A stretch of DNA of 64,000 nucleotides from Selaginella moellendorffii (lineage: Eukaryota > Plantae > Lycopodiophyta), in the NCBI RefSeq assembly GCF_000143415.4, contig NW_003314304.1:499668-563667 (forward strand), read 5' to 3'. Shown here in pieces: positions 1-64,000 of the stretch. Numbering within the stretch: position 1 is the stretch's first letter; each line of letters starts with the position of its first letter. The notes below the pieces were generated by a model. That model did not search any database. It was not told the origin of the DNA and worked only from the letters and a program-made list of their open reading frames with translations. The position numbers and the translations under genes were made by a program.

Positions 1-1375
1 GTATCAACTACACCACCAAACAAGATGGCTCGTCTCTTGTGGACAAAAATCCTGCTCTTACCGGATTCTTTCACCTTCACAAAACACAGCAAAAAACTAA
101 AACTCCAAACGAGAATGTAAAAGAAGCAAACCTTGTCCCACTCCCAATCCGTGGATCTAACGTCCACATATCTGCGAGTACTACAGCTTTGTCGGATTGA
201 TCTTTGTCAGAGGCAGGCTGTTTAAAATAGCCACCGTAAAAGAAAATCTTAAGGAAACGAAAAAATGTTCACAACACGCAAAACTATACTTTTAGTAGAC
301 AAATACCTCATCTAAATAAACAGCAAGCTGAAAATCAGTTCTAGCTGAAGGCCAGGCAGCTCCAAACTTGGTTTTATTTCTTGCCACTGTAAAAGGAAAT
401 CAGTTTAGTTGTTTAAAAAACAATGAGCGACAGAAACAAACCTTATAATTGTCTAAGTCCAGCACTTAAAGATTATTAAAGTACCTGTGTCAAAAATTCA
501 ATACTAAACATCTACACTGCTGAAACAGCCGACCTTACTTCCCTCAACGTGTCATAAAATCGACCAAATAGAATAAGTTTATGTTTGTAGAGAACCTGTG
601 GCAAGAAAGAAAAAAACATAAAGATTATGTTTAGAAGCGCAATTCATACCAATCTATGTCCGAAACGAGCACCTGGACAGCCTTTTAGTTGGAGCTGCTC
701 CCACACATTTGTGTTTGAATCCAGTCTCCATAAATCCTGCAAAAACTCTCTTGCAAGTCAGCTAGAAACACACCTAATAGTGATGAAACCGAATTCACCA
801 CCTACACTGCCAAAAGCAAGAGAAGCCCTGGAAAAATACATCATACCAATAATGAAGAGCCAGTTTTTCCACGCAACCGCCTGGAGGAGAGTTTGGACTG
901 GTGACAGGCTTCCACTCGTTCTTCTCGATGTTGTATTGGTAGAGATCACCATAAACGTAAGTCTAGCATAGCAAACACGAAGATCAAATCACCGTAGCGA
1001 AACTAATCACAAACCTTGTCACCATTGTTAGTATTCACCTCCATAGACGATCAGCTCAGTGTCCTTGATGGGATTTACAGTCACCTGAAACGCAAGAAAA
1101 GAAGAATTCTAGAGAATGTGAGCTTCCAGAGTGGAGATTTCAATCGAATTCTTACGCACAGAGCAATTGCATTGTGGTGAAGGAGCTGCTACATTCTCAT
1201 CGACATGAATTTCGCTCTTCTTTGCTTTCTCCTCGTGGAGTTTAGCCTGACAAAAAGGAAAACGATTGAGAGTCTTTGGCCAGAGCTTTGCTTACCAAGA
1301 TCGCACCAATATCATCCTCGTCCCACACCTTCTTCTCGTCGCCATGAGCTCGCCGCCTTGACCGTCTTGCTCGAA
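1..1375 (-). pseudogene. Kelch domain-containing protein 4 (KLHDC4-like) pseudogene; runs off the left edge
   Basis: Manual minus-strand translation across short GT-AG introns gives KKVWDEDDIGAIL / AKLHEEKAK / VTVNPIKDTELIVYGGEY(fs)NGDK / TYVYGDLYQYNIEKNEWKPVTSPNSPP(del)QAVAWKNWLFIIGGEF / VHKRRAILFGGVVD. This is collinear with the plant KLHDC4 family as I recall it. Frameshifts, internal deletions and the missing start segment indicate a pseudogene. Confidence 0.85.
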
Positions 1376-1393
1376 AAACCCTAAAACCTAAAT
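1376..1393. promoter_or_regulatory. Telo-box-like motif (AAACCCTAA) between the divergent KLHDC4 relic and the ROCO gene
   Basis: aaaccctaaaacctaaa is present here; similar motifs lie at the 5' ends of SEN1-like (~51132-51146) and the PPR gene (~56660-56680). Confidence 0.5.
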
Positions 1394-1412
1394 TTGTTGT
1401 CCACTTTCTTAG

Positions 1413-1539
1413 TGCTTTGCTTCCATACTATGGCTTTGCTTCCACACTTCCACAGCTGGCACATGCTTTGCTTCCACAGCTGGCATATACTTTGCTTTTC
1501 TTCCACAGCTGGCATACTTCTTTGCTTCCACTGCTGGCA
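1413..1539 (+). repeat. Imperfect ~24-bp tandem repeat, core CTTTGCTTCCACAGCTGGCA, about 4-5 copies
   Basis: Read directly from the sequence, just upstream of the ATG at 1602. Confidence 0.85.
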
Positions 1540-1601
1540 AGGTTCACTTTTACAAGTTTACTCGTGCTGTCCACTGCCCCTTCGATCCAGGGCAAACTTC
1601 C

Positions 1602-4600
1602 ATGGAGGAGGAGGAGCGACGAGTGTGGATCGACTGTGGCTCTGTCAAGCAGATCAAGGAGGCTCTCGCAGCGAAGCGGGACAACAAGCGGCACTTCAAT
1701 GCGATTCGGTTTTCTTGTGGGGCGATCTGTGACCCATCCGAAGGTGAGTTTGTTGATAAGGTGAGTGCTACCGTCGAGAGTTTTGGAGGCACAGAGGAGG
1801 ATCTGATTGGTGTGCTCAACTGGTGCATTTCAAATCCGCCCTGTTTAGACAGGGCTCTGGATGTGGGAGATGCTCCTGGTGATGGCAGTTCGTCTGCTGC
1901 TGCTGCTGCTCACATTGACATTCTCAAGGCCGCTTTGGTACCACAGCTCGACATCAGATTCATCCACTTCGCTGCCAGGGTCGCTTGTACGTTGGGCATT
2001 CCCAGTGATCGAATGCAAAGGGTGGCAGAGGGCATTGCTCCTCCTCAGCAGGGACAGGATATTGGCCAGATTGAGGGGCAGAGGTTTGCAAAGCTACTGA
2101 TGATGACAGAGGAATTCAAGGTCTTGAAAGTGCTAATATTCTATTGGGAAGGCAAAGACACCCTCACACCACCTCAGGAGCTTGAGTTGGCCTTTGCTCA
2201 GCTCGACTGCTTGACAGAGCTCTGGTTGATCAATGTTGGGAACCCAGAGACTCTCCTTAGCCAACTCCTTAGGAAAGCAGGAAACAACTTGAAACGTCTC
2301 GAATTGCTGGCGAACAGGATGACAGTGGAAGGATTTGGGAAATTGAGTAGGGATCTGGCAAGTCAGGAGTGCAAGGTGGAAGAGTTAGTCATCCTGGATA
2401 AGGACATTGACAAGGAAGGGTGGGAACAGGCATTTCAGAGTGGCATTTGCAATAAGCTAGTAGAACTGAAGGCATGGTTTCCAGAGGGGGCAGGTGAAGC
2501 ACTCTTCAAGGCACTCACGAGTCCAAACTGTTCGCTGCAAAGACTATTCCTATTTTCGGGTACTGATGCTGGAGTGTTGCCATGGGTATGCAAGGCTCTT
2601 CAGGAGGGCACCAGCCTGTCAGTTTTAGATTGCCGATATATGAGACAGAGTGAGGACCTGAGCAATGCAACGGGCCTGGGTGAGGCCCTGAGCAGCGCTA
2701 AGTGTGGCTTGGAGGAACTCACCGTTACACTTTATCCAGGTGATGGTGGTGGATGGTTGGGCAAAGCGCTACAAAATCCCAATGGCAAGCTGATCAAGCT
2801 CAAGCTTGAACTTGATTGTCCCAACGAGGGAGGAGGAATGGTCTGTGGCAGCAGTCTGTGGTCAGCTCTCTCAAGTCCACATTGTAAGCTGCGCCATTTG
2901 GAAATAACTGGTATCTCGGGAAGAGAGTTACCGTTGGAGATTGCCAAGGGCATAGAGAAGAGCCAACTGGAGCATTTGGGTATATGGAGGTGCAAAATCA
3001 CGAATGGGGAGCTCTTTTGGAAAGCTATCACCAGCTGCAAGTATCTGAAAGCTTTGTCATGTGAGTCGGAACTGCCATGGAGGTGCCTCTTGGGAAGCAG
3101 CATTGAAGACTTAAATATTCAATTTAAGTCAGAAATTGAAAAGCTGGAAGAGCTTTGCCAGTTGCTGGGGGATCCAAAATGCAAGGTGCGCAGATTCAGG
3201 GCTCCTTATCTTAGAAGTGATGCACAGAAAAGACAAATTCTGGCTGCCCTGGAGGAAAACTACCAAAGCCTCGCGGAAGAGCTTGATATAGGCAATGATT
3301 CCGAAGCTTCTGAAGCTTTCAAGCAGAGGTGTTCTGGTCTTTTAGAGCGGAATGCAATCTTCCAGCAGAGTGCATTCAAAGACTTTGACAACCCGTCAAC
3401 AGCAAAGCTCTTCTTGTGTGGTGCTAGCGGGGTTGGAAAAACCACAATAAAAAACAACCTCTGCCGCAGAGTGTCTTGGTTTCCATCATGTCTCCAAAGG
3501 CATGCTTCAACAGCAGGCATTGAGCTGCAACCACTTGTCTATGCAACCACCAAACAAAAGCTACTCATTTGCGACCTAGCTGGACAGGAAGAGTTCCATG
3601 TTTTCCACCAGTACTTTCTTAGAGGAAGTGAGAAGGATCTCTTCTTGATCGTATGCAAGGTGGAGGATGGCAATTGTGAGGTTTTCAAGCAGAATTTGGT
3701 TTATTGGCTGAGGTTCATTGCTTCACATCAGTCAGCCTCACCCAAAAGGAAGCCCAGGGTCTTGATTGCCCTGAATTTTTTCTCTCCAAAACCAGGCTAT
3801 GACCCAATGGAGGTGGTTTCTGCAATAATCTCTGACAAAGGCTATGGGCAAGTACTTGAGCTTGGAAATGATACGGCAGACTTTTGTTTTAAGGTGGTGG
3901 CCACCCGAGTGACAGATTTAAGGGGGATAAAAACCATGTTGGGGAGTTGCTTGGACAAATTGCTGTCAGCCCAGCAACAAATACCACGGGAATGTCTCAA
4001 TGCAAAGAGGAAACTGGTACAAGGTGCAAGTCACAAGAGGTCATACCCCTAGACAAAGTTGGTGAAATCCTCTTGCCTAACAGCAGTTCCAAAAGCAGAG
4101 AAGCCAGAAAGAACATTGTTAAATTCGTCTTGCAGTTTCTACATGATTGTGGAGATGCAATTTACTTTGGCTTGGGACATGAAGAGGGTGACATTGTGCC
4201 TCAATTTGTCATCTTAGATGTCCAATGGTTTATGAGGGATGTGGTGCAACTCTTCATACCTACAGAGAAGACTAGCAAACTCAAAAGTCGAATGGAAACA
4301 CATGAAGTTAAATATCAATTGCAAGAACAATGTGGGAACCAAGACAAAATAGTGGAGTACATTCTTGGAGTGCTCCATGAGATGGGAGTGATATTGCCTT
4401 GGGATGATACATGGGATGGGAATTGGCATAACCTGCCCAAGGACTTGATAGTGCCAACACTATTGCAAGAAGAATATTCACCTCCAGAATATTTATTATT
4501 GCCATCAGACACTCAAAAAAACCACAATTATTGGGGTAGGAGGTTTCAATGCAAAGACAAGGAACTAAAATTGTTTCCTGCAAGTATTTTCTCAAAAATC

Positions 4601-5947
4601 CAAGTTAAGCTTCACAAATTATGCAAGCAAGGTGTCAGGCTTGGGAATGGATGGGTGGCTTTGAAAGAGAACCTTATCGAGACAATTGTGAGAGTTGGGG
4701 GAGACACAGACAATTGGAAAGATAGGCAATGGGTTGATGTCATCATATATTTGCCAAAAGAGGTAGAGAATACACCAAGGCCAGATTTGGAAAAGGAAGC
4801 TGAAGGATGGATGGAAAAAGTTAGAGGTTACATTATTGGGTTATACATGAAGGATTGCCCAATTTTGGAAATTGAAGAAAATGTGATGAGACGTGGTTAT
4901 GTGTGGAGAAAGATACTAAATAAGGTAAATAAACCAAAATCATGGGATGCAGTTATTTGTCCGCTAAAGCAAATTAAATGTGAAGGAAGAGAAAAAGATC
5001 TAAACTACTCCCACACCTGGAATGATTCGTGTGAAGTGGATAGTTGGGATCTGATCAATGATTTGAAGGTCTCAGATGAAAATTCTTTGACTAAGTTATT
5101 GATGCCTAATGAGCAGCAACATGAAGTGGTGGAGAAGCTTGTTGAACTTTATGAACTCTTAAAGGATTATGAGGAAGTTGTAGGAGTCACAATTGCCAAG
5201 GCATCATCAAATATTGATAAAATTCCAAATGTTAAAGAATTGGAGTTTGATGCAGTCTTCAAATATATTGATAAAAGGTTTGATAAAGTGGATAACTATT
5301 TTGACAAAGTGGATATGAAACTTGATGACATTAAAATAAGCATCGACAAGCTCAAGAATGAACTCAAATCTACAATCTACAAAGTGAATGCAATTTATGC
5401 AAGCTATTTACAGATATTATTGAAATTAGAGGTGGACTACCCAAAGTATCCATATATTGTTGATGGGAACAACATGTGGAAGAATTACAATAAATTATTG
5501 GGAACATGTGTTAAACTTCATTATATGTGTGAATGGCCTAAGGGAGCTTATGCTTATGAAGTTGGAGCTCATCAAGTAAAGGATTTTATGGGTTTTGACT
5601 TAGATCTCCCACCAAATTGGCTCAAGAAATTTGCTCCAGTACTAAAACCAATATTGATTCTTTTGTTTATTGGGGCTAAAGTTGGAGGAAAGTTTGCTGG
5701 TGTTGGAGAAATAGTGAATGCAGTGGTGGATGAGACTAAGGGAAGCCTCATAAACTTTCTAGATTCATATCTTCTCAATAGCAAGCTTGTTATAAATCCT
5801 AAAGCCGAAGATTTGCAAGAGATATTCAAGCTAATAAAGACTAAAATTGGGAAAGAAATAGATGAGAAAGCAATCATGGCTAAATACTTTGCTCTTCATC
5901 CTATATCCCAAGATGGCAAAATAATATGGGTCTGCAAAGGTATTTAG
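1602..5947 (+). CDS. TORNADO1-like ROCO protein (RNI-type LRR, ROC GTPase, COR, coiled coil, TRN1-like C-terminus); intronless, one frameshift near 4020
   Basis: ORF 1602-4052 has RNI-like LRRs (LKRLELL, LQRLFL, LEELTV, LRHLEI), the P-loop KLFLCGASGVGKTT and the G3 motif CDLAGQEEF. ORF 3947-5947 (-1 frame) has COR-like LQFLHDCGDAIYF/ILDVQWF/IVPTLL and VKLHYMCE..AHQV..KFAPVLK..IGAK, resembling the TRN1 C-terminus. One extra base at GTACAAGG joins both into ~1450 aa, so this is either a pseudogene or a sequencing error. Confidence 0.85.
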
Positions 5948-6474
5948 CATTTAATGATATCCATTTTCTTAATTCTATCTAACAAACACTATACAGAGCA
6001 CTCAAAGCAAATCATTAACTATATTGGTTTTTGAGGTTGTTTAGTAAAGTGAAGGTAAGTTAAACATGCTCTATACTATGTCAAGTGTTTTTAGTATGAT
6101 TGGTCTACATTTTTTAGCACAAGTTGATGAGGTACTTTTACATTCTAAAATATTTTTTCATGTTTATTATAGTGTTTTATGTTTATTTCAGAAAGAAAAG
6201 CTACTCAAGTGATTTCATATTAACAATATTTTTAATTTCGACATCTTTAGCAAAACAATCCCAGAAATGAAGGTAATTGGCATTGATAAACCTCTTAAAA
6301 GGTAATGCTATTGTAGAGCATCTTGGAGAGTGAGAGAGGATGTTCCATAGAGGGGTAAATACCTTTTCTCTTGCCTTCCTCTATCATTCAAGACTACTCA
6401 AAGTACAAAATCATCATAGCTTTTGGGACAGTGGTGCAAGGCATCTATGGCAATTTGGCTTAGTCAACTCCAAC

Positions 6475-7982
6475 ATGGCATATGTTGGAGTCTCCAGCCT
6501 TCTAAGGCTTCCAAAGACATCATCATGCACTTCTTCATTATATGAGGCCTTCCTCCACCAGCTCGTGATTGTCTCCAATCTCAATGGTACGCATCACAAT
6601 GCTGCGTAATGCGCTCTGGCTGGGGATTATTTCCATGACTCGCTTCTGGTGTTCTCGACTGGAAGATCGCCGACAAGGCCTTGCTTGGTGAGGCCGCTAC
6701 TCACACTAGAGGCCACGATCTTGTCTGTGGGGACAGAAATTATGTATGGCGCTGCCATAGATTCTGGATGGGAGCAAGAACTAAACAAGGGGTGCGTTGG
6801 TAGAGACTTCCAAGTTTCCAGCATTCCAGGTAGAAAAATTCCATATCCTCTCTTTGATTGCGTTTACAATGTTTTTCTCTATCTCGTCCTGGCTTTTTCT
6901 TAGTTTTTTTCCTGTAGGAACAAACAGAACAACGACCTCACAAAGTCAGCTTCAAGCTGAAGAAGGCAGAGGCTCCTCAGGTTGTGGAGACACTGTTGAA
7001 GAGATTGATCAAGTGTGGGGCAAGTTTTTAGAGGATCGTTCAAAGCTTTTGTGATTTTAATCCTTTTTCTTTTTTGTTCTTCCAGTTGGATGTAAAAATC
7101 ATCAGGACAGGATATGGATGTTCTCCCTTGAGCAGCTGACAAGGGACAGCTCATGAGGGAAGGCAGAGCTCCTCAGAAAGTTCTTGTGATGCTGAGCTCT
7201 TTGCCGTCAAAGACGTTTTTGGAGTTATCGTAAGTTCTTGAAGTCGATTGATCACTCCTTAACTCACTGACTATCTCAGGTCGGGAGTTTGAAGAGCTTA
7301 CGCAGTGGTACCTTGACAAAGCCAAAGACAATCCCAAGATCTTTCGTGGCACTGAAAGATGCACTTCGGGAATGTTACAAGCTATCCGAGAGTTCAAGTT
7401 CGATCCTCGTGTTTCGCACAGAGATGCCGACTTACTGGAGCCGTGCTACTGCGTGAGATGGTTATGAGGTGAGGTTGAAAGCTCCCACGAGACTTGAAAA
7501 GGCCAATGGTAAGTTCCTCGTGTTTAGTAGTTTTGGATGCGTCAGCAACGAAATGGCTGGCAGGCCCCTGACCCAACGCTGGTCACTCCGTGCGGACTAG
7601 AAGACTAGAAGACTTAGAAGCGTTGACATTCTACGTCCCCTCCACGGTATTCATAGAGACCTTCTGTATGTGGGTTGATAAACTTCGTGCGACAAAGGTT
7701 GGGGACGTTACTTGGGTTGTCAAGTTTGATAAGTGGCAGCGAACTGGTACGTTAAGTTCTTTCTGAGTCATATGCATTATTCTTTTGCATTCCAGACGAA
7801 GAGCTGAATTATCGCTTGACAACCGCCGTGTTTCAATGTAAGGTGGCATTCTTATCGCTTTGTTTTGGTGGAGTCATTCAGCTTTGCTTCTCTTACAGGA
7901 TGACATGCCTTATGCGAGTGTATTACGAATCCACGAAACGTGGCTTGATGGTTATGCAGGAAGACCTTTGGTCCTAATGTAG
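6475..7982 (+). pseudogene. SPP: Sucrose-phosphate phosphatase pseudogene (HAD domain plus S6PP C-terminal domain)
   Basis: Collinear fragments VIVSNLNGT, HDSLLVFSTGRSPT, LSVGTEIMYG, EQTEQRPHKVSFK, LDVKII, DAELF, KAKDNPKIF..ERC..MLQAI, WVDK..WVVKFDKW and HETWL. It carries stops, frameshifts and many small deletions; HAD motif DxDxT appears as NLNGT. Confidence 0.88.
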
Positions 7983-9821
7983 GAGGCACAGCCAACCATA
8001 GGCGAAAAATAAGCAGGGACGAGTCTTCGTCCAGGTGACCATGTAAAAGTTATCAGCTCTGGAATCTAATTTTGTGGATGCTGCTGTGTGTGCAGTGGCA
8101 TACAAATATATTCCAGGTTTACTGAGTTTGATATATGGTGAAGAAAAACGAGACAGAGGCCAGTGTGGAGCCCCTACTGCGACGATCCATGGTCGAGGTC
8201 GACTTACAACGCGTTGAAAAGGAGCCAGGTCTACACTTAATGGAATGGAATGTGGATCCAAACGCAAACGCGTGTATATTCCATCTATGATCGACAAGTC
8301 TTTAATAATCCACTCCAAACGGTAGCGTCACTTGCAACAAGACGAGGGTATGTTTACACATTTATACTCATCCATTCATGGTGGTTGCTGTAGAACAGGG
8401 TGACATCAGGATCAAAAGCGAGAATCAGGCACACTCGGGTCGGAACGACAGGGACCAAACTCATCAGTAGCAACGGAGAGGTTTGTATTCTGGATTTAAA
8501 TCGCGTCTCTCAGCAATCTTTCGATGAACAGCAAATGGAAGGAGAAAAGGCCCGGCGGGTTGGGCTCCACGTCGTCAACAAAACGATGCGGATCAATGTT
8601 AAAAACTCACAGACTGGTACGTGCAATGCTTTACAGCCAGAAGTTTTGGCTTTCTTAGCGAAGAATCGTGCAGACAAGGAAAAGGAAAAGTATAATCGGG
8701 CCACTAACAAGGTGGAGCATTGCGAATGGAAGATAAGCTAAAATGCATTTATTTTCGTTCTCTTTCTTTCTCCGTGGTATGGGGGACTTCTCTCAGCATA
8801 TCCCGAGCTGCATGTCCAGTGATTCAAAGCAAAGTTCTCACCCTTATACCCCTCTTTGATGATAGTCGGGCAATTATCACACCACTATTCTTCCATGTCT
8901 TGAGTGTCTCTAATCGGCCAACCAGAGTATAAAATGCGACCACCACCTTCATTGCAAACTCCCCCTGCTCCCTCTTCCTCTCGCAAAGGAGAGAAAGCTC
9001 CAAGTTCTTGAGTGAGCAAAGGGCTCTCACCTCGAGAACTCGACAAACTCTCTCGAATCCAAGCTTGGCTCCTTTGGTTATTCTTCTCTTCGTCCCCTTT
9101 CAAAAGTAAGCTTGTTTTGTTTTGCCTCTGCTTTCGTGGTTCTGAGCTTGTGATTCTTTCAGTTTGGTTGCGCCAGCAATCGGGACTCCGACGAAACAAA
9201 ACGTTCCATAAGCGTGATTTCCAGAAAGAGTACGTGCCTCGCTTCCTTCCATGCTTTAGATGCTCAAATGATTCTTTCATTCCCTTTCGCTCGCATAAAT
9301 TACTCGTGTTGACAAGAAAAGAGTTGAAGTGTGTGTGAGAGAGAGCTGTGTGTGTGTAAGTGTGTAACTTATGACAGCTTCTTTTCATGTAGATTCCCTT
9401 GCATTCCCTGTCCTTTTGCTTCCTTTTTTTGCTCCATAGGCCAATGGATCGCTTGCTTCTTCTCTCCTCTTGCACTCTGCTGCGTCAGTTTCACTCGGGA
9501 AAACGTATTCTTATGTAATTGTTCGTTGGCCTCGGCGAGAAACGAAGGCTTTCCCCCTTTTCTCCAGAGATGATCTTAAGACGCTGTTTTCTTGTGAGAA
9601 TCGGTGCTCCTCCTCCCCAGCACCATGCATTTGATGATTCCACGCCACCATTTGCCTCGTCATATGCTCACTGCCGCTGTTCTTCCTCTGCTTCCAGAGC
9701 ACAGGCGCCAGAAAACTTTGAAGAGGCATTGTGAACTTGACACCATTTCCTCCAGGTATTTCATCTCTTGTTTGATCGTTTTCTTGACGATGTTCACCTC
9801 AGGTAATCCAAGCTTTCAGGC

Positions 9822-11220
9822 ATGGTGAAGTTCCAGAAGCAGCTCGTCCCAGAGTGGCGGGTGAAGTACTGCGACTACAAGCAGCTCAAGAAAGCTGTCA
9901 AGAGAATAAAAAACCAGATCCTACATACCAAGAACCAGCAACACAAGGTGTTCGATCCAAATGTCTTCTTGGTTGACAAGAGCAAGCTTCAAAATTTGCT
10001 GCAAAATCCCAGCGCCATTCTGAGCAGCTGCTGCAAACAATCCATATCCTCGGAAACGTCCATGGTCTGTGATGATGTTCTGGACTGTAAAGACAAAACA
10101 AAACACTTCAATACGATCAGGTTGTGCACAAGACGAGAATTGGAGATGGCGAGGATTTTTACGAGACGGAGCTGTTTGGAACTCGATCGGATCACGAAAA
10201 GAGCTTCTTTTTCGGCCTTGACGATCAGCTCAACAAAGTGGACAAGTTTTTGAGATGCAAGGAAGACGAGTACGATGCTCAAGCACAGCAACTTCACATC
10301 CAAATGGAAGAGCTCGTTGCTATGCAAGGTTCGTTATAGCAGCCTCTAAATCTGTAGCACTTAACTTGGAATCGTTTGATCTCTGCCATGTTGTAGATGA
10401 CGAATCTCAGAGCTTGAAGGGGAGCCCGGCAACAAAGGAAAGGTTCAGCGAGCAGCCAAGATGCTCCAGACGGCCTTTGTCGAATTTTATCGTGGGCTTC
10501 GACTCCTAAGAAACTTCAGGTGAATGACCTCTAGATCCATGTTCTCAAAGTGTTGAAAACTTACTTGCCAGCTCCTTGAACATGATGGCATTCGTCAAGA
10601 TCCTCAAGAAATATGACAAGGTACTTATGGAAAATGGCAAATTACTGCAGACTTCTAAAAAGGTTTTTTAAATTCTCAGGTGACTGGACAGAATGCGTCT
10701 GGCAGTTATCTGAAGATGGTCGAAAACTCTCATTTTGCAACGTTGGACAAGGTGTGAAGAAATTTTCCTTTGGGGGTCTTGCTGATGGGATTTCATTGCT
10801 CCAATGCACTCCAGGTAGTAAAGTTTATGGACCGTGTAGAGAGAGTGTTCACTCTGCACTTTACGAAAGGCAACCGAAAGCAAGCCATGGCATATCTCAG
10901 GCACATACACTCTGCGAGCAATCATGGAAATATAAACTTTATCTTGGGTAAAAGCAGGATATCCATTTCATTCATTCGGATCTTCGTTATTAATTAACCT
11001 TCTTCTATTAAAATCTATAGGCCTCTTCAATGGTTGCTCCTGGAGTCTCCTAGCAGCGTTTGTGTTAATCCTTGTGCTTGGAAACAAGGGCAGGATCACA
11101 ACGAAGCACATACAAGCAGTCTTCCCTGTGTTCAGGTAAACAGTGCCATACTTTTATGAAAAGTTTTGTATGTTTCCAAGTTCTTTTGTTTCTTACAGCA
11201 CACTTTTTCTTGTTCGTGCT
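9822..11220 (+). pseudogene. PHO1: PHO1-family SPX-EXS phosphate exporter, 3'-truncated by a retrotransposon
   Basis: Exons encode MVKFQKQLVPEW..YKQLKK, FFFGLDDQLNKVDKF, AFVEFYRGLRLLRNF, SLNMMAFVKILKKYDK, F..GNRKQAMAYLR and FILGLFNGC..FPVFSTLFLFVL. The sequence switches abruptly to the retroelement at ~11221 and no EXS domain follows. Confidence 0.88.
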
Positions 11221-14200
11221 AGTGGAGCTTCATCAACCTATAGTATATATAAGTTAGTTTTGTTCCATTTTTCCACAATTTGAATTAACACCAGTCTAAG
11301 GCTTCTTCTTTGTTTCCACTAGCTTTTCCTTTTGTCTTTTGCATTTTTTAGTCTTGATCTTGTTGGGGGTCTTAACAATTTGATTTAGATTGTGTTTTTT
11401 CGTTTTTTGCTTTAGCTCGTTTTGATTGTTTGACTACCTTTGCCATTTTCCCCCCTTTTTCTTTCTTCTTGCCAATGGAGTCTCCAAGCCATCTTGATTT
11501 CTTTGCCGAAGTCCTTGCAAAAATCCAGTCTGAGAATACCGAGCTGAAGGTGACCCTTCTTTGCATGCAACAGGAGCTTGTTTCACTTTCGGCTCAAAGA
11601 TCCAGCAAAGTTCCTGAACCAAAGGTGAGTTTTTTGGCGAAATTTTCAAGCAAGCGTTCGGAGCTTCGTGGATTCCTGAACTAGATGGAGCTGATCTTCA
11701 CACTTTAATATCGGTGGTACCCCACTCCCGAGTCTCAAATTAGCGTGATTGGGATGTTGCTTGAAGGTACAGCTTTGTTATGGTTTTCTCCTCTTCTGAA
11801 GAAGAGCACAAAAGGCGTGGTTCCGGAGCTAATGGATCTTCAATTATTCAAAGAGAAGTTCGAAGCATGTTTTGGTGAGACGGATCGGGTTCGGGCTACT
11901 ACCACAAAGATGAGACGTCTCTCTCAGGGGTCTCGTCCTACCTTGATCTATGTTGCAGAGTTCCAACTCCTTGCCTTGGACACTCAGCGGGATGAGCGGG
12001 CCTTGATTGACCAATTTCATTTCGGCCTCAACAACAGTGTCAAGGATTTGTTGCTCACTATGGAGGATCCCAAGGACCTGTCGAACGCCATCAACAAAGC
12101 TGTTCGATGTAACAATCGTCTCTTTGAACGTCGTCAGGAAAGTTGCCGCACTGCTGTTTTTCCGTCCCAGACTTAGGAATCTCAGCTTGAGTCTTCGGGG
12201 CATACTCCTGAACCTACTGCTCCGGTCCCGATGGATATTTCTGGTACTCCTCGACTCATTAGAGGGAAGTTGAGTCCTACTGAGAAGCAACGTCAAATAT
12301 CTCATAATCTTTGCCTCTACTGTGTTGATCCTAACCACAAAGCAGCTGTGTGTCCCAAGAAGCCTCCCCAACTGCTCGAGTTCACTCTGCCTCAAAGTTC
12401 ACCTCTGTTGCAGTCGGGAAACAACCCTGTCCAAACAGAGTAGGAGCTGTCTATTTGGACTCCCCAAATAAAAATCACTTTTCTTCTTTATTAAGCTCCT
12501 CACCACCTTTCATCAAAGCCACCACCAATTCCCACAACTTCCGTGTCCCATGTCCCCTTTCTTTCACCGGACAATCAAGACTCAAGGCTCTGGCGCTATT
12601 GGACTCGAGTGCAACTTCCTACTTCATGGACACGGACTTTGTTGCCTGACATCACATTCCTCTTTCTCCTACCATATGGGATTTGAGGGTTGAAGGCATC
12701 GGTGGGCATTTTGTGTCTCCATCTTCTAGACTTAGGGAAATGTTGCCTGTTTAAGTACACATCGGGTCCACCATCACTGATATTGCCTTCAACATCATCA
12801 ACAACAAGTCCTCCTCTGTGGTGCTCGGTCTTCCTTGGTTCCAACTACATCAGCCTCAGATCTGTTGGAAGGAATTACAGCTCATCTCTCCCACATCACC
12901 ATCTCCCACGGCTTCCCCTGTTGTTCATCGAGTCCAAATCAGGAAAATTTCCCTAAACTCAAATCGGGGTTCTATTCTTGACTCTACAAAGTTTTCACCT
13001 TTTTCTTTTTCCTCTCTTCCATCTTACACTGGACAGTATCCTTGTCTCATCATTCCATTTAGTCGTATGCCTCCTTCTATCTTTACAATCACTATGAAAG
13101 AACTCCTTCATGAAGAATTTATTTTCCTTTTTACTTTGCATGTTTCTCCTGTCTGTCTTCCTGAAAAGTATCATGATTTTGGGGATGTGTTTGACAAAAA
13201 AAAAAAGTTAATGTACTGCTTGTTCAATGGCCTTATGACTGTCCCATTGATTTACAAGAAGGAGCGTCACCTCTGTGGGGGCCTATTTACGGGTTATCCC
13301 CATCCGAGCTTAAGGACCTCAAAAAGTACGTGGATGAGAACTTTGCCCCGGGGTATATTCAACATTTGCAGTCCCCAGCTGGAGTGCCTATCTTCTTTGT
13401 CAAGAAGAAGGATGGGAGTTTGTGGCTAGCCATCAACTACTGAGGTTTGAACAAAGTGACTGTTCGGAACCGTTATCCGCTACCCCTGATCTCAGACCTG
13501 TTGGAACGCCTCGGCGGTGCCCGTTTCTTCACCAAGATCAACTTCCGTGGAGCATACAACCTGATCCGGATCTGGCCTGGTGATGAATGGAAGACTGCAT
13601 TCCGAACCCACTATGGCCACTTCGAGTACACTATCATGCCATTTGGCTTGACAAATGCTCCAGCAGTTTTCCAACACATGGTGAACAACGTCTTTCGGGA
13701 GTTTCTTGATCAAATGGTGATTGTCTACCTCGATGACATCCTCATCTACTCAAAAACTCAGGAGGAGCACGATGAACATGTATGCAAGGTGCTAGCGAAG
13801 CTGCGAGAACACGGCCTATACTTGAAGCTTGAGAAATGTTCCTTCAATCAGCAGTCTGTGGAGTTCTTTGGGTATATTGTCACTCCTGAGGGTATCACGA
13901 TGGATCCTGCCAAAGTCAAGACTATTCTCGAATGGGAGCCTCCACAATCAATGTCGGACGTTCAGGTTTTCCTTGGCTTCGCCAACTTCTACCGCAAATT
14001 CATTGATCACTACTCTGACATTGTCCTTCCTCTCACGCTTCTCACTTGCAAGGATGTTCCCTTCTCTTGGTTTGCTGCTGCCCAGCAGGCCTTCGACACA
14101 CTTAAGGCAGCCTTCAGTTCTGCTCCCATCTTGATCCATGCTGATTCCTCAAAACCTTTCTTCATCGAGGCTGACGCCTCCGACTTTGCCATCGGTGCTA

Positions 14201-15840
14201 TGTTGTCTCAACTCAGAGCAGATCAAGAACTTCATCCGGTTGCTTTCTATTCTCGGAAATTCCAACCTGCGGAGATCAATTACAAAATCCACGACAAGGA
14301 GCTCCTTGCCATCATGGATTCCTTTGGAGAGTGGCGCCGTTTCTTGGAGGGGGTGGGCCATCAAACAACAATCTGGACGGATCACAAAAATCTCGAGTAC
14401 TTTGCCACTTCCTGAGTTTTGAGCCGTCGTCAAGCAAGATGGGCACAATTTCTAAGTTGGTTTGACTTTGTTATCAAGTATAGACTTGGAAAGCTTCAAG
14501 GCCTTCCTGATGCTCTTTCAAGGCGCTTCTATCTCAGTCTCAGGCCTGGTAATCCTGCCTTCGATCAATAGGATCAAGTTATCCTTGGTCCTGATCGGCT
14601 TCAAGTTATGGCAATTTCCTTGGCCCCTCAGGACTCCTCCTTGATGGATGCGATCGGAAACGATCTTCAATCCGATGATCTCGCCAGCAACATTTTCCCC
14701 CATCTTCAGGCTGGACACCTAGTGACTCCCGACTGCCAGCGATTTAACGAGTTCGAGTTCTTACATGGCTTATTGTACCATGGGGAGCAACTTTACGTTC
14801 ATGAAAGTGATGCTCGAAGGTTGGTTCTGATGGCGTGCCACGATAGCCCAACTACTAGTCACTTCGGCATTGTGAAAACCCATGAGCTAGTTGCACGGGA
14901 CTTTTGGTGGCCTCACATGGACGACTACATCAAAGCTTTTGTTACCTCCTGTGACACTTACGCCCGGAATAAGTTACCTCACCACCTTCCTTCATGTTTG
15001 CTTCGTTCCCTCCCAGTCCCTTCAGGTCCTTAGGAATCCATCTCCATGGATTTTTTGAGTGATCTTCCGAGTTTTGGAGGCTTCAGCAGCATTTTAGTTG
15101 TGGTGGATCGCTTCACAAAGATGGCACACTTCTTGCCATGTACCAAGGAGTTTTTGGGCGAGGACATGGCAAAACTGGTATTCAGGGAAATTTTCCGACT
15201 TCATGGGATTCCTACAGATGTGGTTTCGGATCGGGGGCCTTAGTTCATCTCTCATTTCTGGCAATGGTTTTTGCAACTGCTTGGAGTGAAGGCCAACCTC
15301 TCTTCGGCGTATCATCCTCAAACTGATGGATAGTTCGAGCGAACAATTCAGACATTGGAACAATTCTTGAGGTGCTTCATCAACTATCATCAAGATAACT
15401 AGTTCGATATCCTTCCCCTTGCTGAGTTCTTTTATAACAACTCTATTCACTCCTCTTTTCGAATTTCCCCCTTCTTTGCGAACTCTGGCCGAAATCCCCA
15501 ATTCAATCTCTCACTTCCTTCTCCATCCGAATCCTCTCGTTCAAATCCCCACTTTGAGGCATTTGTCTCCAACCTCCAGGAAATCCACAACTCCATCTCC
15601 TTCCACCTCCATCGTGCTCAGGAATCTCACAAAACATTTGTCAATGTCCATTATCAGAATTGTCCCCCTTACAATATCGGGGATAAAGTCTGGCTCCTCA
15701 GGTGAAATATCTCCACCACCAGGCCCTGTCCAAAACTCGATTTCAAACGCCTTAGTCCTTTCCCTATCACTGCCATCATTAATCCTATCACTTATTACCT
15801 TGCACTTCCCTCCTCATATCAAATTCACTCCTCTCAACTT
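11221..15840 (+). mobile_element. Degenerate Ty3/gypsy LTR retrotransposon, chromovirus/sushi (Tcn1-like) type; partial 5' LTR, 3' end lost
   Basis: Gag PEPKVS..KF..RS..RGF, zinc knuckle CLYC..NH....C, protease ALLDSSAT, RT RNRYPLP/KTAFRT/YLDD, RNase H EADASDFAIG, integrase HDSP..HFG, MDFLSDLP and VSDRGP. Domain order is PR-RT-RH-INT; many in-frame stops. Confidence 0.93.
12416..12422 (+). promoter_or_regulatory. -1 ribosomal frameshift slippery heptamer G GGA AAC at the gag-pol junction
   Basis: X XXY YYZ pattern in the gag frame (..QSGNNPVQTE*). The -1 frame (12350-12649) continues into the protease. Confidence 0.75.
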
Positions 15841-16692
15841 GAAGGATGAGAACACCCCCTATACTGTGAACCAGAAAAAAATCTCTTTCTTTGTTCACAA
15901 CCACCATGCTTGTCCCATTGTCCTATGAGCACCACCATATACTCTAGACCATCATATCCATGAGTTGCAAGGCCATGCGAAGGATATTTCTTTGCTCATC
16001 ACCTAGTGAATAACAACGGCAGTAATTTCTGTATCTCTTGTAGAATTTCTGCTATGTTAAAATATAACTTACTTTATAAACTAATACAGAAAAGCTGATA
16101 TAGATGGACTTCTTTGGCAAATAGCCCTAAATAGCCTTTAAGGCTGATCCTTTACAAACGAATTGGTTAGACTTTTGAAAGCAAATTGAAACTTTAGCTT
16201 TATAACCATCTTGTGTTATTTAAGGTGTGAAGAGCTATAAGTCATTTTTAGACTGTGCTTTCAATGTGAGAGTCTAACACTTTTTTTTTAATTATTGAAT
16301 TTTTTTTTAGGATTCAAACGTACTAGATTACCTAACAAAATACTCAAAGCTCTCAAAGCATAGGCAAACTTATTATTGAGCATTTAGCTGACAGCTATTT
16401 GATACAAAATTAAAATAAGAGCATAATTATTTCATTGGTTATATGACTGACTTAGTTGTAGATTGAATTTTCTTTACTTTAAAGAAAAAGGACTTTTAGG
16501 ATTGTGGTAGTAATGAAAGTATACTTCTCTGAACAACTAATTTTGAGGATTGTATTTATTAGTTATGATAAAAATGAGAGACTAATAAGGACAAAAAAGC
16601 TTTTAGTTTCCTTACACATACACCACTTTAACTATTGAATTAACTTTTGATCATGTTTAGTATATACAGTACAGTTTTAGTATATAGTTCGC

Positions 16693-16784
<92 letters not shown>

Positions 16785-18500
16785 GTTTAGTAAACAATAT
16801 TTAGTATTTTAATTAAAAAGGAAGAAAAATAAACTCTAACTTAATAATGTCTATATTTGATGGTCACATAACTCAATTTTATTTTTCATTTGAATACCTT
16901 AAAAAGCCCATATAAATTAATTTCATCATAGTTTTATTTTAGAACTGGATATATATAGTAATCTGAAAATTACAATAAATCACATATTTTCAAGGACATT
17001 AGTGTATATGTAAAATTCATAACTGTAATGAATTATTAAATTTATTTATTTAATAAATTTAAAATATTTAATTAAAATTTTAAGGTATTATTATTATATA
17101 TTTTACAAAAATAGAAAAATAACCTCAAGGATATGATACAAGTATAATATATATAATCTATATAAACTGGAAAGTTAAATGAGCTCTTTAAAATATCACT
17201 AGTAGGAACTTAATAAATAAAAAATATTTTGTGTAAAATAACTTTTATAATTTTTAATAAATAAGTAAAAATTGCTTATGCAACCAGTTTAAACAGCTAA
17301 AAACCTTTAAAACAATGATGATAATCATAAAGTGGTTAGTACACTAAGTTAAAGTATTGCAATTAATTAAAACACTAGGTTAGAGCATCATAATATGTTG
17401 AGATATACTAGAGGCAGTAAATTGTAGTAAATTTAAATAAAGATACTTCCCACTTTTGATTTCTTATAAAGTTAAGGTTTTAAAAGAAAATTAAAAAACA
17501 TTATATGAAGTTTACATAAAAATTAGCATATGTATTAATACTAAAAATCACTTATATTTAAGAAAAATAATAAAATGGTTAGATTGATATTTTAGAAAAA
17601 ATATTTAATTTTTTTTATTTTATATGGATGGTAGGATAAACCTAGAATATGGTTGGATATTCTGGGATATTTTACCATCTAACAGTTAATATTTATTTAA
17701 ATTAATCTTTTACTTATAAACATATTTATAATTTATAAACACCTCCTAGTATATTCTACTTTATTCTACCATTGAAAGTAGAATTAAATTTATGTAAGTA
17801 ACTATCTTAATTAATAGTGTTTAAAGTTATAAATAAGGTAATTATTGATTATATTATCATTAAAAATTAATAAATAAACAAGCGTATGTAAATCTACTTG
17901 TACCTGAATAGCTTAAGGTACACAAGCTTTCATTCATTTTTGGTTTGAAAGTTCTAGAGTTTTTGTAACTTTCCTACAGCAAGCTATAATACAAGCTCCA
18001 AATAAGAAACTTTTACTTGAGGATTCTTTACATCCGGATCTGGTCTGCATCATGGAAAGCCATCAATTTACTCTGGAACTTCCCTCACACTGGTGCTGCT
18101 CAAATCCAGGTATCCACGTTGGAGCCATCAAGTCGGCTCTTGGTACCAAAGACTATTCAACACTAGCTGGCGAGTTATGGATATTGGCCAGCTTAAGTAA
18201 GCTTACTTCCATGTTAAAATCTCAATGTTTCATCTAACACAAACCTCTAGGTGTTTGGCCCGAATCCAAGAGCATAACGAGCGGACAAGGAAGAATCAAG
18301 TAGCAAATTAGTGACAGCTCCATCATAGTGAAAAGCCATTGAAGCAAAGGATTCTTTGCCCAAGGTGGGGATGAAGAGGACTAACTTAGTATATAAGATC
18401 AGGCGGTGGCATAGAGTTCTCGTCTCTCTCATTGAGTTACAGATCAACCCCAAGCACAAGCCATCGAACAGTGCTGGGATCTTATGTTTTGTTGCTACAA
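15841..18500 (-). mobile_element. Possible highly eroded, AT-rich LTR retroelement relic
   Basis: tRNA-Met-PBS-like TGGTACCAAGAGCC on the minus strand at ~18135-18148, next to a TATA-containing block starting TGTAGC at ~18499. Only faint pol-like traces remain in the AT-rich interior. Confidence 0.3.
16695..16779. repeat. (AT)n microsatellite, about 42 units
   Basis: Read directly from the sequence. Confidence 0.98.
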
Positions 18501-18767
18501 TTTGACAGGAAATTCTCAAGCATGGTGTTGTACCGTGGACTAGAAATGCTCAGAGCAAACCCCAGTGCAGTGAATTTGATCAACTGAAAGCTCTTTTATT
18601 CAACACCTCAATAAAATCCACTTTGAGACCAGGTGGAGTTAAACGAATGTTTTGTAGAAAGTTTGGGTACTGCATTATTATGCCGAAAGAGGGCATCTTG
18701 GAAATGAAAGGGATTGAAGCTTGACGCATTGTTTTGCCGCCAAATCTTGTGACCTGGAACATTCTTA

Positions 18768-21590
18768 TCATGTCGTCTGCCACTTGAACTCAGTGCCAAG
18801 AATAAAAACACTTCTGACCGAGTGCTTCTCACTCTTCCATGTCAGTGTTCCAGTTTGTGGGAACTTGGATGAATCAACTGTGAATTGGATCTGGAAACTT
18901 AGAACCTGCAACACGGATTTAAACCTGAGCTGTGGAGGAAACACCGCGACAGTCACTCCCGCCGGAGCTTCTACTGAAATGTTGTAGACCGACTTGCCAG
19001 CTCCAACGTTGGTAACTTTCCTGTTCACCACCGCTTTGGTGGAATTTGGCCCGCCAAACTGAGTGATGGGAACCGCGATGGATGGATAGTTCAACTCCAA
19101 GTAGGAGTCCAGGGGTACACAAGATAAGTTCTTTCCAGTCATGAGCTCCAGCTGATCCCTTGTGTAGTTCCTCGTGCATAGAAACATCGTGTATTCATCC
19201 GGAGATATGTCGTAGACCAGGCCAGGACTAAGCGCTGCGACTGGATCAATCTGTCCGGCTCCCATCACAAATGGTGAAGCTTCTTCCCCATTGTGGTCTT
19301 TGATTGGGCTCTTTGTGTTGTCCAGGAAGCGTGCTACAAACACCAAACAAACGATCAGAGGGAAAACTATTTTTCTTTTGTTCTCTTTGGTACCTGTTGT
19401 CATGAGAGCCGACTTGATGGCTGCTGGACTCCAACTCGGGTGCCTGGATTTGACAAAGGCTGCGGCAGCACTGGCGTGAGAACATGCCATGGAAGTTCCA
19501 GAGATTATGTTGAAGTCGGTGTACATTGGCTTGCCATAACTGTTGATGGGCTGCTCAGGACTCCATGCAGCCAGTATGTCCACACCAGGAGCAACGAGAT
19601 CGGGCTGTAAAGATAAGACTCCCAGTTTATATTAGTAAAACTCTCCTCCAGATACCTTAAGAATGCCATCGTTGGTAATATCAGGTCCCCTCGAAGAGAA
19701 ATCCGCAATGATTGGGGCTGGAGTGGTTTGTATGATCGTATGTGCTGGAGAGATGGTCGCTGTAGTATTCCTTGAGAAAAGTTTAAAAACCGTCAAGAAG
19801 TCTCAAACCAAAAATGCATGAAAGCTTGTGTACCTCGAGTTCTTCAGGTAGGCATTAATCTCGTCCAAGGCGCTCCCAGTGACAGCAGCTCCAGCAAGAT
19901 CAAGGAAGGACACTGCCTCTGTGGTATTTTCAATCGCGAAAATTACTCCAGAGGCACCAAGTTCTTTAAGATGTCGCTGGATGGCCGAGGATGATGCAAC
20001 GCCCGGACTGTAATTGCACACGACAATCTTTCCCTTGACCTTCTTCCCATCCAAAGACCGTCCTGCACATAGGCTTAATGCCAAGTATGTTTTAGTGATA
20101 AGCTTTCATTCAGCTGAAACAGTATCACCTGGCCTGTCCTATTCGATCAGATCTAGAAGAAGCATCACCACCCAAAATAAGCGTTGATATATCAGCCCGC
20201 TTGGGATTCATTGCTATTCCCTGTTATATATACATGACAAAGGAAAAATTCACAAAAAACAATCAAGTACCTGAACGGTTTTAGAGTTTCCAAGTTTGAT
20301 GTCGACCGAGAACTTCCTGTCGATAGTGCTTGCTCCCACTGTCAAAATCCATGGAGCCGAGTTCTCGATGGTTTGGAAGCCTGGACCTCCATTTCCAGCA
20401 GAACATGATACAAAAATTCCCTTCTGCATTGCATGTAAAGCACCAATGGATAAAGCACCAATGGGTATGGAATCCCCGTCATATCCGGTGGTATCTTCAC
20501 CCAGCGATAACGAGAGAATATCTACACCGTCGTGAATTGCGTCGTCGAATGCTGCGAGAATGTTGTCACCCTCACATTCTGGCGTGCAAACCCTGTAGAT
20601 CGCAAGCCTTGCGGATGGATGGCCCCCTCGAGCAACTCCTTTTCCAAGAGTTGTTAAAAAAGTGGCGTCTTTTACCAGGCTTCCAGCGATGGTGGAGGCC
20701 GTGTGAGTTCCATGCCCCTGTTCGTCCCGAGCGTTTTGATAACGGCTCCGCACGTCCGAGTGTCCATAAGATCGAGCTCCTACAATTTTCCTGAAACAAA
20801 TCACAATGCTTGAGAGATGAACCCAAGAGTGATCTTACTTGTTGCAGTGGATCGTGTGTGAATGATTGGTGATTTTGGAATTGTCACATACTCCTTTCCA
20901 TCTCTTTGGCACCGGTCCCATCCCAGCGTCGTCGAAGCTCTTGGACTCCGGCCAAACACCTGGAAGTGGATAATTAACTCGGACGTAAGCTTTTTCCATG
21001 ATTACCAGTATCCAGGACTCCCACAATGACATCCGATCCGGAGCTAGAGTTGAGTTGAATGTGCGGACCACCAGAAAAGCTGTCGAGAAAATCCCAGGAG
21101 CGTGTTGTGTGGAGACTGAGTTTTCTGGAACGGAAAACCTTAACCACGCCAGGAAGCTCTGATAAACCAACACATCAAAACTCGTGACGAAAGCTTCAAA
21201 GAGCGGCATACTTGCAATGGAGTCGGCTTCGGCTTCAGTCAAGAAGGCGGAGAAGCCATTGAAACCGTGCTTGTAGCTGTGAACCAGCGACGATTCCTTG
21301 CTAAACATCAAAAACAGTGAGGAGAAAAGAAAAATTGTTGCAAGAGGATTGTTTCGTACCTCCCCTTGACAGAGGCAAGAATTTGGTGATGAGACGATGT
21401 CACAGCCTCCGGTTTAGAGCTCCTAGTGTGCCCCAAGTAGACAATATATTTGCTAACAGGCTGCCAAAAACACCCAACTTCTTAGAAATCTATCAAGCCG
21501 GAAAAAGGGAAAGATCACCTCGTTGGTTGCGGCAGCAGCAAGAACAGCAAGAGCAGCAAGAGAGAAAAAGACTCGCTCCATCCCAAGCAT
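18768..21590 (-). CDS. Secreted subtilisin-like serine protease (S8; I9 prodomain, PA and Fn3-like domains), multi-exon
   Basis: Signal peptide MLGMERVFFSLAALAVLAAAA; prodomain YIVYLG and HSYKHGFNGFSA; catalytic motifs VGVLDTGVWPES, GHGTHTAS and SGTSMA; C-terminal LNYPSIAV and VTNVG. Confidence 0.93.
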
Positions 21591-21869
21591 CGCTCCAGGG
21601 AAATCGTCTCCCCATGCGGCTCCATTTTAAAGGCTAAAGCGCGGGTGGAAGCTCCAACCACGGGCAAAGGCCACTCCGCCATAAGTCTCGTCCATTTCTA
21701 TCGGATCACGCATCATATCACCAAAATCCAAAGAAAGAACCTCACACGCATCATTCCCGCCAAATAACTTAAACCACTAAACCCGAGCTAGGGCTTTGTT
21801 TTACCGCATTAAAACAAAGACTAGAGTTCCAAAGAGTGTTAAATCACTCGCTCTCGCTCTCGTGTCTAG

Positions 21870-22451
21870 CTAGCTTCTATGACGCCTTTGCTGTGAAGGG
21901 GCCGCAACGCTAGCCTTCTTATAATGCAAAGTTTTTTGATGAGCAGCTTGATTAGGATGTACCCACTGTCCATAAGAAGAATTAGCAGCTGCGGTTCCAC
22001 CACCGCCACCACCACCACCACCACCGCCACTACCAGCGGCACTACTAGCAGAAGGCGGTGGCGGAGGCCCTGGCGGTAGAGGTGGCCGCAAGACTGGAAA
22101 TCCTCCGCCTGGATTCGACGAGCTATCCTGCTGCTGCTGGTGATGACTCCCAAGAACTTGGAGAGCTTGTTGCTGCTGCTGGAGATTTCCTCCACCTGCT
22201 GTTGGTCTTGGCCACTGCATCCCCAGCCCCTCGGACGTCGTCGTGTAAGCCTCGGCCGGCGGCTGGTGAAATCCCCCCTGAGAGCTCTGATAAAGATGGT
22301 GGTGACGAAACGAGGATTCCCCGCCGCCTTGGAGCTGATGGAACGCCTCCAAACCTCCGCCACCACCACCACCACCACCACCACCTGGCATTGGAATGTA
22401 TCCCTCGTACTCAAACTCTGGAAGATCGTTGCCATCTTTGCACTGCTGTTC

Positions 22452-22482
<31 letters not shown>

Positions 22483-25315
22483 AAACCCGGTGGCCCCCCA
22501 TCGTAACCCGGTAACGTCGAACCTGGTAGCACCGCGGTGAGAGCCTGGAGGAGACTGGGATGGAAGCCCGGCGGGAGAAGACCCTCTAGAAACGGAGGAG
22601 GAGGAAGGGCCGACTCGGCGATGGTAGCAGCGGGAGTTGGGCTACAAAGGCTCGATTGCTGGTGCCATTCATTTACAGAATGCTGCTTTACAACACTTTG
22701 CGATTGAGATGGAGAGACGCTCTTCACCCGGGATGGACTGGGATGCTTAGCAGAGGCGAGAGAGGGCGGAGGAGGGGCAGCGATGGTGGCGGTGGCGGTG
22801 GAGGGAGCGGCGGTGGAAGAACTGGACTTGCCTCGGGAGTGCTTACTGCTGGGAGCTCTGGACGAGCCTCTCTTACTCTTTTCGGCGGACGACGGCTTTC
22901 TACTCTCCGAGGAGCTCTTGTCGGAGGGATTCTTCCGCCAGACGACGCAGCCCACTAGCACCTCGCTCTTGTCCTTGGGGAGATCGGCGCTGGGTTTTAA
23001 CCGACCGTTTTCAGTTAAGAATTTCCAGGTTGCCTTTCCAGGGGGGAAGAGATAAAGCTCGTAGCCCGTCCCAGGCTCCACATAGCCCACACGCTCTCCT
23101 TTCTCATATTGATCGGCAACCTGTGACAAAACAAAGAGAGCTCCTAAGTGAAGTTCCTTACACACGCAAAAGACATGGGAGCTTCTTCGTACCTCTTTGA
23201 GAAGTGAAAGCGAAGACGTAGCCATGTCACTCGAGTAAAAAGACATCACCTACGTAACAAAACGCACGCAGGAACAAACATTAAAAAGCTTGACCAACCA
23301 ACGTAAGGATCTTGCTTTGCAAACATACCGTGACCGCTCTGGATTTCGAGTTACACAGATCCTTGAGAAACTTAGCAAGAGGTCCCAGCTTCACTCTTCC
23401 TTTCACTTCAAGCTGCTTCGGCCACGCGTCTAACTTCACGTCGTGACGTCCACTGCCAAATCCGAAGGAAACAACACCGTCAATAACCTTGTTGGTGATT
23501 GAGATCAAACAAGTCCTAAAAAAGAAAAAAGAACTTCCAGATTCCTCCACGAAGCGTTAGCGACACGAATGCAGAAAAGAAAAGAGAAAACAAACCCGAG
23601 TCTCGAGTCTAACCTTCTAAACATCCCGTGCACCGCTGTCGAGCGAGTCCCAGTGAGTTGCAAGCTCCCCTCCCAAAGCTGTAAGTTAAGTGGCTTCTCT
23701 TCCCCGTTTATCGGCGATTGCTTTCTCGATGGCGAGCTGCTTTTGTCATTTTGCTTGCGCTCGTTGTCACCTAGCTTCCTTTTCAAACTATTCCCTGCTG
23801 TCGTCGTAGCACTGCCACTAGCCTTTTCGTCCGCCTTGGAACCATCTATCGCTTCCGTAACTTCTTCCCCCTCTTTCTTTACGTCCACGGCCTTTGTGTC
23901 TCCTCCAGTAGTACACCCCAAGGACTTCAAAAACCCATCCATAGACATAATTTCGGGCAACCCCTTGAAATCAGACACATCGAGTAGTGGAGGATCACTG
24001 CTAGCTTCAAAACTCTCGCCGCCAGCGGCACCACCCTCGTCTGGAATCGTGTCGCCAGTGTCGCTGAGGAGCGGCGGCGCTTCCACCGCTTCTCTCGCCG
24101 CTGACACCATCGTAGCATCAGTCGTAGCATCATCAGCCTCCTTAGCGTCGACCATCTCCGCATCTCTTTCCTTTCCATCTACAACTTTCTCGTCTGCCGT
24201 TTCTTCTTTCTCCTGAGTTCCCTCTTCTTCTTCTCCCTCTTTCTCTTCTTCATCTTCAGACCTCTCTTGAGCAGCATCTTCACTGGCGCTAGCACTCACG
24301 TCCCCACCCTCGACTTCCTTCACCGGAGCAACCGGAGCGTCACTGTCCACCTCCATGATAATCTCCCCCTTGTGGGTCTTCTTCACGATCTTGCTGGGAT
24401 TCACATCCTCGTCGGTGATCACCACCTTCTGCGCGCGCTCCTCCGCCTTGGCCATCCTCCACTGCGACAGCTCCTTGGACGCGAGCTGCTCGATGGTCAT
24501 GGAGCAAAGCTGCTCGGGGCTCACCTCACCGACGAACACACGGGCCCTCAGATCTGGGTTGTTCTTGTCCTTGAGATTGAAAACCAGCGACCTCGCCTTC
24601 TCCTTGTACTTCCTGTTCACGGCTTTGAAGACCCGCAGCAACTCGATCTCTATGTTCTTGGAAACCAGCCTCGCGTGCTCCGTCACCCTTTCCTCCCACC
24701 GAAAGCCCAGCTCGTCACTATCCATCCTCATCCTCTTGCTAGGAGAAGACGACCCCTTGCCACCGAAAACTTGGAGCTTGGAGCGCTTGGCATGCGGGAC
24801 TAGCGACTCCTCCACCACCATTGGAGGTGCCTCGAAGTCGTGGTTGGAATCCACAACGCCACCACCATTGAGAAACGCCAGGATCTTTTCTTTCGGGTGC
24901 TCACCAGCGACCATCTTGAGAGCCTCCGTCAAAGAGTCCCGGAGCTTGCTTCTAATGGCATCGGGTCCCTGTGGAGCGGCGATTTGGGGGTTCTTCTCTG
25001 CTACAGTGGAAGAGGGCTTTCTCTCCTGGACGTAAACGGGGACCGTCATCACCGGGCTGGAGAATGGATCCATCATGATGCCGTAAGATTCCCACGGCAT
25101 CGTCGGCTGCGGCATGCCATAGCCGGGGAACTGCTGAAAATCCTCCATCTACGCGAGAAGAAAACAATCAGACTAATTCTCCAGCCAATGGAGAGAAGGG
25201 CTTACCCTCAGAAAAGGCTGATTCTCGTCGCTCGGCATTGCGTCCTGGAAAGAGAACACGCTCGCTCGTAAACCCTACCAAGAACGAATCGATGATTCCA
25301 TAGCGCACTTACCAT
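21870..25315 (-). CDS. TFIIS-central domain plus SPOC domain protein (BORDER/PHF3/DIDO-like) with a low-complexity Q/G/P tail; start approximate
   Basis: TFIIS-M: KYKEKARSLVFNLKDKNNPDLR..LASKEL and VKKTHKGE. SPOC: WEGSLQL, WPKQLEVKGRV and ELYLFPP. PolyQ/polyG C-terminus. Confidence 0.88.
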
Positions 25316-25608
25316 TGCGAAGATCTTTGCGGCAGTCAGCCCGCCGCCTCCATTGATTCGCGACGATTCGCGCCCGCAACGTAGCCCCGCGAAGAAAAAG
25401 ACGAGGCGGCTATGGCGACGAATCGAGATCACTTAGCCCTAACCGTACCCCCGGCAGTGCCGTACCAGATATTTGCCGACTAAACAGAATATTCTATTGC
25501 AGAACATAATATTCGAATACCAGACGGAATATCCATGCGAATCGTCGCGACCCTTGGGAGATATTGCGCGACATCTAATAAAATCCGCGAGCGATCGATC
25601 GATCCGCC

Positions 25609-25959
25609 ATGGCGAAGCGACGGTCGTCCAAGAGATCCGGGGGGAAGCGGGCGCCGGGGCCATACATGCTCTTCTGCAAGGCGAACAGGAAGAAGATCGT
25701 CAAGCAGCATCCATCGGCGAGCTTTGGGCAGATTGGGAAGCTGCTGGGATCGGCGTGGCACAGCCTCTCGCCCAAGGAGAAGAAGGTACCGTAGAAGATG
25801 TGATCACTAATCGAATGGATCCATCCAAGGTCGTCGTCGTCTCGCAAGAGCAGCAACGCAAAATTTCCAGCGAATCGATCATCCAGTGTTGGGGCAATGC
25901 AGGCCTACGAGAAGAAAGCTAGGCGTGGGCGGAAGAAAGGCCGCAAATCCAAGCGCTAG
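25609..25959 (+). CDS. Minimal 77-aa basic HMG-box protein (exons 25609-25785 and 25903-25959)
   Basis: Exon 1 includes KRAPGPYMLFCKANRKKIVKQHPSASFGQIGKLLGSAWHSLSPKEKK; after a GT-AG intron, exon 2 reads AYEKKARRGRKKGRKSKR*. Matches the HMG-box pattern. Confidence 0.85.
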
Positions 25960-26281
25960 AGCTAAGATCATCGATGGGTATCAAATGCCGGATCGATGAT
26001 ACCTAGTTCTCTCAAGATCAATTGCCAGATTTCACACTACACACTGAGATCTTCTTGAATCCAACCTCTTTTCGAATATTCGTCTTTTAGTTTATTCTCT
26101 TGGAATATTTTGGTGTCCCTGGAATAATACTAAGTTCTAGGTAGAGCTTGGCTCTTGACAACGCCGCAAGGTCACTGCTAGGATATAGCGGTAATGTGTC
26201 GCTCTACGGCCCTTAGCCTCCGATTGGGGCGGCGGCTAGGCTTACAAATTCCAGTGTCAGCGCTCCAGATTCTCCACGGCC

Positions 26282-28457
26282 ATGGCAGCGGCGGCTTCGT
26301 CCCTCCTCTTCGACTGCAAGCTCGCGTGTGGATCGCCGCGGCAGCACCAGCGGCGCCATGGATCTAGGGTGAGGCGCGGTGTGGTGTGCTGCAACAAGGA
26401 TGGATTTTCGCCGGCTCCGTCGAGAATCGTGCCCAGGGCGGTGGCGGAGGACGCCGTCGATGAGATTACGGCGGCGCCGGCGCTGGATGCTGGTAGATTG
26501 GTGCCCAGGGTGGAGCAAATCGATAACTACTGGGTGCTCAAGCCCGAGTTTCGCAAGGGGATCAATCCGGCCGAGAAGGTAGGGGAGGGATTTTGATTTC
26601 CTTTCAGTGTGTTAATTTCGCCATGGACAGATCAAGATCGAGAAGGAGCCGATGAAATTGTTCATGGAGAATGGGATCGAGGAGCTCGCAAAGAAGCCCT
26701 TTGACGAAATCGATGCAGACAAAGAGTCCAAAGAAGATGTGGACGCTCGCCTCAAATGGCTCGGTCTCTTCCATCGCCGCAAACACCAATGTAAGCTTTC
26801 ATCGCCCTTCTCATTCTCATTGTGATCGTTCCTTTCCTCGCAGACGGGACTTTCATGATGCGGCTCAAGCTCCCCAATGGATCGTCCACTTCGTCCCAAG
26901 TCCGCTACCTCGCCAGCGTCATTGAGAAGTATGGAGAGAAAGGCTGCGCGGACGTGACGACGAGGCAAAACTGGCAGATCCGCGGGGTCGTTCTCAGCGA
27001 TGTTCCACAGATCCTCGAGGGGCTGGAGGAGGTGGGACTGTCGAGCCTCCAGAGCGGGATGGACAACGTGAGAAATCCCGTTGGGAACCCTCTGGCGGGG
27101 ATTGATCCTCACGAGATTGTCGACACCCGGCCATACACCAAAACGCTCTCGGATTTCATCATCTCAAACGGTCGCGGCAATCCCAGCATCACAAACTTGT
27201 GAGTTTTTCTTCCTTGGGTCTTGGCTCTTACCTTGAATTCCTGGTGTTTGGACTGGATTCTTGGTCGTAGGCTTGAATTCCTAGCTTGGGATTGAATGAC
27301 TCGCTAGTCTTCTCGAATTTCTTGCTTCAAGCGTGCTGAGGGGTCCGTTTGAATTTACGAGCGTCCGTTGACTAGTCTTGACCGGTTTTGACCAGGCCCC
27401 GGAAGTGGAACGTTTGCGTGGTGGGCAGCCACGATCTCTACGAGCACCCTCACATCAACGACCTGGCATACATTCCCGCGATCAAGGACGGGCGATTCGG
27501 ATTCAATATCCTGGTGGGCGGATTCTTCAGCCCCAAGCGCTGCGCTGAGGCGCTTCCACTCGATGCCTGGGTGCCCGGAGACGAGGTGATCCCGGTTTGC
27601 CAGTCGATCCTGGAGACGTTCCGTGACCTCGGGTTCCGAGGGAATCGTCAGAAGTGCCGGATGATGTGGCTCATCGACGAACTGGTAAGCCAGTTCACTC
27701 TTTCAGAGCAGTCGACTAATCTCTTTTTGAGTTTGCTCTCCAGGGAATCGAGGGCTTTCGATCGGAGGTAGAGAAGCGAATGCGAGAGCCTCTGGCCCGC
27801 GCGGCCGAGACCGATCTCCTGAATCCGTCATGGCAGCGACGAGACTTGTTTGGCGTCCATCGCCAGAAGCAAGACGGGTTGAACTTCGTGGGGCTCCACG
27901 TACCAGTCGGGCGAGTCCAGGCCGCGGAGATGATCGAGCTCGCGCGGCTGGCGGACGAGTATGGCAGCGGTGAGATCCGGCTCACGGTTGAGCAAAACAT
28001 CATCATCCCAAACGTTCCCTCGAGCAAAGTGGATTCTTTCCTCCGCGAGCCGCTACTGGCTCGATTCTCCCCAACGCCGGGAATCCTCCAGGCCAATCTC
28101 GTGGCGTGTACGGGCAGCCAGTTTTGTGGCCAGGCCATCATCGAGACAAAGGCCAGGGCCCAAAAGCTGACGGAGGAGCTGGAGAGGACCATGGAGGTGC
28201 CGCGGCCCGTACGGATGCACTGGACGGGGTGCCCTAATTCGTGTGGGCAAATCCAGGTGGCGGACATTGGCTTCATGGGGTGTATGACCCGAGATGCCAA
28301 CAAAAAGGTGGTGGAGGGCGTCCATATCTACGTCGGAGGTAGGGTTGGGGCGGATTCTCATTTGGGCGATCTCGTGGTGGCGGATGTGCCGTGTGATGGC
28401 TTGTTGCCCGTGGTCCAAGACCTCTTGATCGAGCGCTTTGGCGCGAGAAAGAAGTAG
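26282..28457 (+). CDS. NIR1: Ferredoxin-nitrite reductase, chloroplast precursor
   Basis: Transit peptide, then RLKWLGLFHRRK, FMMRLKLPNG, DVTTRQNWQIRG and NLPRKWN; siroheme/4Fe-4S motifs ACTGSQFC and GCPNSCG; GT-AG introns. Confidence 0.97.
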
Positions 28458-28693
28458 AAAGTTTTGATATTTTAAAATTTCAAAGGCGCGAATAGAATCT
28501 AAATTTTAAAAAACAAAAGTTAGAATTAGAGTGACGCTACTCCAAAAATGAGGGTTGAGGATTCGTTGGTCGTGAACTTGTCGTTTCTCTTGCTCTGGAA
28601 GATCTGGCTATAAAATGCGAGGAACTCCTTGATGTTTCCACAAGTTCTCCTCTTCTCTTCTTTTTCTCCTCTCATCCTCTTCTCCTTGGAGCA

Positions 28694-29260
28694 ATGGCTT
28701 CTGGTGTTGCCAGCATCATCCTCCTTGTTGTGCTCTCTAGCTTGGTGGCCTCCTCTGCTGCGAGATTCTCCAAAATCCAGGACGTCTGCCAGCCATTCGG
28801 TGAGCTCCATGCCCCCGGCGGGCATTCGTGCGACGAGTGCTGTAAAGAGGGCGAGAGCTATCCCCAGTACGAATGCTCGCCGCAAGTGACTGGCGCGACC
28901 AAGGCGATCCTCACCGTGAATGACTTTGAGGAGGGCGGCGATGGTGGAGGTCCATCGGAATGTGACAACCAGTATCATGACAATTCGGAGCCTGTTGTGG
29001 CGCTCTCCACGGGCTGGTATGCAAAGGGCAGTCGGTGTGGGAAATTTGTGAGAATCTCCGCGAATGGGCGAACGGTGAGTGCAAAGGTGGTGGACGAGTG
29101 TGATTCCGTCAATGGCTGTGACAAGGAGCACGCGTTCGAGCCACCTTGCCTTAATAACATTGTGGATGCATCGCCCGTGGTGTGGAAGAAGCTGGGGGTC
29201 TCCCAGGACGATGATGACTATGGATACATGAAGATTACGTGGGCTATGGATGATGAGTGA
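28694..29260 (+). CDS. Kiwellin / ripening-related protein, copy 1 (no kissper domain)
   Basis: Signal peptide, [55 protein letters not shown]. Confidence 0.93.
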
Positions 29261-29479
29261 CAAAGAATTGCATATCGCCTCTATTGTATGTAAATGCGTG
29301 CTTTCTCATCTTTGCTTCGGCAGGTAACATTTACGAGATTTATACCACCTTTGTCTTGATCTTCAAAACTTTCCTGGTCTTGGTCTTCCAAGTGGACTTG
29401 ATCATCCAGAGCTCACCATTACCTTCACTGGCTCTCAAAAAACTCTCATCCCGTCTCCACCAGGCCAGTGTGGCTGCAA

Positions 29480-29714
29480 GCCACGATAAATTCCTTGAGC
29501 AAAGTGGATTCTCTCTTGCTGCTAGCTCGATTCTCCCCAGCTCCAGGAATCCTCCAGACCAATCTGTGTACGGGCAGCCAGTTTTGTGGCCAGACCATCG
29601 TCCAGGCCCAAACGCTGACCCCAGGTGCGATCCGGGTGGCGGACATTGAGAAGATGACTGGAGGGCGTCCATATCTTGTTGGATGTAGTGGATTCATTGG
29701 CGCGAAAAGGTTAG
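29480..29714 (+). pseudogene. Eroded duplicate of the nitrite reductase last exon
   Basis: SKVDSLLLLARFSPAPGILQTNLCTGSQFCGQ aligns by eye to ~28020-28457 with large deletions. Confidence 0.9.
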
Positions 29715-29929
29715 AGCGGAGAGATCAAGTGGCGACGCAGTTAAAAGCGAAACGACAACGCAGTTAAAAGCGAAACGACAATCTCAGACCAACGAATCCT
29801 CAATCCTCACGACGAACGAATCCTCTTGGTTGGCGTCTAGCTATATAACGCAAGGAATTAGGAACTCCATGATGTTTCCTCAGCTTCTCCTCTTGCTCTT
29901 CTCGTCCCCTTCCTTTGAGCAAACTGGAA

Positions 29930-30490
29930 ATGGCTTCTAGTGCTGGCATCATACTTGTCCTTGTTGTGCTCTCTACCTTGGTGGCCTCCTCTGCTGTGAG
30001 ATTGTTCGAAATCCAGGACGTCTGCAATCCATCCGGTGAGCTCCACTCCCCCGGCAGGCTATCATGCGATGAGTGCTGTAAAGAGGGCGAGAGCTATCCC
30101 CAGTACGAATGCTCCCCGCAAGTGACTGGCGAGACCATAGCGATCCTCACCGTGAATGACTTTGAGGAGGGGGGCTACGGTGGAGGTCCATCGGAATGTG
30201 ACAACCAGTATCACGACAATTCGGAGCCTGTTGTGGCGCTCTCCACGGGCTGGTATGCAAAGGGCAGCCGGTGTGGAAATTTTGTAAGGATCTCTGCGAA
30301 TGGGCGAACGGTGAGTGCAAAGGTGGTGGACGAGTGTGATTCCGTGAATGGCTGTGACAAAGAGCACACGTTCGAGCCACCTTGCCTCAACAACATTGTG
30401 GATGCATCCCCTGCGGTGTGGAAGGCGCTGGGGATCTCCCAGGATGATGGTGACTATGGATACATGAAGATTACGTGGGCTATGGGTTGA
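29930..30490 (+). CDS. Kiwellin / ripening-related protein, copy 2
   Basis: Same motifs as copy 1; ATG at 29930 (MASSAGIIL). Confidence 0.93.
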
Positions 30491-30619
30491 TCAAGATGTG
30501 TGTTTTCTCTATATATTGTCTTGATCTTCAAAAGTTGTGTGCGATTGAAGACGCTAGGGAAGATGCGCATTCTTGGTGCCGCACAACTTACCAAAGATTC
30601 AATTTGAATTTAGTGACAG

Positions 30620-31430
30620 GTGTTGAATTCCATTGAATGGCCTTCTCAAATTTCTTCAAGCGTTCTGATGAATGTGCAAGCGTCTGATGATTAATCTTGA
30701 CCGGTTTTGACCAGGCCAAGAAAGCAATAACAAAAAAACAATGTCTATCATTTAAACTCTAAGCGTGGTCGTTCATCAACGACCTGGCATACATTCCGGC
30801 AATCGATTCGGATTCAACATCCTGGTGGGCGGATTCTTCAGCCCCAAGCGTTGCGCAGAGGCGCTTCCACTCGATGCCTGGGTATGCAAATCGATCGTTG
30901 GAATCGCCAGAAGTGCCGGATGATGTTGGGAACCAATTCAGCAGTCGATCAACTTCTCTTTCTCCAGGGAATCGAGGTCTTTCAATCGGAGGTGGAGAAG
31001 CGAGTGCTAGAGCCTCTGGCCCCCGCGGCCGTCCTGGATCCGTCATGGCAGCGACGAGACTTATCGCCAGAAGCAAGATGGATTGAACTTCGCAGGGTTC
31101 CACGTACCAGTTGACGAGTACGACAGCGGCGAGATCCGGGTCAAAACATTCCCAAAAGTTTCCTCAAGAAATGGATTCTCTCTGGCTTAATTCTCCCCAA
31201 CGCCGGAAATCCTCCAGGCGAACCTTGTGGCGTGTACGGGCAGCCAGTCAGGCCATCATTGAGACGAAGGTCTGGGCCTAAAAGCTGACCGAGGAGCTGG
31301 AGAGGCAGATCCAGGTGGCGGACATGGCTTCATGGGGTGTATGAAGGTCCATATCTATGTTGGGGCGGAGATGTCCCGTGGTCGAAGAAGTCTTGATCAA
31401 GCCCTTTGGCGCGAACAGTGAAAGTTTTGG
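30620..31430 (+). pseudogene. Eroded duplicate of the nitrite reductase 3' half, including intron sequence
   Basis: Collinear with ~27290-28460 (cttgaccggttttgaccaggcc, catcaacgacctggcatacattcc, cagaagtgccggatgatg, gtggcgtgtacgggcagccag) with many deletions. Confidence 0.92.
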
Positions 31431-31626
31431 AAAAAGCAATTAACGATTTTAAAAAAATGTTTTGGGATGAAAAAGTTAGGCGAGTGGAAGTGACGCTACT
31501 CCAAGAATGAGGATTGAGGATTCATTGGTCGTGGAATTGTCGTTTCTCGAACTCTGCTATATAATGCGAGGAACTCCATGATTTCGCCACAAGTTCTCTT
31601 CTTCTTCTTCTTCAGGCAAACTAGAA

Positions 31627-32193
31627 ATGGCTTCTGGTGCCGGCAGCATCCTTCTCCTTGTTGTGCTTTCCAGTTTGGTGGCCTCCTCTGCTGCGAGATT
31701 TTCCGAAATCCAGGACATCTGCCAACCATCCGGTAAGCTCCATGCCCCCGGTGGGCATTCGTGCGATGAGTGCTGCAAAGAAGGCGAAAGCTATCCCCGG
31801 TACGAATGCTCCCCGCAAGTGACTGGCAAGACAAAGGCGATCCTGACCGTGAATGACTTTGAAGAGGGCGGCGACGGTGGAGCTCCATCGGAATGTGACA
31901 ACCAGTATCACGACAATTCGGAGCCTGTTGTGGCGCTCTCCACGGGCTGGTACGCAAAAGGCAGCCGGTGTGGGAAATTTGTGAGAATCTCCGCGAATGG
32001 GCGAACGGTGAGGGCCAAGGTGGTGGATGAGTGTGATTCAATGAATGGGTGTGACAAAGATCATGCATTCGAGCCGCCATGCCTCAACAACATTGTGGAT
32101 GCATCACCCGTAGTGTGGAAGAAGCTGGGGGTCTCCCAAGACGATGATGACTATGGATACATGAAGATTACGTGGGCTATGGATGATGAGTGA
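31627..32193 (+). CDS. Kiwellin / ripening-related protein, copy 3
   Basis: Same motifs as copy 1; intact 188-aa ORF. Confidence 0.93.
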   Translation: MASGAGSILLLVVLSSLVASSAARFSEIQDICQPSGKLHAPGGHSCDECCKEGESYPRYECSPQVTGKTKAILTVNDFEEGGDGGAPSECDNQYHDNSEPVVALSTGWYAKGSRCGKFVRISANGRTVRAKVVDECDSMNGCDKDHAFEPPCLNNIVDASPVVWKKLGVSQDDDDYGYMKITWAMDDE

Positions 32194-32825
32194 TCAAGAA
32201 TTGTATATCTCTCTTCTATTGTTCGTTGTGTTTTCTCTACACAGAAAACATTTCCTAGATCTAATAGAAATTGATAGTTTTATATTACACTTGACAGCTA
32301 CTTTGCGTCTTGACCTTCAAAACTTTCTCATCCAAGTCTTAATTGGGGACGGGTGGATAAACAACAACTCTACGTTTTGATCTTTCAGAGTCTTTTTCCG
32401 CATAAAGTTCACTAGCACCTTCACTGGAAACTTTACATAAAGAGTGGTAGGAGGCGATCGCTCTTGGGTTGCAACGTGTGGCAGCCCCTGGGCATTACAA
32501 TATGACAATGAGAAGACTTTGAATGGATGTCTGGGTCAATCGTCTGGTGTGAAATTCTTAGAATATCTCTGATTTTCTTAATATAGTCCTTATAATTGAA
32601 GGTATAATGCAACATAGGTGAAATAATCTAAATGCTGTTAGGTTTTATATATTACTTTGTGAAATTTAAAAATTAATTGTACATTTTGTTTTCAAATTAA
32701 TCAAGAGATAAAGTTAATAGTTAATTATATCTTTCAAATTACATTAAATAAAAATATAAAATTTCATACATACATGTGCAAAACAATTTAATTTCTTAGT
32801 ACTTTATATAAATATAAATACACTT

Positions 32826-35800
32826 TATAAGGTTCAAGTGTACAGTTACAATGCCATATACTAATATTAGCATAGTGAGATTTTGGTAGCCATTAGATTG
32901 ATTTCAATTTAGACCACTCATTCTCATATATAAACTAGGGTTTTTGGGTTAATTGATATGCACATTTTTTACATTCCCTTTCCATATTCCATGCACTCAC
33001 ATTGGTGGAAATGAGGGGCATTTTTTATTGTCCTTGAGGAGTGCTTAGATTTGGGATTTTGGTTTAGACTTAATTTTTGCATTATTTAGATTTAGCTTTT
33101 TCCATTTCCTTTTTTTTATTTTTTTCTTATAGGATTTTGGTTTAGATCTAGATTTCCTTTTCCTTCTAGCTTTTTTTCATTCCTCTTCTTTTGCTTTTTC
33201 CTTTTCGTTCATCTTCGTGGCAGATTAGCAATCTCCTCCTTTGACTCTGAAGTAGTAGTTGGTACATTTGTTTGATGTTATGTGATTGCAATTGAACAAT
33301 CAAACTCAGTTGATGGTGGCATTTATGGCACGTGGTACAACTCCTCCTACTCTTGGTGCCAATCCTCGCATTCAGCTGGAGTTCTTTTGTGGGAATCCTG
33401 GGGATGATATGTACCATTGGTTCGATCACTTCACAGTGATTGCCACATATCATTCTTGGGATGATGCTCGACGTTTGTATGAGTTTCTCACGTGTCTCCA
33501 ACCGACAGCATTACAATGGTACAGTGGTTTAAGTGTAGCCACTTGTGGGGATTGGAATGTTCTCCCAGATATCTTTAAATGTGCATTTTGACATGTTGAT
33601 AATTGTGATAATGCCTTCCAACAATTGCATTATCTTCGTTAAGGGTTATTTGAGTTAGTGATGCAATTTAGCATTCGTTTCTGAAGCCTCTTACTTCGTA
33701 TGAAGCCAAATATGTCAAAGCGGATCAAGGTAGGAATATTGTGGCCAGTGCTTTGTCAAGATTTTGTTAGACTTGTGCATGCATTTACTCCTGCCACCTT
33801 TGATGATACTCTTTGCTTGGCACAACGTTATGAGATCTTGCCTCTTCCACTTTTTGCTACACGTCTTTCAACTCTACTTCCTGTGGGTGATGGTCCTGTT
33901 TCAATGGAAGTTGATGCTGCTGCTACTTGAGCCCAAGGATAAGGGCGAGGCCATGGTTGTGGCCATGATGTTCATTGCTAGGCATATGATGAAATTAGTC
34001 ACATTTATCGATGTTGTCGGTGTTTTCTAGATTGGCAGCCACCATTTCATAAATGGAGACCTTGGCGTCAACATGACGCCAAGACATCCTGTTGGTGTTT
34101 GTAGCGCACCTTATCTCTCTCCCCTTAAACCAACTGGAAAAGGGGCAATTGCTTGATGAGAGAGCCCTTAGTGGCTATTTTATCCCCTAAGGTTCTAAGG
34201 ATCCACGGTGACAGTATATCCAAATCTCATCCCATGATCACAATTGCTTGATGAGAGAGCCCTTAGTGGCTATTTTATCCCCATTTATCCCCTAAGGTTC
34301 TAAGGATCTACGGTGACAGTATATCCAAATCAGCACCTCCATTTCCGCACTCAATCTACCAATCCTTCCATTGTGTAGACCAGCTATTCCATGTGAGGCA
34401 ACTAGTCATCCACCCGTACCGCAGTCCCATGGTGGATACCTTCGTCCGTGGATACTCCACACAAGAGGAAGGACGTACGCATGGATGCCCAATACGTACG
34501 ATTTCAAATTTAGGGGTAGGAATATACCTTGCTCAAGGGTATATTATACTTTTAAGTAGCCACTAATCAATGGGAATCGAACCCGTGCCATTTGCTCTAA
34601 TACCAACTGTAGCGCACCTTATCTCTCTCCCCTTAAGCCAACTAGAAAAGGGGCAATTGCTTGATGAGAGAGCCCTTAGTGGCTATTTTATCCCCATTTA
34701 TCTCCCAAGGTTCCAAGGATCCACAGTGACAGTATATCCAAATCTCATCCCATGATCACATGTGCTATAGTGTTGCTGCAATGGAAGGTCTAGACATCGA
34801 GATGCATCTGAGAAATAAGGAGTCACACGAGTAAGAAGGGACCTTGCGCAAATAAGTTAGTGACCCTTCTATCTTTCTTTTGGGAGTATCATCAAGGGGT
34901 TCACTCGGCACCGATTCATTCAATGTTTATATTCTAAGCTCGTTTTTATAACAAATGGTATCCTACTATTCTCTCCATGTTGGTTGATACAAGTTTGAGT
35001 TTATCTTCTATTGCTCAACATGTTGCCACACGTTGTTGTTTACACTTGCGTCGTGCAGTAGAGCTAGTTTTCATTCTTTATGCCAACGGCCGTACACATA
35101 CATGTGCATGGGATGAGGCAGATTTAATTGTGTGTCTGGGAAATCTAACTTGGGTTGCAATCATTGCAAGTGGTGCTAAGTCAAGTTTTTTACCTCATCC
35201 TTGGGATGGATTGATTGCAGCACAATCATGCCAAGTGTGACTTTAAAGTTTCTTCCCCTTGTTTCATACTTCCTTATATTTTATCCATTCCTCTCACTTT
35301 CATATTTCTTCATCCCTCTACTTCTACCTTTACCTCTACTTCCATTACTTTTGTCCCCCCACTATTTCCTCCTATGTTTCTGTCTTATTCTACTCTTCCC
35401 TTCTTCGATCCCTTTGACAATTTTTGTGTTGCAATGGTTGATCGGCTCATGAAGGAGTATTTTGATCTATTTAAATTTGACCTATCGTCTGGGTCCAAGA
35501 TTGCCACATGTCATCCGATTCCAACCGAGGATGCTCGTCTAATCAAGGTTCTTGTTCGTTGTTAGTCACCCAAAGAGATCAAGCTTTTACATGCAAACGT
35601 GAAGGAGATGTTGGAGAAGGGTATTATTCGGAAGTCACGGAGTCCTTGAGCATGTGAACCTCATCTTGTGACAAAGCTTGATAGAAGTATTCGTTTTTGC
35701 ATCGACTATCGTTCGTTAAACAAAGTAATGATCCCGGATGTGTACCCTCTTCTTCACACTGTTAATCTTTTAGATTATCTAGGGCGAAGTCGTTAATTCA

Positions 35801-38350
35801 CCAAGTTAGATTTTGCTTCGACTGCTTTTCGTACATTATTTGGTTTGTACAAATTCTTGGTGATGCCATTTGGTTTGAACAATGCTCCAACAACTTTTCA
35901 GCAAATGATGGACAAGGTTTTTTGCGATATGCCAAAGGTGACTACTGACTTCATTAATGATGTTTTGATCTATTAGGAGGGGACGTGGGAAGAGCACGTT
36001 CGTGATGTTTGTAAAGTGTTGAATCAGCTACGGGATGTTGGTTTAAAGCTGAAGCGGTTGAAGTGTGTGTTTGGGTCCAAGGACATGACTTATCTTGGAT
36101 ATCGTACTTCTTGTGAGGGTTTGCAAGTTGATCTTAACAAATTTGTGGCTGTTCTAAAATTTTCTACTCCGAAGTGTGTAAATGATATGTAGTGCTTCCT
36201 AGGCAAGGTGTAATATCTTTGTCGTTTTGTAGATCATCTTTCTAATTGCATTGCACCATTGCGAGTGTTTCTTAATCATCTTTCATTTGATCTTCCGATT
36301 GTGAGCAGATGTTCGTGGATCTCAAAGAGCTATTGACAACTCCTCTAGTTTTGGTATATCCTGACTACACTTGATCTTTTATTTTGCACGTAAATGCTTC
36401 TAATATTGATCTTGGAGATGTGTTAATGCAAGAGAGCCCGAGTGTGCCTGGTCAGTGCCATCCCATAACATATATAAGTTGTACATTACAACCAGCGGAG
36501 GTGAACTACTCCACGATAGAGGAGTGTTTAGCAAGAGTCTAGGGTTTTAAAAAACTTCATGCATATCTACATGGTTCTCGGACATTATTTAAAGGTAATC
36601 ATATTGCTATTATTTCATTATTGAAGCGAAAGAACTTAGTTGATCATACTGCTTGGTGGGCTTTGAAGCATCAGATATATAATTTTAATGTTGTTCATCG
36701 CTTAGGGAGTTTTATGGTTGATGCTAATGCCCTTTCTCAAGCTCCTCTTCCTTTTACATTGTCTTCTTATGTTTCTGACAAGTCTGTTGTTCTAGCATCT
36801 GTGAATTTTCTAGACAAGGATTTTGTGCTGTTGGCATTTACTGTACTTGATGTTTAGTGTTTATAAGGTGCAAAGAAAAACCTACCTTCTCTTGATGAGG
36901 TGCTCAAGGCTTAAAAGATTGAGCCATGAATTCGAAGGTTTCGAGATGGGTTTGAGAATCCTACATCAAATACTAATGACTTGTCATTCTAACATTTATA
37001 TTCTCAATATCGCCTTAAAAATGGCCTTCTTTATTTTGTTGGGATAGATCCTAATGATCCTTTACGGCTGGTGGTGCCTTCCATCTTTATTTCATGGTTT
37101 CTCCATACCTACCATAATTTTCCTATTCTAGAGGGGCATATAAAACATTATCGTGTGACCAATAAACTATGCAAGTTTCTTTATTAGCTAAAGATGCAAT
37201 GTGATGTTATCTGGTATATATGTAGTTGTGTTTAGTGCTAAACTCATAATACTCCCGCGAAAAAACAGTTGAAGTCAATTGCAATTTCCCATCCATTTGA
37301 GTTGGTGGTGTTTGATCTTATAGGACCTTTTCCATGATCAACTATTGGCAATGAATATGTTATTACTGCTTCTGATTATTTGACTCATTGGGTGGAAGTT
37401 GGTGCTTTTGTTAGCGCCTCTACAACTACTGTTAGATAGTTTTTCCTCAATTGAGTGGTGTTCTAGTATTGTTGTTCAAAATGGATTCTTTTGGATAATG
37501 GTCCCACATTTATGACTGAGGCATTTCATGTTTTGATGTCTCAATTGAAAATATGCCACACTTTAATGAGTGCTTATCATCCACAGTTAAACGATTTATT
37601 GGAATGGCTCATTGGATATTCAAAGGAATAATCGCAAAATACATGAATTTTTAGCATTTATATTGGGATGGTTATTTGCTGTCTCTTCAATATGCATATG
37701 TCACAGGGGTGCAGAGTTCTATTGGTGCTTCATTATATAAACTTCTATATGATCATGATCTAATATTACCAACGGAGCTAGGTTTATCTTCGCGATTGCC
37801 ATGAGCTGCTAATGCTAGGTCGTGGGATTAGTATTTAACGAGTATTCTTCCACTTGTCTAAGCAAAGCTTATTGAACATTTAGGCCACATACAAGTGGGA
37901 CAACAACAGTGTTACAACTCCCATCATTGTTCACATGTGGAGTACAAAGTGGATGACTTGGTATTAGTTTGTTTTCCCCATCTTATGGTATGTGGTTTAT
38001 CTAAGGGGTTATTTGCTCAATGGAAAGGACCGTATCGGGTGTTGCGGCAAGTTGGACCATAAGTTTATGAGGTTTGGCATGACGTCCAGCAAGCCAATCC
38101 TTCAAAAATTGTGAATGTGCAACAGTTGAAATGCTTCATATAAAGAGATTAGAAATAACTGCTACTACCTATAGATCCACTGATGCCTCATGTTGACGTT
38201 CTTCTAAAAGGGGATGATGTGAAGTTTAAGTGTATGGTTATGATGCCGTATACTAATATTAGCATAGTGGCATTTTAGTAGCTGTCGAATTAGTTTCAAT
38301 CCAGACCATTCACTCCTATATATAAGCTAAAGTTTTTGGGCTAATTGGGA
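32826..38350 (+). mobile_element. Old Ty3/gypsy LTR retrotransposon (5' LTR 32826-33001, PBS 33003-33020, PPT ~38206-38217, 3' LTR from 38218, truncated)
   Basis: Diverged direct repeats share tatactaatattagcatagtg. PBS TGGTGGAAATGAGGGG resembles the complement of the tRNA-Ala 3' end. Degenerate gag; RT RFCIDYRSLNK/MPFGLNNAP/FINDVLIY; RNase H; integrase FDLIGPFP and GPYRV. Confidence 0.9.
34100..34760 (-). mobile_element. TRIM-like non-autonomous LTR element nested in the gypsy element
   Basis: TG..CA repeats at 34100-34242 and 34608-34760, an extra partial copy at 34241-34330, and a ~280-bp non-coding interior. tRNA-Met PBS TGGTATTAGAGC on the minus strand at 34594-34605. Confidence 0.85.
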
Positions 38351-38599
38351 TAAATTAATGTTGAATACCAAGGGTGTATTTTTTATTTCCTCAGTATATT
38401 TAGCGGTAAAAGGAAACTTCAAAGGCAATTATTCCCTTTTTAAAGTTTAAAGGTTAAATTAAATCTCAATGATTTAAATTATAAAAATGTTAATAACTTT
38501 TGAAGGGGTTTTATGACATTCAATTATTCACTGAATTTACAATGTTTGAATTTTGGTAAAGGTTGGCAACAACCTCAAATAGAATTGGCTGAAAACTAA

Positions 38600-40500
38600 A
38601 AATCCCATACTAGAAGGTTTCTAGAAGGATACATGTTTTTTGCAGCGCCCAATACCACAGGGTGGGTATTTATAATTACCTACCTACTCCGCACTCCCTA
38701 GCACCTTGAAGCTCTAAAGTCCTTGGCAAGAGTTGCTCTCAATGCATCCTCAAGATATACCAGCCATGATGTCAATGTTGGATAGGCTAACAAGGAATAA
38801 TAGTGAACTGCTTTCATAGGTGGTTGTATGTCATACAATCAAGAGCATGTGACTTAGGCAGTGTTACAGACTTTGCAATGACAGAGATGACGAGGGAGTC
38901 AATTTCAACATGAAGCTAGTGATTACCACACCAAACTTGTAACATGCTTATGGCGAGGCATGATGATAAACATGCAGATCCATGCCAAGAGGATTAAACA
39001 GTTTTTCACTTTTTGGCATATTTGACAGATCCAACTATTCTAGACAGCAGTTAGTGTTTGAAAGCTTGTGCCATCCACCAGCTGTAATTGTCTAGTGGGC
39101 TTTCAAGCACGGACTCAAGATCCAGGCCTACCTTTGCTATGAGATCTGTCCATCAGCCTCCATTACGCTCGTACATAAGACCGATGGAGTTGTCAATGGA
39201 GCTTAGTCTGAATGTTGTTGAGATGCCACTATGTCTTCGCATAATTGATTGTATGTTTCCATGCAAGGAGCTCCAAAGGCCATAATTCTGATTCGAACAG
39301 GATAATTGGATATGACACATCTGCTGTGTGGAGCTCTGCGCAAATGAAGTGGTATTGGAGCTCTTCAACTTGACATCCATCATACCCAGCTGTGACCTCT
39401 TCTGCGTACAAGGGGACAGTGAATACTTTGGCACTACAGTTTGTGGCACAATCCAACTAGAGTGCAATGTAGGCACTGCCTACAATCACTGTTCCAGGGA
39501 TTGATTTCGTGAATTATCCCGAGTATTTGTATTTGTCCACTTCTTCGACTCAGACTCCAAGGTAATAGCATGTGTTGTCCTCCATTGGCCAGCAGATTGT
39601 GTCTCTGTTAGATTAACTTCCATACATGTGGCCTCACAGAATTCACTTGGTGCATCCAGTGTTGAGGGTGCCACACATTGTGTCATCTACATAGCAACAC
39701 ATACAAACAAGAGTTGATATGACGCCAGTGTGTTTCCTAGGATCATGGCTTCTAGTGCATCAATGTATATTGCAAAGAGCTTAAGAGACAGAGGACAGCC
39801 TGCATCATCCGATATAGAGCTCAAGTACCACCCATAATGAGAGGAGTAAGCACCTGGATCTCAACGAGCTTTTGATAAGCAAGTCTCGTGGCATGTGATC
39901 AAAGCCTTGGCTAAATCCATATATCCGAGGTTGGTTACGCTTGTAACACATGCGTACAAGCAGGACTTGGAGCATGAGTAGCTGATCCATACATGAATAG
40001 TGCTGGTGAAAGCCTGCCTGTCCATGAGCATCCAATCATGAATTTCCACGCAATCGGAGTGTTGTTTTTCTACTATTCAGGAAAGAGCTTTGGAAAATAA
40101 CCAATGTCCAATAGTTTGCCACATTGGCAGGATCCCCTGCTTTATACAAGGTGATGATTCTATTAGTTATCCAGGTCTAAAACCTTTCACTTTTGATTAG
40201 ATAATGGGGGTGATAGAGGCCATCCGCCGGGGGCCCATGGCATGAAGCATCTCAACTGTAAAGCCATGCTGGTCTAGTGCCTTCTATGTATATGAATATA
40301 GTCTGCTCAGCTTGTTAAGGGGAGATGCCAGGCAAACCATCCCACTCCACCTCTAGGCTTTGAGTATAAGTGTGGAGATGTGCTTCCCAGTCCTCTAGCT
40401 TCGTTGTCTAGAGTCTCATGGCCACCTCTCGAAAAATTCAGTATGCTTTCAGTATTCAGTATTCAGTTCTCTCCTTTACGCTGAGAATTCGTCTTCACAG
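38600..40500 (-). mobile_element. Degenerate non-LTR retrotransposon (LINE, RTE-like) RT region; boundaries approximate
   Basis: GQAGF..SCMDQL, GFDHMPRDLL, GCPLSLKLFAIYIDALE and YVDD motifs occur in order on the minus strand. Confidence 0.75.
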
Positions 40501-40510
40501 TGGCTGCGAG

Positions 40511-40610
40511 NNNNNNNNNNNNNNNNNNNNNNNNNNNNNNNNNNNNNNNNNNNNNNNNNNNNNNNNNNNNNNNNNNNNNNNNNNNNNNNNNNNNNNNNNN
40601 NNNNNNNNNN
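40511..40610. other. Assembly gap (100 N)
   Basis: N run. Confidence 1.
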
Positions 40611-40646
40611 GAATATTTACTAATTTTCTTTATATTGTTTTCTTAG

Positions 40647-40902
40647 CTATTTATGCATTGTCGAAGCTAAAAAATGTGGGCAATCTTGCAAGACCCATGA
40701 CGATTGTAACAGAAGGATTGCATGTATGAACCATATATGTGATGATGATCCAGATTTACACACTCATATTTGTGGTGGTACACGAAAAAATGGACCACCT
40801 AGCACAGAAAGCCCAAATGTGCCAGAATTTTTTCCAGAATTTCCCCCTACGCATCCTCCTCCCCCTCCATCTTATAAAATGTATCCTCCACCTTCACCCT
40901 AG
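40647..40902 (+). CDS. Stand-alone kissper-domain cysteine-rich peptide with Pro-rich tail; 5' end probably in the gap
   Basis: The frame from 40648 reads YLCIVEA-KKCGQSCKTHDDCNRRIACMNHICDDDPDLHTHICGGTRKNGPPSTESPNVPEFFPEFPPTHPPPPPSYKMYPPPSP*. Cys spacing C-x3-C-x5-C-x5-C-x4-C-x10-C and DDP...THIC match kiwifruit kissper. AATAAA copies follow at ~40938-40950. Confidence 0.8.
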
Positions 40903-41402
40903 ATGAGTGAATTTCTTTTTAATAAGCTATAAATCTAATAAATAAATAAACTGTGTAATTTATATTTACCTTAAGAATAAATTGAAAATAAATAGGCAAG
41001 AAAATCAAGAATTTACACTGAATAATTTTGTATTAATCATTAGAAATTAAAGCAGATGGAGATATCCTAACTCCAAATCAGATGGGTTCTAATAACCTTT
41101 ATAAACAGTTATCTCAATTGCTCTATTAGGACTTTAAACAAATTTTTTATTTAAACAGGATTTTCTATTGTTGTACCACCTTGCGCATGAACTGACGATG
41201 TCCTGGTTTCCAAGAGATAACGATAACAAGCGAGAGGGCTCTACAGTTGATTGAGGGGAAATCGTACTTATTCCTTGACGGAGAAAAGAGCTACTAAAAG
41301 CTACGATTGTGCTTATACACACACAAGAGAGAGTTCCACCAAGTAAATCCACCCTCACCTCACGATCTTTGGAAGAAACCTTGGGTCTCAACTTTTTCTT
41401 TC

Positions 41403-42728
41403 TTAGTGGAAAGGAATGGCACGAATGACGAACTGGTGGTAGAAGGCTGCAAGGGCTGCTCCAATCAGAGGACCGACCCAGAAGATCCACTGCTTACACA
41501 CAGACGATGCACCAACAAGTTAGAACTTAAAAGAAGAGCGAAAAATTCAAAGAGTAAAGTGATCTTACATGATCATCCCAGGCCTGGTCGCCATTGTAGA
41601 TGACAGCCGAGCCGAGACTTCGCGCTGGGTTGATGCCCGTGCCAGTGATGGGGATCGTGGCAAGGTGGACGAGGAACACCGCAAACCCGATTGGAAGTGG
41701 AGCCAAAAGCTGTAGAAATCGCCAAAGTTTGTGAGCTTGGAACATATCTTAAATCTATCCATGAGGAGGAGAAGAGATAAGGAGAAGATAAGAGGAAGTA
41801 CAGCAAGAAAAACTAGGAAAACCACACAAGAAGATAAGAAGAAGAAAAGCAAAACTTCATGAGAGGGGAATCAACCAAAGCTTTGGATGGAAGAAGAAAC
41901 GTACCGGGACATGGGAGTCTCTGGCACTTCTCTTGGCATCAGTGGCGGAGAAGACCGTGTAGACGAGAACGAAGGTACCAACAATCTCAGCTCCAAGACC
42001 ATCTCCAATGGTGTAGCCGTGGTGGACATAGTTGGCTCCTCCTCCCGCGGCGTTGAACTTTGCCTTTTGGAAGCCTTTGACGACTCCAGCCCCGCAAATC
42101 GCCCCCAGGCACTGCGCAACCATGTAGAGCAGCGTTCGAGGCAGCGACACCTTCCGAGCCAGGAAGAGGCCGAAAGTCACCGCGGGATTGATGTGTCCAC
42201 CTGAAAAAAACAAAACATGTCAAGCTTTTAGCTATGGTTTCCAGTCTCGCACGAGAACTTTCGCTGGAACACTAGAACTCGCGAAACTTTAGCTAGAGCA
42301 GCACCAAAGTTTCGGGACAACACCACACCCGAGATAAAGTTTCGCAAGAACAAACTTTAGCTCGAACACCACACCTCACAGGAAACAAAAAAACTCATCT
42401 TGGTACCTGAGATTCCAGCAGTGCAGTAGACGAGAGCAAAGATCATGCCCCCAAAAGCCCACGCGATGCCCTGGATGCCCACTCCAAGGCAGCTGGTGCG
42501 ATCGACATTTCCCACAACCGTGAGAATAGTGATGTAGAGAAAGAGGAAAGTGGCGAAGAACTCGGCTATGCCGGCGCGCCAAAAGGACCACGAGGAGAAC
42601 TCGGACGGCTCGATGAGGCGCGTCGGGGGCGGCTCCACATAATCCTTCTCGGCCTGCGCCGAGGTTCCCAGCTCGCGCTCGGGGTACTTGGCCACACCAA
42701 CATGGACGTCTTCCCTGTTACCCTCCAT
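41403..42728 (-). CDS. PIP1: Plasma-membrane aquaporin, PIP1 subfamily
   Basis: [37 protein letters not shown] and WIFWVGP..IRAIPFH*; four exons. Confidence 0.97.
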
Positions 42729-43823
42729 GGACGATGATCGATCCACCCAGGAGCTCTGGAGCAAGGAGAAAGAACTCTCGGACAAGCAAGAACTTCGAAG
42801 AGCTCCTCAAGACACCCGAGAGCTTAGAAGTGTCTGGAGAAAAGAAGAGAGATAAGGAAGGATACTGGTCGTAATCCTACTTACGCAACGCAAAGCAAAG
42901 CGTCTTTCTTTTAACGTAGAGGGAGAGGTCCCACTGTCCTATAGTGTTTCTTCCACAGTGTCTACTCCTCCATAGCCAAAAGCTCTCTTTTCTTTCTCTT
43001 TGCTTGGATGATCGCCTTGATGATAGCTCTCTCTACTTTTTCTTCTAGAGGACCACTAACTTTGCTTGGTACCACTAGAACTGGCCGAAAGGGAAATCTT
43101 ATATACAAACCCAAAGTGGGGGGACCAAGGAAGGCCAAGCACACCGTCTTTCTACTGTCTTTAGCTTGTTCTATAGCGCGCGAAGAGAAAAAAAAAAAAA
43201 AGGAAGAGAGGAAGACACTACAGTGCTGGGCTTGGATCTATCCCTTTAGCCCTCTCGCCAGTAGCTCTGTAGAAGCCCAGAGCCATCAAAATCTCGCAAT
43301 GGTCCACTCTCGCCGCCCCTCTCCTCCCATTCGTTAGACGGCCGTCTTTGTGTTTGGCATTTTAGCGTGATTACGCCCAAAACTTTAAATTCGAATCATA
43401 GAAACGAATATTCCACCACGACACCTTCATCTCGACCGTTGCTGGCTAACGGCCCGCATTTCTCGACAAGATGGGTTCCAGCTGGCCCGCCACCGGCCGT
43501 ACGATCACTCCCAAAATTTCCTGGGGGCGTCGCGTCATGAGAGGAAAATAAAATAAAAAAGTCACCGGGCCCCGCCACCTGTCGCCATCGTGGCCCACTC
43601 GTACGTATATATCCGTTCAGCAAAATTGCAGCACGTGGCACAGCTGTGGCGCTCGCACCGTCCAACCAATGGCGAGCCTCCAGCGCTGCGAATATCCTAT
43701 CCCACGGGCCTGGAAGATGCCAACCGCTGTTCAGCTGACCTCCTACTGTTATATATGTACAGTTCTTGTCTTCTTCTTCTGTACACGCGCGGCGAGCGAG
43801 CAATGCGAATAATCCCAGCTTCG

Positions 43824-46800
43824 TCAGTTCTTCTCTCTCGGCTTCTTTGGCAAATCCGATGGCCTCTTTGGAGGAGCGACGCTTCTGCTGGCCTGTCGAG
43901 ATGATAGATCTGCGAGCTTAGAATCAGCGATGGATCGCAAAGGAAAAAGAACAAGGAGCCATAGAAAACGAAGCGAACCTGGTCTCTTGGAGTCGAACAA
44001 CGAGCCTGACAAGAGCGCAAGAACTTCTTCTCTGCCCTTCCTCTTGGTCTCATTCGCGTCGATGTGTTTCCTAGCTGGACCCGATTGCTGCTGCTTTGAT
44101 GAAGGAACGGGAGGCCTCTTGTCTTCGACTTTATTCTGCCTCTGATCTTCAACACTTTGCCTGTCGCGATTCTGTTCACAACTTTCAGGCCGAGTTTCCA
44201 AAACCGTGCTATCTACGGCTCGCCGGCCATCTCTCTGTCTGTTATCCTGCAAAACTTTGGCACCCCCCTCCGACTGGTTAGCCGACACCCGTCTACTGCT
44301 ACTTCCATGCTCTCGATTGTCCAAACTTGCAGAAGCTCTTGCTTTCTTGTGGAGTTCCTGCTTGCAAGTGTCTGGAGCTTCGTCCAAAATCTTGATACCT
44401 CTCGGAGGTTTCGCCACTTCTTCACCTCTCTTCTGTTTTTTCTTGTCCCTGAAGCTTCCAGTTTGCTCTCCTGGTCTTTTCCTAGAGGACGTACCACCAC
44501 CACCTTGCACCATCGGGTCCACGTCTCGGGTTATATTCTGGTCGCCCCGACAGTTAAACGCTTTGCTGTATGGCTTTTGTATTGGGTACACCGCCCCCCT
44601 TGACGTAGCATCTTCGAGTAGAGCAGCCCAAGCCCGATTGCTTCGAAGGGCCATGGCACTACCGATTATCCACAAGGAGAACCTCGGACGAGTTAGCGCC
44701 ACGTTCATCCGCCGGATATCCGCTACAAAGCCGATGCCTTTTGGTTCCAAAGAGGCCCGCACGGTAGAGAGAATGAGAATATCCACCTCCCGACCTTGAA
44801 AGCCATCGATGGTGTTGAACTCCAAAATCGATGAAATTTTCTCGCCGAAACGTTGGAAAGCTCGCTTCAGCATATTGAGCTGCTGCTTATAAGGAGTAAT
44901 CACTCCTATGCGTCCAGGTTGGATCTCTTGAGGATACCTGCAGATCTCACTCATTATTTCTATCCATGCATTATACCACAAACGCAAATATACTTCGCTT
45001 GGAACCGTTCATACAGCTTGACCGCGACGTCAACTTCGTCCACGTTTCCAACTGATGACCCGCCAGCCCTCTCTTGTCCATCGATGACGTCGAAGAAGGT
45101 GTATGGTCGAAAAAACCTGTGATAGGAAAACTTCAAGATGTGAAGAAGTTTAAATGTTTATCACCTGTCATTGTGAAAGCTTGCGCGTCTCTTGTCCCCC
45201 AAAACGCTCGCTCCATCGACGAGCTGATTGTTGTAAAAATACGAAGATGGAAACTTTCGAATGTCCGGATGCATTCGGTACTGTAAAGCATCCCAAATTT
45301 AACAGAATGTTGCAACGAAACATACCATGCCGAATTTTACCTGTGTACTAAGCATCGTCACCGGATAGCCGTTCTTCTGGAAGCGTTCAAACATGCTGCG
45401 CTCGTAGCATACGCTGCTTGCCGCTTGTGATAAGACTGTTGCTGGAAGCTGCTTGGGATCTCCTACCTGATCATAAAGCAAAAAAACTTGTTATTACAGG
45501 CAAGCAATGACAAAAAACCAGTACCAGGACACATCTTCCGTGATTGCCTCCCAGAAACTGTAAGGGAATCAAACTAGCTGGTTCCAGCGCCTGTGTAAGA
45601 ACAGAAAACACTTAGAGAACCCCGTCTGACTGCTTACTTTACCTGTCCAGCTTCGTCAATCACAACAGCATCGAAAAAGAGTTCAGTATCCTTTTCCGAG
45701 GTATCCATGCACGCAGCATATACATCTCCTCCACAGCCACCCAGTGTCGTCAACACAATGTCGGCGTCCCGGATGTTCTGGTTTTTCAGCTTTCTTCTCC
45801 TCTCCTTGCTGATCTCGAAAGTCTTTCTAGATTTACGAATATCCAGATTAAGATCGTTCTTCTGCTGCTCCAACTGCGTCAGCTTTGCCATCAGCGAGTC
45901 GTCATGAACACCTTCAGACTTCCGACGAAGAATCTCATTTATCTTTTCTGTGACCTGTTCCAGCTTGGAAACCAGTTCCTGAGCAGAATCCTCCTGGCTA
46001 GTGTCGGCGTCCTCTTTGATGAGCGTGTCGATAAAAACCGGCACTGAATCAGGATGCACCAGTCTTGCATTCCCAGTACGCACAAGTTTGGGCCTGTAAA
46101 GCTGGCCTGTTGGACTGTATATCTCACGAAGTCGACCAACTAGCTCGTCGACAGCTGCATTTGACTGTGCACAAACAAGAACCCTCGCCTTTGCCTTCGT
46201 CGGGGCAAGTTGATCACGTTCAATCTGCTTTGCATAAGCCATCGCTTGCCAGGAGCTAGCAACCGCTGCATGGTGGCTAAGTCTCTGATTTCCAGAAGTA
46301 CGGCAAACGTCCTCGTTGCTTTCACGACTATGTAATAGTGCGCTGACAATAGCAACTATAGTTCGGGTCTTTCCTGTACCTGCAAACACACATATGTTAC
46401 AACCAAAAGAAAACAAAGCTTTCCTCACCTGGTGGCCCCTGAACTAGAGAGATTTCGTGCTGATCTTTCCGGCTATCTCCTAAGCTGGCTTTTATAGCTG
46501 ATAATTGACTCTCATTGTAATCTTCTTTGAGCTTTCGCCACAGTTTCTCCGGTAGCGGAACAGGTCTACCTGAATGCTGATCAGACGCGGCGGGTGACAG
46601 TATAGCTTCCAATAATGGCGAAGATGACAGTGCAGAGACGGCCTGAAATTCCCGAACTTGCGGCGTGATGTTCATGAGCCGAGTTATGTGCCATGTACTG
46701 CGAATGTGAAGCACGCTCTTTAACTTAAAAAGCTTCTCGTTGTTTGGAGGCAAGAAGAGCTTCGCACTGAAAACATCTTTATCTCGACGATCCACCTGCG

Positions 46801-49800
46801 TTTGCCGAATGTGAGCAAAACAATGCAAAAGAGAACACGAAAGTACCTTTCCCAGTAGATGCACGCTCCCTGGGCATTCTAGAAAAGGCTTCTTGCTTAT
46901 AAGCAGCAAATCGTTCTCAGTGCAAGCTGAAGATGCACCGACTTTTCCAGCTTCTGACTTAAACCGTGCCACGTGAAGGTTGTCAACACGTTCCAAGCTC
47001 ATAAGATGAACCATCCCCACTTTCTCTGTATCATCTGCGTTAAACTCGTCGCGAGCACGATGAAGTTGTGCTCGAAACTCCTCTATGAGTAGCGGCCGAA
47101 AGACTTCCATGTACTGCTCAACGTTTCTAAAACTCAGGGGAACCTTCACCAGGTCAGGCGGGTCTTCGTTGTCAGCAAACAGGTCCAGACTTAAGATCCG
47201 CATAAGCCACTCGTCCATCTTCGGTGGCGGAGGTTTTCCTGGACGACGTTTGTTTCTTGGCAAAATTGAAGGTTTCAGCTGTGCATCGGGTACAGGCATG
47301 TCGATCTTCATCAGCTTCCGTCTCTCTTTTGGTGCTGTTGACATTAAAGGTGCACGCTGCTTCTTGGAAACCTCATCCTCACTAACGAGATCATTGAGAA
47401 GTTTGCTCATGTCGTCAGCATTTTTCGCTTCAGCTGGTAACACCGGTTCAATCGGCCTTTGCTGCTTCCGCTCAGCAGGGCTAACTTGGTGCACCTGTTG
47501 TATAGGCTTAGCTTGCTTCTCCATCTCGACGGGCTTGGTTGGTGGTTCCATAGTCGTAAGTTGCTGCTCAGACATACGCAAGGACAAAGATAGATCATGC
47601 TGGCGCAAACGGCTGAACTTTACCTGTGGTTGCGAAGCGAGCTTGTTCAAGTTTTTGCCCAAAAGGTTCCGGATATCCATCTCTCCGTGACTTTGACGAG
47701 GCTCATACTGCTTCTGTTTGTTTAAGTCCTCTCTTCTATGCAGAGTTTGGCTTGCCACCTTTCGTACCGCAGGCCTTTTATGTTGACGTCCTGAAGGCCC
47801 TGGTTCAGCTTGGACATCGGGCCCCTTCTTAGAAACAACCGGCTTTGCCTCCTCATCGCTACTGAGAAGTACAACTTCCGCCCCTGCCTTAGTATCGGAC
47901 TTCAGACTTTCGAGTTCATGTGCATTGGATGAAAACAATAAGAGTAGCCTCTCCCTCTCCTCGTTCTCTAGCACAGAGCCTGGAAACGTAAGAAAAATGT
48001 CAGAATGTTGGATAGCTTGAGTACAGAAAAATAAAACCTGGTTGTAGTAACTCTTTAATTTCTTTACTCTGAGATACTCCCCCACGAGCTAGATCTTCTA
48101 GTATAGATACAAGTGCCTCGATATAACGCCTGCGAATGCTGGGAAAAGGTGTGCTGCTCCATGCAAGAAGACTTCGGAACCAGGAAGGACTGTCCATATT
48201 AGAGCTTACATTCCACAGCTTCAGTTCAGCCGACGGTATCGTGTACTTGAAAACTAGTGGAAGCAGATCGAATAAACGAGAGCAACTTGCCTAAGAAAAC
48301 ATATGAACAATATATGTTGTGAAAAGGCCGGATTACCTCGTATCCAGTGACTGGGAGACATTGTTGTCCGTGAATGATGGCGTTTACTAGTGATGGCCAC
48401 AGCAAAGTAGAGAGCTTCCGAGAAAATACTTGCGAGCCAAAACTAAGAAACCTTGTCCCAAGAAAATAAACGTGTTGTCGCGACGAACAATGTCCATAAG
48501 GCTCAACGCTTAACTGCAAAAATTGATCAGGACTCGTGACAAAATCTTACGGAATGAACTTACAAACTTGACAGCATGACTGAATCCGCGGATAATGTAG
48601 TCTAGCGCTTCCTCACTTTTGCAAAAGAAATGAATCACAGAATCAAGGCCGTTATCCTTGGAAAACTGTTGAAGTATATCTTTGGCCACCATACGCAAAT
48701 CCTAAAGAGATTAATGAGAAGAAACTCAGACAGGCAACTAGATCTTACCACAGATGAGTTCATCAGCAGCAAAATAAAGCACTCGGCCATCGTCGGCTCC
48801 CATTGCCAGTCAACGAAAATTCCATCAGCCCGGAATTTATGTCCAAACGAATCTGTGCATCTACAGACAAATATCAAAAAATTAAAAAGCGTGACAAATT
48901 GAGCCTAAATACCTTTTGAAGACATTGATCAACATCCGGAAATTACTGCTAGCTTTCATGGCATTAAGACATCCTTTACCATCGCTCCCATCATCACACC
49001 CCGTCGGAATTTGCCAGTGCAGTGAAGCAGAGAAAGCTGCAGAACCTGTTGTAGCCGCCACATTGACTTCAAAAATGGATAAACGTGAAGCTGCCCAGAG
49101 AAAAGCCTTCAAGAGCGAAGATGAAAAAACGGAAGGCGCTGTAGTTTCCAACGCTCCAATCCATATAAGAGGGACGCAGTACCAGTTATCACTTTCTGAT
49201 TCAACTTGTTGAATGAAGCTCTGCCAGGAAAATCCTTCCGCACCCGCGTCTTCTTCTTTCGACGGCCGTACTTTGCAATACAAAGCGGATAAGGCAGCAG
49301 CATCCGCAACGAGTAAAATACCGGTAAGATTTAGAGCAGATTGACGATATTGCAGAGGTAGCTCAGTGTCCTTAATAGATGCTAGTAACGAAGGACCCCT
49401 GCGACGAGGTCAAAACGAAGAAAACAAAAGAAAAAAAAAAAAGACGTACCAGAAATGTGCACAATCGAACGGAGGCAAAGGCGGCTCCATCTTGTAACTC
49501 CGTGCCACAATATCGAATGCAACCTGTCATTACTTGAGAATGATAAAGTAAGAAAACACGTCGATTTTCGAACCTTTGAGCCAAGTTTCTTGGTCAACGG
49601 GCTAAAGTTGCTGCTAAATGGCACTTGTTGAAGAAGAAAATAGAGAAGATACCGCCGTTGCCTTTCATACTGTCCGTCTTGAAGGGCCTCTAAAGACTGA
49701 ATTTCCCCTGCTATTAGAAAGGTTGGGGGATTTAGAAAGGCAACAGTACCTGTAGGAAGAACTCAAAAATATCAAAAACTTCCTTGTGGATTTTTTCATC

Positions 49801-51114
49801 TTTAACATGAAAGCACTGGCTGAGAAGAGTGTTCCGCAATACGGAAGGAGTAAAAGAGCTTTTTAGCCACAGTTTCAATCCTGGCCACAGAGGTTAGCAC
49901 AAGAACAAAACCACAGAATGTTTGTACCGAGAACTTTCAGGAGTGTTTTAAGGCAGCAGAGGGCGTTCCAGAAAACGGTGCTGCCACTTTCACTCACGTA
50001 GTTGAGAACGACACCGAGGAATAATGGATAACTTTCCATGATACCGTCTTCAATCGCGGGTGCTTCGAGGCGATGCAATCTATCTTGACAGAGAGAAATG
50101 AATGAAACAGTTAACAATGATCATGAGACAAAGTTCAACTTACATGCTCTTTAGCCCCTGCCACAGAGACTCAAAGGTCACTCCCACGATGGCATTTACA
50201 GGTGATGGTGATTCCAGAAACTTCATACGTTTTTCGAGGAGTGGCTGAACAACTTCCAGTTCTTCGGCGTTTTTGAAGGGTTCCAGTGTCGTCGCAAGGT
50301 TATAGGCGACTCCTCGTACCACTTGGCTGCTGTGAAATAGTAGCGCACACAAGCCCTGAGAAGAGCGTAAGTTGAAAGAACTAAAAAAAAAAACACAGTG
50401 CCGGATACTCTCACATACCGGATACTTTCTGTCCGTGGCGAATTGGAGCTCGTGAGTGTCGGAGACGTAGCGCATGAACTGGACAAGACCTTCGTTCAGG
50501 TCGGAGTCATCGAGAAGCTCAGGATACATAAAAAGCTGCAAAAGAAAGAGTGAGAAAAGAAGAACAGGGACAAAGAATGAAAAATTCACCTCGTAGAGGA
50601 GACATGCAACGCTTCTTTCATCACCGGTCTTGACAGAGCTTTGCATGGACGAGATCACTCTCTGCTTGTCAAGTGTCAGCAACACGGCAAGGATCGGCTT
50701 GACGACAGCGTCCATGTACTCATTCCGATAGTGTTCTTTCACCTGGTAGTACTGGACGACGCAGCTCGTGCAAACACTGAGCTCGGAAGAAAGCCTCTTC
50801 CAGAGCACTTTGATCGAGAGATTTTCATCCGCGCTCTTGAAATATGCGTGAAACGTCTCGAGCAGCGGCATCGAGACGTCCCGGTGATGGCACCAGCAAT
50901 GCCGATCCGCCGGGAGCTTCTTGAGGAACTCAAACGCATCGGCGAACCTGAGGCGATTTCAAAGGGGGAGTGAAAGGGGCCGCATTCTTCGACAAAATCA
51001 CACGCCGTACCAGGATTCCTTGAGGCGCCGGTACCGATCGTCATCCTCCTCCTCCTCGATCGTCTTCCAGCGCTTTAGCAGCTCGGCCTCCCGCGCTCCA
51101 TCCCCTCCTCTCAT
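43824..51114 (-). CDS. Senataxin/SEN1-like Upf1-family SF1 helicase, long plant type, multi-exon
   Basis: N-terminal LLKRWKTIEEEE and PLLETF..KVLWKRLSSEL; helicase motifs QGPPGTGKT, CAQSNAAVDE, VVIDEAGQ, VGDPKQLP, TIDGFQGRE and RRMNVALTR. Confidence 0.93.
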
Positions 51115-51194
51115 AGGATGGATTACTCGAGCCCTAAAACCCTAAAGGTTTAACACGGAGTTTAATTCAATGGCATTTTAAACAAAACCACAGC

Positions 51195-52588
51195 TTATAT
51201 CAAACGCGCGCTTCGCGCAGCTAGAAAGCCTTCTGTGAACGCCGTGTTCTTGAACATAACCTGGGAGGACGCTACACTGTTAGCAAGATAGAACGGCATG
51301 AAAGGAAAGAAAAAGAACGAACAAGAGATGCTTACCAAGAGATTTTCCAGCTCCGGTTTTACTCCCTTTTCGATCGCCTCCCAAGTCTCCTTGTCCGATT
51401 TCTCCAGAGCTTTAGACGCGATTGTGCTCAAGATTAGCGATGATAGAGCCTCTGTACTCGCAAAGTCTGTTCTCCTGGACTCGTCGCCTGGTTTTAAGAA
51501 CTCGGGAGAATGCAAAACCAAGAGAATTCGAAGAGTTTTGCTCTTACCTCTTACAATCGCAGCAGGCTTTTCTTTTGATTTTGATTCGCTGGACGGTTTT
51601 CTCAATTCGCTGCCAGTTCCATCTGCCGCTGTGAAGTCAGTATTGAGAAAACTATGAACTCAGTGTTACTTGGCATCCCTTCCGTTGATGACTCCTTTTT
51701 ACTTGGAACATAGACGGAAAGATCTGCTTGGTCTTTTCCAGCTTGAAGAGCAGCCTAGAGCAAGTATGAAGATCATCACTCCGATTCAAACTCAAGCTCA
51801 CCTCCAGATCAACGTAGATAGGAGTTTTGCCGATCGATTCTAGGAACTGTTCCAGCGAAGCCCGAGTCACGGCTATAATACAGAAGGAAGAGATAGTTCC
51901 TGAGATGCAGAGAGAACTTAGGAAAACTTACCGATGCTTAGTTCATCAGCGACAGGAAAGATGAGTCGTGATGAGGTCTCGAACTTTTCATCCAGTAGTA
52001 GAACTATAGAGCTGCTCAAAACCAAGTCAGGGGGATTGAAAAGCACCATCGCCAAAAACAGTGTAGCCGCTCATACCTTTCAGTGGTGAGAACAAATGGC
52101 GAAACAAGCGTTGGAGGAACTCCCAGTAACTCCACAACATTTTCCTCTGGAGCAAATCGAACTCCGCCCTTCCCAACGCCAAGACGAATGCTCAGTGCTT
52201 CAAAAGGAAAGAAAAAAAAATCACAGTGAGCACGCAAAAAAACGCGAGCATTTTCTCACCTTTGAGGTCCAAGTTTGTCGACTGCTTGCAAGAGATGAGA
52301 AACATTCTACTCTTCTTGTCCTGGAAAATCCCCGCATCAAGGAGACCAAAACTTCATAAAAGACGACACATACTTTGAGAAGGAGATTTTTCGTGCCCGA
52401 GTCATTGCTCGCTGCCTAGAAGCATTACCCAGTCGGAATATTGCCACTATACCACAAATGCCACCATACCTTGTCACCGCTCGCTCGAGAGATCTCCTCC
52501 AAAGAAATCCCTCGCCCCTGACAATCCAACTGAAGCCCAGCACTGCGGTAAAACCATCACATACCTTGAGGAGCTCCAAAAGCGCCAT
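51195..52588 (-). CDS. YbaK/ProX-like prolyl-tRNA editing domain protein (PRORSD1-like), divergent, multi-exon
   Basis: Spliced exons TKNLLLK-DKKSRMFLIS..LDLK-ALSIRLGVGKGGVRFAPEE..VSPF-LLLDEKF-LEQFLESIGKTPIYVDLE; C-terminal FKNTAFTEGFLA. Confidence 0.8.
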
Positions 52589-53282
52589 GGACAATAGGGC
52601 TTTTGGAAGAATATTCTCAAGAGGTTTGGTCCCAAACTTTACTGAGGTGCCCGGAAAGGTCAGGTATGTGACAAACTTCAGTTTCTCATGAGAGACGATA
52701 GCCAAATTGTTTATAGATAAACTTCTAAATTTGTTGCTAGGGGTAAATACAAATGAAAAGTTGAAATAGATGCAGCTTTCTTAGTATGTTCTGCAAACAT
52801 GCTGAGAAAGTGGTAAATTATCTTGGGATATGCAAAATATACTTAGCAATTACATCCTTAATTAGGTTGCTGATATAGATAGATAGATAGATAAATAGAT
52901 TGTTTTATAATCTAAATTTATACGTGATATATTTAGCCAATATACCGATCTATAATTAAAATAAAAATTATGTGTAAATTATTTATATCAGAAATGGGTA
53001 ATATGTTAAAAATTGCATCAGCACGTTTTTAAATTTTGAATTAAGTGAAACAGGTATAATTATACTTTATCTCGGTAAAAAACGCAATTATTTACCTTCA
53101 ATATTTTTAGGGTTCTTCCGAAGGAGTGCCACGATCAGTTGGCAATTCCAAAGATATTACACACTGGATCCTTGTCTGGACGCGCTTCAACCTTCGCGGG
53201 TTCTCCTATTCTCGGATTTGTCTGCGCATGAGGCCTAGATAACCTTGCCGAGCTCGCATTCTTTCCAGGTAAACATTCAAAG

Positions 53283-54508
53283 ATGGTGTTCTTTGCGAGA
53301 TTTCTAGCTCTAGCATGTCTTGTGGCGATTGCTGTGGCCGATCCAGCGGCACCTCCTCCAGGAAATTAGTATGCATCAATGCTTCCTCATTGCTTCTCTC
53401 TATGTTTATGTTGATCGTAGGAGTTTTTTTTCTTTCGAATGCTAAACTTTGTTTCTCTGGGTGGATTCCAGCGCGTACCTCCGGGTGAGAGGCCGTGGCA
53501 AGCAGCTCTACGCTTGCAATGCTGCGTCCAAGTCCTGGGAGTTCGACGTTGCTTGGGCGGATTTGTTCTACACCTCGGACAAGAACTATACGCGGCGAAT
53601 TGGAGTCCACTATTTCCTCCAGTTTCCAGATGCCAAAGGTGGACGACCGTCCTGGTCGCTGTTTAGAAATCCTGGAGATCCAGACTCTGCGACTCCATCG
53701 CTCACAGTCACAGGTACCTTGTCGCTTGTTCTATCTTTTGCTGTGCTTTGTGGTTTTTATATGTTTTTTCTTTCGTTGTTTTCTGCCAGGCAAAGTGCTG
53801 GACAAAACTCCATCAGCCGGAAACATCGATGCACTGCTCCTCCAAGTTACTTCTTTCAGTGGACACACAGGCATTTCTTATATCCAGCGATATCCAGTGA
53901 GTGGAGGAGTGGCTCCTGCGGCCAACCTTTGCACCAAAGCGGGAGACACTCTAGCCGTGGACTACGAGAGCGAGTACGCATTCTTCACCCAGCTCAGGAG
54001 GCCTGCCGCTTCGGGCCTTTCAAACGCAACAAGCAACAGTACCAAGGTCGTGGCATCCTACTTTGGCGAGGGATACCAGCTCTACACTTACGAGAATTCT
54101 TCCTGGGTTCTAAAGGGAGCCTCGGCCTCCCTGAGCTCTGTTCCCGGAGGAGAGATTGTTGGGAGTCACTATTTCCTTCCTCGAGCTGATGCGAGCGGCG
54201 GACAGCCGACTTGGACCATCTACTCTCCGACTTACAGTCGTGTGACTGGCAAAGTGACCGAGAAAGTTTCAAACGACAACTCGAGTGTTCCGGTGCTTCG
54301 TCTAGAGAGGACCAGCAGCAGCGGAGAGCCGTAAGTTTTCTATCTGCGAGTTAAGATTCTAAGAGTTTCCACTTTCAGGGAAGGAATAGCGCGTGCTACG
54401 AGGATCGAGCGGTTGTCCACGCGTGGAGGTTTGCCACCCATCAATCCTGGCAAAAATGGTGAAAGATTTAGATCGCCATACACATCAATCTACTGGTTCT
54501 ATGCGTGA
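53283..54508 (+). CDS. Secreted protein with two tandem DUF3455-like domains (4 exons)
   Basis: Signal peptide MVFFARFLALACLVAIAVA. Repeat 1: GRGKQLYAC..IGVHYF..GGRPSW..IDALLL..YIQR..GGVAP..DYESEYAFF. Repeat 2: GEGYQLY..VGSHYF..GGQPTW..VPVLRL..IERLSTRGGLPP..PYTSIYWFY. Confidence 0.82.
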
Positions 54509-54614
54509 GAACTTGACAGGTTTCACTGACAGAAGAAATAAGACCTTACTGTGTTGTTCCATTCGATTTTTCTAATCCAAACTTGCGTTTCACATTCACA
54601 AAGATGGTGCCGAG

Positions 54615-56624
54615 CTAGCTCGACGAGAACTTCCTCATGGAAGACGAGCTAGAGAGCACGTACGAAGCAGAGACCTCGGGCTCCAGTTGGAGCGTCCTCT
54701 CGGCCGCAACCGAGGCCTGCCGCTCGCTCCCGTCGCAAACTTTGTTGCTCGAGTCGAGCAGGATCGTCCAAGGCACGGGACCGGGCTCAAACGGCATGAC
54801 ATCGACGAGCTCCTGCGCTAGCTGAAGCTGCCCCGACCGTCCCAGCAGATCCACCACGCACACAAAGTGATCCACGCTCGGCCTCAAACCAAAGTCCTCC
54901 TGCATGCTCCGGAAGAGCTCGAGTCCTCTACTCAGCATTCCGGCATGGCTACAGACCGAGAGCACGCTCACAAACACGATTTCGTCCGCCGCAGCGCCGC
55001 CCTCCAACAGCATGAGCTCGAAAGTCCGGATGGCCGCCTGGGACTCGCCAGCTTGAGCATAGGCCGAGACCATGGCGTCGTAAGAAGCTACGTCCCTCTG
55101 GAGTGGAGGGATTTGCCAGAAGACAGCCTCGGCACTGGGCAGTGATCCACACTTCGTGAACATCTGGACGAGAGCAGTGTCAAGCTTCTGAGAGTGGAGG
55201 CTCGCCTGGATGATCTCCTCGTGGACAAGCTTGGCTTCTCCGAGAGAAGTGACCCCATTGACGAGGCCGACGAAGGTGACATGGTTGGCTTGCACGCCTT
55301 CCAAGTCCATTCCAGCGAGAGCTTGGATGGCCTCGCGGCAGTGGTGGTTCTCTCCAAAGGCCGTGATCATCGCAGTCCAGCAAACAGCGTCGCGGAGGCT
55401 CGCTCGGGTTTGATCGAAGACTGTGACGGCGTCCACCAGGCTGCGGCATTTCCCATACATGCTCACCAGCGAGACCTGGATGCGTTGGTCGCGGTCGAGG
55501 CCTCGATCGATGACCTCGACGTGGAGCGCTCGTCCGGTTTCGAGCTCGCCAGCATCAGCGCAGGCTCCCAGCGCTGCGATGAAAGTTATCTCGTTTGGTT
55601 TGATCCTCTCGAGCTGCATGGTTTTCAGCAGCTCCAGAGCTCGGTGAGGATGGCCATTGAGATTAAACGCCGAGAGCATCGAGTTCCAAGTGACGATGTT
55701 TCGTCTCGTTGCGGGCATGGAATCAAACACTTGCTTTGCACGAAATGCTTCTCCATTTTGGGCATATGCAGTGATCATAGCGTTCCAAGCCATTTCATCC
55801 TTGTCCAGGATTACATCAAAGATCTTCCTTGCCTTTTCGACAAGACCATTGTGAGAAAACGCTTGCAGCATTGTAGTTTGAGCGACTAAGTCCTTCTCAG
55901 GCATGAGAGCAAACATCCTCTCCGCATTTGCAATTTCTCCGGCTTTGGCATACGCAGTGATCATCACAGTGTAGACGTGAATGTTTGGTTTCTCCATCGC
56001 ATCAAACAAGCGCTTCGCTTCTTCCAGCCGGTTGTGCGCTGCGTAAGCCGATATCAGAGCACCCCAAGAAACCGGATTTCTCTCAGGCATCCTATCAAAC
56101 AACTCTTTCGCACGATCAAATTCCCCTTTCTGGGCAAGTGCGGTAACCATCACAGTCCATGCCACTACATTCTTCTCGGGCATTCGATCAAACAGTTCCT
56201 GGGCTTGATCCAGGTTCCCATCAGCGGCGTAGCGTTTTATCATCACGACCCATGAGACAGGATCTCTCTTGGGCATCATTTCGAACCACGCTCGAGCGTC
56301 GTCCAAGGTTCCATTCTGGGCAATTGCCGAGAGCATAATCGTCCACGAGAAGACATTGGGTCGGCGGATGCGATCGAAGGCCAATCTGGCCCTTTCCATG
56401 TCCCCGCATCTCCCGTAGCTCTGGACGACGAGATTGGCAAGGAAAACATTCGTGCTATGGCGGCTGCTCAAGACCCTGTCGTGAATCTCGTGAATTTCTT
56501 TCACCCGGTGGGATTGCCCGGCAGATCGTAGCAGCCCAGCAAAGAAAGAAACCTCTCCCCGATCACCTCTCAAGTCACCACAAGAGACCTTTAGTGGAAA
56601 GGAAGCACAAAGAGAGAAGATCAT
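54615..56624 (-). CDS. PLS-class pentatricopeptide repeat protein with an E-type C-terminus and no DYW domain
   Basis: Intronless 669-aa ORF with repeated VSW..MI..YA..G...A..LFD.MP units and DHFVCVVDLLGRSG..MPFEP. Confidence 0.93.
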   Translation of the reverse strand: MIFSLCASFPLKVSCGDLRGDRGEVSFFAGLLRSAGQSHRVKEIHEIHDRVLSSRHSTNVFLANLVVQSYGRCGDMERARLAFDRIRRPNVFSWTIMLSAIAQNGTLDDARAWFEMMPKRDPVSWVVMIKRYAADGNLDQAQELFDRMPEKNVVAWTVMVTALAQKGEFDRAKELFDRMPERNPVSWGALISAYAAHNRLEEAKRLFDAMEKPNIHVYTVMITAYAKAGEIANAERMFALMPEKDLVAQTTMLQAFSHNGLVEKARKIFDVILDKDEMAWNAMITAYAQNGEAFRAKQVFDSMPATRRNIVTWNSMLSAFNLNGHPHRALELLKTMQLERIKPNEITFIAALGACADAGELETGRALHVEVIDRGLDRDQRIQVSLVSMYGKCRSLVDAVTVFDQTRASLRDAVCWTAMITAFGENHHCREAIQALAGMDLEGVQANHVTFVGLVNGVTSLGEAKLVHEEIIQASLHSQKLDTALVQMFTKCGSLPSAEAVFWQIPPLQRDVASYDAMVSAYAQAGESQAAIRTFELMLLEGGAAADEIVFVSVLSVCSHAGMLSRGLELFRSMQEDFGLRPSVDHFVCVVDLLGRSGQLQLAQELVDVMPFEPGPVPWTILLDSSNKVCDGSERQASVAAERTLQLEPEVSASYVLSSSSSMRKFSSS

Positions 56625-57543
56625 ACATAGCTACCTTTTGTGAAACTGAGTTCCAAGAATTAGGGTTTGATAGGGTTTAGCAAAGGATTAGTTGTAGAAC
56701 TCCCAATGAAAGTGGAGAAGATTTTATTCTCTTCCAACACCAACAATCTAGAGTATGAAGTACTTGGGGAAAAGGAGCATGGATGTTTTTGGGTAAAACA
56801 ATTCAAGCTCACCAAGCTGTGATTCATCTTTGTCAAACCTCTCTCTGGATTTGTGAGTTTCTATGGTAAAAACAATGCCAAAAAGCCTGTGGAGGAGTTG
56901 GAGTTGAAATACATCAATCCTCTGGACTATGAAAAACCTTTTAAAGTCGGCCAGCTTTCCAAGACACTTGTCCTTGGAAAGTAGGCCGACTTTAAATTGC
57001 AATTGTTCCATCCAATCTCCCGTATTACAATTCTGGTTGTGGGGCAATATCTGCCAGTGGTTATTGACGATGACCAGGACAAGCCTAACCGAGAGTTGAC
57101 CATCAGATAATTTGATGTGAAGAACGAGGGGAAATGCTAAGGCCTCAATGCAAGCTGATAGTTTTTAAAAGGGCTTCCACTCGTCACTTAGAGCGTGAGG
57201 AATTTGATCTCCAACAGATAGGATTTAACTGTAATATTTTAATAAACTGAATTTAAATTTTTTTAGCGCTTAACAGTTTGTACAAAGAGTTTTTTTTTTT
57301 TTTTTTGTGCAATAGGACAAAACAAATATGTGGCTATTAGGCTTCAAGCCACAACGTAGAATTCTCACCACTAAATATTACCCCAATATATTCATCTTTT
57401 GGACTGTATGGTTCATATTTCCAATCATACAAATAATGAAAGACAAGACGTAGAGGAAAGAACAATGTCCAATTCAGCCCATAAGTACTGGTACATCAAA
57501 CGATCCATCAAAACTTCCTCTTTGAAAAGTTTCTTCTTTTTTC

Positions 57544-59029
57544 ATGGGCTCTCTCTCGAAACTTCACGTTGTTCTTATCCCAGTTCCAGCACAGGGACAT
57601 GTCGTTCCAATCATCTATCTCGCCCGGAAGCTCGCGCTCCTCGGAGTCACTGTGACCATCATCAACGTTGATAGCATCCACGAAACCTTGCAGCAATCCT
57701 GGAAGAGAGAGGACAATCCTGTGAGTAATGGCCACAACATTCGCCTCGAGTCCATCTCTATGGACTTGCGAGTTCCCAATGGCTTCGACGAGAAGAACTT
57801 CGACGCGCAGGCCGCCTTCTGCGAGGCCATCTTCCGAATGGAGGATCCACTCGCGGAGCTCTTGTCCCGGATCGATCGAGACGGCCCCAGAGTCGCGTGT
57901 GTCGTCTCGGACTTTTACCATCTCAGTGCTCCACACGCTGCAAAGAAGGCTGGATTGGCTGGAGCGAGCTTTTGGCCGGGAAACGCTGCTTGGGCTGCCA
58001 TCGAATTCCACGTTCCAAAGCTCCTGGAGATGGGAGACGTTCCTGTCAAAGGTGAAGCTTTGATTGATCTAGAAGTGTGTTCTAAGAAAACTTGGGATTT
58101 CTATGGTGCCAGCGGGAGATGAAAAGCTGATTTCTTACATCCCTGGAATGGAGCTAAGATCGCAAGACATTCCACTCTTCATGCACGACGGAGAATTCGA
58201 GAAGAACGGGGAAGAACAATCACTGTATCGCTCCAAGAGGATCGCACTGGATTCTTGGTTTCTGATAAACTCTGTCCACGACATCGAGCCGCGAATTTTC
58301 GAAGCGATGAGGGAAGGATTCGGGGAGAATTTCGTGCCGGTTGGACCATTGTTTCCTCTCAAGGGAGAGGCGATCGATTCGACTGGATTGCAAGAGGTAA
58401 ACCTGAGAACTCCGGATGAATCTTGTCTTCCATGGCTAGACAAGCGTGATCGTGGTTCGGTCCTCTATGTTTCGTTTGGAAGCATCTCCTTCATGACTGC
58501 CAAGCAATTCGAGGAGATCGCGCTGGGATTGGAGGCAAGCAAGGTTTCTTTCCTCTGGGTGATACGATCAAACTCTGTTCTTGGCATGGACGAGGAGTTC
58601 TACAAAGGTTTCGTGAGCAGGACTGGCGGGAGAGGATTGTTCGTGAGATGGGCGCCGCAGCTAGAGATCTTGCAGCACGAAGCAACAGGGGCTTTTCTCA
58701 CTCACTGCGGATGGAACTCCATGCTTGAGAGCTTGGCGTGTGGAGTGCCAATGCTGGGGTGGCCATCTATGTTTGAGCAAAACACGAATGCCAAGCTGGT
58801 GCTGGAAGGCGAGGGCGTGGGAGTGGCATTCTCGAGATCTGGAGGGAAGGATGGATTTGCGCCGAGAGAAGAGGTGGAAGAGAAAGTGAGGGCGATCATG
58901 GAGGGAGAGCAAGGCAGGAGATTGAAAGCCAGGGCGATGGAGATTCGAGAATTGGCTGTCAAGGCTGCTTCTCCCGGAGGTTCTTCTCACACGAACCTCA
59001 AGAAATTCGTGGAGAGCCTTGCCTCGTAA
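57544..59029 (+). CDS. Family-1 UDP-glycosyltransferase (one intron, ~58052-58113)
   Basis: HVVLIPVPAQGH and the PSPG box WAPQLEILQHEATGAFLTHCGWNSMLESLACGVPMLGWPSMFEQ. Confidence 0.95.
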
Positions 59030-59039
59030 AGAAGATCTT

Positions 59040-59800
59040 CGCGGGGATACCGATCAAAAACGCTGTCGCGGCAACGATCATGATCGTCGCCTATGGCCAA
59101 GAGGGCGACGGGGATTCCGCTAAGCAGGTGTTTGATCGTGCCTTGCCCAGAATCTCCTTTGCTGGAACGCGATGCTCACAGCATATGCGCAGAACGTGCA
59201 TTTGCATTAATTGAAGCTTCTCTTTGATACCATGCCCGAGAAAGATGTGATCTCTTGGACCGCAATGCTACAAAAACAATACCTAGTTTGATAGATGCCG
59301 AGAATGTTTTTGCAACTAAATGGAATTTAGCAACCTGGACTGCTATGGGTCATGTAAATGCCCAAGTCAGGAATATGGAAAAGTTGAGGACACGATACTA
59401 GAGAAAAATCTAGTGTTGTGGAACTCTCTCATTGCAGGATTTGCTCACAATGGATCTATCGAGAAGGCGGAGAAGCTCTTTCTCGAGATGCCTGAGTGGG
59501 ATCTCATGTCTGTGAATGCTCTAATCTCTACTCATGGCAATGTCAATTGAGTGCAAGTTATTTTGGATTCCACTCCTTTGGTGAGCACCATGCTCTAGAA
59601 CACGATCCTGGTGGCCTACAGTGACAATGATTGCATCATCAAGGCCAAGACCATCTTTGATTATGAGGTGGAGCAGTGGAATCTCATGTTGTGGAACTCA
59701 ATGGTCTTGGTAGTTGAGTGGCAATCATGATGTAGCCTAGCAGTTGTTCAATGTGATGCTCAAATGAGATATGGTATTTTGCCACTCAATCCTTACGCAA
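59040..59800 (+). pseudogene. PPR gene relic
   Basis: Broken repeats IMIVAYGQEG..AKQVFD, WNAMLTAYAQN and LWNSLIAGFAHNGSIEKAEKLFLEMPE, with stops and frameshifts. Confidence 0.75.
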
Positions 59801-59819
59801 TAAGATCTAAGTATCCCAA

Positions 59820-61560
59820 GACTTGATTATAAAAGAGATTTAATATATAATTTATTAAGATTTAAATATAGAAAGAAAGAGCCCATAAATAAGAGTCTAC
59901 CCATTAAATACTGAAGAAAACAGCCCATAAATAAAAGTGCATCCAATCCCTTTAGTTACTTATAATAACTTTTTTCTGCATCATCATCAATTCTTTTTAT
60001 GCCTCCTTTTATATTGGGATTGTGGGGAAGACTTATACCATATATTTAAGAAAACTTCCAAAGCTTCCAACTTTAGAAATTCTAGATGACTATAATCTAC
60101 AAAATAGATGTAATTAATCACAACACCATTTTATGGGTAATAGAGTTAAAATGGGACTTGTATTGCTAATAGAGTTTAAAATCAATACCCAAGAAACATG
60201 TAATAAATTTGCTTATTTACAAAGTTGGGTATGATATTAATGAAACTATCACACCTAGGCAAAATGTATCCTATATGCTTGCTATCAAGAAATCTATCAT
60301 GCATGTTTTTGTACATCATAACTTAGAAAATAAATAGTTTAGAAGTTTTATAAAATATAAAATACCTACTTATTTTTCAGGCTTGCCTAACACTGACACC
60401 ACCAAGATCCATAATGCACTTGGAGAGAATGATTTAAAATGAACTTTCATTGCATACATTATAAATTTATACATTAAGTTGGGGTTATTTAGCAGAAGGA
60501 AAATGATATGGCTAACTTCAAGTAGAAGTATTTTTGACAAAAAGATATGTATCATGCATGTTGTCATTGGTCTAATTCTCAACTTTCCCATTAATATATG
60601 AAAAACTATCTAGAAAGTTGAAGAAAATGAAGTCTGAGCAAAGTTTTTTGTATCTTTCAACACGAACAGTTAAACTAGTGTTATATATCTATATGTATGT
60701 CATTGTCATGAAAGATGTCAACAATCTATTATAAAAGGCCACTAAAGACACCCATAGTGCTTTGGTGTGCTATTGGGGAAACAAAGCAAATCTATAAAAA
60801 AGCTAAGTGAATGAAAAAATAATAAATAAAATACTATTATTATATAGTATATTATTAATGAGAGTTCTTTTAACTCCTCATCATAAGCATCTCGTCAAAC
60901 ATGAATGAAACTACTATAAAAAATCATTGCTATAAAACACATATGTCCCCTTTTGGTTTGTAAAAGTAAGTTTTAAAATTGATATAATATTTTTTGAACT
61001 TTTCGATTATTGTTATTTATTGGTGGAACTTATTCCAGATTTTAACCATCTAGTGATGGAACTAATGCCTGATTTTAGTTATCTGATAGTGGAATATAGG
61101 TTTAATTTAGAGCTTCCTCATCCTCATTTTCATCATTGTTGACATCACCATCATTACCAGCATTAATAACTTCTTCCTAGTCTAATGTAAAGGTCTCTTT
61201 CCCAAGGCATTCTAATTCTCAAACACAATCTATCTATCATGCCTTTTAAACTCTTATAAATATTATTAAATATATTCTTCTATCGTTTATACCCTTTGCA
61301 ATAAGTCAAGTGTAAATTGGTGTCTCAAATGGCACACCTTTATATCAAAGAAGATAATATATTTAGGAAAGATCCTAAAAATTTTATTATACTTTTAAAC
61401 TATATATCATATGAAATAAAGCTGGCTATAGTGTTGTTTTACTTCTAGACTTATTTAGCAACCACCCCTTTGTGATCCCTTCCAAATATGCATTGACACA
61501 TGTGTTGAAGAACATGAAAATGACATTTAGATCATCATTAATGTGTAGTGTCAAAAACTT
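59820..61560 (-). mobile_element. AT-rich block, possibly a hAT DNA-transposon relic
   Basis: Only a faint GCTFI..NG*T trace at ~59900-59950 resembling the hAT GCT..DGWT motif; no terminal inverted repeats found. Confidence 0.2.
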
Positions 61561-61704
61561 CTCATTTTCACCTATAGTTTGTATGGAGTGGGATTTGAGT
61601 TTGAAGGCCTTGGTGTGAGACACAAATCGTAAGCCCTAAAGTGGAGCCGAAAGGGCACCACATGGTGGCGGCCGAAGCGAAAGCCAAACAAGCATAACAC
61701 GTTG

Positions 61705-62517
61705 NNNNNNNNNNNNNNNNNNNNNNNNNNNNNNNNNNNNNNNNNNNNNNNNNNNNNNNNNNNNNNNNNNNNNNNNNNNNNNNNNNNNNNNNNNNNNNNN
61801 NNNNNNNNNNNNNNNNNNNNNNNNNNNNNNNNNNNNNNNNNNNNNNNNNNNNNNNNNNNNNNNNNNNNNNNNNNNNNNNNNNNNNNNNNNNNNNNNNNNN
61901 NNNNNNNNNNNNNNNNNNNNNNNNNNNNNNNNNNNNNNNNNNNNNNNNNNNNNNNNNNNNNNNNNNNNNNNNNNNNNNNNNNNNNNNNNNNNNNNNNNNN
62001 NNNNNNNNNNNNNNNNNNNNNNNNNNNNNNNNNNNNNNNNNNNNNNNNNNNNNNNNNNNNNNNNNNNNNNNNNNNNNNNNNNNNNNNNNNNNNNNNNNNN
62101 NNNNNNNNNNNNNNNNNNNNNNNNNNNNNNNNNNNNNNNNNNNNNNNNNNNNNNNNNNNNNNNNNNNNNNNNNNNNNNNNNNNNNNNNNNNNNNNNNNNN
62201 NNNNNNNNNNNNNNNNNNNNNNNNNNNNNNNNNNNNNNNNNNNNNNNNNNNNNNNNNNNNNNNNNNNNNNNNNNNNNNNNNNNNNNNNNNNNNNNNNNNN
62301 NNNNNNNNNNNNNNNNNNNNNNNNNNNNNNNNNNNNNNNNNNNNNNNNNNNNNNNNNNNNNNNNNNNNNNNNNNNNNNNNNNNNNNNNNNNNNNNNNNNN
62401 NNNNNNNNNNNNNNNNNNNNNNNNNNNNNNNNNNNNNNNNNNNNNNNNNNNNNNNNNNNNNNNNNNNNNNNNNNNNNNNNNNNNNNNNNNNNNNNNNNNN
62501 NNNNNNNNNNNNNNNNN
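61705..62517. other. Assembly gap
   Basis: N run. Confidence 1.
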
Positions 62518-62989
62518 TGGGAGATTGAATGGTCAATGCTCCCAGTCCAAGCATGGGTGGCACTACCTACTTGGATACTTGGTGTGGCTCAATGGAACCT
62601 CACTCTAAGCCCATGGCTAAAGCACCCAAAGGCGAAAGGCGGGGAGAGTACCCAAGAGGCTCGCATAGGGTTACGGTGTTTCGAAATATTTTCCCAAAGT
62701 CCCAGACTATGGAGAGGAAGAGGAGCAGTCCTTTGGTGTAGTGATATATTTGAATCTTATAGATTGTCTCTTAAATCTTTTTTTTTTTTTTGTTGCTTAT
62801 AACTTCCTTCCACGCATTCACCAAAAACCTCTGTAGCAATTATTGAAGCAATTACCACCTTTTTTTGCTACCACTTAAAGAATGCTTAATAGTGGTGTTT
62901 GTCCACCACTTCCAACCATTTTCTATCTTGTAATTTAAATTTGGTGCTAGTAAATTTAAATTTAAATTTAAGAGTGTGCTGTTTTCCCC

Positions 62990-63872
62990 AATATCTCCCT
63001 TAACAAAGGCAATCAAAGGACATGGAAGAAAAAACCCAGGGACCGGATTCAGACTCTGCAAAGAAGGAACACACCACTCAGGTTCTAAGAAATTGGTGAC
63101 CCTGGATGTAGTGTCTATGAACAGAGTTAAACATGTTCCACCTAACACTCGTGTAGATCTTCGAAGTGGGATGTACACGTTTTCTTCCTGTCCATCTATG
63201 GAAAGGTAACAGCAACCGGGCTTCATTGAAGACAAACAGCAGCTTCAACAGTTGGCCTGTCATCTCCATACCAATTCCCAAAGCCAGGGACCTCAAGAAT
63301 ATAACTCTGGAAGACTTCAATGGCTTTAGTCTCCCATGTCGTCCATAGTTCAACTGAGTACTAGCCTGTATCTTCTTGAGAAACTTAAGTTTCCATTCAA
63401 GTTTTTTAATCCGATTCTCCACCCCCGGCCAAAATCCCTTTCCACCATCTACCGTCATCATGTTTGAAAACACTTGCAGCCCCCACGGCTCCTCTTTCCC
63501 TAGTCCTCCACCCAGCTCCTCAATGCATGCGATCCAATAAGCCAGACAGTAGGTCATGCATGCGAGATGGCCTGCGTAATCTCCATTTCCCAGTGCCTGC
63601 CTTGCACGGCCGAGGAAAGCATTTCTAAAATATGAGGGCTGAGGATAACAGGAGCCAGAACCCAGCGACAAGTAAATGACCCAAACCTGTTTCCGATGTA
63701 ACTCTCGAACCACCCTCGACTTACCCCAGCCGCTGGACTGGAAGAGACCAACGATACGTGAAAAATCAGTCTCCTTCTTGATCTTGTTCAGGGCATCGTA
63801 AAACGAGTCTACTCCACTGCCCTGATATTCCATGTCAAGTGCTCGACCTGTAGCAGCAGCAAACATAAACAT
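62990..63872 (-). pseudogene. Fungal/Crinkler-associated-type P-loop NTPase, frameshifted and 3'-truncated; probably extends past the right edge
   Basis: Walker A LFQSSGWGKSR, VIYLSL..CYP, Walker B LLFVFNEAR, then after a frameshift near 63205 LRRS..LFIDTTSRVTNFLEP. Confidence 0.6.
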
Positions 63873-64000
63873 TCATGCAAACTGACGCACTTACTTGCCA
63901 ATCGTTAACTCTATGCCATGTTGTGGACTTGTCCTTGTACTGCTACTGCTCCTCCGGTGTCAGCTTGTACCAGCAAGCTCTATAGATTTCATCAAGCCAT

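Follow-up and report, generated by a model that had tools for sequence, protein, structure and literature searches.

A Probable Stand-alone Kissper-type Peptide Gene near a Kissper-less Kiwellin Array in Selaginella moellendorffii

The stretch of Selaginella moellendorffii DNA analyzed here (64 kb in full length, referred to as the window) encodes a six-cysteine peptide of the kissper type, followed by a proline-rich tail and a stop codon. We consider it probable that this frame is a real gene, unannotated and free of introns, and that it encodes a small secreted peptide of the defence type, with a cysteine knot and a knottin-like fold, that acts alone; its activity is proposed by analogy. Sequence comparison assigns the gene to a Selaginella family of kissper-only secreted proteins that is small, undescribed, and poorly annotated.

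Reading Frame and 5' End

Direct reading of the forward strand from 40657 to 40902 gave VEA|KKCG..ICGGT with a Pro-rich tail that ends at a stop. The frame 40612+3k translates, behind an in-frame stop, as FSLYCFLSYLCIVEAKKCGQSCKTHDDCNRRIACMNHICDDDPDLHTHICGGTRKNGPPSTESPNVPEFFPEFPPTHPPPPPSYKMYPPPSP, and from 40657 onward it reads IVEA-KKCGQSCKTHDDCNRRIACMNHICDDDPDLHTHICGGT-RKNGPPSTESPNVPEFFPEFPPTHPPPPPSYKMYPPPSP up to the terminal stop codon (Table 1). An earlier note on this DNA had described an ATG-less frame with VEA, a kissper-type peptide, a Pro-rich tail, a stop, and AATAAA signals, and all of these elements were confirmed. The frame is not preceded by an ATG in the window because a gap of 100 N ends one base 5' of it.

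The window corresponds to scaffold GL377608.1 of GCA_000143415.2. Its allelic region lies on GL377646.1, the second assembled haplotype (haplotype B), which has no gap at this position. The 100 N of the window are represented there by 353 bp (L001:21301-21653 / L004:18386-18738). A TATA-like box (ctatatatttata) lies in them ~55-60 nt 5' of the ATG; they also contain a poly-T run, a (TA)n run, and the start codon as far as its second base. The gap closure that the earlier note had recommended was in this way obtained from the second haplotype, where the start codon is present and the ORF is complete. Haplotype B carries an intronless ORF of 98 aa (L004:18737-19033) consisting of the ATG, a signal peptide (MNNFTNFLYIVFLSYLCIVEA), one kissper domain, the Pro-rich tail, and the stop. 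Its N terminus looks like a cleavable signal peptide, with a hydrophobic core, V at -3, and A at -1. No public gene call was found for the kissper ORF on either haplotype.

Two readings of the 5' end had been offered. The proposed intron acceptor (TTCTTAG, ending at 40646) was ruled out by the continuous, ATG-started ORF on haplotype B, and the paralogs are intronless as well. A signal peptide broken at the contig edge was right in spirit, but the frame given for it, EYLLIFFILF, was wrong and the true one reads NFTNFLYIVF. Nor does the break stem from one extra T. The first 35 bases of the window contig are instead short of 2 bases (AATAATTTT versus AATATTT) and of one T of a T-run relative to haplotype B. 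As written, the window allele encodes M-N-I-Y-stop (stop at codon 5), and the frame is then restored.

The indels are confined to these 35 bases, with none in the next ~440 bases, and no difference between the haplotypes occurs from 40647 to the end of the stop codon or over a further ~190 bp. Because the contig edge at the other side of the gap also shows a 1-base deficit versus haplotype B, and because haplotype identity around the locus is 98.0-98.7%, the indels were taken as edge errors, i.e. they probably reflect low-quality contig ends and not true differences. The sequence at the window edge would in that case be ...ATGAATAATTTTACT... and TTGTTTTTCTT. If the indels are real, the window allele is broken. 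The haplotypes differed at 0 of 256 coding bases but also at 0 of the next ~190 non-coding bases, so that this comparison is uninformative on selection.

The tail comprises 39 residues. It contains PPPPPS, PPPSP, and Y-K-M-Y only; neither Ser-Pro3-5 repeats nor Tyr-X-Tyr motifs were found in it. Assignment to the extensins or other hydroxyproline-rich wall glycoproteins, which calls for repeated Ser-Pro3-5 and Tyr-X-Tyr, was rejected, and the anchoring of the peptide in the wall by an extensin-like tail, as put forward earlier, is a weak speculation.

Table 1. Features of the kissper locus, the kiwellin array, and two paralogous loci (window positions unless a locus is named)
Feature	Position	Strand	Basis or remark
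Kissper-less single-exon kiwellins (three, in tandem)	28694-29260, 29915-30490, 31627-32193	+	Pfam PF24300, E 1e-57 to 3e-59
Scaffold gap, 100 N	40511-40610	.	353 bp in haplotype B
Signal-peptide coding part	40611-40668	+	translation on haplotype B; homologous to L005 signal peptide
Kissper-type six-Cys domain	40669-40782	+	Cys1 at 40675, Cys6 ends at 40773
Pro-rich C-terminal tail, predicted disordered	40783-40899	+	translation, AF2, alignment with paralog L005
Stop codon TAG	40900-40902	+	read directly
AATAAG variant hexamer	40921-40926	+	read directly
Three overlapping AATAAA, poly(A)-signal-like	40937-40950	+	read directly; putative function
Four-exon PIP aquaporin, expressed, convergent on the kissper ORF	41122-42833	-	spliced contigs in all four RNA runs
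Two mis-modelled kissper-only paralogs	L005:5881-6411 and L006:6964-7335	.	public models versus true ORFs

Identification of the Domain as Kissper

The six cysteines are arranged as C-x3-C-x5-C-x5-C-x4-C-x10-C (3-5-5-4-10). The same spacing was present in the 29 other kissper units collected, in agreement with the earlier note, which had recognized in it the spacing of kiwifruit kissper. Residues C45, D47, D48, P49, T53, and C56 (the DDP...T-x-I-C motif) were invariant in the alignment. The D-C-x-G-x-L sequence after the third cysteine reads D-C-N-R-R-I in the window, i.e. Gly is replaced by Arg. This Gly was present in all other collected units; Ile in place of Leu is shared with the closest paralog.

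When the protein was compared with the PDB chains by phmmer, kiwellin (4X9U/4PMK) ranked first over residues 3-51 with E values of 2.3e-4 and 3.9e-4. The likeness to kiwellin is beyond chance at these values (E 2e-4 to 4e-4). Potato carboxypeptidase-inhibitor knottins came second as weak matches, with C-x3-C-K-T-H-D-D-C in common. In the AF2 model, the domain reached a pLDDT of ~84-86 and the tail was disordered. Comparison of the predicted fold with the kissper structure, a step suggested beforehand, was performed with Foldseek against the PDB. Kiwellin was again the top match (4x9u_A; 38 columns, rmsd 2.3 Å, probability 0.96), followed by knottins; the E value was only 0.12 because the domain is short. 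Look-alikes in the ESM Atlas (best scores 0.77 and 0.76) were uninformative.

No Pfam family reached its cut-off for the kissper ORF protein. DUF7107 (PF23416) scored 12.9 bits against a cut-off of 24.6, Nodulin_late (PF07127) scored 20.8 against 30.4, and PF02977 gave no match. As these scores lie below the curated cut-offs, an identity as carboxypeptidase A inhibitor knottin, DUF7107 protein, or late nodulin was rejected. The kiwellin core (PF24300) also gave no Pfam match in the protein, which stops after the tail. At the level of sequence, the identification as a stand-alone kissper-type peptide was supported.

Kissper-only Relatives in Selaginella

An exhaustive HMMER search with the domain among 1.84 billion representatives returned 12 proteins at E ≤0.001. 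The best matches were the S. moellendorffii proteins EFJ32885.1, XP_024535885.1 ('chitin-binding lectin 1-like'), and EFJ07084.1. Apiaceae two-kissper proteins ranked below them, and ordinary kissper-kiwellins followed. Six-frame reading of three S. moellendorffii loci (L002, L005, and L006) revealed, at each of them, an intronless gene in which a signal peptide precedes two kissper domains and a Pro-rich tail follows. The kissper-only records of the species are EFJ07084.1/EFJ05927.1, XP_024535885.1, and the C-terminal part of EFJ32885.1/EFJ05711.1. The XP_024535885.1 model starts inside the first kissper domain and omits the signal peptide. In EFJ32885.1, an upstream Eaf7-like gene has been joined to what is a separate ORF, intronless and with tandem kissper domains, and the RefSeq isoforms of this gene leave out the kissper part.

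The closest paralog was L005. By BLASTP, the stretch from signal peptide to linker, domain included, was 49% identical (E 2e-23), and the tails were alignable. The signal peptide of L005 (MRYTILVASFLLTCLYTVVDA|KKCG) is homologous to that of the window gene. Pro-rich tails are common to all four Selaginella loci, and TATA-like boxes were seen 5' of the window ORF and of the paralogs. From the match over signal peptide, domain, linker, and tail, we deduced that the window gene is a one-domain paralog of a kissper-only gene. It possesses one kissper unit versus two in L002, L005, and L006, a state that would have arisen by domain loss, or by non-duplication, relative to the two-domain closest paralog. 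The traits of the kissper-only group were all found in the window gene: an intronless ORF, a signal peptide directly before the domain, a tail, and no other domain. The single domain is a variant within this group and no ground for exclusion from it. Between the window gene and L005, pN was 0.23 and pS 0.70 over 52 codons, which is indicative of purifying selection for the greater part of the period after duplication.

When these sequences were used to seed a profile search, 182 proteins were collected, nearly all of them seed-plant kissper-kiwellins, plus a fern protein. The few short angiosperm matches look like truncated kiwellin models. On present data, kissper-only genes with a tail seem to be a Selaginella speciality. 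The earlier note had asked whether such genes were already documented as a common family; the literature searched gave no such description, either of kissper-only genes or of kissper in Selaginella beyond a kiwellin census. A word-based search with the 86-aa window peptide in a collection of 5.8 billion protein clusters gave no match, which shows absence from that collection only.

At L002:974-8399, the kissper-only gene has a subtilase gene on one side and, on the other, a gene that encodes ~1079 aa. At the window locus (L003:1-3689), a subtilase and a TFIIS_M/SPOC protein of ~1000 aa are encoded just upstream of nitrite reductase. An old segmental relationship between the two loci is possible.

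Expression and Base Composition

Parts of the region 40611-44600 were present in 20 runs, all coded as probable RNA, and four runs from four studies were mapped. Their contigs were spliced across the introns of the neighboring aquaporin gene (CT..AC on the + strand), and the four runs are thus RNA. As a positive control, the aquaporin and the next gene were covered by spliced contigs in these runs, and the aquaporin was strongly represented in all four. Not a single contig covered 40611-41009 in the four runs, although contig-level data cannot prove absence. As the alleles are identical across the region, neither of them was seen in RNA. The kissper ORF had a G+C content of 38-42%, versus 20-25% in the flanks. 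Its GC3 of 0.23 was compared with 0.6-0.75 for neighboring genes, 0.32 for L005, and 0.57-0.68 for L002 and L006; the value is compatible with low expression or decay.

The main rival of the real-gene reading is that the frame is a silent relic, namely an unexpressed kissper-only paralog lying by a degraded retroelement in AT-rich DNA, which is broken in the window haplotype and whose other ORF has stayed intact through too little time. Several points speak against a real gene, and all but the second of them were also counted in favor of the relic: the zero RNA contigs in four runs, the missing match in the protein collection together with the missing gene call on either haplotype, a GC3 unlike that of the neighboring genes, the stop at codon 5 of the window allele, and the change of the conserved Gly to Arg. 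However, the six cysteines, the DDP and T-x-I-C motifs, the signal peptide, and the position of the stop are all intact, and pN lies far under pS in the comparison with the closest paralog. The indels lie no more than 35 bases from a contig edge, and the other edge has one as well, which makes assembly errors the likely cause. Silence in RNA contigs is no proof of absence, and expression of a defence peptide frequently requires an attack. A silent relic is therefore regarded as unlikely, and we favor a real gene.

The Kiwellin Array and Its Neighborhood

Three kiwellins are arranged in tandem upstream of the kissper ORF on the same strand. They carry no kissper domain, as the earlier note had stated: PF24300 was found in them, and tblastn detected no kissper. 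No kissper remnant was found by tblastn upstream of any array kiwellin. When the whole 64 kb was searched by tblastn with the peptide and with kiwellin, no second kissper and no further kiwellin core appeared. Degenerate fragments of a nitrite-reductase C terminus were located between the kiwellins (29498-29701, 30774-30883, and 31029-31373, within the segment 28500-32250). The array has expanded by tandem duplication of a unit composed of the 3' end of ferredoxin-nitrite reductase and a kiwellin, without kissper. Kiwellin copies 1 and 2 (28694-30490; L003:7068-8864) are treated as one gene in the public model XP_002979936.2 (340 aa, 'putative ripening-related protein 1'). The two copies are separate ORFs, each with its own signal peptide.

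The interval between the array and the kissper ORF contains only short broken ORFs, a degenerate 124-nt repeat pair 5.4 kb apart, and the gap. A gypsy-type RNase H/integrase-like motif was recognized by eye in one broken ORF. For the retroelements that the earlier note had placed in this interval, the evidence is this motif and the repeat pair; Pfam gave no match for six ORF fragments from it. A second scaffold gap, of 813 N, is situated at 61705-62517, near the window end.

On the 3' side, tblastn found no kiwellin core in the 23 kb beyond the kissper ORF and none on either haplotype, and the stop follows the tail on both haplotypes. The statement that no barwin-like domain follows kissper here was thus upheld. 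The frame might still be taken as the first coding exon of a longer gene, a kissper-kiwellin or a receptor kinase, with its further exons downstream. GT dinucleotides are present 3' of the domain, and kissper is the N-terminal module in kiwellins and in Apiaceae receptor kinases. This possibility is extremely improbable in view of the 23 kb free of a kiwellin core and of the expressed aquaporin on the opposite strand, the 3' end of which lies ~170 bp from the poly(A) signals. Moreover, all three paralogs end in a Pro-rich tail and a stop and have no introns.

The earlier note had interpreted the locus as a split kiwellin system. According to this proposal, one unit consists of two halves, the kissper peptide and the kiwellins without kissper that lie 8.5-12 kb upstream, either in a pre-fusion state or after a local fission, and the halves act together after secretion. 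The peptide gene and the kiwellins do share strand and locus on both haplotypes, separated only by a degraded retroelement, and both domains are fused in the kissper-kiwellins of ferns and seed plants (profile search; PMC9813671). Nevertheless, gene calls and tblastn found no kiwellin within 4-6 kb of any of the three paralogous kissper-only loci, and linkage to kiwellin is thus not a family trait. The gene shares a kissper-only ancestor with L005; paralogy that extends over signal peptide, domain, and tail points to duplication of a kissper-only gene and not to the breakage of a local kiwellin. In agreement with this, no array kiwellin is preceded by a kissper remnant, and the unit that was duplicated in the array did not include kissper. 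The supplement of PMC9813671 contains 'Physcomitrium_patens-1-Kissper' as a structural reference, from which a moss kiwellin seems to carry kissper already. This suggests that the kissper-kiwellin fusion is older than the lycophytes. Co-folding of a mature kiwellin (28694-29257, residues 24-188) with the kissper domain gave a score of 0.00; the run was made without controls and counts neither way. The unlinked paralogs, the shared kissper-only ancestry, and the moss reference led us to set the split-kiwellin proposal aside as highly improbable in both of its versions.

Discussion

For the real gene that we favor, the following course of events may be envisaged. Transcription would start from a TATA-type promoter ~55-60 nt 5' of the ATG. 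The product would enter the secretory pathway and be cleaved after VEA. Formation of three disulfides is predicted to yield a knottin-like fold, and the peptide would arrive in the apoplast, with its Pro runs probably hydroxylated and glycosylated. By analogy with kiwifruit kissper, it may serve as an inducible or tissue-restricted apoplastic defence peptide directed at membranes or at a microbial target. It would act alone and not as a subunit of the neighboring kiwellins.

A family of kissper-only genes would show that the domain folds and acts independently of the kiwellin barrel. Such genes would also provide a simple system for the role of kissper, with one small peptide to express, knock out, or assay. 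The importance of the window gene is limited by the absence of visible expression of its ORF and by the failure of the split-kiwellin idea. The locus further illustrates that a small peptide gene without introns can escape annotation or be modelled wrongly: the window gene was overlooked on both haplotypes, one paralog is listed as a 5'-truncated 'lectin', and another is fused to its neighbor.

A wider evolutionary reading would make kissper an autonomous, ancient secreted module with a lycophyte gene family of its own, from which kissper-kiwellins and receptor kinases arose by shuffling, the Selaginella kissper-only genes being descendants of the donor type. We regard this as very unlikely. 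If it were true, a donor-type gene beside kissper-less kiwellins would be an arrangement that allows fusion and possibly a loose functional partnership.

Comparison with Known Systems

Kiwifruit kissper is the N-terminal domain of ~39 residues of kiwellin (Act d 5; 4PMK, 4X9U). It has the cysteine spacing found in the Selaginella peptide, and the two have in common a DDP...T-H-I-C motif, a Pro-rich stretch after the domain, and ~39-45% identity (E 2e-4). A free peptide exists in kiwifruit as well, where it is cut from kiwellin by a protease (PMC9813671), whereas in Selaginella a dedicated gene, complete with signal peptide and stop, encodes the peptide. The Selaginella peptide further differs by Arg in place of Gly in D-C-x-G-x-L and by its 39-residue Pro-rich tail. 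Ion-channel-like activity of kiwifruit kissper in lipid bilayers is reported in work cited by PMC9813671.

In the Kissper-Kwl1 kiwellins described in PMC9813671, the same N-terminal module stands behind a signal peptide and is followed by a Pro-rich linker. The Selaginella gene, in contrast, lacks a PF24300 core, both within the polypeptide and close by on the transcript. That paper presents kissper only as part of Kwl1 kiwellins, lists no kissper-only proteins, and calls the role of kissper not elucidated.

The nearest counterparts are the other S. moellendorffii kissper-only proteins. They share with the window gene the intronless structure, a signal peptide whose last residue, in front of (K)KCG, is small, and the Pro-rich tail. 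They have two domains instead of one, the GC3 of the L002 and L006 genes is much higher, and the window gene is the one that is wholly unannotated.

Potato carboxypeptidase inhibitor (PF02977) and DUF7107 likewise consist of a small three-disulfide or Cys-rich module. The second half of the domain (DDP...T-x-I-C) is specific to kissper. DUF7107 exceeds the Pfam cut-off on related short Apiaceae forms.

Finally, Apiaceae receptor kinases (Apium KAL8112915.1 and Daucus XP_017235062.1) display tandem kissper behind a signal peptide and lack a kiwellin core. These Apium graveolens and Daucus carota kinases are annotated as 'G-type lectin S-receptor-like kinase B120', and their ectodomain consists of two kissper units. 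The module is fused there to a transmembrane helix and a kinase, whereas the Selaginella peptide is predicted to be free and secreted.
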